DNA from: Eledone cirrhosa
Lineage: Eukaryota
Reading direction: 5' to 3'
Length of the DNA: 64,000 nt
Assembly (NCBI GenBank): GCA_964016885.1
Contig: OZ024745.1
Location: 124,868,001 to 124,932,000 of the forward strand
Part shown: positions 1 through 64,000 of the stretch, one piece after another
How the letters are laid out: every line of letters begins with the position of its first letter
Position numbering within the stretch: position 1 is the stretch's first letter
Notes under the pieces: model-generated
Databases searched by the model: none
Told to the model about the DNA's origin: nothing
Seen by the model: the letters and a program-made list of their open reading frames with translations, nothing else
Program-made: the position numbers and the translations under genes

Positions 1-911
1 TGGAGAAAATTGCAGTTGACGAGCCAACACGGATGACATTTCCAATCGATCCAACTACTAGAAATGTTAGTGAGGTCAACCAAAGATTCACATCCTATCA
101 TTTTGAAAAAAAAAAAAGGAAGAACACAATTGATATTGAAAAAAAAGACAAAAATCATTTGATCATAGGTCAGCTTAATACAAGCTGACTGGAGCTTCTG
201 AAGTTTCATTTCTAAGTTTGAGAAGCGGTGATATGAATAGTGGGGTAAGTATTGTGATGAATTTGCATTTCAATGAATAGTATCAAAAAGTGGACAACAA
301 ATTAAATTACGTTGCATTAATCGCAGAACACACATGCACTCACACTATTGGCATGTTTTGGGATACTATGTTATTACTATACTCTAAATACTATATTCAA
401 CTAGAACCCCTCCAACTATCCGTAATTATTTTTGCAAATATTATACCGTATAATATTATGATATCTTTATAAATGTTCTCGGTCTGATACAGCTCAATCG
501 CATTTATCTGACCGATAAATCATTTTAAATACAGTTTCTGAAAGCCTCAGGTTTCGCTTTAGTACAGACTACTTAAGAACCTTGATACCATGAAGGTTCC
601 TCAGTGTGACAGTTAGAAACAGATGTCAATTTTCAAATATCACCAAATATTACTTATCGGACAATATATTCCTGGGTGTAAAAAAATGAGACGGTCATAA
701 CTTGAATGTTATTGATCAAAGGTATTTTCTAGCGGTGTTGCCCTGAAATTAAATAACATTATCGACATCAAGAACAACTTCAGTTGCAGCAAAAATAAGA
801 TACGCCCTGAATATCTGAGGCGGCAGGTAGAGGCTTGATGTTCACTTCAACAAACTTTCCAGTTAAATAACATCAATAACTGAGACTCAAAGAACAATAA
901 TAATAATAATA

Positions 912-1140
912 ATTGTTTCTACTTTTGGCACAAAACCAGCAAATAATAATAATAATGATATTTTCTACTATTTGTACATGTCCAGCAATTACCCCTGTAC
1001 ATTACTGGTACTTTATTTTATCGAACCCGTAAGTATGAAAGCCAAAGTTAACCTCGGTCGGATTTGAACTCAGAATGGTAAGGGCCGTAACTCTATGCAT
1101 CAAAGTCCTACCCTCTACCGATACTCCCAATTCACCACCC
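912..1140 (-). mobile_element. tRNA-derived SINE family A (Meta-SINE-like core), with duplicated 3' tail
   Basis: Reverse complement shows a B box (GTTCAAATCC), a core similar to TTGCCTTTCATCCTTACGGGGTCGATAAAATAAAGTACCAG and an (ATT)n tail. Matches about 12 other copies in the window. Confidence 0.8.
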
Positions 1141-4100
1141 TTCTAATCTGAATATAGTGTGTGTAGATTTCACAGAACTCCATATTCACCTGAGTATTGC
1201 TCCCACTAGCTCTATCACGACCTCAAATTCAGAACAAAATTGTAGTTATCTCCAGTGTAATTATATTTATATAATAAATCATAGCTCGTGCTCTCTAAAG
1301 AATGCCAACCGGATAAGCAAAATTACTTAGATGGCTGTCAAAATATTTAATTCAGAAAACATTAAATGCCCAAATAAATATGTTTATAAGGTGGGGAAAA
1401 GACAATATTAATTAACGGATCCTAATATTTTCATCATTGTTGCAGGTACAACAGTAAACACCAGATAGGTTTCGGTCATATTAAAGCCACACAAAGGGAC
1501 TTCTCCGTACACATTAATATGTTACTCCTTGATAATTATTCTTTCCCTATAGCGATGTAATTCTTTCTCTGTTTATATTCTCTAAAGTACTCTAAAGTGT
1601 GTTGTTTTATATGTGAAATAACAAATGGCATTTTAATTATTTTATACATTCAATGATTTTCCAGACATAATGATTCCGAATATTCTGAAATCCTGAGTCA
1701 AGATCCATTAATATAACCTTTGGCGTTGCCCCTTCGAGCGTAATGTGGGTGAGTCTAATTTCTACAAGCCTAATCAATGCACCTAGTTAAAAGATCCCAA
1801 GTATGGTGCAAATTAATTTTCCCCACATTTTATATCCAGTTTTCTATTTCAAACACATCAATTCATACTCATAGCTTCAATAATAATAATAATTTGGGGT
1901 CTATAATCATGATTACTATGATCGGTATTATAATAATTCTTATACAATCAACCACAACAACATTGCCGTCAATAGCCTTTATAAAATAAGCCCCTTAACC
2001 ATATCATGCTTACATCTACCATTTAAACCAACACTACCTATAACCTGTTGCAACATCTCCGGTAGAGTTACTTACTAATTTCCCACATATATCAGCACTG
2101 GCTGAATCATCTATATACACAATAATCTAAATGAAAACCTTCAGGTTTCATACCGAATCACCTACCAAGATGTACACCACACCTTTATCCCCAATATCTT
2201 CACCAACATTATCAGTAGTCTCATCAGAATTGCTGACATTCGTTATACTAACGAAATCTATGGACATTGCTATAAACATATTGATTTTCGTAGGGGAAAT
2301 GTCATTTGGTTAATCTGTTTTATCCTCTGAAATCTATAAAATACATGCCAACTACTTGACCTTCCTGTTTATAGTATACATCTATGTGTCCATCATATAG
2401 TGATAAATTCATATAAACCAACTCCCACCTTTCTTTCTAAACCTCTTTCCTTCTGTCTCTCATGCACACACGCCATTCACCTATTCCATCTCTTCATATC
2501 AAAAATACACAACACATCAGGGATATCGGATCTTTCGAAATGTAATTGACGGGTTTTATCACACGACCACACATATTAAAAGAGTGTGGTAACCTTTCTC
2601 CGACAACAGCAGTACGTGCCTGGGATTTATTTTTCTGTGGTCAATATTAAGAAAAAAATTTAACAAGGAATGCTCAATTGCAAAACTAACTTCATTAATA
2701 TGAAATACTAAGCGACAGTCTTTTGTAGCGCTAAATATTCTTCTAACAATGATGATCCGAATACATATTTAAAATATATTTACCGAATTGCTAATCAAAG
2801 CATAATGATTAGTTTGTGGAAACAAACTCTGTTGATATGTTCAGGCGTGTAACGAAAAAATGTGAATATACATATTTGTGCATTAACGTGCAAGTCTTTG
2901 CTGCACTCTTCTATCACCGAAATTTATAAATGGATGTCCAAATATTAGCTTAGCTTCAATCTGTTTAAATCTAATACATAAACAAACAAACTGGGAATCC
3001 AGGAACAAACAAGTTTCCCTAACTTGACACCCATTCTGTTACAAATAACAATGACAATCCACCCATCTTACACTATCTTGCGAAACATTATCTGGTGCCT
3101 GGAAAAATTTGGGGTGATTACGACTGGATTATATAAATATCCTCGTTCAGGTTTGACATAAAACTAAACAACCTGGAAAAGAAAATACGGATTCACCGAT
3201 CCTTATTATATAGTAATATAATTAAATGATATAGCTGCGTATATCGTGGTAGTAATATCGTTGTAGATATGCATTTAGTTCACTCATCTTTGGTTGAAGG
3301 TGGTTGAAAACAAGGGAAGATAATCGATTAAATCAGGGAAACAATCGACTAAATTCTATTTGAATTTTCAGAGATAATCAAGACAATGGGAACATATGAA
3401 ATAATATACGAAGTTTATAACTTAATAATATAATCCATTCTCCTTACACATTAATTCCACCTATATTCTAACATTTTCAAAGTATTAAAGGCTGATTATG
3501 CTTGCAGAAATATGTACATGAAAATTGTTATATTTAGGTAAATTCTACTTTTTGCATTGTATTGTATAGTAATAACATACCACAAAACATGGTAATTTAA
3601 TGAAAATGTAATTACAATGCCATTATATCTCAATGGGAATATAAATATAAAGGTGGTACAAGGATAGATGCATAAGAAAACAACTTAAGAGGTAAAGAAC
3701 TCTGAGGACAACTGAAACATATCTCATGCAGGGGTTTCGGCCTTATTTACACAATAGAGTTCTTAATGATATTTCAAAATGAAAAGCTTCTTTTTCAAAC
3801 AAGAGGTTTTATTCACATGAAAATTTACCTTGTTAGGTTTTGGGATAAGAGTTCGATTCCGTATGCGCAGGTGAGTCATAATATTGTAATACATGTTGAA
3901 AATGATAACAAAGAAGGTAAATGTTAGTGGTTATTTTACCTATTGCTTTACGATAATTTAATATGGCAGAATTAATAGAGCCAAAAACTTTTATTGATAT
4001 ATTCAATAATTAATAACAGATATGCAAAACGAAATGGATTAAGATCAGGAAAAAGAGGAGGCACAAATCAGATAATCATAGGGGAGGTCACAGAATGTGT

Positions 4101-4228
4101 GAGGAAAGAACTTTGATGGACAAATGAATAACGAACAATAAAGATAAAGTGAAAGGGAAAATTATATGGTGCGTGTGTTTCTTTCTCTTGGCAATATTGG
4201 CAACATGTCAACCCCCATATATAACAAT

Positions 4229-4425
4229 ATATTTATTGAAATAACAGATTAAAGTTTAAGCAAAGAATCGCTGCTTTCACCCTTAACGGGATCCCCTTAA
4301 GGGTGAATGCAGCGATTCTTTCCTTAAACTTTAACATGTTATTTTAATAAATATTCGCTCTATGGATCTTATATATGTATCCTTATCGAGCCCTCTTTGG
4401 ATTTTAGTCTTCACATTTATTATTA
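4229..4425. mobile_element. Non-coding hairpin+tail element, family H2
   Basis: Imperfect palindrome of about 63-bp arms (4229-4354) centred on GGGATCCC, plus a tail. Related pieces at 19211-19330, 35790-35898 and 51513-51603. TA-rich flanks. Confidence 0.65.
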
Positions 4426-4584
4426 TTATATAACAATATATATATATAAATGTAATCTGAGTTTTTCGAATATTAATAATAACATTCGATTCCTTTGCAA
4501 TTATGCAAACAAGCCTCAATTTTAAAGCCATGTCAGTAGAATGAACCCTTCATTTTTGTCCTTGTGTTGGAATGTAAACAGAAT

Positions 4585-4626
4585 TGCAGACACTAATGTT
4601 TCTGGATATCACCCTTCATCAGTACA
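4585..4626 (-). ncRNA. Minimal type I hammerhead ribozyme-like motif (degenerate)
   Basis: Minus strand reads TGTA-CTGATGA-AGGGTGATATCCA-GAAA-CATTAGTG-TC-TGCA. GUC triplet and near-palindromic stem III. Confidence 0.55.
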
Positions 4627-4848
4627 GCTCAGTCTGGCTCAAATTCTGAATAGAACCTTAAACACAAGAAAGTTGCGAAAACATTACTAATGAATTGTAT
4701 GCATTAATATGGATGTGTGTTTCCTGAAACACAGAGACAGAGAAATGCATATAAGGTAACACTTATCTGAGTCGCTGATCAATTTCTTTTCGTTTCTAAT
4801 CAAAATGCAGTAGGTTACGAAGTTGATCACAAGCAATATATACATAAC

Positions 4849-4906
<58 letters not shown>

Positions 4907-5089
4907 TGTAGGTAAATCTACCAAAATATACGGTAGTGTCCAATCCGTATTAAGAACTCAATGTAATCGAAATATCACGAAAAGAGAAGATGCATTCAAA
5001 AATTTTCGATGAAAATCACAGGAAAACAGACTCATATATATATATATATACATATCTATATATATACATCTATATATATATATATATAC

Positions 5090-5473
<384 letters not shown>

Positions 5474-6028
5474 CTATCTCTCTCTCTCTCTCTGTATATA
5501 TATGATGGCTGTAAACTATGCTAAGTGTATTGCAATCACTTGTCAGATTATAGAGTTTGGCACAATGTTAGGCTATGGCCAACCGCGCGCACCTGTAACA
5601 GGTCATGAACAGGCAATGCCTCTGCTTCTGGAGGTTTTTTAAGGGAAGAAAGGCCTTGCACTCGACCAATCCTACTCTCTGACCTTCGAAAACACTACAC
5701 GAAAAGGAGAACTGTTCAACATGATCGGATGCTTCCAAAGCCACAGGTTTCCCTCTCTTAGAAAGATGTTGTGACAACAACTGGGGGCATTTCACTCCCA
5801 GGTGAAAAACAAAAAAAAAGTACTATTTGGATGGCCATTGAATCTGCTGAGTTACTCCGCCCTTTGCCGAGTCTTGTATTTCATCCCGTAGGGTGTCAAT
5901 ATATCACCCTCCTCACCAAGCAAGCTTGGTGGGGTTGCCGGTTTAGTTGCCAACGACCCGACCATGAGACAGGTTGTACTGTGTTACATGTTACCAGTAG
6001 CACTCGAGAGCGACCTGACACATATATA

Positions 6029-6128
<100 letters not shown>

Positions 6129-6172
6129 CAATATATTAATAAATGGAAACTATATTTATAAAAAAACATATT

Positions 6173-6238
6173 TATTTTATTATACATATTTCAAGGGCAA
6201 CCAAGGCGAATTAGGGTGCGCTTTCATCAGATAGAATA
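6173..6238 (-). ncRNA. Type I hammerhead ribozyme motif, family with TATATA stem III
   Basis: Minus strand reads TATTCTAT-CTGATGA-AAGCGCACCC..GGTTGCCCTT-GAAA-TATGTA-TA-ATAAAATA. Flanks are homologous to 54712-55086. Confidence 0.6.
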
Positions 6239-6298
6239 CAGATTTGTTTTATAAATGAATATTGACATTAAATATAACCGGAAATTAAATATAACCTC

Positions 6299-6338
<40 letters not shown>

Positions 6339-7319
6339 AATATAAACAGAGAGAGATAGATGGAGAGAGAGAGATATAGGAGGAGGAGGAGGAGAGAGAA
6401 TAGGTAAGACAGATAATTATCTTGAAGTTACGAAAGGAAATTATAAATAACATAAACATTCACGTATATACGTACACACGATCAGAAATTCTGAACTTTT
6501 GCCAAAATGCTTATATTCCTATTAAACAGTTCAATGATTTAAGAAACAGCAATTTAAATGTGGATATTCTATGTTTGGGGACAAGTGGTGTAAGCGAAAC
6601 TTCATTAAATTCTTCTATGTATTTTGGGCCCTGAAGTCATCTTATATATATATGTATATTCATGTATGTCCAAGGCAAATATTTATTTATATTAAAGGCT
6701 TTTTCATATATTCAATAAATTCCAATTAGAAATCCCTAATACACGTACAAGGTATGAGTTTACTCCAGTTTTACTCCGCACCGAATATTAATGTATATAT
6801 TCATACGCACATATATATTTACATATATAAAAGAAGCCCCTATGTATATATTAGTGTATGTTTCTGTGCATGTGTGTTAATTCATGCACACATATGAGAA
6901 CGTCCGCATATATGCTTAGAGGCACACGAAAAGCAGTTATTTATCCCATGTGTCAGAGTCATCAAGTTCCGGTAAATGTAATAATATAATAATATTCAAT
7001 AAAAATAGCCCACAGAGACTTTCAAAATTCATCTTGGGAAATAAATATTTGGATTTTTCAGCGTCGATATGATAGCTATTGTTATCTGTTTTGTATGTAA
7101 TCACTCCTTGAGCAAGCAAATATAACGGAAGTAGGGGATTAATTGAGGCAAGAATTATCAATTTAATATTGCCTCGTATGGTTGCTTCTGTCTGTTGACA
7201 GCTCCCGATTGCTTCGATTCTTCGACCCTCGTTTTAAAATCATTATACTGCGAATTAAATACAAACGATATAGGCTAGATATCAGTATATTATTGAATTT
7301 ATTACAATATTCATAATAA

Positions 7320-7610
7320 TTGTTTCTACTTTTGACAAAGGCCAGCAATTATTCCAGTGCATTACTGGTACTTTATTTTATCGACTCCGTAAGGATGAAA
7401 GGCAAAGTTAACCTTGGCAGGATTTGAACTCAGATCGTAAAGGGACGTAACTATGCTGGAAAGCATGGCGTCCGACTCTCTACCGATACTGCCAGTGAAA
7501 CTTGAAATATTTCCCCGTAGTTGATTATTTCTCAATTATTCTCAATAAAATAAAATACCAGTAATGCACTGAGTAATTGCTGGCCTTGTGCCAAAATAGA
7601 AACAATTATT
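7320..7610. mobile_element. SINE family A (7320-7495, minus) with an inverted 3' fragment (about 7547-7610, plus)
   Basis: Same core and tail as the other family A copies, in opposite orientations. Confidence 0.8.
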
Positions 7611-9839
7611 TCTCAATTATTCATTATTTCATTATTTCTGAATTAGTTCTATAATTAAATCAAATAAGTTAGCAACTCCTTCCTACGTGATGTTTTGGTA
7701 AATCAGCTCCCAATATATAATTCCCTTTGTGTAACAATTCACTAGCATGATTTGTATTATATATTTTTAACAGTTTAATGTGTAGGAGGTGGTTGAGTTC
7801 ACGTCCTTAGCAGGTATAAATGACAAGGTTCGACCAATTTTCTTTAACAGCTAAAATCGATAGCTGCAGTAGAATTCTGCATGGAAGGATTCTCAGTGTT
7901 AGTACTGCTTAATATTCATAATATTTTAGACATTTATTGAATGTGAATTCTGCAATGTTGGTATTGATAATTTTATCGTAGGACGTTTGGATTTAGAGAG
8001 GTGGTGAGCATGCGAGATGAGCGCTACATGGGTGCATACTTCGTATTTCGAATATTACAGAAGATAGGATATTCGGTGAAAGCCTTCTAAGTTGTTGACA
8101 AGTAGTATAGGTATCGTGTTTGTGTTTGACGAACTGCTGCAGCATCTCTGAGGTAACAATTAGGAGAGGTTGAGATATGCATTGTGGTTCTCTGTGTGAT
8201 GAAGTAGTTGCATATCTAAGATGTAATAATGTTTCTCTTCCCATGATTATTTCTTAACTGTCTTCTACTATGCAGTCATTATAATTACATTCAATGTTTG
8301 GAACTGGTGGTATTCGATTAATCAGAAGACCTGAAGCATCAAATAGGTCGGGCGTTACATGTTTTGTATAGCTTGTATATGTTTAATATGTAGAGGAGAG
8401 CATTATATTTGGAGGATACACTGAATTCAATGTTGTTGGTTAGTCAGCATTGAATGGATTGGATATAACTAATTATTGTGTTGATGATTGTAAATGATGA
8501 CTTCTCAGCGGTCGCAATACAGTTTCTAATGTGTGCAAGGCCGATGAAGATTTCTGGACATATGAATCACTGCTAAAGTGGGCCATTATTAGGTTGCCGT
8601 GAATGATTACATGTTCAATAGATGTGTCCGTTAAGCGGTAGAGAAAGAGGATATTGTTACAAAATTAGAGACCTGAGATGTTAAATCAGAACTGCAAGTA
8701 TTATTACCTGATATCTATTGGAAGGTGTGGTGTATGGCCAAAGATAATTTATGGAGTGAAGTTTGAGAATGAAATGTAACTTGAATCAATATAGTAAGTA
8801 ACGTAATTTTTAGTTAAAATTATATTAATACATAAGGAAGTATTAGCCCAATTATATTTATTTAAATATACATTTAAAACCCTAATTACACGAAATGAAA
8901 TAATCATAATATAGTAAATATCTAGACAATAGTATGATAGCAATCGCGTTTTATGTAACAAACCAACACAATTTAAAACGTTGTGAGACAAAGAAAATAA
9001 TACGGACAAAAATTCAGAGAATGAATACATTTTTCATTAAAATATATTGAGAATTTAGCAAATATTTCCAATACTAATTTTAAAGAGTCGCGAATAATTA
9101 TTTTACTTCAATAATTTTTTTGCTTTGATTTCTCCCAGAGGAAAAATACCATATCACAATATACTATTTTAAAAAGAAATTATTGATAGTAAATATTTAC
9201 TTTGTCATTTATGAGAATATGAAATCATAATAAAAATGGAATATACTAATAAATAAGAAATATTAGAATGCAACATAAAATTGTATTGTAACATAAATAA
9301 ATAAAAAAAATGATATTTTATGAATTATTTTACAACAAACAGCTTAGAAATGACAGATGCAGAATAATGAATGGCAGAAAATGGCTGACATATATTTAAT
9401 AAAGATGAAAATTATTTTTTAAATTTTTTTTTCGATATTTAATACAGAAGAAAAATATTTGTCATTCATTTTTTTTGTTTTGAGTCCTTTAAATCATTTC
9501 TATTGATATTTTATTTTTCCAAAAGATTGAATGAAATAAAATATGATAAATGTTGCAAAGATAAAAGATTATTAGGTTGTTTAGACAAGATAATTCCCTA
9601 CATATCAAGGTTTGAAAATATCAAATATTGAAAAAAGAATATTAATAAGCTACTAGTAAGAGAACTGTAAACTGAAAATATGGAAACATAATACTAAAAT
9701 AAAGAATGGTAAGTATACACAAAAATACACATGTATCAAATATATATATTTATTGTCAAACAAACAGGATACACATACACATACATACACATACATACTA
9801 CACACACGCACACACACATATATATATATATATACATGA

Positions 9840-9886
<47 letters not shown>

Positions 9887-10097
9887 CGCGTGTGTGTGTG
9901 TGTGTGTGTGTACATGCATACATGGCCTTTCAAAAGCTGTTGATTTCGTTGGGGTGCCGAAGACTCTTTAAATGTGGTGGATTCTAAAGGAAGAGAGATG
10001 ATGCAAGAAAGAGAAAGAGAAATAGAAGAGAATTCCCCAGTACTAAACTAGAAGTTAGTTTACTTATTTACTTATCGACCATGCAATGATTAAGAGC

Positions 10098-10170
<73 letters not shown>

Positions 10171-10173
<3 letters not shown>

Positions 10174-12180
10174 TAAAAAGGAAAAGAAAATGCTGACAGA
10201 TTTATTCCAGTGAAAAATAGTTTAATTAGGAATAAGTATAAATTAGTAATAAGTAATGGTTAGTATTCAGTGTTAGTTTTAAGGTTTTTACCGGTTGCGC
10301 ATTTCAAATGCTTTTCAAAAATAATTTTGAGATAGAGCGTTCGCGATTTGGTTGGTTCTTGAATGTCACGTGAATAAGTACTATAATTTTGATTGGTCGG
10401 TAGAAGTCACGTGAATGTTCAATAATAAAAGAGGTGAAATGATGTATAGTATTTTCATAACACCAAAGTGTGTGTGAGTGTGTCCAGATTGTACGTACTG
10501 CAAGGGAATCCATTAGGCCCTGCCGTATGGGATACTTGTGGATAGAAATGTATGTAGGATGTATATTAATGTAGGTATGTATGTGGACGTATGTGTGTAT
10601 GTTGTGGGTTCGTCTTAGGGAGGAGTGTTTAGACGGGATCCGTATTTGTTAATAAAGTGAGATTCCTTGCTGATGCGCTGGGTGTGGGTGGCATCATCTT
10701 TAAATTTGTAGAGGGGGAAAGATTCTAAAGCTGGGATGATTTTGGGCGGCACAAGTACCAATGTACTCAGCGGTATTTTTCTGTATTCCCGTATTTTGAT
10801 TTGGGATCTATGACAGTCATGCGTTGGCGGAGGCTGTTCTTTGTCTGGCCTATGTATTGTTTTCGACAACCTGAGCAAGTTAATACATATATTACGTTTT
10901 CTGATGCGCATGTGAAATTGTGCTTTACTATAAAACGTTGTCCCTGTTTGAAATAGAATTCCGAACCCTCTATTAGGTTGATGCATATGCCACAGTTTGG
11001 TCTATCGCATTTTTTTTACTGTGGGTTTCGTTGTTGTCGTCGGTAGTACCTTGGCATGTGTTAGGATGTTTTTCATTGACTTAGATTGTCTTTTGCTCTT
11101 TATGATATCATGTGTTCGTAGGATTTGGTTCATTCTATGGTCCTTCTATAACACAGGGATGTTCTGGAGGATAGTGTCAAAGGCCTCATTGTTGAGGGGG
11201 TTGTGTCTGGAGATGTATGGAAGAGCTTTTAGTTTCGGTTGGTTTACTTTAGGGTTTCTAAGGTCCTGGGTACTGAGTTTCAGGGCACGTTGGATTCCAT
11301 TGTAAATTAGTGATGCAGGGTAGTCCCTGTCTATGAGTGTGTCCTTTAGTTCTTGTAGCCGTAAGTAGCAGATGTTTTTATTGGAGACTATAGTACAGAT
11401 TCTCTTGCCTAAGTTGTAGGGAATATTAATGTTAACGAGTCTAGGGTGGCAAGAATTGAAAGGAAGATATTGCTTGGAGTCTGTGGTCTTGTAGTATATG
11501 TCTGTTTCTATTTTATTGTTATGAATCTTAATGAGGATGTCGAGGAAGGGGAGTTGTTGATGGCTGTATTCCATTGTAACATTAATATTCGTGTTGAGCC
11601 CATTTATAAGGGTGTGAAATTCTTTAAGTTTCTCGATGTTTTCGTGCCAAAGGATGAAGCCGTCATCGCTTTCAGTTCTTTTCTATGTGTAAGTGGAGAG
11701 TGTTTCCAAATGTGTTTAGTACTTTAGTGTAGAGGGTGATTTCCAGGTATCCCATGACAAGGATGGCATAAGTGGGGGCCGTTTTTGAAAACGAAGTAAT
11801 TGTTCTCCAAGGTAAAATTGAGTCCTTCTATTAAGAATTCCTTTTTGATGCGTTGTGGCAGTTCCTTGTGGAAATTATCCAGCCAGAATTGGATAGCTTC
11901 TATTCCTGAGGTTGTGAGGGACGTTGGAGTATAGGTTGACTACATCGAACGTCACTAGTAGGGTTTGTTCAGTAAAGGGTATATTAGGGAAGTGGTTGAG
12001 CATATCTAGGTCGTCCCTTATATAGCTTTTAATGTGTTTGAGAAAAAGCTTGAGAAGGGTATGAATGAAGTTGCTAAGGCGGTGGGTTTCGCAAGCGGGG
12101 CCTGCCACGATAGGTCTTAATTTGAGATCATTTGGTGAGGGGACATTGATGACTATGTCTGTGGCCTCCTTGCATGCCTT
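10171..12180 (-). mobile_element. Penelope-like retroelement, 5'-truncated and frameshifted (RT + GIY-YIG), inserted in (TA)n
   Basis: Minus-strand peptides [77 protein letters not shown] and GIY-YIG NVIYVLTCSGCRKQYIGQT. (TA)n on both sides. Decayed HHR (TTGAAAA-GCATT..AATGC-GCAA-CCGG-TA) at about 10288-10320. Confidence 0.9.
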
Positions 12181-12223
12181 ACCTATATATATATATATAT
12201 ATTTTTTTTTTGCATTGTATATA

Positions 12224-12347
<124 letters not shown>

Positions 12348-12544
12348 CAATGTAAACATTACCTCTTTAAGACAACCCACTGTACTAATAAGAAATGTGT
12401 TTATGTAGAATAAATCCACAAATAAATTGTATAATTAGAAATGTAGTCTATAACATAAGATATAGAGAGGGTACTTGCAGAAACATGACCACGACATACA
12501 TCAGAAATAGAGCTCGTAGAATAGAGGGTGAACTAAAAAGATAA

Positions 12545-13350
12545 AAATTTGGTTCGGTACTATGTGAACATACGAGGAAGACATGCTGGTAATATAAACA
12601 ACATAGAAATTAGAATAATATCTAAACATAGAAATGACTCAACAGGTTGACAAATCAGAGACTGAATACAACTAAGAAAACTGAAGTTGAAAAGAACAAA
12701 ATGAATGGAATAATAACAACAACAACCATACACAAACACACAATAGTAACCTAAGATAAATATTAATAATTTTTTTGGAAACTCTGCTTCGAAGAATCGA
12801 GACGTATCATGCGATTTCAGAGTCAGGTTCGATAATTGCATCGATCGTGCCTCAAGCTGGTCTCTGGAGAAACGATTGCCTAATAAACGATTGTCTAAAA
12901 AATATGTGTAATAAATTTTAATTCGTCGCACCACTGATTCTCCGTTTCTTATGTTATATTATACTTTGCGCTGTAAGAGCATCGAGTGCTCAAACGGCCT
13001 ACCGCAAACATCCCACACCAATTATATATATATACATATATATACCTCATTTCCCGGCGCCGAAGTCGCTTCGTCCTCGAGGACGCACCCCAAGTTTGAC
13101 AACCAAAAATTGGATAAGAAAAGTAATAATCAACCTTTGGCCTCCAGGACGATTGGTAGAATTTTTAGACTTATTTTAGGAAAAAAGTAGCGTCCTCAAC
13201 GCCGGGAAATATATTTAACCGTTGGTCAATCAATGATAAACATTGATTGGCTGCTAAATTAACTATAGGAATATAAAATATACAGCATCGAAAACCAATC
13301 CAAACCAAATAGTGAGTCTGTTTTATAATGATTCCTCGCAATATTATAAC
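12545..13350 (+). mobile_element. PLE 3' relic (endonuclease C-terminus and 3' region), homologous to 15035-15700
   Basis: Shares CAACATAGAAATTAGAATAATATCTAAACATAGAAATGAC with the second copy, and 13215-13350 aligns with 15575-15700. Confidence 0.55.
13045..13212. mobile_element. Tc1/mariner (Tc2-like) MITE nested in the PLE relic
   Basis: Terminal inverted repeat ATTTCCCGGCG / CGCCGGGAAAT, internal GAGGACGC / GCGTCCTC, TA flanks. Confidence 0.6.
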
Positions 13351-14361
13351 AATATGATCCTCCCCTAATACAAGAATATTTGTTTCAACCTATATCTATG
13401 GATGTGTATGAATACACAAACTATTCAGCACCAAACTGGCAATAATAGACCTTAGCAAATAGAGAAGGTTATCGTTAGATATACCCCAACGAGGGTATAG
13501 TACGTCTTTTTACTATCATTGTAGCGAGAGAATATATTCCGTTGTTTAACTTCATGATAAGTATTTTTTTGTGTATTTCAGTGAATTTCTTTCAGGCATC
13601 GAACACTAGACACTGCGCATCAACGGTATCAATCTCACATTAGATGCCCTCGAAAATAACATGGAAAAAATCAGAAAAATTGAAGTATTTATATTAGTTG
13701 TAAGAAAGGAAGAAGAGAGGGGATAGTATATGACAGATGGCAATTCAATTTACTGGTAAACAAGTATATAAAAGATTTCTAATGAGAATACAATGAGTAT
13801 AAGGCTTATTTTATCTAAATAAGAATTTTTTGGGAGTGCCTATTTTAATCTATACTTGACCAATTGAACAATGGACAGGGCTGGTCGTTTGGTGTAGTAG
13901 TATTAATAGATATAAAATGTCAATTAAGGAAGAGGGAGATGTTCACTGCTACTGTATAACAACAATGCTGGTAGCCTGCTGGTATATGCATTAGGGAATT
14001 GAATTAAGAAATCTCATTTTATCTATAGCAGTTTATATTAAATGGTAAAGAATAGAAGAGTTGATAGAATTAATACTAATAGAGAATGTTAATATGTATT
14101 TTGACAATCAAACGGAGATGGAGTCAGGCGTTCAATCCTGGTAGTGTTTGTAATATGAAAATGTAGATTTCAAGCGATGGTTACAATTTATCCAATATCT
14201 ATGAAGAAGTGACAACTGATTATACATTTGCTATCGAATACTTGCTAACATTATATGATTACGCAAGCAGCGATACATAGGTATTCCGTCTGTTATAGAA
14301 ACATATGTCAATACCTAATAAATTCCTTATAAAAGCACTTTCATTTTATATTCATCTTTTC

Positions 14362-14426
<65 letters not shown>

Positions 14427-14860
14427 CTATACACTTATATATATGCATTCGTGGGTGTGTCTATGTGTGTGTGCCTGCGCGCGCGCGTGAATATGTATAT
14501 CAAAAACGTTGGTCGTCAGTGCTAACGAAACGTATGTACTTGGTATGGCACCGTTCTAGTAACTGCCCTTCATAATTCTATTCAAACTCACCATACGGAT
14601 TTGAGCTGCTCTATACCTAGGATATTTTACCTACCTATTACTCCTACACACACACACACACACATATATAAACATATATATATATATTTATGTATTTATT
14701 TATTTTTTCTACACTTTCTCCCACTCACCCTCTCCATTATATTTAGTTTGTCATGTTAGTACTTATGGTATACAAATATTGAGTTTTGTTGTAATTAATC
14801 ACTGCCAAGACTGGAATTGAACCATCAGCACAGTTGAGGTATGTGATACATCAATTTATA

Positions 14861-14926
14861 TATTTCATCTGATGAGGACGTACTGTAAAAACACCACAGT
14901 ACCTCCGAAATATATATAATAAGATA
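14861..14926 (+). ncRNA. Type I hammerhead ribozyme motif, family with TATATA stem III
   Basis: TATTTCAT-CTGATGA-GGACGTACTGT-aaaaacacc-ACAGTACCTCC-GAAA-TATATA-TA-ATAAGATA. Confidence 0.7.
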
Positions 14927-14968
14927 TATTTTAATTACGTTAATGTCTATATTTATTAATATTTTGAA

Positions 14969-15009
<41 letters not shown>

Positions 15010-15034
15010 CGGCGATGAATTACTTTTGCGAGGT

Positions 15035-15700
15035 TTTTTATATGAAATACGAACATGCTAGACAACAACATGACGGTAACATAGACAACATAGAAATTAG
15101 AATAATATCTAAACATAGAAATGACCCAGCAGATAGGCAAATCAGAGAGGCCAGTGAAATATAAATTAGAAGACCAAAGCTAAACAGAAAGAATGAATGG
15201 AATAACAACAACACCCAAACAAACAACACTGACCTAAGAGAAGTATAAATAAGTAAATAAATAAAATAAGATAAATAAATACATACACAAGCACAATAAC
15301 AACAAGCACATAAACACACACTAGTCACCCATCACACAGCAAACATAACACTATACACACACGCAAACGCATGCGCAAAGAAGACAAAATAAAATAAACA
15401 AACAAGCAAATAAATAAATAAATATATAGACAGACTGAATAAAAAATGGCGTAGACATACAACACAACAGGAGGAAAATATAACACCACTGACGATGTTG
15501 CAGATGTGCAACGAAAGATTTATGATAAACTATATATATGTGTTTGTGTCTATATTGTATCTGTATTATTTTTGACCGTCGGTCAGTCAATGGCAACATT
15601 GAGGACCGATTAAGTTAGATTACCGATATAAAAGACAGCGAGAAGCAAAAACCAACCAAACAGTGAGTGTGTTCTGTTATTAATTCTGGCAATATTACAC
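15035..15700 (+). mobile_element. PLE 3' relic carrying an HHR
   Basis: Encodes EHARQQHDGNIDNIEIRIISKHRNDPADRQIREASEI*IRRPKLNRKNEWN, resembling the GIY-YIG C-terminal RQIxEAxxI..LNxKxEW pattern. HHR downstream. Confidence 0.6.
15485..15526 (+). ncRNA. Minimal hammerhead ribozyme motif in PLE pLTR
   Basis: ACCA-CTGACGA-T-GTTGCA-gatg-TGCAAC-GAAA-GATT-TA-TGAT. Confidence 0.55.
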
Positions 15701-16124
15701 AAATATATATATATATATATATAAAATAAAATAAAATAAATAAGTCAAAATATTTTATTTTATTTTTTTCCTTTACCATCTTATTCCTTCTACCACTTTA
15801 TCATTTTTTTTTAGCTGACTCCAACAACAACACCACTACCAACATAAGAATAGAGGTCAGATGTACCTAACAATAACAAGAACAACAACTACAAATTGGC
15901 TTGCCTCAGAAATAATTTCTATAGACTTTCGACTGAGGAATGTTCTAACAACTGACCAATGAGAGGAGAAGAGGCCCTTTGGTGCTGAAATTCGTTTGTT
16001 TCAATTCATATGATTCCAGTTCCTCAGTGAAATAACAACCCAACCAGGAACTGGGCATATCAGAGTATTGACAAAGTTATACACCTCAACAACATGTGTA
16101 CTCGTCTCTACCGCATTAATTCGG

Positions 16125-16179
16125 ACTGCCTGAAGAGGTCACAGCCAACGATGGCTGTCACCGAAATATATATAGCAGT
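16125..16179 (+). ncRNA. Minimal type I hammerhead ribozyme (apparently intact) in element about 15722-16322
   Basis: ACTGC-CTGAAGA-GGTCACAGCCA-acga-TGGCTGTCACC-GAAA-TATATA-TA-GCAGT. Perfect stem I, AUA triplet. Confidence 0.8.
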
Positions 16180-16333
16180 AATAAACGAAGCCAAATTTTA
16201 AACATTTGACTTATTTATTTTATTTTATTTTACATTACTCCGGAGTAACAAAACCAACCTGCGCACTTCGTCGAGTGCTCCAATCTGCATATTTAGGTGT
16301 TGGTATACAACCAACATATACTAAAAAAAAAAA

Positions 16334-16373
<40 letters not shown>

Positions 16374-16468
16374 CTGTGTGTGTGCGTCTGTATAAAGTCC
16401 ATTTTGCATTGTTTAGCCTTTTATCTCTTTCAATGTTATATATTATATACAATGCTTCAAGCAAACTG

Positions 16469-16514
<46 letters not shown>

Positions 16515-16517
16515 GTG

Positions 16518-16552
<35 letters not shown>

Positions 16553-17949
16553 CTGTGTGTGCGTGTGTGTGTGTGTGTGTGTGTATTCCACTACATCATA
16601 TATCTCTATTCTGTTTAAGGGAAGTTTGTCAGGTGACATACAAAGAAAGTAAAAATTAGATAATGGTATGAGAATTTTAATATATTGCTTCAATGTTTAG
16701 AAAATGCGAGTGCATATGGTGGAACTTTCTGATTACATCCGATAGACATATCTCTTTATGTGTCGACATAAAAATTTCCAATCTAAATACATATTCGTGA
16801 AATTATTTAAATATTATATCTATTCTTTTTTGGCCGATAATTCAGAAAGATTTTATGTTGAGTTGTATACAATGTACGTTACAATGATTTTAAATATTAA
16901 TAATATAAACTATTTTTAATGGTGAAAATCAATATTTAAGATATAACCTTGTAAGCTGACTATACTGTCATAAGCAGATAATGGATAATAAATATTGTTC
17001 CATTTCTGATATGTTAAGCATATATAATATGCCAAGTTTTAATATAACATATTCTACTTTTATATAGATATTTTTAAAAGCATAAATGTTTGAATATACT
17101 TAATGGCGACAGCAATTACTGCCGTTTAAGTCACCAAAGAAGACATTTATTTTTGTTATATTTAATTTCAAAGATACGTCCGTTTAGTATTATCCACACC
17201 TCACCAGGCCCTTAAATAAAGCCAAACTTTTTTCATGTAGAATATAGGTAACGGGAAATAATTCACAAGGTCATTGCATCCCTGAAATATTTTGCTACCA
17301 GAACTATATATCATCTAAGCGTGTGGTTCATATCTTCATTAAATACTCCCCCTTCCAGCATGGAAAACAAAATAGCATATATCTAAATATAACATGGTCA
17401 TGTATAGCGAGTAATGAATGTTAATACAGAAGTTTGTGATGAATTTCTATTGCTTGCTTCATTACATTGCTATCACAGAAGCAACAATTCGGAATAGAAT
17501 TCTAACTTGCTATTTGAAGTGAATTTAACGTTTTAATTTCCTTCCGATTTCTTCTGTTTATATGAGATAGTTGCTGATATGATTTATAAGTCTATCCTTT
17601 ATGCGCGTTGTGTCAGTGTGGTTAGTCTTCAATACATTAATTGAGAAGAATCTTTGGGAATATATTACTGATAGAGTTAACCATAAATTACTAATATATC
17701 TAACCATTAATTACTGATATATCTAACCAAAGTCTAGGCATAGTTATTTATCTTCTTTTGAAAATCAAGTATTCGCTTGTATTTTTTATTATCATTCAAC
17801 CTCTTGTAATTAAGATGGAGTTTTGAAAGTAGAAAACGTTTTGTTTGATGATGTTAATTTTCGTGTACTTGATAACACACCGGTAAATTACTTTATACTA
17901 AAATGTTCCGATATAACTATAGATCATTATTTAATCAGATGTTTCCATT

Positions 17950-18735
17950 TCATTGATGCCCTGTAAATGCTGGACAATTCCATTTTTTCAACTGTCGTAG
18001 TATAACTAATAGTAATGAGTGTCTTTATTTCTTCCACTATTGTTTCCATTATTATCGGGTAGATTTTTTATAGTTGTTGATAACGCAACGTTTCATTGTA
18101 ATTCCTTTTAAGTATTACATCTACGCAACATAATAACCAATCGATGGTCATAAATGTATTGATATTTTGATTTCTGGGAACTATTATAAAACTTATACAA
18201 TGAGAAACATTTCTATTCGGATAAGAGTTACTTCAACATGATTTAATTACATTCTCAATGTAATTTCATTATTAATGTCTAGATCTCACGGATTTTGTTG
18301 TTTGTATTTACTTACTGCATGTTAAATTTTCAATTGTATTCATTTACTGCAAGTTAAATTTTCATTTCAAAAGAATTTTAGAAGATAGCAATTTCATATA
18401 AATATTTGCACACTATTGTGGCATGGTGAGATTGAATGTTTATATACGACAACCTGTTATCCGGATTCTTATATTAGGCATGGCTGTGTGACATTTCGGA
18501 CGTTTACAGGGGTCAGCTTAGCGAATATAGGGATTTTTACAACGAAAGATAGTGTGACCATATATATCGTTTGCTAACGCTAGAGCATCGGTTCTATGTA
18601 GGTCAGAGCATAGGAATGGGTTAATATCACCAAACTTGTTTAGTATGTGTAACCTAACCAAATCGCGCACGTCCACTCTATCAAACAAGCCCATGCTAAC
18701 ATCTAAATATCCGTTCGAATCAATCATTTTCACTC
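17950..18735 (-). pseudogene. Highly decayed PLE reverse-transcriptase fragment
   Basis: ORF 18518-18733 YLDVSMGLFDRVDVRDLVRLHIL...DLHRTDALAL resembles the PLE RT motifs [22 protein letters not shown]...GLYRDDGLA. Boundaries approximate. Confidence 0.5.
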
Positions 18736-18839
18736 AATGTGTACACTGACATAAAATTATATTTATGAAAGATTATACTGCACCCCTACCCTACACACAT
18801 ATATATGTATGTATGTATATATATATATTCTAGGAGAAG

Positions 18840-19190
18840 GAAAACTCTGATATAACACCTGCAACCCTGATGGTATCCAATGATGTTGACATGTTCTTCT
18901 TTTCGGTAAATATAATCTTGGTTAAGAGAATGGGACTGACTTTGTGCAGTGCACAATAAAAGCTTCACGGCACATGCATTGCTTTATATCTGGAGATCTC
19001 TCTGCACTTGTCGTCACATGGTACCATGGGCCCAGCACTGTGTCAATTATTGTCACAAGTGTAGTGTTTGTACCAGAGTTTTCAAGTCGCTGGCTGGACT
19101 AAAAAGTCACACTCGTTCAGCGCATCGGTAGGGGTTCTCCTACATGGATATAAAGTAGTGGCCGTACTCGAAAACAAGTTGGCAGCCACC
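18840..19190 (+). mobile_element. RTE-type LINE 3' fragment with terminal C2H2 finger
   Basis: HKCSVCTRVFKSLAGLKSHTRSAH matches the CxxCxRxFxSxxGLxSHxRxH ending of RTE/BovB-like ORFs. Confidence 0.5.
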
Positions 19191-19339
19191 ATATATATAT
19201 ATAGTAATAATAAATGCGAAGACTAAAATTAGAAGAGGGCTCGATAAGGATTATATATCTAAACCCGTAGAGCAAATATCTATTAAAGTTCAAGCAAAGA
19301 ATCTCTGCTTTCAACCTTAACAGGATCTTCTGTAACTAA

Positions 19340-19600
19340 TATATGTATATACTTGGTTTTTGAATTTGTTTTGCAAAATTTTCATCGGAAAATGTGTGTG
19401 AAACATATATTGTTATACTTTGGGAGGATCAGCCAGCCAATGAAGACACACGCACATGTTGGTTTTCACTTCAATTTATTATAAATTTCCGGTTGGCTGG
19501 TTGGTTCTATAACCGGATGGCTGTTTATATATTGTCAATGCTCTTTCGTGACACATTGTGTGACCTCCTCAGTGACTGGGTTTTTATTTTGTGTTACTCC
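19340..19600 (-). mobile_element. (TA)n-flanked repeat with degenerate HHR (19534-19576); second copy 62800-62970 on plus
   Basis: GTCA-CTGAGGA-GGTCACA..-GAAA-GAG..-TGAC in both copies. A further relic lies at about 4082-4118. Confidence 0.6.
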
Positions 19601-21483
19601 TATATATATATGTGAGTGTGTGTGTGTGTATGTGTGTGTGCGCGTGTGTGTGTATGTATGTGTGTGTGTGCGTGCGTGTGTGTGTGTGCGTGTGTGTGTG
19701 CGTGTGTGTGTGCGCGCGCGTGTGTGTGCGTGCGTGTGTGTGCGTGTGTGTGTGTGTTTGTGTGTGTTTGTGTGTTCATTTTATAGTGTCAGAAGCAAGC
19801 GTTTGGTTGCCTTGTACCTCACCGGAATAAGGTGTGTACAATACTCAACATTGTCGCTGTACATTCAGTACGATACTACTAAAATGGTGAATGGAATGGA
19901 GAGGCCACATGCAGATATTTTATACTCCAAAATATTTTATACCACGATTTTTCACATTCATTTCACTATTTTTGCACGTCTGAACAGGTTTGTTCCAATG
20001 CCGTCCTCTTATATCTGTTTTCTGAAATTGAGAATCCCGAGATAAACTATCCCGTTTTCTTTCCATGTTTTACTAGTTTTCCATTTTACAGATTCACTTT
20101 AAGTGCACTGCATTTTTCGAATTGTTGTAGTCCAATGTACGCATAATATCTGCGGTCGTTCCTCCTAACACTACAAATAATTCATTCTGCCTTAGTTTTA
20201 CTATCAGTACACTCCACTAATCTGTAAATTAAACCATATTTGGCACAAAGAATGGGCATTTCATTCGCATGCACTTCTTCTATTTTTAACATTACATGAA
20301 TGTACATGCCAGATTAATCCAAAATATAATTCATTTTATTAAAAACAAGTTTCTTTCTGCTTTTTTCATTAACCATTTATTAAATATGTTTAGTGAATCA
20401 AAGTAAATCTAAGTAAATAAATGAAGAAGAAAAGTAAATTGAAAATAATATATTTTCGAATATCAGGTATATGTATTGGATTTCCAAGTGTCATATCTAA
20501 TACAACAACGTCTCCATTTGAGATACATAATTCCCATTTTATTCGGTATTATTACATCCAAACACTAGTCCGATGAAAACTTTAGATCATAGAAATATAT
20601 TTGTTTTAGAATTTTACAGTCATTGCAATAAATAATAAATTAACCTAATATTACCTAAACAAACAAAAGATATTTTATCCGTTTTATTTTCTCTTCTACC
20701 ACATTTTGTCGTTATATGTTCTTAATATGAAATTTATAAAAAAAAAGCTGAAATTTACGATATAAATCTGAGATAGGAATCAGATTAAATTAAAAATAAT
20801 GCAAGAAAAAAATTATGACCATCCAGAAATGTCATAGCTACTTATAAAGCCTGATTATGGACAAAAAAGTGACAACAGCATCATTCAAAGTAAAATCACT
20901 GACAACAAAATCAATCGCAACAAAAATTGTGTCAATGTAACATTCACAACAAAAACAAAAGTCAGAACCCGAAGTTATTTCATAAAACATAACATCAATA
21001 TGAACAGCAGGAACATGTCAAAGCTGTCATCATTTATTATTGAACAAAACATATGTATTGTAGGAAGAAATAAATTGTGCATAATTAAAAAAAATATATG
21101 TGAAGACGTATTGATAAAGTCGAACTGGTAAACATAACAAACACACGCACAAATCAAAGCAATTTCGTATATAAAAGCAACAACAATAATCCCATTATCA
21201 GTGATAAAATAGAAGAATAATCTAAAAAATAATATCATTGCTTCTAAATATATAATTATAAATAATGTAATTTAGAAGACGTAATAATGAAAATTAAATA
21301 TATAATAATAACTACAATGAATATGTGAGAAATGATGGAAAAGAGAGAAACTTTAGTTTTTTTAATGTATTGGTTTGTAGGAGGAGTTTTCCGTTATGTG
21401 ACCACTGTCTCTTCAGGAATGGTCAGATTAATGACATTCTTGATTCTCTTAAAAATTGAAGTTGATGGCTGCATTAAATATAT

Positions 21484-21570
21484 GCAGTGAACCAAACTAC
21501 TTAAACAGTGGACCAAACTACTTAAACAGTGGACCAAACTACTTAAGCAGTGGACCAAACTACTTAAGCA
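21484..21570. repeat. 21-bp minisatellite, 4 copies
   Basis: CAGTGGACCAAACTACTTAA(A/G) repeated. Confidence 0.9.
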
Positions 21571-23401
21571 ACGGACGCCGTATAGTGGTTAGAAGTGGTT
21601 ATGGTGACACACTGTAACAGCTCTCTTTGCATGCAGACTAGGATGGCTCTGAAGGAAATTATCAGCAACACCGACCTAGATGCGAGAACGGTATTCTGTT
21701 GCCGATCTCACGCTAGTTTCCTAGTAGTTAAATGATTCTGAGGGTTTTCAGATATAAAGTTATCCCTGACAAGTATTAACAGTTGCCTCAAGATATATTC
21801 AGTAACGGTGAGAAATAATTTTGAAGAAGTGTAAAGATTCTAGTTATCTGCTGAACAGGGTTAGAAGATGGGGGTGCTATTGATAAATGGTTAATGATAT
21901 TGTTTATTTAGCCTTGATGGATACATGTTTGTAATGATCACAACTGAATGATGTGTCCATGCTTTTCTATTTGGCATTATGGATTTAGTTTGGGACTAGC
22001 AGATGCGTAGGCGTAGAAGCATAGAGGAAAACATGGGTTGGTATAGCCTGCATCAGAGACAGTACCGTAAGAGGTAAGATTTGGCAGCTTATATGAAAAT
22101 GTGTCACTAAGGCTCACAACCAATTAGTGCCACACATCTTGTACATTAGTAGATGTTCAAGGATCAATAGAAAGATTCGGGTAAATGGCAAAACAGAAAC
22201 AGAAACCAAACTTGAAAGAATGGAGGCCAGCGACATATTGCTCAGCGCACCACATGATACTGCGATGTAATTAGAAACTAAGGATCCAACAGACGGGGGA
22301 AATTTAAATATGAAAACTTAGCTGTAGACAATGGAAAACACATTAGTAAGTGTCATGGCCGTGTTAGTTTCAGATACCAGAAATCACTTTCGTACCTCGA
22401 GTGTTTGTACATATTCCGTGTGATTTGTAGACAGGAAAGTGGTAGATTTTACGATGTTTATGAATGAAACACATGGAATATGGGAGTAGGGGATTTTCAC
22501 AATACTTGGCCCTTACCTCCTCACCAGCCTCTGCTTTCCACTATATCTTGTACGTCAAGCTGGAACAGCCGGTGATGTGGGTTTATTTTCACTTCAGATA
22601 ATCTCAGGTTTTAGATTCCTAGATGGTAACCAGTGGCAGCCCAACCCTTCTTTTAAAACGAATATCAAGCACGCAATCAAAGAAATCTGAGACATTGAGA
22701 AACCGAGCCATATGCCATTTATAATGGCAAAACGTCATTCAATAGAATTTTACAACTACTTTCATACTGATGATCCTTTCTCCTTTCATTAGAATAACAT
22801 TATCCATCGTTATAATGATGCAAATTTGTGTCGTTAGACTTTAGTTGTTCTGTATTAAATTCAGTACTGTAAATAACTGAAAACACGAGGTAAGAAGCAT
22901 TGCATGTTTCGAATCTACAAATAATGATTATTTTACTCTTATGATGACCTCAATTTAATTCCTGAGATACATTTCTTTGGATGAAGATTACAGTTTAGAT
23001 CGGATTGAAAGAACTTCTATTCTAGCCTATTTTGAATGCGATACATTAATTTTAATCAACAATGAAATCGTTACATTTAACAATTTATTTACTATTTCTT
23101 GAAGAGAACTGTACAGAAAACTTATCATAACAGATAATATATTTAGATTCTATTCTGAATAAAAACAGTATACCAGATATCATTTTATTTTCTTGCTTCT
23201 CAAATTCCTTCGTCAACTCCAAATATGCTGGAGCTTCGGTAATGTTAGATGATTTCTCATTTGAGATATAGCATACAAATGTACGTGTGTAGATGTATAT
23301 ATATATATAAACACACATACACACATATATACGTATATAGCGTGAAATTAATAAACATTCGTTGTACTGCCTCTCTGTTTTGTTCCTGTTCAAATTTCTC
23401 C

Positions 23402-23435
<34 letters not shown>

Positions 23436-23472
23436 TGCACACAAACACACACACACACATACACGCACACAA

Positions 23473-23589
<117 letters not shown>

Positions 23590-24357
23590 AATTTGAAAGC
23601 AAGCCATGAATTTATTTACAACATGATTCAATAAATTTCACGGCATGCAAACGGACTGCAATATTTTGACATTTTAATAATCGAAGAAGATATATTCAAA
23701 CAGATCGCTTTTTAGAGCAATCAGATACACGACAAAATTTGTAATTTCTATCTCCCTACCCATGACATAAATACTCAAGAAGAAAAACGTTACAGGAAAA
23801 TAAATAATAATAAGGTTTTCTTCCGTTTGTTATCATTTAGAAACATTCAGAGGAGTCATAATATACTGAATGAAAAACGAGCTTTGATTCAGCATGTTAC
23901 AAGTGTATCACAGAAATTGTAGATGATGCCAGAAATTTTATTTGGGATTGCCATTCATTCTAATCATGCTTTTCCATATTAGGTGGTGGTCAATGCCAAC
24001 ATAAGCATTGAAGTCTCCCATTATGATATATGACTCAGTCTAAACTTCATGTTTGCTACGTCGATGTCAGCAAAGAAGGATTTGTAATCGGACTCCCAGT
24101 TTGGTTCATAGATTTGCGCCACCCACAGAGACCTTCACATTTATATATATATTCAAATACACTCTCGATTTGTATCGATCAGAGATAACACTGTTTTTTT
24201 TCATTATATATATATACATACATACATACATATATACATATATACATATATATATATCCATACTTATACATACACACCCATACACACTCATATATAAATG
24301 TATATATATATACATATATATATATATACACACATATATATATGTTATATATATATA

Positions 24358-24553
24358 TAACGAAGAAGTTGTGGTAAGGAACCAGGTGGACCATAACGCA
24401 CGAGAGTACTCAATACTTAGGGTAGTAGAGTGGGTAATAGGAAAATGTAATACCCGGCGGCAGAGCTCAAGCCGTTTCGACGACTATTTCTGGACTCTGA
24501 AACAGCCATCGAAACGGCTTGAGCTCTGCCGTCCGTGTCATACATTTTCCTAT
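24358..24553. mobile_element. Hairpin+tail element, family H1
   Basis: Tail, then palindrome GGCAGAGCTCAAGCCGTTTCGA...TCGAAACGGCTTGAGCTCTGCC. TA on both sides. Confidence 0.75.
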
Positions 24554-26071
24554 ATATATATATAAGTAGTAACACAATAGTTAGTTCACCATACCAAGAA
24601 CAATAGGTTCACCTGAGTGGATCTTCAGCTATAGATACATACACATACACACATACACACACACATAGACAATAATATGATTGCTAGTGGTGATGGTATA
24701 TGAAGGAAGACAATATAAAGTGGGTTATTATAGGTGTGGTGTGAGGGAAGGAGCTGTGGGAGAGAAAATGGGTGGATTCCTTGTCGAGTTAGATAGTATA
24801 TCCGTTCAATCTTTCTGGAAGCAAAACTGGCTTATGCGCTTTGTATGCTTCATTGAATTTGGGCAGCCTTCTGAGAGTTTGTTCAGTGTGGCATTTGTGA
24901 CATCCTTGTTAAACTATTATATATACTGGATAAATGATGAACATTTTATAGGGATACTAGGGAATGTATGGTAATGTATCTTTGTCAATCGCACGTAGTA
25001 AGCAAATTATTAAATCAGCAGTCAAATTATAAGGTCTCATTTAAATCTAAACATATAATATTTTGTAATATTAAAACGTTATCAAATACCTAAATATAAT
25101 TAATATAGTAAACACATATTTATAACATTTTACTAAAGTTATGAGAACCTCATATGCTGGTAAAAGCGATATTAGATAAATTGTAATAAAATATAAAGTA
25201 AAATATATTTGATTATCTAATGCCATCATATAAATTCGTAAGGTCTTTCGTTCCTCTACAATAAAATAATTTTGAATTCGAAAATAACAGAATCTTGCCT
25301 TTGTAACACATAAATAATAAATAAATAAATAAATAAAATACAGATTGTAGTAAAAGTTGTTGAGATGTGTTTTCCGTTACACTTCTAGTATGGAGATAAC
25401 TGTATAATGGGCAACGGTATCCTAATAATTTATTATGGGAAAGATATGGGCTTCAAGTCATTATCTCCTTTTGCTGGAATATTATCGATAGTTTAATAAA
25501 CTAACTCACACTATTATCTTCTTATTTCCTGTGTTATCGTATTGCAAATTCTATCAAGGAATTCTAATATTCTCATCAATGTCATGAACATGGCAAGATT
25601 GGTATGAATTATCTTATAATGAAGAAAACTATAATCGTGTAACAGGATAGTTAATGTGATTTTGTAGCATTTTACTCCAATAGCAATCGGTTATCCACGT
25701 GGATCACACATCTATAAATCTTTCATATACTAAGGAGATATAAAGCTCGTGTGTTTGGGTGTGTGTGTGTGCATTAACGTGAGTGAGAGAGTATGGCTTT
25801 AAAATACAAGTCGGAATATTCTTGTTTATTTTCCTCATTGCATTAATTATTTTCCGATTATTCTAATTACAATTATTTTTAGCATATTTCACATCAAATA
25901 TAACGGGTATTAGAATCATTTCTTTTACCAATTTAATTCTTTGATTAGAGCGTTTGCTCGAAAAGCAATATCACACTTGTCACATCGGTCATCACCTTAT
26001 TTGATTTTACATTCATGTAGATCAATCGCAATAATTTTCCTCCATAGATTATTTAATTATTAACAAACCTA

Positions 26072-27302
26072 CAGGGGTTGGACAAACTAATGGAAACACA
26101 TAGCATCATAGCATCATAATTTTGAAATATCTATAAAACCGTCAAAAGCTTGTTTATTTTTATGTTTTTTTTTATTTATTATTAGTGTTGCTTAATATGT
26201 TTTGCTGTTTCTTTTCAGATATCATCAGAAAAAGGTAATTAAAATTCATTAAAATGATAGATCTATCGGACTTTCAAAAAGGTCAAATTGTATGGCAGGC
26301 GCTAGCGTAACTAAAACAGCCGAAATGTTTGGTGTATCAAGAAGTACTGTCTCGAAAGTAATGACAGCCTTTGAGAAAGAGGGAAAACCAAAACCAAAAC
26401 TTTTTAGGTAGAGACCGTCGGACTCTTACGCAAATTGTTAGAAAGGATCACAAAAGTAAAGCTCCTAAAATTAGTGCAGAGCTTAATGACCACATCGAGA
26501 ACCCAATTTCCACAAAAACTGTTCGCCGGGAGCTGCACAAAGCTGGATTTCACGGGAGGGCTACAATCAGAAAACCGCTACTTTCAAAAACAAACGTTGC
26601 AAAGCGTTTAGAGTGGAGTAACAACCTAGGAGAATTGGTCCCTAGAGCAGTGGTAGAATGTTATTTTCTCGAACGAGTCAACCTTTACCTTATTTCCGAC
26701 CACCGGCGGAGCATAAGTGTGGGGACAGCCAAAAGAACCATTTGATCCAGACTGCCTTTTTCCAACTGTTAAACATGGAGGAGGATCTGTGAGGATCTGG
26801 GGGCTATATCTTGGAAATCCGCCAGCCCAATGGTTTTCCTTCGTGGCCGAATTAATAGTCAAGACTATTTAAGCATTTTATCTGATCAAATTCATCCTAT
26901 GGTTGCGGAACTGTTTCCGGGGGAAAACGTAATCTTTCAGGATGTTAATGCACCAAATTCAAACAGCTAAAGTTGTTACTGAATGGCACGAGGAACATTC
27001 TAATGAAGTTGAACATCTTATCTGGCCACCACAGTCCCCAGATCTCAATATTATTGAACATTTATGGTGCATTTTAGAAAAACAAGTAAGGAGTCGATAT
27101 ACTCCACCATCATCATTACAAGAACTGGAGACTGTTTTACCTGAAGAATGGACAAACATTCCTTTGGAAACAATTCAAACTTTGTACGAGTCCATACCTC
27201 GTAGAATTCAAGGTGTGATTACTGCCAAAGGCGGTCCTACTCCATATTAAAATAAATTTGTTTGAAATTTTAAGGTGTTTCCATTATTTTGTCCAACCCC
27301 TG
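26072..27302 (+). mobile_element. Tc1/mariner DNA transposon, full length (1231 bp), transposase frameshifted
   Basis: 28-bp TIRs CAGGGGTTGGACAAA(C/A)TAATGGAAACAC with one mismatch and TA target duplication. Peptides ISTKTVRRELHKAGFHGRATIRKPLLS, FSNES, TVKHGGGS, FQDVNAP and WPPQSPDLNIIEHLW are split over several frames. Confidence 0.95.
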
Positions 27303-27880
27303 TATTTCAACCAGAGTGCGATGATTTTTTAATCTAATTATATACACACACATATATATATAAGTTTATATATATATATATATATCTTTGGTTTGCTTTT
27401 ATCCTTCTATGTTGTTTACTTGTCCCCCTCGCTTTACGCGATTTACTGGTCCCAATAACTTTTTTTAGTTATTGCTCGCACCAACCTTAGGTATATGATT
27501 TTTAAGGCGATGAAATATCAATGATGGTTGGAAAATCACTGACGAAGGACTATTTTTATCATATGTAACCCATGTGCAAGAACGCAGTATTCTTCTTTCT
27601 TCTCATGTTTTTTATATATATATATATATTTACAATAAAAGAGAAAACACAGGTATGCATTAAAAAAAGATTTTATCCAGGTATTTACGACCGTTTCATT
27701 GGTAAGCGCAACCTTATACCGCTATACTGCAAATAGCAGCCACACGATAATAACTGTTTTTAATGGTGGAATACTTCACTATAATCACGCCCCCCCCCCA
27801 CACACTACACACATATATATGTTTAATAATACAAGGACGATTTGCTAAGATTACAATAAGGAATTTTCTGCTTTCCTAAC

Positions 27881-27915
<35 letters not shown>

Positions 27916-27931
27916 ATGTGTGTGTGTGTAA

Positions 27932-27971
<40 letters not shown>

Positions 27972-27981
<10 letters not shown>

Positions 27982-28650
27982 CGTAAAATAAGAAAATTAT
28001 AAAATTAACTTACTTACTAAAATTTCACTCCCAACTAATTAGTTTCTGAAATGGAATAAATATACTTTCCGAAGAAAATATAGAGAATCATTTCGTCGTC
28101 AGGGAAGTCTATTCTCAGCTAAGTATCCAGGCAAAGCGTGGACTCTGGAAACTTATACAAAAATAATTTACTAGATATATTAATTCTTTATAATTATCTC
28201 CAAATTATTTGTCGAGCAATATTGGCCAAGACTGCTGCTATGGTAGCAGGCAGGCCGCTGTCTTCTTAACAAACCACTTTCCACTGATTGACCTCGATGT
28301 CACGTGATTAATTCTTTTTGAATTTGCCACCGACGCAGTAAGCAGTGATTTTCTCAATGGCTAGGAATTCAGTCCACGCTTTGCTATTTTCTATCCACTG
28401 AATTATTTTTGTATAAGTTTCCAGAGTCCACGCTTTGCCTGGATACTTAGCTGAGAATAGACTTCTCTGACGACGAAATGATTCTCTATTTTTTCTTCGG
28501 AAAGTATATTTATTCCATTTCAGAAACTAATTAGTTGGGAGTGAAATCTTAGTAAGTAAGTTAATTTTATAATTTTCTTATTTTACGTCTCTCATATTAT
28601 TGTTCTGCAACCCCATGCATTGAACCACAAAGTTACTAAGACAAAACCTA
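27972..28650. mobile_element. Inverted-repeat element (about 197-bp arms, 232-bp spacer) with HHR in each arm; PLE pLTR-like
   Basis: Arms 27972-28168 and 28401-28597 differ at about 3 sites. The right arm continues as a tail to TA. Confidence 0.8.
28461..28542 (+). ncRNA. Type I hammerhead ribozyme motif (GUU triplet); mirror copy 28027-28108 on minus
   Basis: ACTTCT-CTGACGA-C-GAAATG...CATTTC-A-GAAA-CTAATTAG-TT-GGGAGT. Confidence 0.6.
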
Positions 28651-28713
28651 TATATTTGCTAGCATTGATATGCATCTGTATGTATATATATGTTACTAGA
28701 TATATTAATTCTT

Positions 28714-28746
<33 letters not shown>

Positions 28747-28851
28747 TATTTCCAGGGAGTGAACGTGAGGTTACGGTAGGTTCACCCAGGAGAGCACATG
28801 ATGTTTAGGTTCACGTCAGTGGCGAGGTGTAGAGCTAGACAGAGTGTAATA

Positions 28852-29028
28852 TAATAATACAAGGATGATTTGTTAAGCCTTCATTACCTTTATTAATTGG
28901 TGACGCGCGTTTCGCTACTGATCGGCTCAAGATTCGATCTGCATCGTTCTGGCCGACCCTGGAATCAAAAGCTCGTCGGACCACTCAATAAACGTAATGA
29001 AGGCTTAACAAATCGTCCTTGTATTATT
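28852..29028 (-). ncRNA. Hammerhead motif with about 45-bp stem I (core U-to-C mutated)
   Basis: Minus strand reads long arm-TGGT-CCGACGA-GCT...AGC-GAAA-CGCGCG-TC-ACCA-long arm. Arms match TAATACAAGGA(T/C)GATTTGTTAAGCCTTCATTAC. Confidence 0.7.
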
Positions 29029-31455
29029 AAACATATGTATATATATAAATGTGTGTGTGTATGTTTGTGTGTGCGTGCGTGTATGTGTGCGTATGTGTGT
29101 GTGATTATAGCGAAATATTCCACCATTAAAAACATTTATAATATCATCAATAATAATCACAAATGTAATACCAAAAGTAATACCACCAACAAGGAAAGTT
29201 TATATTCACCGGATGATTGTATTAAAAAACATTAATGCCAGCGACAGTTCAGTTTTTCTAACAAATCAATTCAAGCAGAGGCACGAAACATGGAGAATCA
29301 CATGATGATCATGTCACCTCAGACAGATCTTCCTTGAAGGTGCAACGTATAAAATATTGTTAATGTGAATGAGATTTGTAGATGTCCCAAGAAACGGCCC
29401 TGCGCAAAACTGTCTACGTGAATTCTTTTACAAAGAGCTTAAGACAAAATAGGCTGAAATGTTCATGTTGACACCATCAGTGATGTACAAATAAATAGTG
29501 CAGTCTCAGTGTTTTGTGAGGAACGTGAGAAGATAAACGATGGGTAAGCTGTGCATAATGTAGGAGAGCATATTAAAAAATAAAAATAAGCTTAAGAAAG
29601 TAGAAACAAAAAATAACAATGAAACCGAAGCAGATACGGATCTATTGAGCAATGAAACTAATTTCCTGGGTGCATCTGGATAACATGAAACTAAGAGCTA
29701 TATATTTCTACTCGATTTCGTTGGTCAATTGGATTAAATGGATTAAATGGATTAAAATAATAGGAAACTCGTATATAGGCAAGCGCGAGACAGGCAGAAT
29801 TATGAAACCGCCTCTAGAAATAATTTAGATAATGCATTATAATGCATTCGTTGCATTTTTGAAAGAAACTGTATTTGGCCATGAACATGTGCATTGTTTC
29901 CCTTTGGCCTTGTATGTTTTATTACTTGGGCAGAAATGAAAACACAGCATGAACGCATTGCATGGTAATGTTGTATTTGTATGTCGTGTATCTTAGTAAG
30001 TCTGTTTCAGCTACGTGTCAGCCTGCAAGTTTTACAATTATTCACAAGGCACCTATTACGGAAATGTCTTCCACTCCAGTACTCTTAATCTAGCTTTCTC
30101 GGTTTCGCGATATTTATATTTGGATAGTTTGAGCATTTCTCTCAGAATTGTATTATCACCTGTTGGGACTAATACTTCAACCAGGATAAAATTATGTTTG
30201 TGGAGGCTCTTGACACCAACATTGTCGTCAAATATCCTTTTATGCTTGTCTACATATCGTGGTGTACGAATACTTGATCATATTTTAATGTTTCTTTCTT
30301 TTTTCCTAATGTAGGCATAGTTCTATGTGTATAAAACCTCAAATATACTAAAGTTACTCAATACACTTAATGTCTCCTTGGATGGTGCTTTGGGAAATTA
30401 CTATAGAGAAGGATCAGTTGATGAGCTGCCATCAATAATACATAGGTTTCAGTTTTGAATTGTTAGTGTCAATGTCCACACACCTTAGATTTTCTTCAAA
30501 TGATGAGCGTCGATTAAGTGTGTAAGCGTATTTTATCTTAGTTGCTATCATTCTGATAATTTCTGTTGTTTCTTCTTTCTCCTCATATTATCATCAACAT
30601 TATCTTCATCGCTATTTCATGTCCAACTTATTAATGATTTCCATCAACTCCATCTTTTTATCATCATGATCAGAATGATCATCAACATCTTCACTTTCTC
30701 CATCATCGTTGTTGCCACCTGGTTCAACATCATCATAGTCATCATCATCAGCATCATCATCATCATCATCATCATCATCATTATCATAACCAGCGTCATC
30801 ACGATGCTCACAACAAAAAAAGGAATTCATATTAAATAGTCCTGCTAGGAAAACAATAACCAGGAAATCACCGTAATCCTCTTCATGATTTTCGAAAACA
30901 GCAACAATCGCATCTTCATTAACAGCCACACTGTTACTAACACAACCCGCTTCTACAACAATGAAACACATCTGTATTTTTAATATTTTTATACTTGTTT
31001 AAATACTTTGTGCTTATCTAATTATTTTTTATGTTGACATACTACTGAACTTATTACAATTTTTAATTTTGTCACGAACATTATAAACCAATATTACTTC
31101 AACATTCTATTTATATCAGGAGAAGAAAGAAAAAATAAATTATCTAACTGAAGATATTTGAGTTTCTGACATCCATACAGATATACATAGATTTCCGCTA
31201 ATTAGAATCCGCCGTACATAATCAAACAACATATTCAAGTATATCCAGCGTTAAATCACTTCCTCCATAAAAAAGTAATGTATAAACGAAAACGTTAAAA
31301 TTATTATATTGCTAATATCATCATCGTCATCATCATGATCATCATGATCGTTATCATCACCATCATCACCATCATTATCATCACTGTCATCATCACCGTC
31401 ATTATCATTATTATCATCTTTGTCACCATCACCGTTATCATTATCATTATGATCA

Positions 31456-31910
31456 TTAACTTTGCCTTTCATCCTTACGGGGTTGATAAAATAAAGTACC
31501 AGTAATACACTGGTTAATTGCTGGCCTGGTGCCTAAAGTAAGAACAATTATTATTATTATGATCAAGGGTGGTGGATTGGCAGTATCGGTAGAGGGTCGG
31601 ACACCATGCTTTGACGCTTAGAGTTACGGCCCTTGCCATTCAAATCCCGCCGAGGTTAACTTTGCCTTTCATCCTTACAGGGTCGATAAAATAAAGTACC
31701 AGTAATGCACTGGGATAATTGCTGGCCTCGTGCCAAAAGTCGAAACAATTATCATTATGATCAAAACCGTCATGATTATTAATGGCATATTTGCAGTATA
31801 GGTAGAGTGTTAGTCAAGAAGCTTGTTGGCATAGAATTGCGTCCCTTTACGTTCTGGGTTGAAATACGGCCGACGTTAGCTTTGCCTTTCATCATTAAGA
31901 CGTCGATAAG
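31456..31910 (+). mobile_element. Three tandem SINE family A copies (truncated, full, decayed) after a (CAT)n tract
   Basis: A box TGGCAGTATCGG, family core and ATT tails repeated. Confidence 0.8.
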
Positions 31911-32216
31911 CAATAGCGATGTCAGTGTTGTTATGCATGATTAAGACAGGGCTTTCAAAATTTCGTACGTTGTCTAGAAATGATCCTGGAAACGTACCTC
32001 AGTTAGAACTATTGCGAGGTTGGAATAACAAGCTAGACGTACGCAGAGATTTTGTGAATTTAGCCGATAGGACAGAAGCCACACAAATGTCTCGTCTCAC
32101 AATCCTATTGTGATAGTTACAACTTTTCCTGAGATAACGATTGTATTTCGTGAATGCACAAGCCAGGACATGGGGTAACCATATCGTGTCAGCATTCAAG
32201 GTTATATCTAGATAAT

Positions 32217-32402
32217 TGTTTCTACTTTAGGCACAAGGCCAGCAATTACCCAGTGCATTACTGGTACTTTATTTTATCGACCCCGTAAGGATGAAAGGCA
32301 AAGTCAACCTCGGCGGGATTTGAACTCATAATCGTAATGGGACGTAACTATGCTGGAAAGCATGGCGTCCGACTCTCTACCGATATTGCCAATCCACCGC
32401 CC
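32217..32402 (-). mobile_element. Full-length SINE family A with 18-bp target-site duplication
   Basis: AGGTTATATCTAGATAAT at 32199-32216 and 32403-32420. A box TGGCAATATCGG and B box GTTCAAATCC on minus. Confidence 0.92.
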
Positions 32403-35332
32403 AGGTTATATCTAGATAATGCAAATGAGATAGAGAAGTAGATGAAGCAGAAGAAATAGAAGTAGTAGTGAGTTGGTTGATACGGTGATTGTTAAGTAAT
32501 GCCTTACGGTATGTTGTTTTATTGCTTTACAATCCATATTTAAATGTTGCTTGGGCCGATCACGTTTCATTTTCTTTTATTTTAGAAGTAATAAATTAAT
32601 TAAACGTCAAGCAACATGAGAATAGTACCTGCACGGAATGCCATTTCCCCAATCTTTGTGATGCTAATTTTGAAGAAAATAATCAATTTGAAGAATTATA
32701 AATTGCATATTCAAATTACCATACGCTTCAGATGTTAAATGACATCAATAATGATTTTAACAACGCCGTGTTCAACTAAAATATACATAAGTTTAAATGC
32801 GTTTAACTCGGCATCAGAAACACGATTTATAGAATTTATATTCTAAGGCATAATAATTATGTCTTAAAATATTCTGTTGCGTAAAAATAGAAATATTATG
32901 ACATATATTTGCATGCTCTCCATCTTGAAAGTTTTCCGGAATATTTTAGTACTACAAATACTATATGCACAGGTAATAAATATGGTCGTGTTAGATATAT
33001 GCAAGGTGAGCTTCAAAATCAGTTTCAAATTCCCGAAAATTTCAAAGTGAACATGGTAGATGTTTCAATAAAAATTAGCAGATATCAATCAGGCTTCTTT
33101 TTTGTAGGCAGCCGAATCCAAATTTGCATTCCTTTCTATTTGGATCGAAACATAATTTGCAGGTCATATAGTATATTATTCTTCCTTTAGTTCCCCCCTA
33201 TGTCTAGCTAAGAATTGACTACATTATCTTGCGATGTAACGATGGTGATTTGTTGCCAGAATATTTTGTCATTTCTTAATATGAATAGTCCCATAACTCC
33301 TCATAGAATCGTAGGAGCATCGTAATAACATACGGAGCTTCTTGGGCATTCAAAGCCATCCCAGGCCTTAATACAGCAGATTTCTCCCAGGGAAATATTT
33401 AAAGTGAAAGAGAGAAACACCTGAAAGAGATATAGTGGAAGAATCCACCCCAGTAGCAGACTGGTATTATTTTCATCGACCTGGAAAAGATGAAATGTAA
33501 ATTTGACCTAAGCGGGATTTGAACTCTGAGAGCAGAGAACCTGAACAAATGCCATAAATCATTCTATCCGATGTCATAACGACACTAACAATTCGCCGCC
33601 TATATATATATATAGTAAGACACAATATATATATATATATATAGCAAGCCACAAAACCTTCGAGGAAAATTGAACGTTGAAGCTTTGATATGTTGTATGA
33701 CGTAGAATGCTTAAAACAACGTTAAGAATGGAAGTGAAACCATACCAGGAAGGTGTTACAAAGGGAAAATATTTGTATCTCTCCGTTTTTGCAATGGACA
33801 AGCTACTTGCCTTTTGTATACGTAATCGACGTAAGTCGCTTCTGCAGAAAATCTGAAGTTACGTGTGAATTGTAAGCTAAACATATTTCGTTTCGATATG
33901 ATACTTTAATTTACAGTGAGAAATGTAAATATGTTTGCGTTCAGATAAGAGTTGCGTTTGAATGTCATTAAAGGGCACGTTCATGTGAGCTGGCATTTCT
34001 TCGACAATGCGCATGTGCAAAGCCCTCTGGATCCAATATTCGTTTCAATTCATGGTGGATATTTCCTTTGACATATGCAAGTAGGAAACATTAGGTAGAC
34101 CAGATTCAACAGTTTGGGATGACAAAGACAAGAGGAAGTATTATATGGAAATAAATATAATACTAGAATGCATGCATAGCTACAAAGGACAACATGGAAA
34201 ATGCATATCATTTTGTTTTGGTTAATGAAAGAGCCAAATTTTGAAGTTGAAATGTTTACATTTTCTAATGTCACGTTCGACTGTTTTAGGCTGTGTATGT
34301 GCATATGAAAGCATGATATATTAAGTTTAGTGTCTCACCTTTTGGTTAAGCAGTTATTTTCAATTGAATACAATCTTGAAAATATTAAACTAAATGGTAA
34401 TAGCAAGCAAGTGACGAGGTGGAAAGAAGTAATATATCCATGTGTATGAGCGTGCTTGAATGACTAGGTAAGAACAAAGTAATAAACAATTTCTGTTATG
34501 CATGTGCGACAAATAAGAAATCAAAATAATTCTTTAAAATTATTTTACTATATTGAGTTTTGATTTCTTGTAGAAATTATTAGCTATGAAATAATGTATC
34601 TGCATATTAAAGGGGGAAGAAAGAACAAGTAGAACTAAATTACACTTCTCCAGAATGCTTGTGACAGGTATCTAAAGAAGAATTCAGTCTATCCATAACA
34701 AAGAACAATTAATGACAGAATTCTATGCTGAAGCAATGAATCAGTCCATATACGTTTATACAAAATCGTTACATTTCACTTGTGATTTGTCAGGTAATGC
34801 ATCATAAGGTCTGAACTACAGATTATTCTAAATCAGTCGTTCTATAAAAATAGAAATCATGAGAGAATAAATAATGAAAACAACAATACAAGGTAGTAAT
34901 ATTTTTCATTTGTTCGTTTATACATTTGTAATAGTAAAAAATCACTGAGGTATTTCAATTCAATTATTATTTAGATTCGGTTGTCTTTTGTTCCAGGAAT
35001 CAGGTAACTTTATACCGAGAACCAATTTCAAGAACTTAAGTTTATGAAAGAAAAAAAGTATGTAATGAAAAATCTCTAAGAATTGTTTTCGTTTATTTCA
35101 GTGACGAAGATAATATTCTACCTAAAACTATAAGGAAAACACAAGTAAAATGATTTGACAACGTGCTAGAAACAAACAATAAGAATAAAAACAAAATTGA
35201 CGGGTCGCTTCAAAAATGATTAAGCAATTATTCAATTGCATTTTTGCCTCGGAAACAAATGTTTGGTTCTTGATCTTATATTTCAATTTGTATCACATAT
35301 TTTTCAATTAATTTCTGAATTATATATTAATA

Positions 35333-35512
35333 ATTATTTTTACTCTTGGCACAAGGTCAGCGATTACCCAGTAAATTACTGATACTTATCAACCCCATAA
35401 GAATGAAAAGCAAAGTTAACCTCGACAGGATTTGAACACATACCGTAAAGAGACGAAACTATGCTTGAAAAAGCATGGCGTCCAACCCTCTACCGATACT
35501 GCCAATTCACCG
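35333..35512 (-). mobile_element. SINE family A (diverged)
   Basis: Homologous to 32217-32402. Confidence 0.75.
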
Positions 35513-36821
35513 ATGAAATATCTCCATATGCTATATAATATGTTTATCTCTTTTCATCTCTCTCCTCTGTTTCTCTTACCATTTTTCTCTGCTCTCTCTC
35601 TCTCCATTCTCATTCCCTGTCTGTATATTCATACACACACACTTATATATATATATACATATGTATATATATATATATATAATAAATATTTGTTAATTAA
35701 CAATTAATAACGAATGTGTGTGTGTATGTGTTTGTGTGCGTGTCTGTCTGTGGTGTGCGTGTATATATATATATATATATATAGTAATAATAATACATTT
35801 GAAGACTAAAATCCAAAGAGGGCTCGATAAGGATAAATATATATCAAATATATAAGAACAGTAGAACAAATATTTATTAAAATAACAGATTAAAGTTTAT
35901 ATATTCGCACTGTTGTCGAAATTTAATTTTTGATTTAAATCATCGTAAGTGTCATAAACATTTCGATGGCATTTTTTTTAATGTTGTAAACAAATAAGTA
36001 TCAACATCTCAAAGAAATATATAATAATTATTATTTTATTATGCAGAGTAAATTAAGCAAATATAAGCGGTATGAGAATGTAAATCTAATCGAACAGGAA
36101 CCCATCCACTCACACAAACATACACATATAAAAACACACACAGAGATACATTCATACAAAGACACAGTTTCACCCACAAACAGACACATATACACTCACA
36201 CAAACATACATTTATAAAAATCACACACAGACATACATTCATACAAACACAGTTTCACTCCTATGTTTAGTTATGTCAGTCGTCACAGAAATGTATGTAT
36301 ACTTACACACACATACACTCTCACATACACTCACACACATATACTTGTCAGTCACCATATGTGTAGATGTCTGTGTATCTTTAATTCTCTGTGTATCTGA
36401 TTAAATATTTATGTGAGGCCTTACTATCGCCTAACGTACGTAATGAACTCGTAAACACACACACACTCTCACAAATACATACACATTCATATTCATGTTG
36501 TTGTCGTAGTAGTGTTATAAAATGTTGGTTTATTATAGTTAACTATAGTAGAATATTTTAGTTAAAATGTTATATTGTTTTAATCCAAATGAAAATGAAA
36601 ATTACGTGTTGTTAATACCGTGGTCTCGTAAAATTTGATTTGATTTGGTCGAACCATTTGAGAATGCATAGGAAGAGACAAACAGATATGAAGGATTGTA
36701 TATCTAGAGAGAGAGATTATTATATTTCTAGTAGGTCTGTGGTAACCTGTAATAATATTCTCATTGATTCCAACATTTTTTAAAAATAATCTCTCGTGTT
36801 ATTCCTAATTGGATGCACGGG

Positions 36822-36857
<36 letters not shown>

Positions 36858-36944
36858 TTTTTTTTGGGGGGGGGGTATTCTTCTGATAATTCTCTCATTT
36901 AAGTGTCTAATTTATACTTACTATTATTTCGGTATGTTAGGTCG

Positions 36945-37560
36945 GTGTGTTTAGCAGTATCGATAGAGAGTCGGACAAAATGTTTTGAAACATTGAGTTA
37001 CGGCCCTTTACGTTCTGAGTTCAAATCATGTCGGGATTAGCTTTGCCTTTCATTCTTCAATAAAATCAAGCACCAGTAATGGACTGCGGTTGATTTAATC
37101 AACCCTTCTCACCCCTAAAATTAGCTTTGCCTTTAATCCTTCGATAAAATTAAGCACCGGCAATGAACCGGAGTCGATTTAAATCAACTTTCCTCTCCCC
37201 TAGAATTGTTGGCCTTTATTTTGGTATGTTGGCAATGGATTGACAGATTCTGTAGAGCATCGAGCAACCTCCTTTACAGCATAAAGATACATCGTTTTAC
37301 GGTTTGAGTTCAAATCCCGTTGTGGTTATATTTGCCTGACGGAGTGGATAAAAAAAGCACCAATAAGGCTTTGGGACCTAATAGATTTTCCTCTCTGCAA
37401 ACATTGTTGACCTTACAATTTCAGTATATTGGCAGAGTCGTTAGATCATCAGACAAAGGCTTATTGGCATTTGTTGTGTCTTTTACTTACCGTGTTCACA
37501 TTCCACCGAGATCAGCTTTCCCATTTATCTTTCGTAAATCGATAAAATAAAGTATCAATC
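36945..37560 (+). mobile_element. Cluster of old SINE family A fragments
   Basis: Repeated GAGTTCAAATC, TTTGCCTTT and GATAAAA..AAGCACC motifs. Confidence 0.6.
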
Positions 37561-38041
37561 AATTAATGAGAAATATATGATCGTATTTTTCCTCCCGAAA
37601 AACATATGACCTTGTACATAGAGTAGAATTATTAATAATCATCTTTTTAATACTATTAATATTGTTGGTATTGAGGGGGATATTACTCCACTATCAAATT
37701 CTTGTTACAATGAATGCTATATAGCAGGAATTTACAGAAAATTATGGCTGCAGGTATTTTATATGTTCTCAGTTCAAATCTGGAAGAGAGATCGGTCTTT
37801 TTTTCCATTCTTCTGTAGTCTATAACATTCAGTACTTGTGTCGCTTAATCCTCTGTTTCAAAATCTCAACACCTCTGGCTTTGTTCGTATGTTATGTTAT
37901 CAAATCAAAATCAATATCCTTTTCTTTCGTTTTCATAATGTAAAACTGAGTTCTGACAAATGTACATAATAACACACTGTCTCGATCGATGTTTTTACAG
38001 CTCTTTTAAAGACAATTTGGAGTGATAATAATAATAATAAT

Positions 38042-38227
38042 AATTGGTTCGACTTTTGGCATAAGGCCAGCAATTATCCAGTGCATTATTGGTACTTTAT
38101 TTTATCGACCCCGTAAGGATGAAAGGCAAAGTTAACCTCGACGGGATTTGAACTCAGACTGTAAAGGGACGTAACTATGCTGGAAAGCATTGCGTCGACC
38201 CTCTACCGATACTGCCAATCCACCGCC

Positions 38228-38277
<50 letters not shown>

Positions 38278-38447
38278 TTTTTTCTACTTTTTGTACAAGT
38301 CCAGCAATTACCCAATGCATTACTGGTGCTGTATTTTATCGAACCCGTAAGTATGAAAGGCAAATTTAACCGCGGCGGGATTTGAACTTAGATCATGAAG
38401 GGCAGTAACTCTATGCTTCAAATATAGGTGTTTGACGCTCTACCGAC
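38042..38447 (-). mobile_element. Two tandem SINE family A copies separated by (TAA)n
   Basis: 38042-38229 and 38277-38447 both match the family consensus. Confidence 0.85.
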
Positions 38448-38656
38448 AAACTCCTAACTGATAACTGATATATATTTATGAATTTAAACTATGAATTAGA
38501 ACCCCGTGTAAGATGATTGGATAACATCAATGAGCTTGTCTGGTCAGGCTTGGGGAACCAGCCAGATCAGTTGGAGACGGTTGATTCTGACAGGACTCGT
38601 TGAAGGGAGTGTTTGAGGACTCTGCTCTTCAAACACTTATTCTCTCTCTCTCTCTC

Positions 38657-38690
<34 letters not shown>

Positions 38691-38894
38691 GAAGAAGAAG
38701 AAGAAGAAGAAGAGGCTTCAAATCGGATGTGACTTGGAGAAAGTTGTTTTTTCCAAATAACCTCGACTACTCTGGAACACAAGGGAGTGGCGATATGGCA
38801 AGTCATTGAAATAGGTATTTTCTCCAACCCTGAAAAAAGCCCGTAGCATTGTTTGGCTATTCGTATGCAATTTACGGTTTTTATGGGTTAAATT

Positions 38895-39077
38895 AATTGT
38901 TTCTAATTTAGGCACAAGCCCAGCAATTACCCAGTGCATTACTGGTACTTTATTTTATCGACCCCGTAAGGATGAAAGGCAAAGTCAACCTCAGCGGGAT
39001 TTGAACTCAGATCGTAAAGGGACGTAACTATGCTGGAAAGCATGGCGTCCGACCCTCTACTGATACTGCCAATCCAC
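38895..39077 (-). mobile_element. SINE family A
   Basis: Near-identical to 32217-32402. Confidence 0.85.
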
Positions 39078-41184
39078 AATATTATCCCCTTTCAATCAAT
39101 CAAGATTGTTTCACTTTTCAATTTCGTAACAAACTACAATTGTAAATATATTTCTGCAAATTATGTCAGATCATTCTTAAATCAACGGGCGCAAATTTAT
39201 TCCTGTTTATTAGTGATGGTTTACTGTTTACTATAGAATAGATCTAGGAATCAAGCTTAACATACATTATACGAGAGACGACGTAGCAAGTCCTAAAAAT
39301 GGTATTTTTCTCAATCCCCCAAATGATCTAGTAGTCTTCGACGTGGGTTATTCAATTCAATCCTCTATTATTTCTTTCTCTCAATTTCTCTAAATTACAA
39401 ATGCTCGACTACTCATATGCATACAAAGGCGTTCCCTTTAAAATTTACGTCTTTCTCGGTTTACGTTAAACTTTTCCTCGCTTAGTTTATCAGCAATTTA
39501 ACTGGGATTGGTTTAAATTTCTATTTCTTGTACTAATTAAGAACCAGACGTGACACGTGAGCAAAAGTAATTATTTATTTTATTGATATTTTGAAATTAT
39601 TCCGAAACGAAACGAATGTAAAAGAGATGCTGTTAATATATATTGGTACTAAACTCTATATCTCCAAATATTTATACACTTAAATTAAAGTTAAACATAT
39701 CATACTGTTCAATTTCCAATCAAACTACACCTTTTCAACAAACATTTTTGAAAATTATGTGAGAAACTGCTTAAATCAACTAGAAAAGGTTTATTCCTTG
39801 CTATTTATTAGATTTCTGCACGTTTACTTAACATATATGTTTTACGAAATATAATATAATATTTAAACATATTAAATTACGTTTTAGGCATTTAAGAAAC
39901 TACCTTACATACTCTATGGAAACAGATGACAGAACGTTAATAGGAAAAAAAGGAAATATAAATAATTATGTGATAAAAGCAAATATAATCGAGGTATCGA
40001 TTTTCTCATGGAATGAAATAACAGTAAAATCGTAAATTAAACAAATCTACAGATTGTACAGAAAGCTTAAAGTAGCGTGTAATATTTCATAAAACATAAT
40101 TTATTCAAGATCGAGAATTCACAAATTTTAAATTGAATTCATTGTTTACATTAACGGCTTAAAATATGTTAGTATCTGATCGCATAAAAAATATAACATT
40201 TTACCATTTTTTTAAATATAACTAAAAGGTGAAGAATCTGTATGTTTTAAAATAAATATGTGAGTAGTGGTATATAAGAATATAATCTGACTCACAAAAT
40301 ATCTCTCACATAACATTGATTTTTTTATGTTTGTTATATAGAAGTTTGTTTTCTTCAATAGGGTTTGAGATGGTGATGGACTGCTTAAGGCAAGACCGTG
40401 ATTTTTCCAATATGCACAAACTCAATGTGACTATCCATACAACAAAATACACAGACCTAATACGCTTCATTCATAGACTTGTTTCCTTTACGGCATAAAT
40501 GGATTTAAGGATTTCAAAGAAATCAATAGCAGCAAGAGCGAGTGTAGTGAATAAATCGTTGGAGGCAGAATCCATCTTGGTTGGTGTTTAACCATTCTAA
40601 CATCAAATACCAGTCGACCTCGAGAAAAAAACATACATTAGTAACATACATATATGAAAAAACTGTGCAACTAAAATCAATATTAGTTTTTATAAAGTTT
40701 GTTGATTTGCCCTTTGGCAAACTTGGTCACATATGAAATAGCATGTGAGTGTCCAGACATATTATTTTCTCGTATTTCATTGTTGTTGTATCAACTGCAG
40801 GTCAGCCTTGATATGATACTCTAGTAAACGAATGAACAAAGCATGAGCACAGAAACATCTTTCCAGTGCCTTTATCTAGCTAAATACATTCGTATATGCA
40901 ATGAGGATATATGTGGAAACAAGTCTGACAATCTAGCATAGACACACACACTTTGAGAACTTGCATTTCTACTACAATGATGTCTCATTGTCTTTCACTG
41001 ATATCATATGTAATATATGTTATATGGCAGTTGTTACGTGCGCTTTTGTTACTAGACGTCCATGTACAAAGCTTAGAAATTGATCTTGACATTGCTTATT
41101 AAAGACCCGAGACGGCTTGTATGGTAATTTTCTTTGATTATTATTCATAGTAACAAAATATGTTGCAGCATCTAAGCTGACTTT

Positions 41185-41263
<79 letters not shown>

Positions 41264-41756
41264 ATATGTATATACGTGTGTACATATCTATATTCATATA
41301 TATATATATATATATATAATCCCTAAATGTATTTTTTACACGCAGGAATTCATACTTTATTATTATTAATCTCCCCTAAGGTAGAGATAAAACTTGGCCG
41401 TTTGGACTGCTGCTATTTCTAGTGGCAGGACATTCACCTGTCCACCCTGCCTTTTGTCTTTGCACACCTCACCAGACAGAATTATTTCTTCTATCATCCA
41501 CTCTCATCTGGGCATGGTTTTGTATGGCGTCAGTTTGTAATTTGAACTCGGGAATTTCATATTCTCTGAGTGAGAAGAGCCTTCTGAAGATATTTCCCTT
41601 CTCAATAGAAGTCCCCTTGAATTATCCGTTTATTCTGGAAATTGAAACCGCGGTAAAGGCACATATAGTAAGTACAGCGAATTTATTAAAATTTATTTTA
41701 AAACCTCTCTATTTGCAAGACCTTGATTTTATATATATATATATATATATATTTAT

Positions 41757-42288
41757 ATGTAAGTATGCATGTATACGTACATACATATATGTATACAGAC
41801 GTACAGTAGCATGCACATATATATATATATATACATATATACATACATATGCATACAGGTACACATACATATATGCACGTATCAGTTTAGCGGCGCTAAC
41901 GTCGCTTTGTTCGTTTGTAAACAAACTGAACAGCCTGAATTTATGCCATACGGTGTTAAGGCAACCACGTCACCTTTTTGTTCAACACTGACACAGGAAC
42001 GATGTACTAGTTTCAAGCTTGTTAGCTTGAAACTAGTACATCGTTCCTGTGTCAGTGTTGAACAAAAAGGTGACGTGGTTGCCTTAACACCGTATGGCAT
42101 AAATTCAGGCTGTTCAGTTTGTTTACAAACGAACAAAGCGACGTTAGCGCCGCTAAACTGATACGTGCATATATGTATGTGTACCTGTATGCATATGTAT
42201 GTATATATGTATATATATATATATATATGTGCATGCTACTGTACGTCTGTATACATATATGTATGTACGTATACATGCATACTTACAT
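41757..42288. repeat. Fold-back palindrome capping the array (arms 41757-42019 and 42024-42288, loop TGTT)
   Basis: GATGTACTAGTTTCAAGCT-tgtt-AGCTTGAAACTAGTACATC. The only arm difference noticed is one TA unit. Confidence 0.95.
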
Positions 42289-42468
42289 TTAAGTAAGTGC
42301 CATACTAAGAGTGAGAAATGAAATTTCGTTTTCATTTTGTTTCAATTTATCGTTTTCGGTATGCCTGACCGATTTAACTCACTCAATATGCAAATTAGGC
42401 TGCTCAGCCGTTAATTTTCATAAGGAAAGTATATACTTTCGAACGTTCAACTATCTGGCAGATGGGTA

Positions 42469-42513
42469 AACGGTGCTGATGATAGCTAACAAGCTTGAAA
42501 CTAGTACATCGTT
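42469..42513 (+). ncRNA. Minimal type I hammerhead ribozyme, array unit 1 (predicted cut after GUA at 42506)
   Basis: AACGGTG-CTGATGA-T-AGCT-aaca-AGCT-T-GAAA-CTAG-TA-CATCGTT. Stem I extends to GTTCAAC/GTTGAAC (42445-42531). Confidence 0.88.
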
Positions 42514-42934
42514 CCTGTGTCAGTGTTGAACAAAAAGGTGACGTGGTTGCCTTAACACCGTATGGCATAAATTCAGGCTGTTCAGTTTGTTTACAAACGA
42601 ACAAAGCGACGTTAGCGCCGCTAAACTGATACGTGCATATATGTATGTGTACCTGTATGCATATGTATGTATATATGTATATATATATATATATGTGCAT
42701 GCTACTGTACGTCTGTATACATATATGTATGTACGTATACATGCATACTTACATTTAAGTAAGTGCCATACTAAGAGTGAGAAATGAAATTTCGTTTTCA
42801 TTTTGTTTCAATTTATCGTTTTCGGTATGCCTGACCGATTTAACTCACTCAATATGCAAATTAGGCTGCTCAGCCGTTAATTTTCATAAGGAAAGTATAT
42901 ACTTTCGAACGTTCAACTATCTGGCAGATGGGTA

Positions 42935-42979
42935 AACGGTGCTGATGATAGCTAACAAGCTTGAAACTAGTACATCGTT
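42935..42979 (+). ncRNA. Hammerhead ribozyme, array unit 2
   Basis: Identical to unit 1. Confidence 0.88.
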
Positions 42980-43400
42980 CCTGTGTCAGTGTTGAACAAA
43001 AAGGTGACGTGGTTGCCTTAACACCGTATGGCATAAATTCAGGCTGTTCAGTTTGTTTACAAACGAACAAAGCGACGTTAGCGCCGCTAAACTGATACGT
43101 GCATATATGTATGTGTACCTGTATGCATATGTATGTATATATGTATATATATATATATATGTGCATGCTACTGTACGTCTGTATACATATATGTATGTAC
43201 GTATACATGCATACTTACATTTAAGTAAGTGCCATACTAAGAGTGAGAAATGAAATTTCGTTTTCATTTTGTTTCAATTTATCGTTTTCGGTATGCCTGA
43301 CCGATTTAACTCACTCAATATGCAAATTAGGCTGCTCAGCCGTTAATTTTCATAAGGAAAGTATATACTTTCGAACGTTCAACTATCTGGCAGATGGGTA

Positions 43401-43445
43401 AACGGTGTTGATGATAGCTAACAAGCTTGAAACTAGTACATCGTT
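43401..43445 (+). ncRNA. Hammerhead ribozyme, array unit 3 (core variant TTGATGA)
   Basis: C-to-T at 43408 in the CUGAUGA core. Confidence 0.75.
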
Positions 43446-43866
43446 CCTGTGTCAGTGTTGAACAAAAAGGTGACGTGGTTGCCTTAACACCGTATGGCAT
43501 AAATTCAGGCTGTTCAGTTTGTTTACAAACGAACAAAGCGACGTTAGCGCCGCTAAACTGATACGTGCATATATGTATGTGTACCTGTATGCATATGTAT
43601 GTATATATGTATATATATATATATATGTGCATGCTACTGTACGTCTGTATACATATATGTATGTACGTATACATGCATACTTACATTTAAGTAAGTGCCA
43701 TACTAAGAGTGAGAAATGAAATTTCGTTTTCATTTTGTTTCAATTTATCGTTTTCGGTATGCCTGACCGATTTAACTCACTCAATATGCAAATTAGGCTG
43801 CTCAGCCGTTAATTTTCATAAGGAAAGTATATACTTTCGAACGTTCGACTATCTGGCAGATGGGTA

Positions 43867-43911
43867 AACGGTGCTGATGATAGCTAACAAGCTTGAAACT
43901 AGTACATCGTT
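43867..43911 (+). ncRNA. Hammerhead ribozyme, array unit 4
   Basis: Core identical to unit 1. Confidence 0.88.
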
Positions 43912-44332
43912 CCTGTGTCAGTGTTGAACAAAAAGGTGACGTGGTTGCCTTAACACCGTATGGCATAAATTCAGGCTGTTCAGTTTGTTTACAAACGAAC
44001 AAAGCGACGTTAGCGCCGCTAAACTGATACGTGCATATATGTATGTGTACCTGTATGCATATGTATGTATATATGTATATATATATATATATGTGCATGC
44101 TACTGTACGTCTGTATACATATATGTATGTACGTATACATGCATACTTACATTTAAGTAAGTGCCATACTAAGAGTGAGAAATGAAATTTCGTTTTCATT
44201 TTGTTTCAATTTATCGTTTTCGGTATGCCTGACCGATTTAACTCACTCAATATGCAAATTAGGCTGCTCAGCCGTTAATTTTCATAAGGAAAGTATATAC
44301 TTTCGAACGTTCAACTATCTGGCAGATGGGTA

Positions 44333-44377
44333 AACGGTGCTGATGATAGCTAACAAGCTTGAAACAAGTACATCGTT
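44333..44377 (+). ncRNA. Hammerhead ribozyme, array unit 5 (stem III CAAG variant)
   Basis: T-to-A at 44366 breaks the CTAG palindrome. Confidence 0.75.
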
Positions 44378-44679
44378 CCTGTGTCAGTGTTGAACAAAAA
44401 GGTGACGTGGTTGCCTTAACACCGTATGGCATAAATTCAGGCTGTTCAGTTTGTTTACAAACGAACAAAGCGACGTTAGCGCCGCTAAACTGATACGTGC
44501 ATATATGTATGTGTACCTGTATGCATATGTATGTATATATGTATATATATATATATATGTGCATGCTACTGTACGTCTGTATACATATATGTATGTACGT
44601 ATACATGCATACTTACATTTAAGTAAGTGCCATACTAAGAGTGAGAAATGAAATTTCGTTTTCATTTTGTTTCAATATA

Positions 44680-44746
<67 letters not shown>

Positions 44747-44758
44747 TAATATATATAG

Positions 44759-44863
44759 AAATGGCTTCTACAGGACTAGAATTGTTTCATTCGAAGGAAA
44801 ACATCAGGGCTTTCTTGATGTTTTGCTTCGAATTAAACACTTCTAGACCTGTAGAAGCCATTT
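44759..44863. repeat. Imperfect palindrome (48-bp arms, 9-nt loop) inside (TA)n
   Basis: AAATGGCTTCTACAGG...CCTGTAGAAGCCATTT with 4 arm mismatches. Confidence 0.85.
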
Positions 44864-44875
44864 GTATATATATTA

Positions 44876-44992
<117 letters not shown>

Positions 44993-45165
44993 CTTTTGAA
45001 AAATCGCACTTGAGATTTATTGGTCAACCTCAGCATATTTTAGAGTTTGCATGCTCAAAATGCCATGCATTCTGAAAGTAATGTTTAAACGTCATTTTGG
45101 CTCAGAATCACTTTTGCAGTTTTCTCACTATATATGCGCAATTTGTGATTTCATTTAGAAAAAAA

Positions 45166-45280
45166 AATTGTTTCTACTTCTGGCACAAGGCCAGCCATTA
45201 CCCAGTGTATTACTGGTACTTTATTTTATCGACCCCATAAGGATGAAAGGCAAAGTTAACCTCGGCTGGATTTGAACTCA
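45166..45280 (-). mobile_element. SINE family A, 5'-truncated
   Basis: Core and tail present, head ends just past the B box. Confidence 0.8.
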
Positions 45281-46189
45281 TTAAGAAAAAATAATCATAA
45301 GTAAACAATATCATTTTGATGCTAAATGTATACTGTAGTAAGTTAGTTGAAATATTCTCAATTATTTCTTAGGCTTGGTTGATTACTCAGAGGCTTCTGT
45401 AATTTTGTATTTCTCCTTCTTTCTCATTGTTCGTGTATTTTGTAATGATACCACTCTGGCAATTATTGCTGATTATAACTTTTCACCCTAACTTTATGTC
45501 ATATTTCACTATCACTACCCCCAAAACCATCAATTAGTGTTGATTACACGTTTACCCTAACATTTTGCCTTTTTAGCTTCATTTGCTTTTCTAATCCTCC
45601 TCAACGTTTAAGGTGATATATTTAGTTCATAACAAATTGAAGAAGTTCATCATAACATTACATTGAGCAGAAACTTTCACACCTGTTATATGAGTATTTC
45701 TGTGTGTTCAGTGCCAACATTCCAGCACATTTCCTTGATAAGTACAATGTTAAGTTAGCTCTCACACCGATCTAAATATTTGGGGAACAATCGACTGATT
45801 GATTTTCAGAAGTGTGTATAGTAAGTGTTAATGTCATTTGTGTGACCGAATTCCCACTCGGTTCTTCTCACTACATTTATGTTAACCTCGTGAGCGCTTT
45901 CATTAGAGCAATTGTATCAAACCAAGATTTTCTCGATATTATCTGTAAATATTGGTATAGGATTTCGATATCATTGACGTGAAGATTTGATGAAACATAC
46001 ATAAAAGCTTCATGTCACTGGACGTTATACACTTTCCGAAACATACATATATCCATTGATTAGAGCGTATGTACAATAGACAATGACGAAATCATGGTGC
46101 AAAGCTTAGACTTCTATCCTGGATACCTTACTACTACTTGTGCTACAACACATCGAGATGATCTTACAATCATTACTTCTATATAATCC

Positions 46190-46372
46190 AGGCAATATCG
46201 GTAGAACGTGAGACTCCATGATTTGAAGCATAGAGTTATGGTTCTCTATGTTCTGAGTTCAAATACCCGCGAGGTTAGCTTTGTCGTACATCCTTACAGG
46301 GTTGTTAACTTAAATCACCAGTAATGCACTGGGATAATTGCAGGCCTTGTTCCAAAAGTAGAAACAATTATT
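46190..46372 (+). mobile_element. SINE family A (diverged)
   Basis: GGCAATATCGGTAGA..GAGTTCAAATA..AAAAGTAGAAACAATTATT. Confidence 0.75.
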
Positions 46373-47561
46373 AGTCTGTTCAATTCACTCTTCCTCTACG
46401 ATATATATATATATATAGAGAGAGAGATAGATAGATATATAGATAGATAATATATATAATATATATATATATAATATATATAATATATATATATAAATAT
46501 AATGACATGGCTTTAAAAACGAGGCTGTTTGCATAATTGCAAACGAATCGAATATTATTATTAATATTCGAAAAACTCAGATTCCATTTATTCTATTCAG
46601 CCATGTAGAGCGATAATTTATTTATTTATTTATTTATTTATTTATTATATATATATATATATATATAATTTTAGTATCTAGTCTTGATTTATTTCATTAG
46701 TCTCATTCTACAGAAGTTTCATTAGTATGTCTGGCCTTAAGGATTCCCTTTTCGGTGGTACATTTTGTGTCACTACTTGCTATCGTCCTAATGTTTTCAC
46801 CACCTTATATATTCTAGCTTGTATTTCCCAAACAAATAACAGTCCTTCCCGAGTAGAAGATGATTTATAGCTAAGTCGTGCATAGATTAATGTTATTGGG
46901 TAATTGACTCGATTCTCTTTCCGTTGGATACAATTAACGAACGGCCTTTGTGAAGAATCTTTTAACATTTTCTTACCATGACAACCTTACTAGTGTGTTC
47001 CTTACTGGGTAAGATATCCGCAAATGCATTTGTTGTTTTATTGCAGAAGTGCATTTTACTAAGCAATCAGGTGAATTTCACTGCAGTATAGTGAATGTTT
47101 TCCCCCATACCTACGATTTTCGGGGAATTCTTATTTCAAATTTAGATGAATGTAGATAGATATTTTATTCTCCGCGCCTTCATGTCCCCTTGTACATAGA
47201 TATTTTACATTCTAGGAAGAAAGCCATTTGTAAAGAAAATTATAGAGATAGTTCTTGTTAAATATGACAGAGGATGCTTTAGCGGGTGGCTATCGTTAGA
47301 TTATGACAAGCAAAGTACAGAGAGAATATTTTTAAAGCAGACTACAGATCAGTAAATATAGAGAAATAATAGGAAATGATAAATCCTGAAAGCAGTGTAG
47401 ATACATATCTGACTAAAAAAGATAGAAATATGTCATATATAATAACTGTAGACATATTGGAAATACATATAGTACTGAAAGATAACTAGATAGCTAGATA
47501 CCTAGGTAGATAGATTGATTGATTGATACATACATATATAGAGGGATGGATGGATATATAT

Positions 47562-47633
<72 letters not shown>

Positions 47634-48354
47634 GATATATAAATACCTTGATAGATAGAACGCGAGAGTTAAACATTGCTGTAACGCTTGCAAAATTGCC
47701 AGAGTAAATAATTAGAGAAATATGGTGAAGAATGAGGAGAACAATAGATGTGTTACAGAATTGCTAAAATACCAGAGTGATTTGGAAATGACGAAATATG
47801 CGGAAATATAACTGTCTATATATGTTTCTCTCACTCATCGCTCTTTGTTATTTTCTCTTTCTCTCCGTCCCTTTATTTTATTAAGTCTAAATAGTGAATC
47901 TTGTTATTCTGGAGTTTTCCCTGCTTTTCACTGGGCCATTGTTTTCCTATCCGATTTCCTGTGCTGCTTTATTGTCGGATGGGGGGGGGGGGGGGGGGGG
48001 CTATTTCAATTTCCTGCTTCTTAAAGTTATTTAATGTTTGTTTGTTTGATAAAATAGATATTCAGATTTGAAAGCAGAGCCAATCGGGATAGATTCAAAC
48101 ATCGAATTAGTTGGAGGGATAGAATTGTTAATAAAGTAGTAGAAGCTGATGATGATGATGACAATTGTTGAGGTTACTGTCGTTAGAGTCTTAGCGTATT
48201 CAGTGAGAGTGGTGAATGGGGATCGGAATGTGAAGAAGAACTACTGACCGTCTTCTTTAGTAAGTCTTATATTGTGCTGAAGTTTCGATGTGACTCCCCC
48301 TGTTGTATTTTTGTTGTTGCTGTTACTGTGGCTGTTATTGCTACTGTTATTGTA

Positions 48355-48660
48355 GTGCAGATGCATGGCTTAGTGGTTAGAGCATTGGATTTGCAATCGG
48401 AAGATTATAAGTTCGGTTCTCGGATCGGGTGATGCATTGTGTCCTTGAGCAAGACACTTTATTTCCCGTTGCTCCAGTTTACTCAGCTATGGAAATGCGA
48501 CGTCAGTCACTGGTGCCAAGCTGTATCGACCTTTGCCTTTCCCTTGCACAACATCGGTGGCGTGGAGAGGGGAGGCTGGTATGCATCGGTGACTGCTGGT
48601 CTTCCACAAACAACCTTGCCCGGACTTGTGCTTTCGAGAGAAACTTTCTAGTTTCGTGAC
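48355..48660 (+). mobile_element. tRNA-derived CORE-like SINE (family B)
   Basis: A box TGGCTTAGTGG, B-box-like GTTCGGTTCT and CORE-like GTGTCCTTGAGCAAGACACTT. Confidence 0.65.
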
Positions 48661-50780
48661 CGGACGGGGTCTTTACGCTATTCTGGTGTTTCTTCTTACT
48701 TTTGTGGTTGTTGTTGATTCGGATGAACAGCATATGGGGGTAATACAGGGCGGAATTGTTCAAGGTTATTCTGAATCAATTTGAATGTGACCTCAATATG
48801 TTTTAGCTTGCTCAGTATATCCTTTCCCGACCGGTTATTGAACGTCTTTTGACTTTTCTAGCGTGTGAGGGATATGTTTATGATTCTGACATGAATCGGC
48901 TATATTTTCAGTTTATGAGAGACAAAACCATGCATTTATGAGAAAGTCGTTGTCATTCACAGACTAATTTCCTTTGTTGTAAACGTGTTGAATTGTAATT
49001 TGCTCCCCTTTTCACACCCCTTGATATGTGTGAGAGTTTGTGAGTATTTGGTCACTTCCAGGATATTCAAGAAGTGCATATGATGGTTTGTACAGAAATT
49101 GAGAATTTGCATTTACAATACAAGTGGTTACAAAACATGTTTGCCAGAGTTTCAGGAGATAGATAGGGACATTTAGGCTGTAGAGTTTATATGTCTTTGT
49201 GTGAAACAAAAGCAGTCAGACGAAAGGAAATATATTTGTAGTATCAAGAAGTAGCATAGTTGTCAGCTTTCTCGTCGTTAAACTTAAAGTGTACATAGGC
49301 GTGAAAAAGGCCATAACGCCGTGGGAAAAAAGATAGAAACTTTAAATAAGTGGCACTGCATTGTAATGTATAAAGTATTTATATTTCAAGTTAACTGTGT
49401 CTACTAGCATACACTACCAGCATACACATATATATATACACTCAATCAATGTATTTACAAAACAACAATTTTCACTCTCCAAGGTGAAAGATCTGGTAAA
49501 CCAGGTCCGAACACAAAGGAGCCAAGTGAATTTGAAGTCGAATATTTTCTGTTTGTTTTGTACGAATGTTCGTGATGTGCCCACCAATATTTTCACACTC
49601 ATTTTCTTTTATTTTATTTACTACTTGCTTGTTCAAGTGCTCTTTGTATTCTGTAAATTTGCATTAGCTTCTCCTTTGGTTGATATTTCAGTGAATACGT
49701 GCATTCTTCCATACACATAGCCTCACATATATTATATATAAGAACATAACGGTAATGTGTAAAACTATATTCATATATACAAATACAAGGGTATCTAACG
49801 TTAGAATAAGTATTCCTCTGTGTACGGTTTTGAATTTATTAATATATCCGCTTAAGTTTTCAAGTATTAATGTAGGAATATTTATTTAGAAACCAAATTC
49901 TGCTTTTCACTCTATATTTCATTTGTGTTAAATACTTTTTTAGACAGAACTCCCCATAAGGGTTTACTGAATAGATTGGTTTAATTAGTTGTGTCGTAAT
50001 GTTCGCAGAAGGAATCATGTTTAACATAATTCCTTTACTACACACAGGCAATGTGATACATGAATATTGAACATCAATCATTGATACGACAGTAGTGTGG
50101 AGATTGGATAAAGAGCGTCCGATGAGTGTGTTCACAGATAAAAACTTTCGAGTTATTACTAGGATTCTTCAGCAATGTTGAGAGAAATGATATAATTTTG
50201 ATTGAAATACTATTATAATTTACAATTGAGATTCCACATCATTTCTTGTAATACATCTTTAGGGTGATGTACATAAACTAAGTTATGAATTTGAATCGAT
50301 GTCATTTGAGAATGACATCTCTCTTCCAATATTGGAATGGGAGATGTATATCATCTAAGATTGTTATTGTTCAATAGAAACTATTCAATGACATTTTGAA
50401 CACAAGTATATATATAGTTTATGAATCTTAAAGCAAAATTAATATCTCAATGACGTGAAAGGATATTTTTAAATTCCTTCTGTACAGCCTCAATTAGAAA
50501 TCATGAATAAGTATATTTATATTTTAAAATCTGTACAATGGAATACATTATACGGTGAATCTAATATAAGGACTCAAATATCTCTGACATGAGACTTCGC
50601 TAGAGAGAAATGAATTGTTTATGAGTTTGCTTGATAATTATAATAGAAGTAGTGAGATTTAGTAGGTAAATATTGAGGAAAGACAAACACGATATAGAAC
50701 TATATACATGTACACAACCCACCACCACCACACACACATATATATGTGTGTCTGTGCTTGTGTGTTTGTGTGTGTCTGTT

Positions 50781-50887
<107 letters not shown>

Positions 50888-50905
50888 GGTAATACAGTTA
50901 GTTCA

Positions 50906-50955
50906 CCATACTGAGAACAATTGCTTCACTTTAGCATATCTTCAGCTCGTACTGG
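50906..50955 (-). ncRNA. Degenerate hammerhead motif; related relic at about 24580-24632
   Basis: Minus strand reads CCAGTACGAG-CTGAAGA-..-GAAG-CAATTG-TT-CTCAGTATGG (GAAA changed to GAAG). Confidence 0.45.
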
Positions 50956-51597
50956 TCATGGTTAAACGGAACAGGAAGAACAACAGTATGAACGCGCATG
51001 CGCAGAAAGGGTCACTTCACCCAAGCGACACAAAGTCACGGGCAAAAAGTGTAGTTTTCTTGGTAAATACAACTGAAATGCGTGATAGTTATGGCTAGAA
51101 TGCTTTTTATCATAAGTATCCTCAGCCAAGTGTTAATCAACGACAACAGAAATTAATCTTTAAAAATGGAAATACCGTTCAAACAGTGTATACTAATCGG
51201 TGAAAAGAATAGATCCTAAATCATTGAAATGTAAACATTCATCAGTTGACTTATGAAAATTCAGCATACATGATGGTAGTTGGGAGATTAATTATAGGTA
51301 ACATTTGCAAAATATACCTATAAGCTTTTAAGAAATAATGCTATTTATTTTGCATATAAATCTGAGAGTGATTATAAAATGTTATTTACATTTACGTATC
51401 AAAAAACTAAATCGAAAAGGTTTTCTACCGTCTTATGTTTCTTAGTGGTTAGCCATAGCTCACGAGAGAGACAGTGTTCATCAGACAGGGAGATTATCTC
51501 TCTGTATGATGAATGCCGCTTTCACCCTTAACGGCTTTTTAAAAAAATCCGGTTAAGATTGAAAGCACCGATTCTTAGCTTAAACTTTAATCTGTTA

Positions 51598-51704
<107 letters not shown>

Positions 51705-52861
51705 ATGGGATAACAAGTTATCGTTACAGGTAATCCAGTTAGAGGTTTTGAGTACTCTGCGTACGGCTTTGTTTGACTCAACAAGATGTTTCCATAGTTA
51801 AGCAGCGAGTTCATAATAATTCCTATGCGGGTTATACATGGACTAATACTAGTGAAAGAATGAAGAGTAACATGGTTATCTGTACAATAAGGGGCTTTAT
51901 TTAAAGTACTGACAATTGTTTCATTGATCAGGTGAGTATAATCAAAACAATAACATCAATAATAAAATATATATGGTAAATAGGTAGAGAAGTTAGAGAT
52001 GTTAAAATTAAAAAGTAAATGATAAGATAGGATACATTAAAAAAGTAAGAAAATAAGAACATGGAAAATATAAAGAAATAAATAAGGATAAGTGACAGCA
52101 AGTAAGTACAGAGTATGTTTGTGGTGGTGGTTCTTATAAGGATTCGTTGGTGGTTATATTGCTAACATGAAAAGTTAAATTCGAAATATACATAGATACG
52201 TGAGGAGAGTCTGAAGTAGTGACAGATAAAAGAAAACAGAAAAAGCAATAAATTAGAGATTAATTGGAGGATACAAGTAACAGATTTAAGGACTAGGGGT
52301 GGATTGTGAAGGTAGGTTTAACAAATGTGTGTGGTAAATGTTTTGCTGATTATCTAGTCTGAATGGGGTTGATGCTGTTTCAGGGAAAGAGGGTAAAAGA
52401 GATGTTCAGAGATTTATGATCCAGTGACCAGTTGGCCGCTTGACAGCTAATAGCAGTGGGATGGTGTGTATTCTATATGCTAACATCCCGATGGTTCAGT
52501 TCTAGTTTTGGGATTGCTGGTTCGAATCACGCTGGTTTGAAGTTTGTGAATCTGGTAGCTATTTTATGCCTACAGAAAATTAATCTCTAATTTATTGCTT
52601 ATTCTTTTTCCATATATATTTTATTATTGATGTTATTGTTTTGATTATACGCTACTCTTCTACATATATCTTGCCCCGAGTGAATTAATTTTATATCTAC
52701 GTACTCTGATGTGTTGACCAGAGCTAAATAATGTATTGGAGATCGAGTGACGCAACTTCAAGCGATTAGCGACCTCTAGACTCACCTGATCAACGAAACA
52801 ATTGTCAGTACTTGAAATAAAGCCCCTTATTGTACAGCCAACCATGTTACTCTTCATTCTT

Positions 52862-52867
<6 letters not shown>
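51705..52867. mobile_element. (TA)n-flanked PLE-like relic with inverted pLTR segment (about 51850-51940 and 52778-52867)
   Basis: AAAGAATGAAGAGTAACATGGTT..GTACTGACAATTGTTTC and its reverse complement. Confidence 0.65.
52701..52811 (+). ncRNA. Type I hammerhead motif with large stem II insertion
   Basis: GTACT-CTGATGT-GTTGACCAG...CTGATCAAC-GAAA-CAATTG-TC-AGTAC. Last core A mutated to T. Confidence 0.6.
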
Positions 52868-52939
<72 letters not shown>

Positions 52940-53199
52940 GTATATATATATATATATATATATGATTATGTCATTTATTTTGTCTGACCTGTTTAGCTTA
53001 ACTTGTTTTGGGGCTTAGGTGGTTAATGGCTACTTGACCGCCTTCTCAGTTTGTAAGGCCTTTATAACCTATGTATATTGCTCGGGTATTTTTTAGCCCA
53101 TGGAGCGCTTGCCAGCATGACTCGGAATTTGCGTTACGTTTCGCTTTTTTTACCCGCCGAAATGCGATTCTCGCTGAATTTAAATATAAATATGTATGA

Positions 53200-53295
53200 G
53201 CAAGGCATGGTCAGCCGACAAGACACTGCCCACAACAGGACAACCCGTCTAACCCAAGCTAGCACGGAAGAACGGACGTAAAACGGTGATGATGA
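53200..53295 (+). mobile_element. RTE/BovB-like LINE 3' terminus with (GAT)n tail; second copy about 63780-63882
   Basis: ACTGCCCACAACAGG..ACCCAAGCTAGCACGGAAGAACGGACGTAAAACGGTGATGATG. Confidence 0.5.
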
Positions 53296-53329
53296 TATAT
53301 ATATATGGTGAAAGAGATATAGCGAAACA

Positions 53330-53494
53330 AGAAGAAGAAGAAGAAGAAGAAGAAGAAGAAGAAGAAGAAGAAGAAGAAGAAGAAGAAGAAGAAGAAGAAG
53401 AAGAAGAAGAAGAAGAAGAAGAAGAAGAAGAAGAAGAAGAAGAAGAAGAAGAAGAAGAAGAAGAAGAAGAAGAAGAAGAAGAAGAAGAAGAAGA
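53330..53494. repeat. (GAA)n microsatellite, about 54 units
   Basis: Seen directly. Confidence 0.97.
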
Positions 53495-54196
53495 GTGATA
53501 TATATATATAAACACATATATATAGGTATAAGCACAGATAATCCGGCAAAATTTGGTGACCATTGTTCATATGAAATGTCACGAGTTAAATCGACATTTC
53601 CCACAGATTTGACCACCATATCTATGGTCATTCTGCACACAATTATGCCTAATTTCCTCGGTTTCTATCTGACGCGTGTCTGTGCCTCAATTAGAGTTTA
53701 ATCCGATTACTCGTTCCACACAATATATGTGTATAGAATATTTGTCATGGGAACTGAGGTTATCTCTACCATCGTACATGCTCAAATCAGTGGTTTGTAT
53801 TGCAAGATACCTTTTAAGGCTGCGTAACTTACCTTTCACGAAAATGAGGAGATTTCTTATCTTTTCTTTCTATTAAATATCCATGATTTCTCTAAGGTGT
53901 CTCATAAAGAATGAATGCTTCTTTTCTAAATTTTAGTTCTATACTGCCAATTCCTATCATCCGTATGGTTCGATATTCTTTGGACGCTTTAATATCTTCA
54001 TCCATCTATCAATGAGCCTAGATGAATTATCGTTTGTACTTCTCAGAAAGGTAAAATGGCCAACATCTACTTGGTGTTAATATTTGACAAGACGGCTAAA
54101 TGTTAGGCCATTTTTTTCTTGTTAGTTTTTAGATGACAAAGTTGCTTATATATAATTATATATTATATAAGCATATATTTAAATCATGGATGAATA

Positions 54197-54239
<43 letters not shown>

Positions 54240-54254
54240 ATCTATCTCTCTCTT

Positions 54255-54296
<42 letters not shown>

Positions 54297-54506
54297 CAAA
54301 TATTCATCCATAATATAAATATATATATATACAAATATTCATCCCTAATATAAATATATGTGTATATATAAATATATATATATACAAATATTCATCCATA
54401 ATATAAATACATATATCTATATATATATATATATACACATATTCATCCATAATATAAATATATGTATGTACATAAATATATATATATATACATATATTCA
54501 TCCATA

Positions 54507-54512
<6 letters not shown>
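54297..54512. repeat. Minisatellite, about 6 copies of ATATTCATCCATAATATAAAT(AT)n
   Basis: Seen directly. Confidence 0.85.
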
Positions 54513-54602
<90 letters not shown>

Positions 54603-54624
54603 AATATATATATATATATATATA

Positions 54625-55080
54625 TGTAAAGTTATATTAAAATTGTTGGGTTACAACTAGTAAATATTTATAACTGATATAAAAGCACTCGACAAATATT
54701 TGGAGTATATTTACAATATTAAATAAATGGAAAACTATATTTATATAACCATATTTATTTCATTATATATATTTCGGGGATATCATATTAACAATATGTT
54801 ATGCCTTCATCAGACAAAATACAATATAAACAGTTTTATAGATAAATATATTCGACATACCGTAATAAACATCAACTTCATTTGAAGAGGTTTACTGCTA
54901 GAGTAAACCTCTTCAAATGAAGTTGATGTTTATTACGGTATGTCGAATATATTTATCTATAAAACTGTTTATATTGTATTTTGTCTGATGAAGGCATAAC
55001 ATATTGTTAATATGATATCCCCGAAATATATATAATGAAATAAATATGGTTTTATAAATATAGTTTTCCATTTATTTAAT

Positions 55081-55086
<6 letters not shown>
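54625..55086. mobile_element. Fold-back element: 185-bp arms (54712-54896 and 54902-55086), HHR in each arm (54978-55041 plus, 54757-54820 minus)
   Basis: Loop GCTAG, one arm mismatch noticed. ATTTTGT-CTGATGA-AGGCATAACATATT..AATATGATATCCCC-GAAA-TATATA-TA-ATGAAAT. Confidence 0.85.
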
Positions 55087-55162
<76 letters not shown>

Positions 55163-55222
55163 TAAAATAAATATATATATATAAAATATATATATATATA
55201 TATATATAATAAATATATATAT

Positions 55223-55300
<78 letters not shown>

Positions 55301-55339
55301 AATATATATATATAAAATATATATAAAATATATATATAT

Positions 55340-55450
<111 letters not shown>

Positions 55451-55566
55451 ATATATAATATATAATATATAATATATAATATATAATATATATATATAAT
55501 ACATATATATATATAAAATATATAAAATATATATAAAATATATATAAAATAAATATATATATATAT

Positions 55567-56590
<1,024 letters not shown>

Positions 56591-56609
56591 TATATATATA
56601 TATATATAC

Positions 56610-56706
<97 letters not shown>

Positions 56707-57630
56707 GAAATGGAGGGGAAGGAAGAGAAAGTGTTAGATGGATGCATAGATATAGAGACAGAGGAAGAGAGAGGTAAATTGGCATATAATCATCCTCGAT
56801 AAACAGTTTCCATATTTTCTAAAATTATCAGAATAATTTTGTAGTTCGCAAATGAGAATTATATAGTTGGTCATTAGCAAAATTATGATATGAGAATTTC
56901 TTTTCCTTCCCTTACATTTGCATTTTGTTGAAAGAGTTAGTTAACAAGTATTAACATATTGGTATTTCGATCACGGTGAATGATTCAGTAAGCTTAGGAT
57001 ACATTTGGAAATGATAATGTTTCATTTTAGTGTTAGAGTCAATTATACGAACTCGTTGTATGAACGACGTGGCATCAAGAGATCTGATAAGTTGAGTGGA
57101 GTGGATGAAGATTCAGTACAGGGTTTGTAACTGAAAGTAACTATCACCATTCACGACTGGTGATCTAGCACTTAATTTAATAAACCAGCCATTCTATCCA
57201 GATAAAAATGTATTTATTCCTGTTTGAATTACAGAATTTGGGGAAGTGTTCTAACTCTCTTTGTCATTTCGGCTGGCTGACTTGCACAAAAGGATTTAAC
57301 TGTTTTTATATAACTCAGTCGAAATGAAATAATCCTATAACATTCTTGAAATGTAAACAAGACACTTTATCAAAACAGAAGAAAAATAAAATTAAATGAT
57401 TATCTTTTAAGAATGCTATCAACAACATTAAAACAAAGTTATCTTTTTATTTTAAATCATTTTGAAATTCATTCATGTTAGGAAACAAATCATTTATGGC
57501 TTTTTAATGTTAATGACAGTTCTTTGTGATCTCTTTTGGTATTTATTAGAATTGATGAAGTCGTTGAGGATATTCATTTGTTCCTATTTTTTCTTCATCA
57601 TCATCATCGTCGTCATTATTATCATCATCA

Positions 57631-57728
57631 TCCCGCCGAGGTTAACTTTGCCTTTCATCCTTCCGGGGTCGATAGAATAAAGTACCAGTAATGCATTGGG
57701 TAATTGCTGGCCTTGTGCCAAAAGTAGA

Positions 57729-57790
<62 letters not shown>
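57631..57790 (+). mobile_element. SINE family A 3' half with (TAA)n tail abutting the Dong element tail
   Basis: CCCGCCGAGGTTAACTTTGCCTTTCATCC...CCAAAAGTAGAAA(TAA)n. Confidence 0.85.
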
Positions 57791-57791
<1 letters not shown>

Positions 57792-60700
57792 TATTATTAT
57801 TATTATTTGCATTTATCTTGCTTTATGTTTATACGAGTTATCACCAAGTCACAACCAGTGACCTCAAGAGACAACAAGGTCCGCCATGTTCAAGAAAGAA
57901 CACACATATTCACACATGCATCCTTAGTGTTTAGACTTGTGATGTACTTATATTGACAGGATCTTCCTTAGTATATGGGCAGTTCCCATTAGTACTATCT
58001 TTTGTATTTCTCCTATACGCGGGTTTCCTGGGATTTGCGATAAGTAGTCGTTAGACCCCTTAGGTATCATTCCCAGAGCGCCTACAACCACTGGTATTGT
58101 TTTAGTTCTCAATTTCCACATTTTTCCAATTTCTATCTCCAGGTCCTTATACTTGCTCAATTTTTCAAATGTTTTTATAGATACATTCTTGTCTATTGGA
58201 ACAGACATATCAATTAGCAGGCATACCCTCCTTTGAAAGTCCTTCAATATTATATCAGGTCTATTTGCATCTATTTTTCGGTCTGTTTGGATTCTAAAGT
58301 TCCACAAGATTGAGATGTGATCTTTTTCAAGTATGGGAGGTGGTTGATGCTCCCACCAATTCTTTTGATGGGGCAGGTCAAAATGCTTACACATTATCCA
58401 ATGTATGTATTGTGCAGCTCTGTCATGCCTGTTTAGGTATTCGGTTGGAGCTATAGGACTGCACATTGAAATTATATGGTCAATGGTCTCTGGTTGTTTT
58501 TTGCATACACGGCATAGTGGGCTGCACCCATTTTTTATTATGTTGGCTTGGTAATTTTTTGTTGGCAGACACTGATCTTGTGCGGATATAATCAGTCCTT
58601 CAGTCTCCGATTTCAGTCCAGAGGATGCCAACCACTGATGGGTTAAAGTTTTGTCAACATCAGGATTGTTAGCTCGCTCTGGGTATTTTCCATACAGAGG
58701 CTTTTCTTGCCATTTCTTAGCCAGTTTCTGTAGCAGTTCTTTCTTTGCAGTTACTTTTACCTGCTTTGCTTTTTCTGTGTTTTCCATTTCAGCAGTAAAT
58801 GGGACTTCTGAAATTTGTAGTCCATTACTGTATCTTTGTGCATCTTTTGTAATGGAATATGATCTTTTGGTGCTTTCGTGTTTCAAAACGAGTTTGATCA
58901 TCCAATCATGTGATTCCCTTAGATATGTGGATAATCCAATTGTTGCAGTTTTCAACGCAATGTCTAACTGGATTAACCCACGTCCTCCTTCTTTCCTAGG
59001 GAGATATATTCTATCTATGTCTGCCTTAGGGTGATGCATTCTGTGCATGGTTAAGAATTTTCGGATTTTTGTATCGAGCCTACGGATCTCTGTGCTTGAC
59101 CAGTTGATGACATTGTAACTGTAGGTTACTACTGGTATGGCAAGCGTGTTTATGGCATCGATCCTATTCCTTGCATTCAATTCCGTTCTTAAGATTGCTC
59201 TGACTCTGCGGTAACATTCCTTCCTTATCCTTTCCCTCATTGTCGAGTGCTTGATTCCGTCTCCTTCACAAACACCTAGATATTTGTAAGTTTGTTCTTG
59301 ATCAAGCTCTCTTATCACGTTCCCCCGATCAAGATTAATGTCTGAACTCTTCAGCAGCTTTCCTCTGGTGAACGTTGCTTTGGCGCATTTATCCAGTCCA
59401 AACTCCATTTTAATGTCATCACTGAACTGCTTCACAGTGGATAATAGCCCTTGCAATTGTTCATCATTTTTTGCAAATAGTTTCAGGTCATCCATGTAGA
59501 ACAGGTGATTAATGGTTTTGTCATAGACTCTATATCCATGTTTTGTTTCATTGAGCATTTTACTTAATGGTATAAGTGCGATGCAGAATAAAAGCGGTGA
59601 TAAAGAGTCACCCTGAAAAATTCCACAATTAATGTTAACTTCTCCAGCTTCCAGTGATTTTGTTTCACTATTCAAAAGGAGTGTCGTTCTCCATGTCCTC
59701 ATACTGAATGACAAAAACCTCCTGACAACGGGGGATATTTTGAAAATCTCTAAACATTTTTCAATCCAACTGTGTGGCAAACTATCAAATGCTTTTTTAT
59801 AATCTATCCAAGCAATCGATAGATTTTTGTGTCTATTATGACAATCTTCCAGTATCATTTTGTTAACCAGAAGCTGATCCTTACAGCCATATGAGCCTCG
59901 TTTACACCCTTTCTGCTCAATGGGAAATAGGTCATTTGTTATCAGGTGGTCATATGTGTATTCAGTTAGGACTGATGTTAAAATTTTATACATTGTGGTC
60001 AAGCAGGTTATCGGTCTGTAATTTTTGGGATTGTTTGTCTCATCATTCTTCGGTAGCAGGAATGTAATGCCGTTAACTAGCCATGATGGTATCTTTTCTG
60101 GCTCCTTAACTATTTCATTGTAAAGTTGGGCTAACAGCTCATGAGACTCTGTGAAGGCATTTATCCAAAAGTTTTGTATTTTGTCTTTTCCTGGGGATTT
60201 CCATTTGCTGGTTTTTCTTAGAGCCAAGCGCAGCTGTTCAACTGTTATATTTTCCCATGTTTGTTCTTCAAGGTGAGCTGTTTCTTTCATTTGTCTGTCT
60301 ATCCATGGGGCATGTATGTTATGAACTTTTTCTTCGGCCCAGATCTTTTCCCAGAATTCTTGCACTTCCTCCTTGGGTGGTATTGATTTAGCAGTTATTG
60401 TTGACTTACCAATTTTTCTGTAGAAGTTTCTTTGGTTGTTTTTGAACATATTATTGTCCTTATAGAATCTAGATCGTTTTTCAAAGCGCCTTATACGAGC
60501 AGCTTTGGCCGACACTTTTTGCTTGATTGTTTCTATCAGCATGTCTATGTCACATGTTGATCTTATACTGTACTTTTTTTTTAATTTTCTAAGTTTAGTT
60601 TGTTTAACATGTTCACCTACTTTATAGTTTGTTAAAATTTCTATGTCAGATCGGAGAAGGTTTATTTGGCGATTGATGTTATCTTGCCAAGTAGATTTCT

Positions 60701-61080
60701 TGTGGGAATTCCTTTGTTTTTTCATCTTCACTCCACATAAGTGAGTGGTGACTTTAGCCGATGCATAATAGAGATGATTTAAGTCAGTAATGTTTATTTT
60801 GTTTGTGATGATAATGTTTTTGAGAATTATGTTAGTCTTGTGTATTATCTTTTGGTTCTGTTTGGAGTTCTGGATCTTAGGGAGGGTGTCTCGTTCCCCC
60901 ATGTCAGATTCTTTCATTTTCATCCATTCGATCATAATTTCATCCTTCAAGTTGGCAAGTTCATTCTCATTCATTTCTTTATCATTTACGATCTCATTAT
61001 TTTCATTTGGAGTTTCATCCTGAGCATGCACTCCCTCCACTTTTTCGCTCCTTTCTTTAATTTGTTCTGTTGCCAGTGAT
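57791..61080 (-). mobile_element. Dong/R4-clade non-LTR retrotransposon, 5'-truncated, ending in (TAA)n
   Basis: Single RT+RLE ORF, about 140-bp 3' UTR and (AAT)n terminus. Confidence 0.9.
57948..61040 (-). CDS. Reverse transcriptase plus restriction-like endonuclease of a Dong/R4 element (N-terminus missing; the GTG start is not a real start)
   Basis: WKSPGKD, NYRPITCL, EQKG, WIDYKKAFDS, GIFQGDSLSPLLF, HLFYMDDLKL, YKYLGV; zinc knuckle CRVC..ETIDHIISMC; RHD; RPDII..IDMSVP; EKLSKYKDL. The frame stays open upstream to 61103 without an ATG. Confidence 0.93.
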   Translation of the reverse strand: MEGVHAQDETPNENNEIVNDKEMNENELANLKDEIMIEWMKMKESDMGERDTLPKIQNSKQNQKIIHKTNIILKNIIITNKINITDLNHLYYASAKVTTHLCGVKMKKQRNSHKKSTWQDNINRQINLLRSDIEILTNYKVGEHVKQTKLRKLKKKYSIRSTCDIDMLIETIKQKVSAKAARIRRFEKRSRFYKDNNMFKNNQRNFYRKIGKSTITAKSIPPKEEVQEFWEKIWAEEKVHNIHAPWIDRQMKETAHLEEQTWENITVEQLRLALRKTSKWKSPGKDKIQNFWINAFTESHELLAQLYNEIVKEPEKIPSWLVNGITFLLPKNDETNNPKNYRPITCLTTMYKILTSVLTEYTYDHLITNDLFPIEQKGCKRGSYGCKDQLLVNKMILEDCHNRHKNLSIAWIDYKKAFDSLPHSWIEKCLEIFKISPVVRRFLSFSMRTWRTTLLLNSETKSLEAGEVNINCGIFQGDSLSPLLFCIALIPLSKMLNETKHGYRVYDKTINHLFYMDDLKLFAKNDEQLQGLLSTVKQFSDDIKMEFGLDKCAKATFTRGKLLKSSDINLDRGNVIRELDQEQTYKYLGVCEGDGIKHSTMRERIRKECYRRVRAILRTELNARNRIDAINTLAIPVVTYSYNVINWSSTEIRRLDTKIRKFLTMHRMHHPKADIDRIYLPRKEGGRGLIQLDIALKTATIGLSTYLRESHDWMIKLVLKHESTKRSYSITKDAQRYSNGLQISEVPFTAEMENTEKAKQVKVTAKKELLQKLAKKWQEKPLYGKYPERANNPDVDKTLTHQWLASSGLKSETEGLIISAQDQCLPTKNYQANIIKNGCSPLCRVCKKQPETIDHIISMCSPIAPTEYLNRHDRAAQYIHWIMCKHFDLPHQKNWWEHQPPPILEKDHISILWNFRIQTDRKIDANRPDIILKDFQRRVCLLIDMSVPIDKNVSIKTFEKLSKYKDLEIEIGKMWKLRTKTIPVVVGALGMIPKGSNDYLSQIPGNPRIGEIQKIVLMGTAHILRKILSI

Positions 61081-61171
61081 TCCGCCCCTGTGAAGGGGAA
61101 AGTCTAATATTTGGGTCTTTTGGCCCAAATATTTGAACATTTTACTTTAAAAAAGAAAAAAAAAAAAAAAC

Positions 61172-61797
61172 ATGGCTGGGCCACGCCAGCAATATGCACT
61201 CGTCCAGTACTGACTTGTGGAGTTATGTCGCACAGCTGTTGTCGCATGTAGAATGGATCCGGCTATCGGCCGAGTCCAAAGTGAAGATCGACCAGGAAGG
61301 GCAGCCAATTTTCCTCTGTCTGGTGGCAGTAGCGAAAGAGGTTGTATGGTGGACGAGGTTGAAAGGACTGAAGACAGACACTTTTCTCTTCGGCCAATCC
61401 CTCATCAACTTTTTCAAGTTTCACTTGGAAAGGAAGGTGAGGGTGGAGAGAGAAGTCCTGCCCCCCAGTACATTTGCTGAAAGGTCGGTGAATGTGGCGA
61501 GAATGGCCCGTGTGAGTGGGCCTACTCTGGTCATGCGCCTGTAGGTAGGTAAATTTCAGGAGGAGAGGGGGTGCCTTTCCAGGGTGCTCTCGAAGCGTCG
61601 TGTCCTTCAGGATTGGTGGTGCACCTCAGCGAACCCTGGGTGGTCATCCCCCCTATTGGGGAATTTTCTTGTATTTTTCTTGTTACTTTGTTATTGTTAT
61701 TCATATTGTTTACTCGATTTTTCTGTAAAACTCCACTGTCCCAGTCTTTTGTATTGTCCTCTATATGTCGGCCCCTGTGGCCAATAAATGAACTCAT
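61172..61797 (+). mobile_element. L1/Tx1-like LINE 3' fragment with AATAAA (61783) and (TAG)n tail
   Basis: DLWSYVAQLL...FLCLVAVAKEVVWWTR...FFKFHLERKVRVE resembles Tx1 ORF2 C-termini. T-rich 3' UTR. Confidence 0.5.
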
Positions 61798-61851
<54 letters not shown>

Positions 61852-61934
61852 AAGTAGTAGCTGTAGTAGCAGCAGCAGTAGTAGTAATAGTAGTAATATC
61901 AGTAGTAGTATTAGTAGTCGTGGTGGTGGCGGCG

Positions 61935-62016
<82 letters not shown>

Positions 62017-62068
62017 TAGTAGTATTAGTCGTAGAAGCAGCAGCAGTAGTATTGGTAGTAGTATTAGT
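61798..62068. repeat. (TAG)n compound microsatellite
   Basis: Seen directly. Confidence 0.95.
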
Positions 62069-62525
62069 ATCAACTGCATATTTCAAGTATAACCCGCATA
62101 CTGAACGCTAAATGTTGTTTTGTATTTGTTACATTTAAAATGGAAATCCTATTTGTCTTCCAATTATCTATTAATATATTTAGTTGAAATTTTGAAAATG
62201 ATTTCAATGAAGTATCATTAAAGGAATCAAGAGAACTGCTTATTTTGCACTAAAATTAATATTTACCGTAACCAATATTTTGACTTCAAAAAGGTCTATA
62301 TATGATATGAATACATTTTTTAAAATAACACTTGGCATAATCAAATTAAAACTTGAAATAGGAACGAATGCAAAAATAATGTATATAAAATACAGAGAGA
62401 AAACTAGTGAAAAATATACTTTAATGTTAACAAATATGAAACTTCTAATGTGGATTACAATTTTATATCATTGGAGGTACACTCATATACATGACACACA
62501 AAATGCTTATGCACACACACATACA

Positions 62526-62606
<81 letters not shown>

Positions 62607-62965
62607 CACACACACACACACACACCTGGATGCAACTCATGGGTAAACTAAGCACACAATACACCAGTGACAAGTAAATAAAAACCCAAATAAATAAATA
62701 AAAACACCCACGCCACGCACCCCCGTAAGTAACTCATGCGCAAACTAAGCATATTACACACAACTCAGATAAAACAAAATAGTGTAGGGAAGAACAAGGG
62801 AGGTACACAAAATAAAAACTTAGTCACTGAGGAGGTCACAGAATTTATGACGAAAGAGGCTTGACAATATATAAACTACCTTCCGATTATCGAACCAAAC
62901 AACGAACTGGAAACTTATAATGAAAGTCTGCGTGTTTTTATTGGCAGCATGGCTCTCCCAAAGTA

Positions 62966-63268
<303 letters not shown>

Positions 63269-63344
63269 CATATATATATTACAAGGGTGGTGCCCCAGCA
63301 TGACCTCAGCCGGATGGCTGGAACAGGTAAAAGAGGGTAAAAGA

Positions 63345-63399
<55 letters not shown>

Positions 63400-63401
<2 letters not shown>

Positions 63402-63660
63402 TATCAACATACGTTAACCTTGGTCTTCCTCTTCTAGTGTGTCCATGTAGGGGCTCCCAAAGGAGTACTGAGTGCAATGTCAACTCTGGATGTCGGTGAG
63501 CATGTCCAGCTAACCTCAGTCTCCTCTGTGTCACTTTTGAGCTGACTTTTGGGATGCTCCCATACAGCTCTGAGTTTTTCATCCTCAGTGTATACTGATT
63601 AATGTTCAGAGCCATCCTCAGCATTCTCGTGTAGCACCCATCCACCATCTGAGTAAGGAC
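63400..63660 (-). mobile_element. RTE-X-like LINE ORF C-terminal fragment
   Basis: DGCYTRMLRMALNI..NSELYGSIPKVSSKVTQRRLRLAGHAHRHPE..LLWEPLHG..GRPRLTYVD. Confidence 0.75.
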
Positions 63661-63882
63661 AGACACTGGTCTGTTGGAGATGCAGGACATGGCAGCGATA
63701 ATGAGGGACAGAGACCACTGGAGAGAACTCGTCCATGGATCTCGGGAATTTTACCCGCCTTAGATAGATATATCAGTATGTGCAAGACATGGTCACCAGA
63801 GCTAGCATTGCCCACAACAGGGCAACTCGTTTCACCCATACTAGCGTGGAAAAATTTACGTAAAGCGGGGATGATGATGATG

Positions 63883-63919
<37 letters not shown>

Positions 63920-64000
63920 GACACACACATATATATATATATATATTGTTATACTTGAGGAGGGTCATATTCGTGTAATAGTATTGCCAGAATTAATAAC

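What the first reader, a model, noticed from the sequence alone, without database searches (positions are those of the whole stretch)
41757..44676. Ribozyme-punctuated 466-bp tandem array: candidate cephalopod retrozyme / circRNA replicon
Seen: about 5.7 almost identical non-coding 466-bp units with five full minimal type I hammerheads (CUGAUGA / AGCU-aaca-AGCU / GAAA / CUAG / GUA). Each has a 7-bp stem I extendable to roughly 20 bp. The rest of the unit is hairpin-rich: AAGGTGAC-gtg-GTTGCCTT, TCAGTTT..AAACTGA, the perfect palindrome GAAAGTATATACTTTC and an alternating purine/pyrimidine tract. The composite sits in (TA)n. Established: tandem repeats with minimal type I HHRs and a palindromic stem III are the architecture of metazoan non-LTR retrozymes and PLE pLTRs, which cleave as dimers and give circular RNAs. 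Inference: a plus-strand transcript would be cut after 42506, 42972 and so on into 466-nt monomers, and the array is a recent rolling-circle cDNA of such a circle, mobilised by a PLE RT. I cannot check whether this family is already described.
Basis: partly seen in the sequence, partly recalled or inferred. Interest (0 to 1): 0.92.

Follow-up and report, generated by a model that had tools for sequence, protein, structure and literature searches.

The report
Ribozyme repeat copied from edited RNA
This is one of thousands of genome-wide copies of a non-coding repeat with a hammerhead-ribozyme motif, likely pasted into TA-repeat DNA by a Penelope-type reverse transcriptase that probably runs round a small RNA circle, and its copies carry an excess of A-to-G changes that likely records RNA editing written back into the genome.

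Summary
The array is real: 5.7 units of 466 bp with five type I hammerhead motifs, three of them intact. The family is large: 23,786 ribozyme motifs and 1,022 young tailed ends in a 3.0-Gb genome. Ends are not permuted. Direct arms stop at unit position ~307 and inverted arms at ~247, the two-end 'tail' signature of Penelope-like elements (PLEs). 70 of 97 young insertions have an inverted arm, usually joined by microhomology. Arms run up to 15 units and cross the cleavage site freely (333 crossings, 3 stops within 10 nt). Units of one insertion share variants across both arms (17 cases against 1), which points to a single monomer, probably circular, as template; some dimer and trimer templates also show. 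Insertion-wide variants are A>G-biased (13 vs 2 T>C; single-unit variants 18 vs 26), mostly in a 50-bp hairpin, which suggests ADAR edits fixed by reverse transcription. One control region was also A>G-biased. Not shown: transcription, cleavage, circles, the partner PLE, the host species. Verdict: a new non-LTR retrozyme family with unusually direct genomic evidence for its mechanism.

The parts
41730..41756 (.). Left (TA)n target tract
   Evidence: sequence; inverted arm runs into it
41755..42027 (-). Inverted 5'-truncated arm, unit positions 444-466 and 1-248, ending at 'end 1' (no tail)
   Evidence: arms 99-100% complementary
42024..42027 (.). Head-to-head junction, 4-nt microhomology in ribozyme stem II
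   Evidence: (overlap of 4 nt)
42024..44677 (+). Direct arm, 5.7 tandem units (one of 468 bp, four of 466 bp, terminal part to unit position ~307)
42470..42512 (+). Type I hammerhead motif 1 (intact): U-U at base of stem II, 4-bp stem II, 2-bp palindromic stem III; predicted cut after 42506
42936..42978 (+). Hammerhead motif 2 (intact); predicted cut after 42972
43402..43444 (+). Hammerhead motif 3, C3>U change, probably impaired
43868..43910 (+). Hammerhead motif 4 (intact); predicted cut after 43904
44334..44376 (+). Hammerhead motif 5, stem III palindrome broken
42507..42972 (+). One monomer, cut site to cut site; its two ends are predicted to pair in a long stem I
   Evidence: -156 kcal/mol, z -7.76; circular fold
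42626..42739 (+). Alternating purine/pyrimidine tract predicted to form a ~50-bp hairpin; holds most insertion-wide A>G variants of the family
44617..44677 (+). ~60-nt 'tail' between end 1 (unit ~247) and end 2 (unit ~307)
44677..44757 (.). Right (TA)n target tract

Best explanation
This is a young insertion of a high-copy, non-coding hammerhead-motif repeat family (a non-LTR retrozyme) that is likely moved by a Penelope-like, probably Neptune-type, reverse transcriptase/endonuclease, which would nick (TA)n DNA and copy a ribozyme-cut, probably circular RNA monomer several times round, with A-to-G changes that likely come from ADAR editing of that RNA. Shown: family size, two fixed 3' ends, tandem plus inverted arms, microhomology junctions, variants shared along an insertion, their A>G bias, and covarying stem I. 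Inferred: transcripts are cut and ligated into circles of about 466 nt. A PLE protein, possibly as a dimer, primes two cDNAs from nicks on the two target strands, one starting at end 2 and one at end 1. Each cDNA runs on for a random length (about 1 stop per kb) and the two are joined head to head. Because one RNA templates every round, an inosine in it becomes a G in every unit. A minority of insertions copy dimers or trimers or switch template. My odds by step: retrozyme moved by a PLE 0.9; monomer template read repeatedly 0.75; covalent circle 0.65; ADAR origin of the A>G excess 0.6.
For: Size: 10,718 exact cores, 23,786 with N7 and one loop base free, 4,542 young-subfamily units, 1,022 young tailed ends in (TA)n. 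PLE signature: in 77 loci picked by an internal 25-mer, 69 arms end at unit 291-310, about 63 of them running into (TA)n by eye. In 97 young insertions, 70 have an inverted arm; 63 of the 65 closed ones end at 242-251; 51 of 70 junctions overlap by 1-8 nt. Tail plus inverted copy is described for PLEs (PMC8557442) and the tail marks two internal RT starts, with both strands cut and extended (PMC11167929). Young RT+GIY-YIG elements with a C-X4-CxxC linker are in the genome, and two families appear to run into (TA)n at their 3' ends (by eye). Continuous template: 333 crossings of the cut site, 3 of 162 stops in positions 1-10 against 3.2 expected; arms up to 14.9 and 8.7 units. Single template: variant in every unit of both arms 17 times, of one arm only once; TA-tract pairs identical 0.67 within against 0.10 between insertions. 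A>G: 13 vs 2 T>C among 27 insertion-wide variants, 18 vs 26 among 164 single-unit variants, Fisher p 0.003; about 1.7 expected if inherited from donor mutations; genome-wide 325 vs 128 copies in a 35-mer of the tract, 2.75-fold per site; L165 has three identical units with about ten extra G and no C; target-site TA tracts are symmetric per tract, 35 vs 26 and 13 vs 12. Ribozyme: in the core N7 varies by subfamily and loop II varies, other core changes are sporadic; 96.8% of cells paired, one stem I pair seen as G-U, U-G and A-U.
Against: No RNA evidence was obtained. Rfam does not recognise the motif. No autonomous partner sharing sequence was found: none of 6 PLE proteins matched next to a family copy in a way that suggests a shared element in 110 family loci, and the two family copies in 40 PLE loci are about what chance gives. 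The ribozyme 31-mer meant as a null also shows a 2.2-fold A>G excess (197 vs 53), so the bias is not confined to the hairpin. The strict subset (no indel ambiguity, 3+ units or both arms) is only 6 vs 2 of 18, p 0.12; outside the tract 2 vs 1 of 11. Raw flank counts lean the same way (244 G vs 141 C), and G also appears in only some units of the distal TA run (9 vs 1). Only 18 of 64 loci with 3+ tracts are fully identical. L208, L250 and L151 show ordered dimer or trimer patterns and L153 switches haplotype. Stops are in excess at positions 1-31 (20 vs 10.2, window chosen after looking). In vitro, the PAc PLE used uncleaved RNA, and only 1 of 9 Xenopus retrozyme dimers cleaved. Covariation is only 2 pairs with two-sided change among related sequences.
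Confidence: 0.68

Rival explanations
1. Same PLE-mobilised family, but the template is a linear uncleaved read-through transcript of a tandem donor array; the ribozyme is weak or dispensable and arrays are simply copied from arrays.
For: Ordered dimer and trimer patterns in L208, L250 and L151; uncleaved RNA was the dominant PAc substrate; free crossing of the cut site fits uncleaved RNA equally well.
Against: Variants in every unit of both arms (17 vs 1); sister insertions L155, L181 and L227 each carry their own uniform tract; 5' truncation alone would shorten arrays over generations; core conserved across 80-100% subfamilies.
Confidence: 0.17
2. The template is a linear cleaved monomer and the RT jumps from its 5' end to the paired 3' end of the same RNA, as in the DRT2-type repeat synthesis recalled from a search listing; no ligation is needed.
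For: Monomer ends are predicted to pair; excess stops at positions 1-31; it explains uniform arrays equally well.
Against: No excess of stops at positions 1-10, and no recurring indel at the cut site in the per-unit listing; circles are shown for coral, mussel and axolotl retrozymes.
Confidence: 0.08
3. The mechanism is as in the best explanation, but the A>G excess comes from selection for G-U-tolerant pairing, microsatellite slippage or polymerase error rather than ADAR.
For: 11 of 13 sites lie in a slippage-prone tract; ribozyme control also biased; strict subset not significant; 4 of 13 sites are predicted unpaired.
Against: Selection cannot raise a class about 7-fold above supply (13 vs 1.7); C>T, equally G-U-tolerant, is 2 of 27; single-unit variants are symmetric; L165 cluster.
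Confidence: 0.35
4. An ordinary satellite or minisatellite homogenised at the DNA level, or an assembly artefact.
For: Near-identical units; two fetched arrays abut N gaps; this locus was not checked against raw long reads.
Against: Over 1,000 dispersed insertions with fixed 3' ends, variable 5' ends and inverted arms; strand-asymmetric variants; family present in contigs of public runs X2 and X5.
Confidence: 0.03

Closest known systems
Metazoan non-LTR retrozymes (Cervera and de la Pena 2020, PMC7229834; Li et al. bioRxiv 10.64898/2026.07.22.740005)
   Same: Non-coding tandem units with one type I hammerhead each, low GC (36%), thousands of copies, strongly self-paired monomer; U-U at the base of stem II and 2-bp stem III as in axolotl HHR_Amex2.
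   Different: Unit of 420-540 bp is above the 150-400 of the 2020 paper though inside the 51-972 of the preprint. In the parts read, those papers describe no fixed 3' ends, tails, inverted arms or microsatellite targets and leave the partner and circle-templating as hypotheses. Expression and circles are shown there, not here.
EN+ Penelope-like elements (Neptune; PAc Poseidon; Naiad) and their pLTRs
   Same: Tandem plus 5'-inverted truncated arms, tail on one end only, internal RT starts, microsatellite target, hammerhead in the repeat.
   Different: No ORF; tail ~60 nt against 30-40; either arm can be many units long; no sequence-sharing autonomous element found.
Non-autonomous Chlamys elements such as MRC1 (PMC8557442 passage)
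   Same: Non-coding PLE passengers with multicopy head-to-tail insertions.
   Different: Those share 3' sequence with an autonomous family, and most Chlamys elements lack hammerheads; green algae.
ADAR A-to-G hypermutation of viral RNA (PMC8586724 passages) and L1 twin priming (recalled)
   Same: Strand-specific A>G clusters avoiding 5' G (1 of 13 sites); inverted 5' arm with microhomology.
   Different: Here the changes are fixed in chromosomal copies and repeated in every unit; both arms start at the family's own 3' ends and overlap in sequence.

Membership tests
Non-LTR retrozyme | Tandem non-coding repeats with a type I hammerhead in at least two consecutive units | tested here: met
   Units 1 and 2 intact and consecutive; ORFs in the array are 114-203 aa stop-to-stop, mostly over the simple tract; the one scanned (203 aa) has no Pfam hit
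Non-LTR retrozyme | Dispersed multi-locus family without LTR, PBS or PPT | tested here: met
   for dispersal and lack of LTR structure; PBS and PPT not searched separately
Non-LTR retrozyme | Self-cleavage of the RNA (monomer or dimer) | not testable with these tools
   Only conservation and covariation
Non-LTR retrozyme | Expressed as linear and circular monomer RNA | tested here: inconclusive
   No RNA holder listed; indirect genomic signs only
Type I hammerhead | Conserved core, stems I-III, cleavage triplet | tested here: met
   10.1-11.1 is U-U rather than G-C; numbering recalled
Type I hammerhead | Match to an Rfam hammerhead model | tested here: not met
   (34 lowest hits not shown)
PLE-type insertion | 5' truncation with inverted 5' copy | tested here: met
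   70 of 97
PLE-type insertion | Two 3' ends giving a tail on one side | tested here: met
   63 of 65 inverted arms end at 242-251; direct arms at 291-310; tail ~60 nt
PLE-type insertion | Microsatellite target bias | tested here: met
   About 63 of 69 ends in (TA)n in the sample not selected for flanks
Autonomous PLE | RT plus GIY-YIG ORF | tested here: not met
   None in the array or linked to family copies; so not filed as an autonomous PLE
pLTR derivative of a named PLE family | Sequence shared with the terminal repeat of an autonomous element | tested here: inconclusive
   None among 40 PLE loci, a small sample of 10,597 GIY-YIG candidates

The most novel reading that the evidence does not exclude
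A viroid-like RNA circle is being rolled into the germline genome by both subunits of a Penelope reverse transcriptase at once, and each insertion is a many-fold printout of one RNA molecule, including its ADAR edits. The ~1,000 young arrays would then be a fossil single-molecule record of germline A-to-I editing, and a route by which editing drives the evolution of a ribozyme replicon.
Probability: 0.4. Interest if true: 0.85.

Novelty: new member of a known kind. Interest (0 to 1): 0.66.

Why it matters
The retrozyme papers read here propose, but do not show, that circles are the RT template and that PLEs are the partner. How PLEs make tandem and inverted arms is stated to be open. This family gives a very young, short, thousand-insertion data set in which partner type (tail, inversion, TA target), template unit (shared variants) and an RNA-stage mutation bias can be read from DNA alone. 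It also gives a 466-nt substrate for in vitro tests. If the A>G bias is ADAR's, RNA edits are entering the genome heritably.

Tried and rejected
DNA search of the own genome with the whole unit returned nothing, because common words are skipped; patterns were used instead. Rfam found no hammerhead; its miRNA-family hits are just the inverted arm and the simple tract, far below gathering scores. Sequencing runs: no RNA holder listed, which says nothing on expression; X1 laid one 35-bp piece and X6 nothing. Permuted-end model rejected. A family copy 1.3 kb behind a PLE ORF in L062 sits in the (TA)n after that element's end and is a chance neighbour. No partner found; a side-by-side comparison of 3' ends across PLE families was not done, so which PLE family is the partner stays open. 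First alignment A1 had wrong coordinates and was discarded. Dropped before counts: L158 (no exact tail), added back with four other loci; inverted-arm candidates L186 and L232 excluded as not genuine; the plus arm of L148 not counted; variant 163 (32 arrays, lineage marker; A in most older subfamilies by eye) left out of the spectrum. The 5'-U neighbour excess (10 of 13, p 0.01) is confounded by the TA tract and is not used as independent support. Earlier scan findings: three look-ups, nothing.

Full report
OBSERVATION. TRF finds 42024-44680, period 466, 5.7 copies, 99% matches. Five hammerhead cores lie 466 bp apart; copy 3 has C3>U and copy 5 a broken stem III palindrome, so 3 of 5 are intact. 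The stretch 41755-42027 is an inverted copy of unit positions 444-466/1-248 (numbering from the predicted cut), joined to the direct arm by 4 nt of microhomology. The direct arm ends at unit ~307 and the inverted arm at ~247, both in (TA)n. Rfam has no hit at gathering score and no hammerhead among 150 listed of 184 weaker hits.

RIBOZYME AND FOLD. Across 98 copies of 77-100% identity and 42 chosen rows, the core is constant apart from N7 and sporadic single-copy changes; loop II varies. On the named structure 96.8% of 1,218 cells pair; one stem I pair occurs as G-U 18, U-G 13, A-U 8; only 2 of 29 pairs change on both sides, and the rows are related. U-U at the base of stem II with a 2-bp stem III matches axolotl HHR_Amex2, which cleaves weakly alone and better as a dimer (PMC7229834). 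The monomer folds at -156 kcal/mol, z -7.76, with its ends paired and a ~50-bp hairpin at unit 120-233. A hairpin at unit ~95-120 keeps its pairing through different sequences in different subfamilies (by eye). Cleavage itself is inferred.

FAMILY. G000 is 3.0 Gb. Exact pattern counts, reversed controls 0: core 10,718; core with two free positions 23,786; internal 25-mer 21,732; young-subfamily marker 4,542; young tail running into (TA)n 1,022. Full monomers are 422-538 bp in 37 loci. All sampled loci come from contig C1, because listings stop at 100. Contigs of public run X2 (5,523 laid) and X5 (6) hold the family and its subfamily variants; 6 runs under 4 organism labels were listed. The host species was not determined: named homologues of a resident PLE are bivalve proteins at 53-63%.

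INSERTION ANATOMY. In 77 loci picked by the internal 25-mer, 69 arms end at unit 291-310, about 63 in (TA)n by eye; tail-less arms end near 246-250. In 97 young insertions (98 given; picked by the tail pattern, so their direct end is by construction) 70 have an adjacent inverted arm. Of 65 closed inverted arms, 63 end at 242-251, one at 206 and one at 310. Junction overlap is 1-8 nt in 51, 38 nt in 1, blunt in 5, with added bases in 13. Direct arms exceed one unit in 56 of 97 (max 14.9), inverted arms in 36 of 70 (max 8.7); the two lengths are uncorrelated, rho 0.11. An inverted truncated copy, a one-sided tail and microsatellite bias are described for EN+ PLEs (PMC8557442). For PAc the tail lies between two internal RT starts, both target strands are cut and extended, and a dimer is predicted (PMC11167929). 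Two primings, one per strand, explain the anatomy (inference). The genome holds young RT+GIY-YIG families, up to 97-98% identical in protein, with a C-X4-CxxC linker that I read as Neptune-type (motif). Two appear to end in (TA)n, one with ends about 60 nt apart (by eye on two copies). None shares sequence with this family, so the partner is a class-level inference.

TEMPLATE. cDNA arms cross the cut site 333 times; 3 of 162 stops fall in positions 1-10 (3.2 expected), though 20 fall in 1-31 (10.2 expected, post hoc) and 22 in 241-270 (11.2). So the template is continuous there. Where both arms cover a position, a variant is in every unit of both arms 17 times and in one arm only once. Variable TA tracts are identical in 0.67 of 1,056 within-insertion pairs and 0.10 of 65,010 between-insertion pairs; only 18 of 64 loci with 3+ tracts are wholly uniform. 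Related insertions L155, L181 and L227 each have their own uniform tract over 9 units. Of 62 multi-unit insertions 17 carry a rare fixed variant, against 0.48 single-unit variants per unit. This fits a one-monomer bottleneck at most events. Against a pure monomer model: L208 alternates two haplotypes, L250 repeats an ordered pair in both arms, L151 repeats a trimer, and L153 switches after six units. Axolotl retrozymes also give multimeric RNAs.

A>G BIAS. In 102 loci, 27 distinct insertion-wide variants (lineage marker 163 left out) include 13 A>G and 2 T>C, while 164 single-unit variants include 18 and 26 (Fisher 0.003). Without indel-ambiguous sites it is 11 vs 2 of 23 (0.010); in the strict set 6 vs 2 of 18 (0.12); outside the tract 2 vs 1 of 11. 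Scaling by other classes predicts 1.7 A>G. Genome-wide, a 35-mer at unit 212-246 has 6,633 exact copies, 325 more with A>G allowed (12 sites) and 128 more with T>C allowed (13 sites): 2.75-fold per site; copies are not independent events. The ribozyme 31-mer, meant as a null, gave 197 vs 53, 2.2-fold. Its loop A's are free and its U's constrained, but the result does not support hairpin specificity. L165 has three identical 76-nt tracts with about ten extra G and no C. Target-site TA tracts total 244 G vs 141 C but are symmetric per tract. A change present in every unit and biased to the sense strand most simply arose in the RNA. ADAR is the likeliest cause (neighbour rule from PMC8586724; high editing in coleoids is recalled); slippage and selection remain rivals. 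The 2020 paper raised RNA editing as a possible cause of circle heterogeneity.

LITERATURE SEEN. bioRxiv 10.64898/2026.07.22.740005, parts 1-3 of 5; PMC11167929, parts 1-2 of 4; PMC7229834, passages and parts 3-4 of 6; passages only of PMC8557442, PMC13282606, PMC4209133, PMC7761336, PMC8586724. No supplements were read; those of PMC7229834, PMC4209133 and the preprint may list related motifs. Searches listed no paper describing an octopus or cephalopod retrozyme family; searches listed none showing edited or single-template retrozyme arrays. These were judged from listings; subscription journals, Repbase and Dfam are not covered.

VERDICT. A new family of a known class, non-LTR retrozymes, filed on tandem ribozyme anatomy with cleavage and expression untested; it works like a non-autonomous PLE. 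Its value is the mechanism readable from its copies.

Noticed in passing
window 10627-12186 (-): Broken Neptune-type PLE RT-endonuclease remnant, 58% identical to the L057 family and 40% to L051.
   Followed up: partly
window 57948-61103 (-): 1,051-aa open frame with a strong RVT_1 hit (E 2e-29), probably a young LINE.
   Followed up: partly
L052 about 6500-7450 (+): A second, unrelated two-unit tandem of 459 bp with a hammerhead-like motif carrying a very long stem II, also in (TA)n; more such families probably exist.
   Followed up: no
L051, L052, L056, L059, L060, L062, L070: Young PLE family (97% protein identity) with a ~1.1-kb 3' region and a hammerhead-like motif whose core positions 3 and 8 appear to be U and A; ends in (TA)n. 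Candidate partner.
   Followed up: partly
L054, L055, L058, L064, L065: Second young PLE family with a minimal hammerhead ~400 nt after the stop codon, also with U-U at the base of stem II.
   Followed up: partly
L040, L053, L056, L060, L063, L064: Two further recurrent hammerhead-like motifs, not linked to the PLE ORFs.
   Followed up: no
L151-L152: A 19-unit insertion (15 direct, 4 inverted) with a repeating trimer pattern, the longest seen.
   Followed up: partly
window 45180-45280: Sequence resembling the 3' part of an octopus tRNA-derived SINE (recalled, not tested).
   Followed up: no
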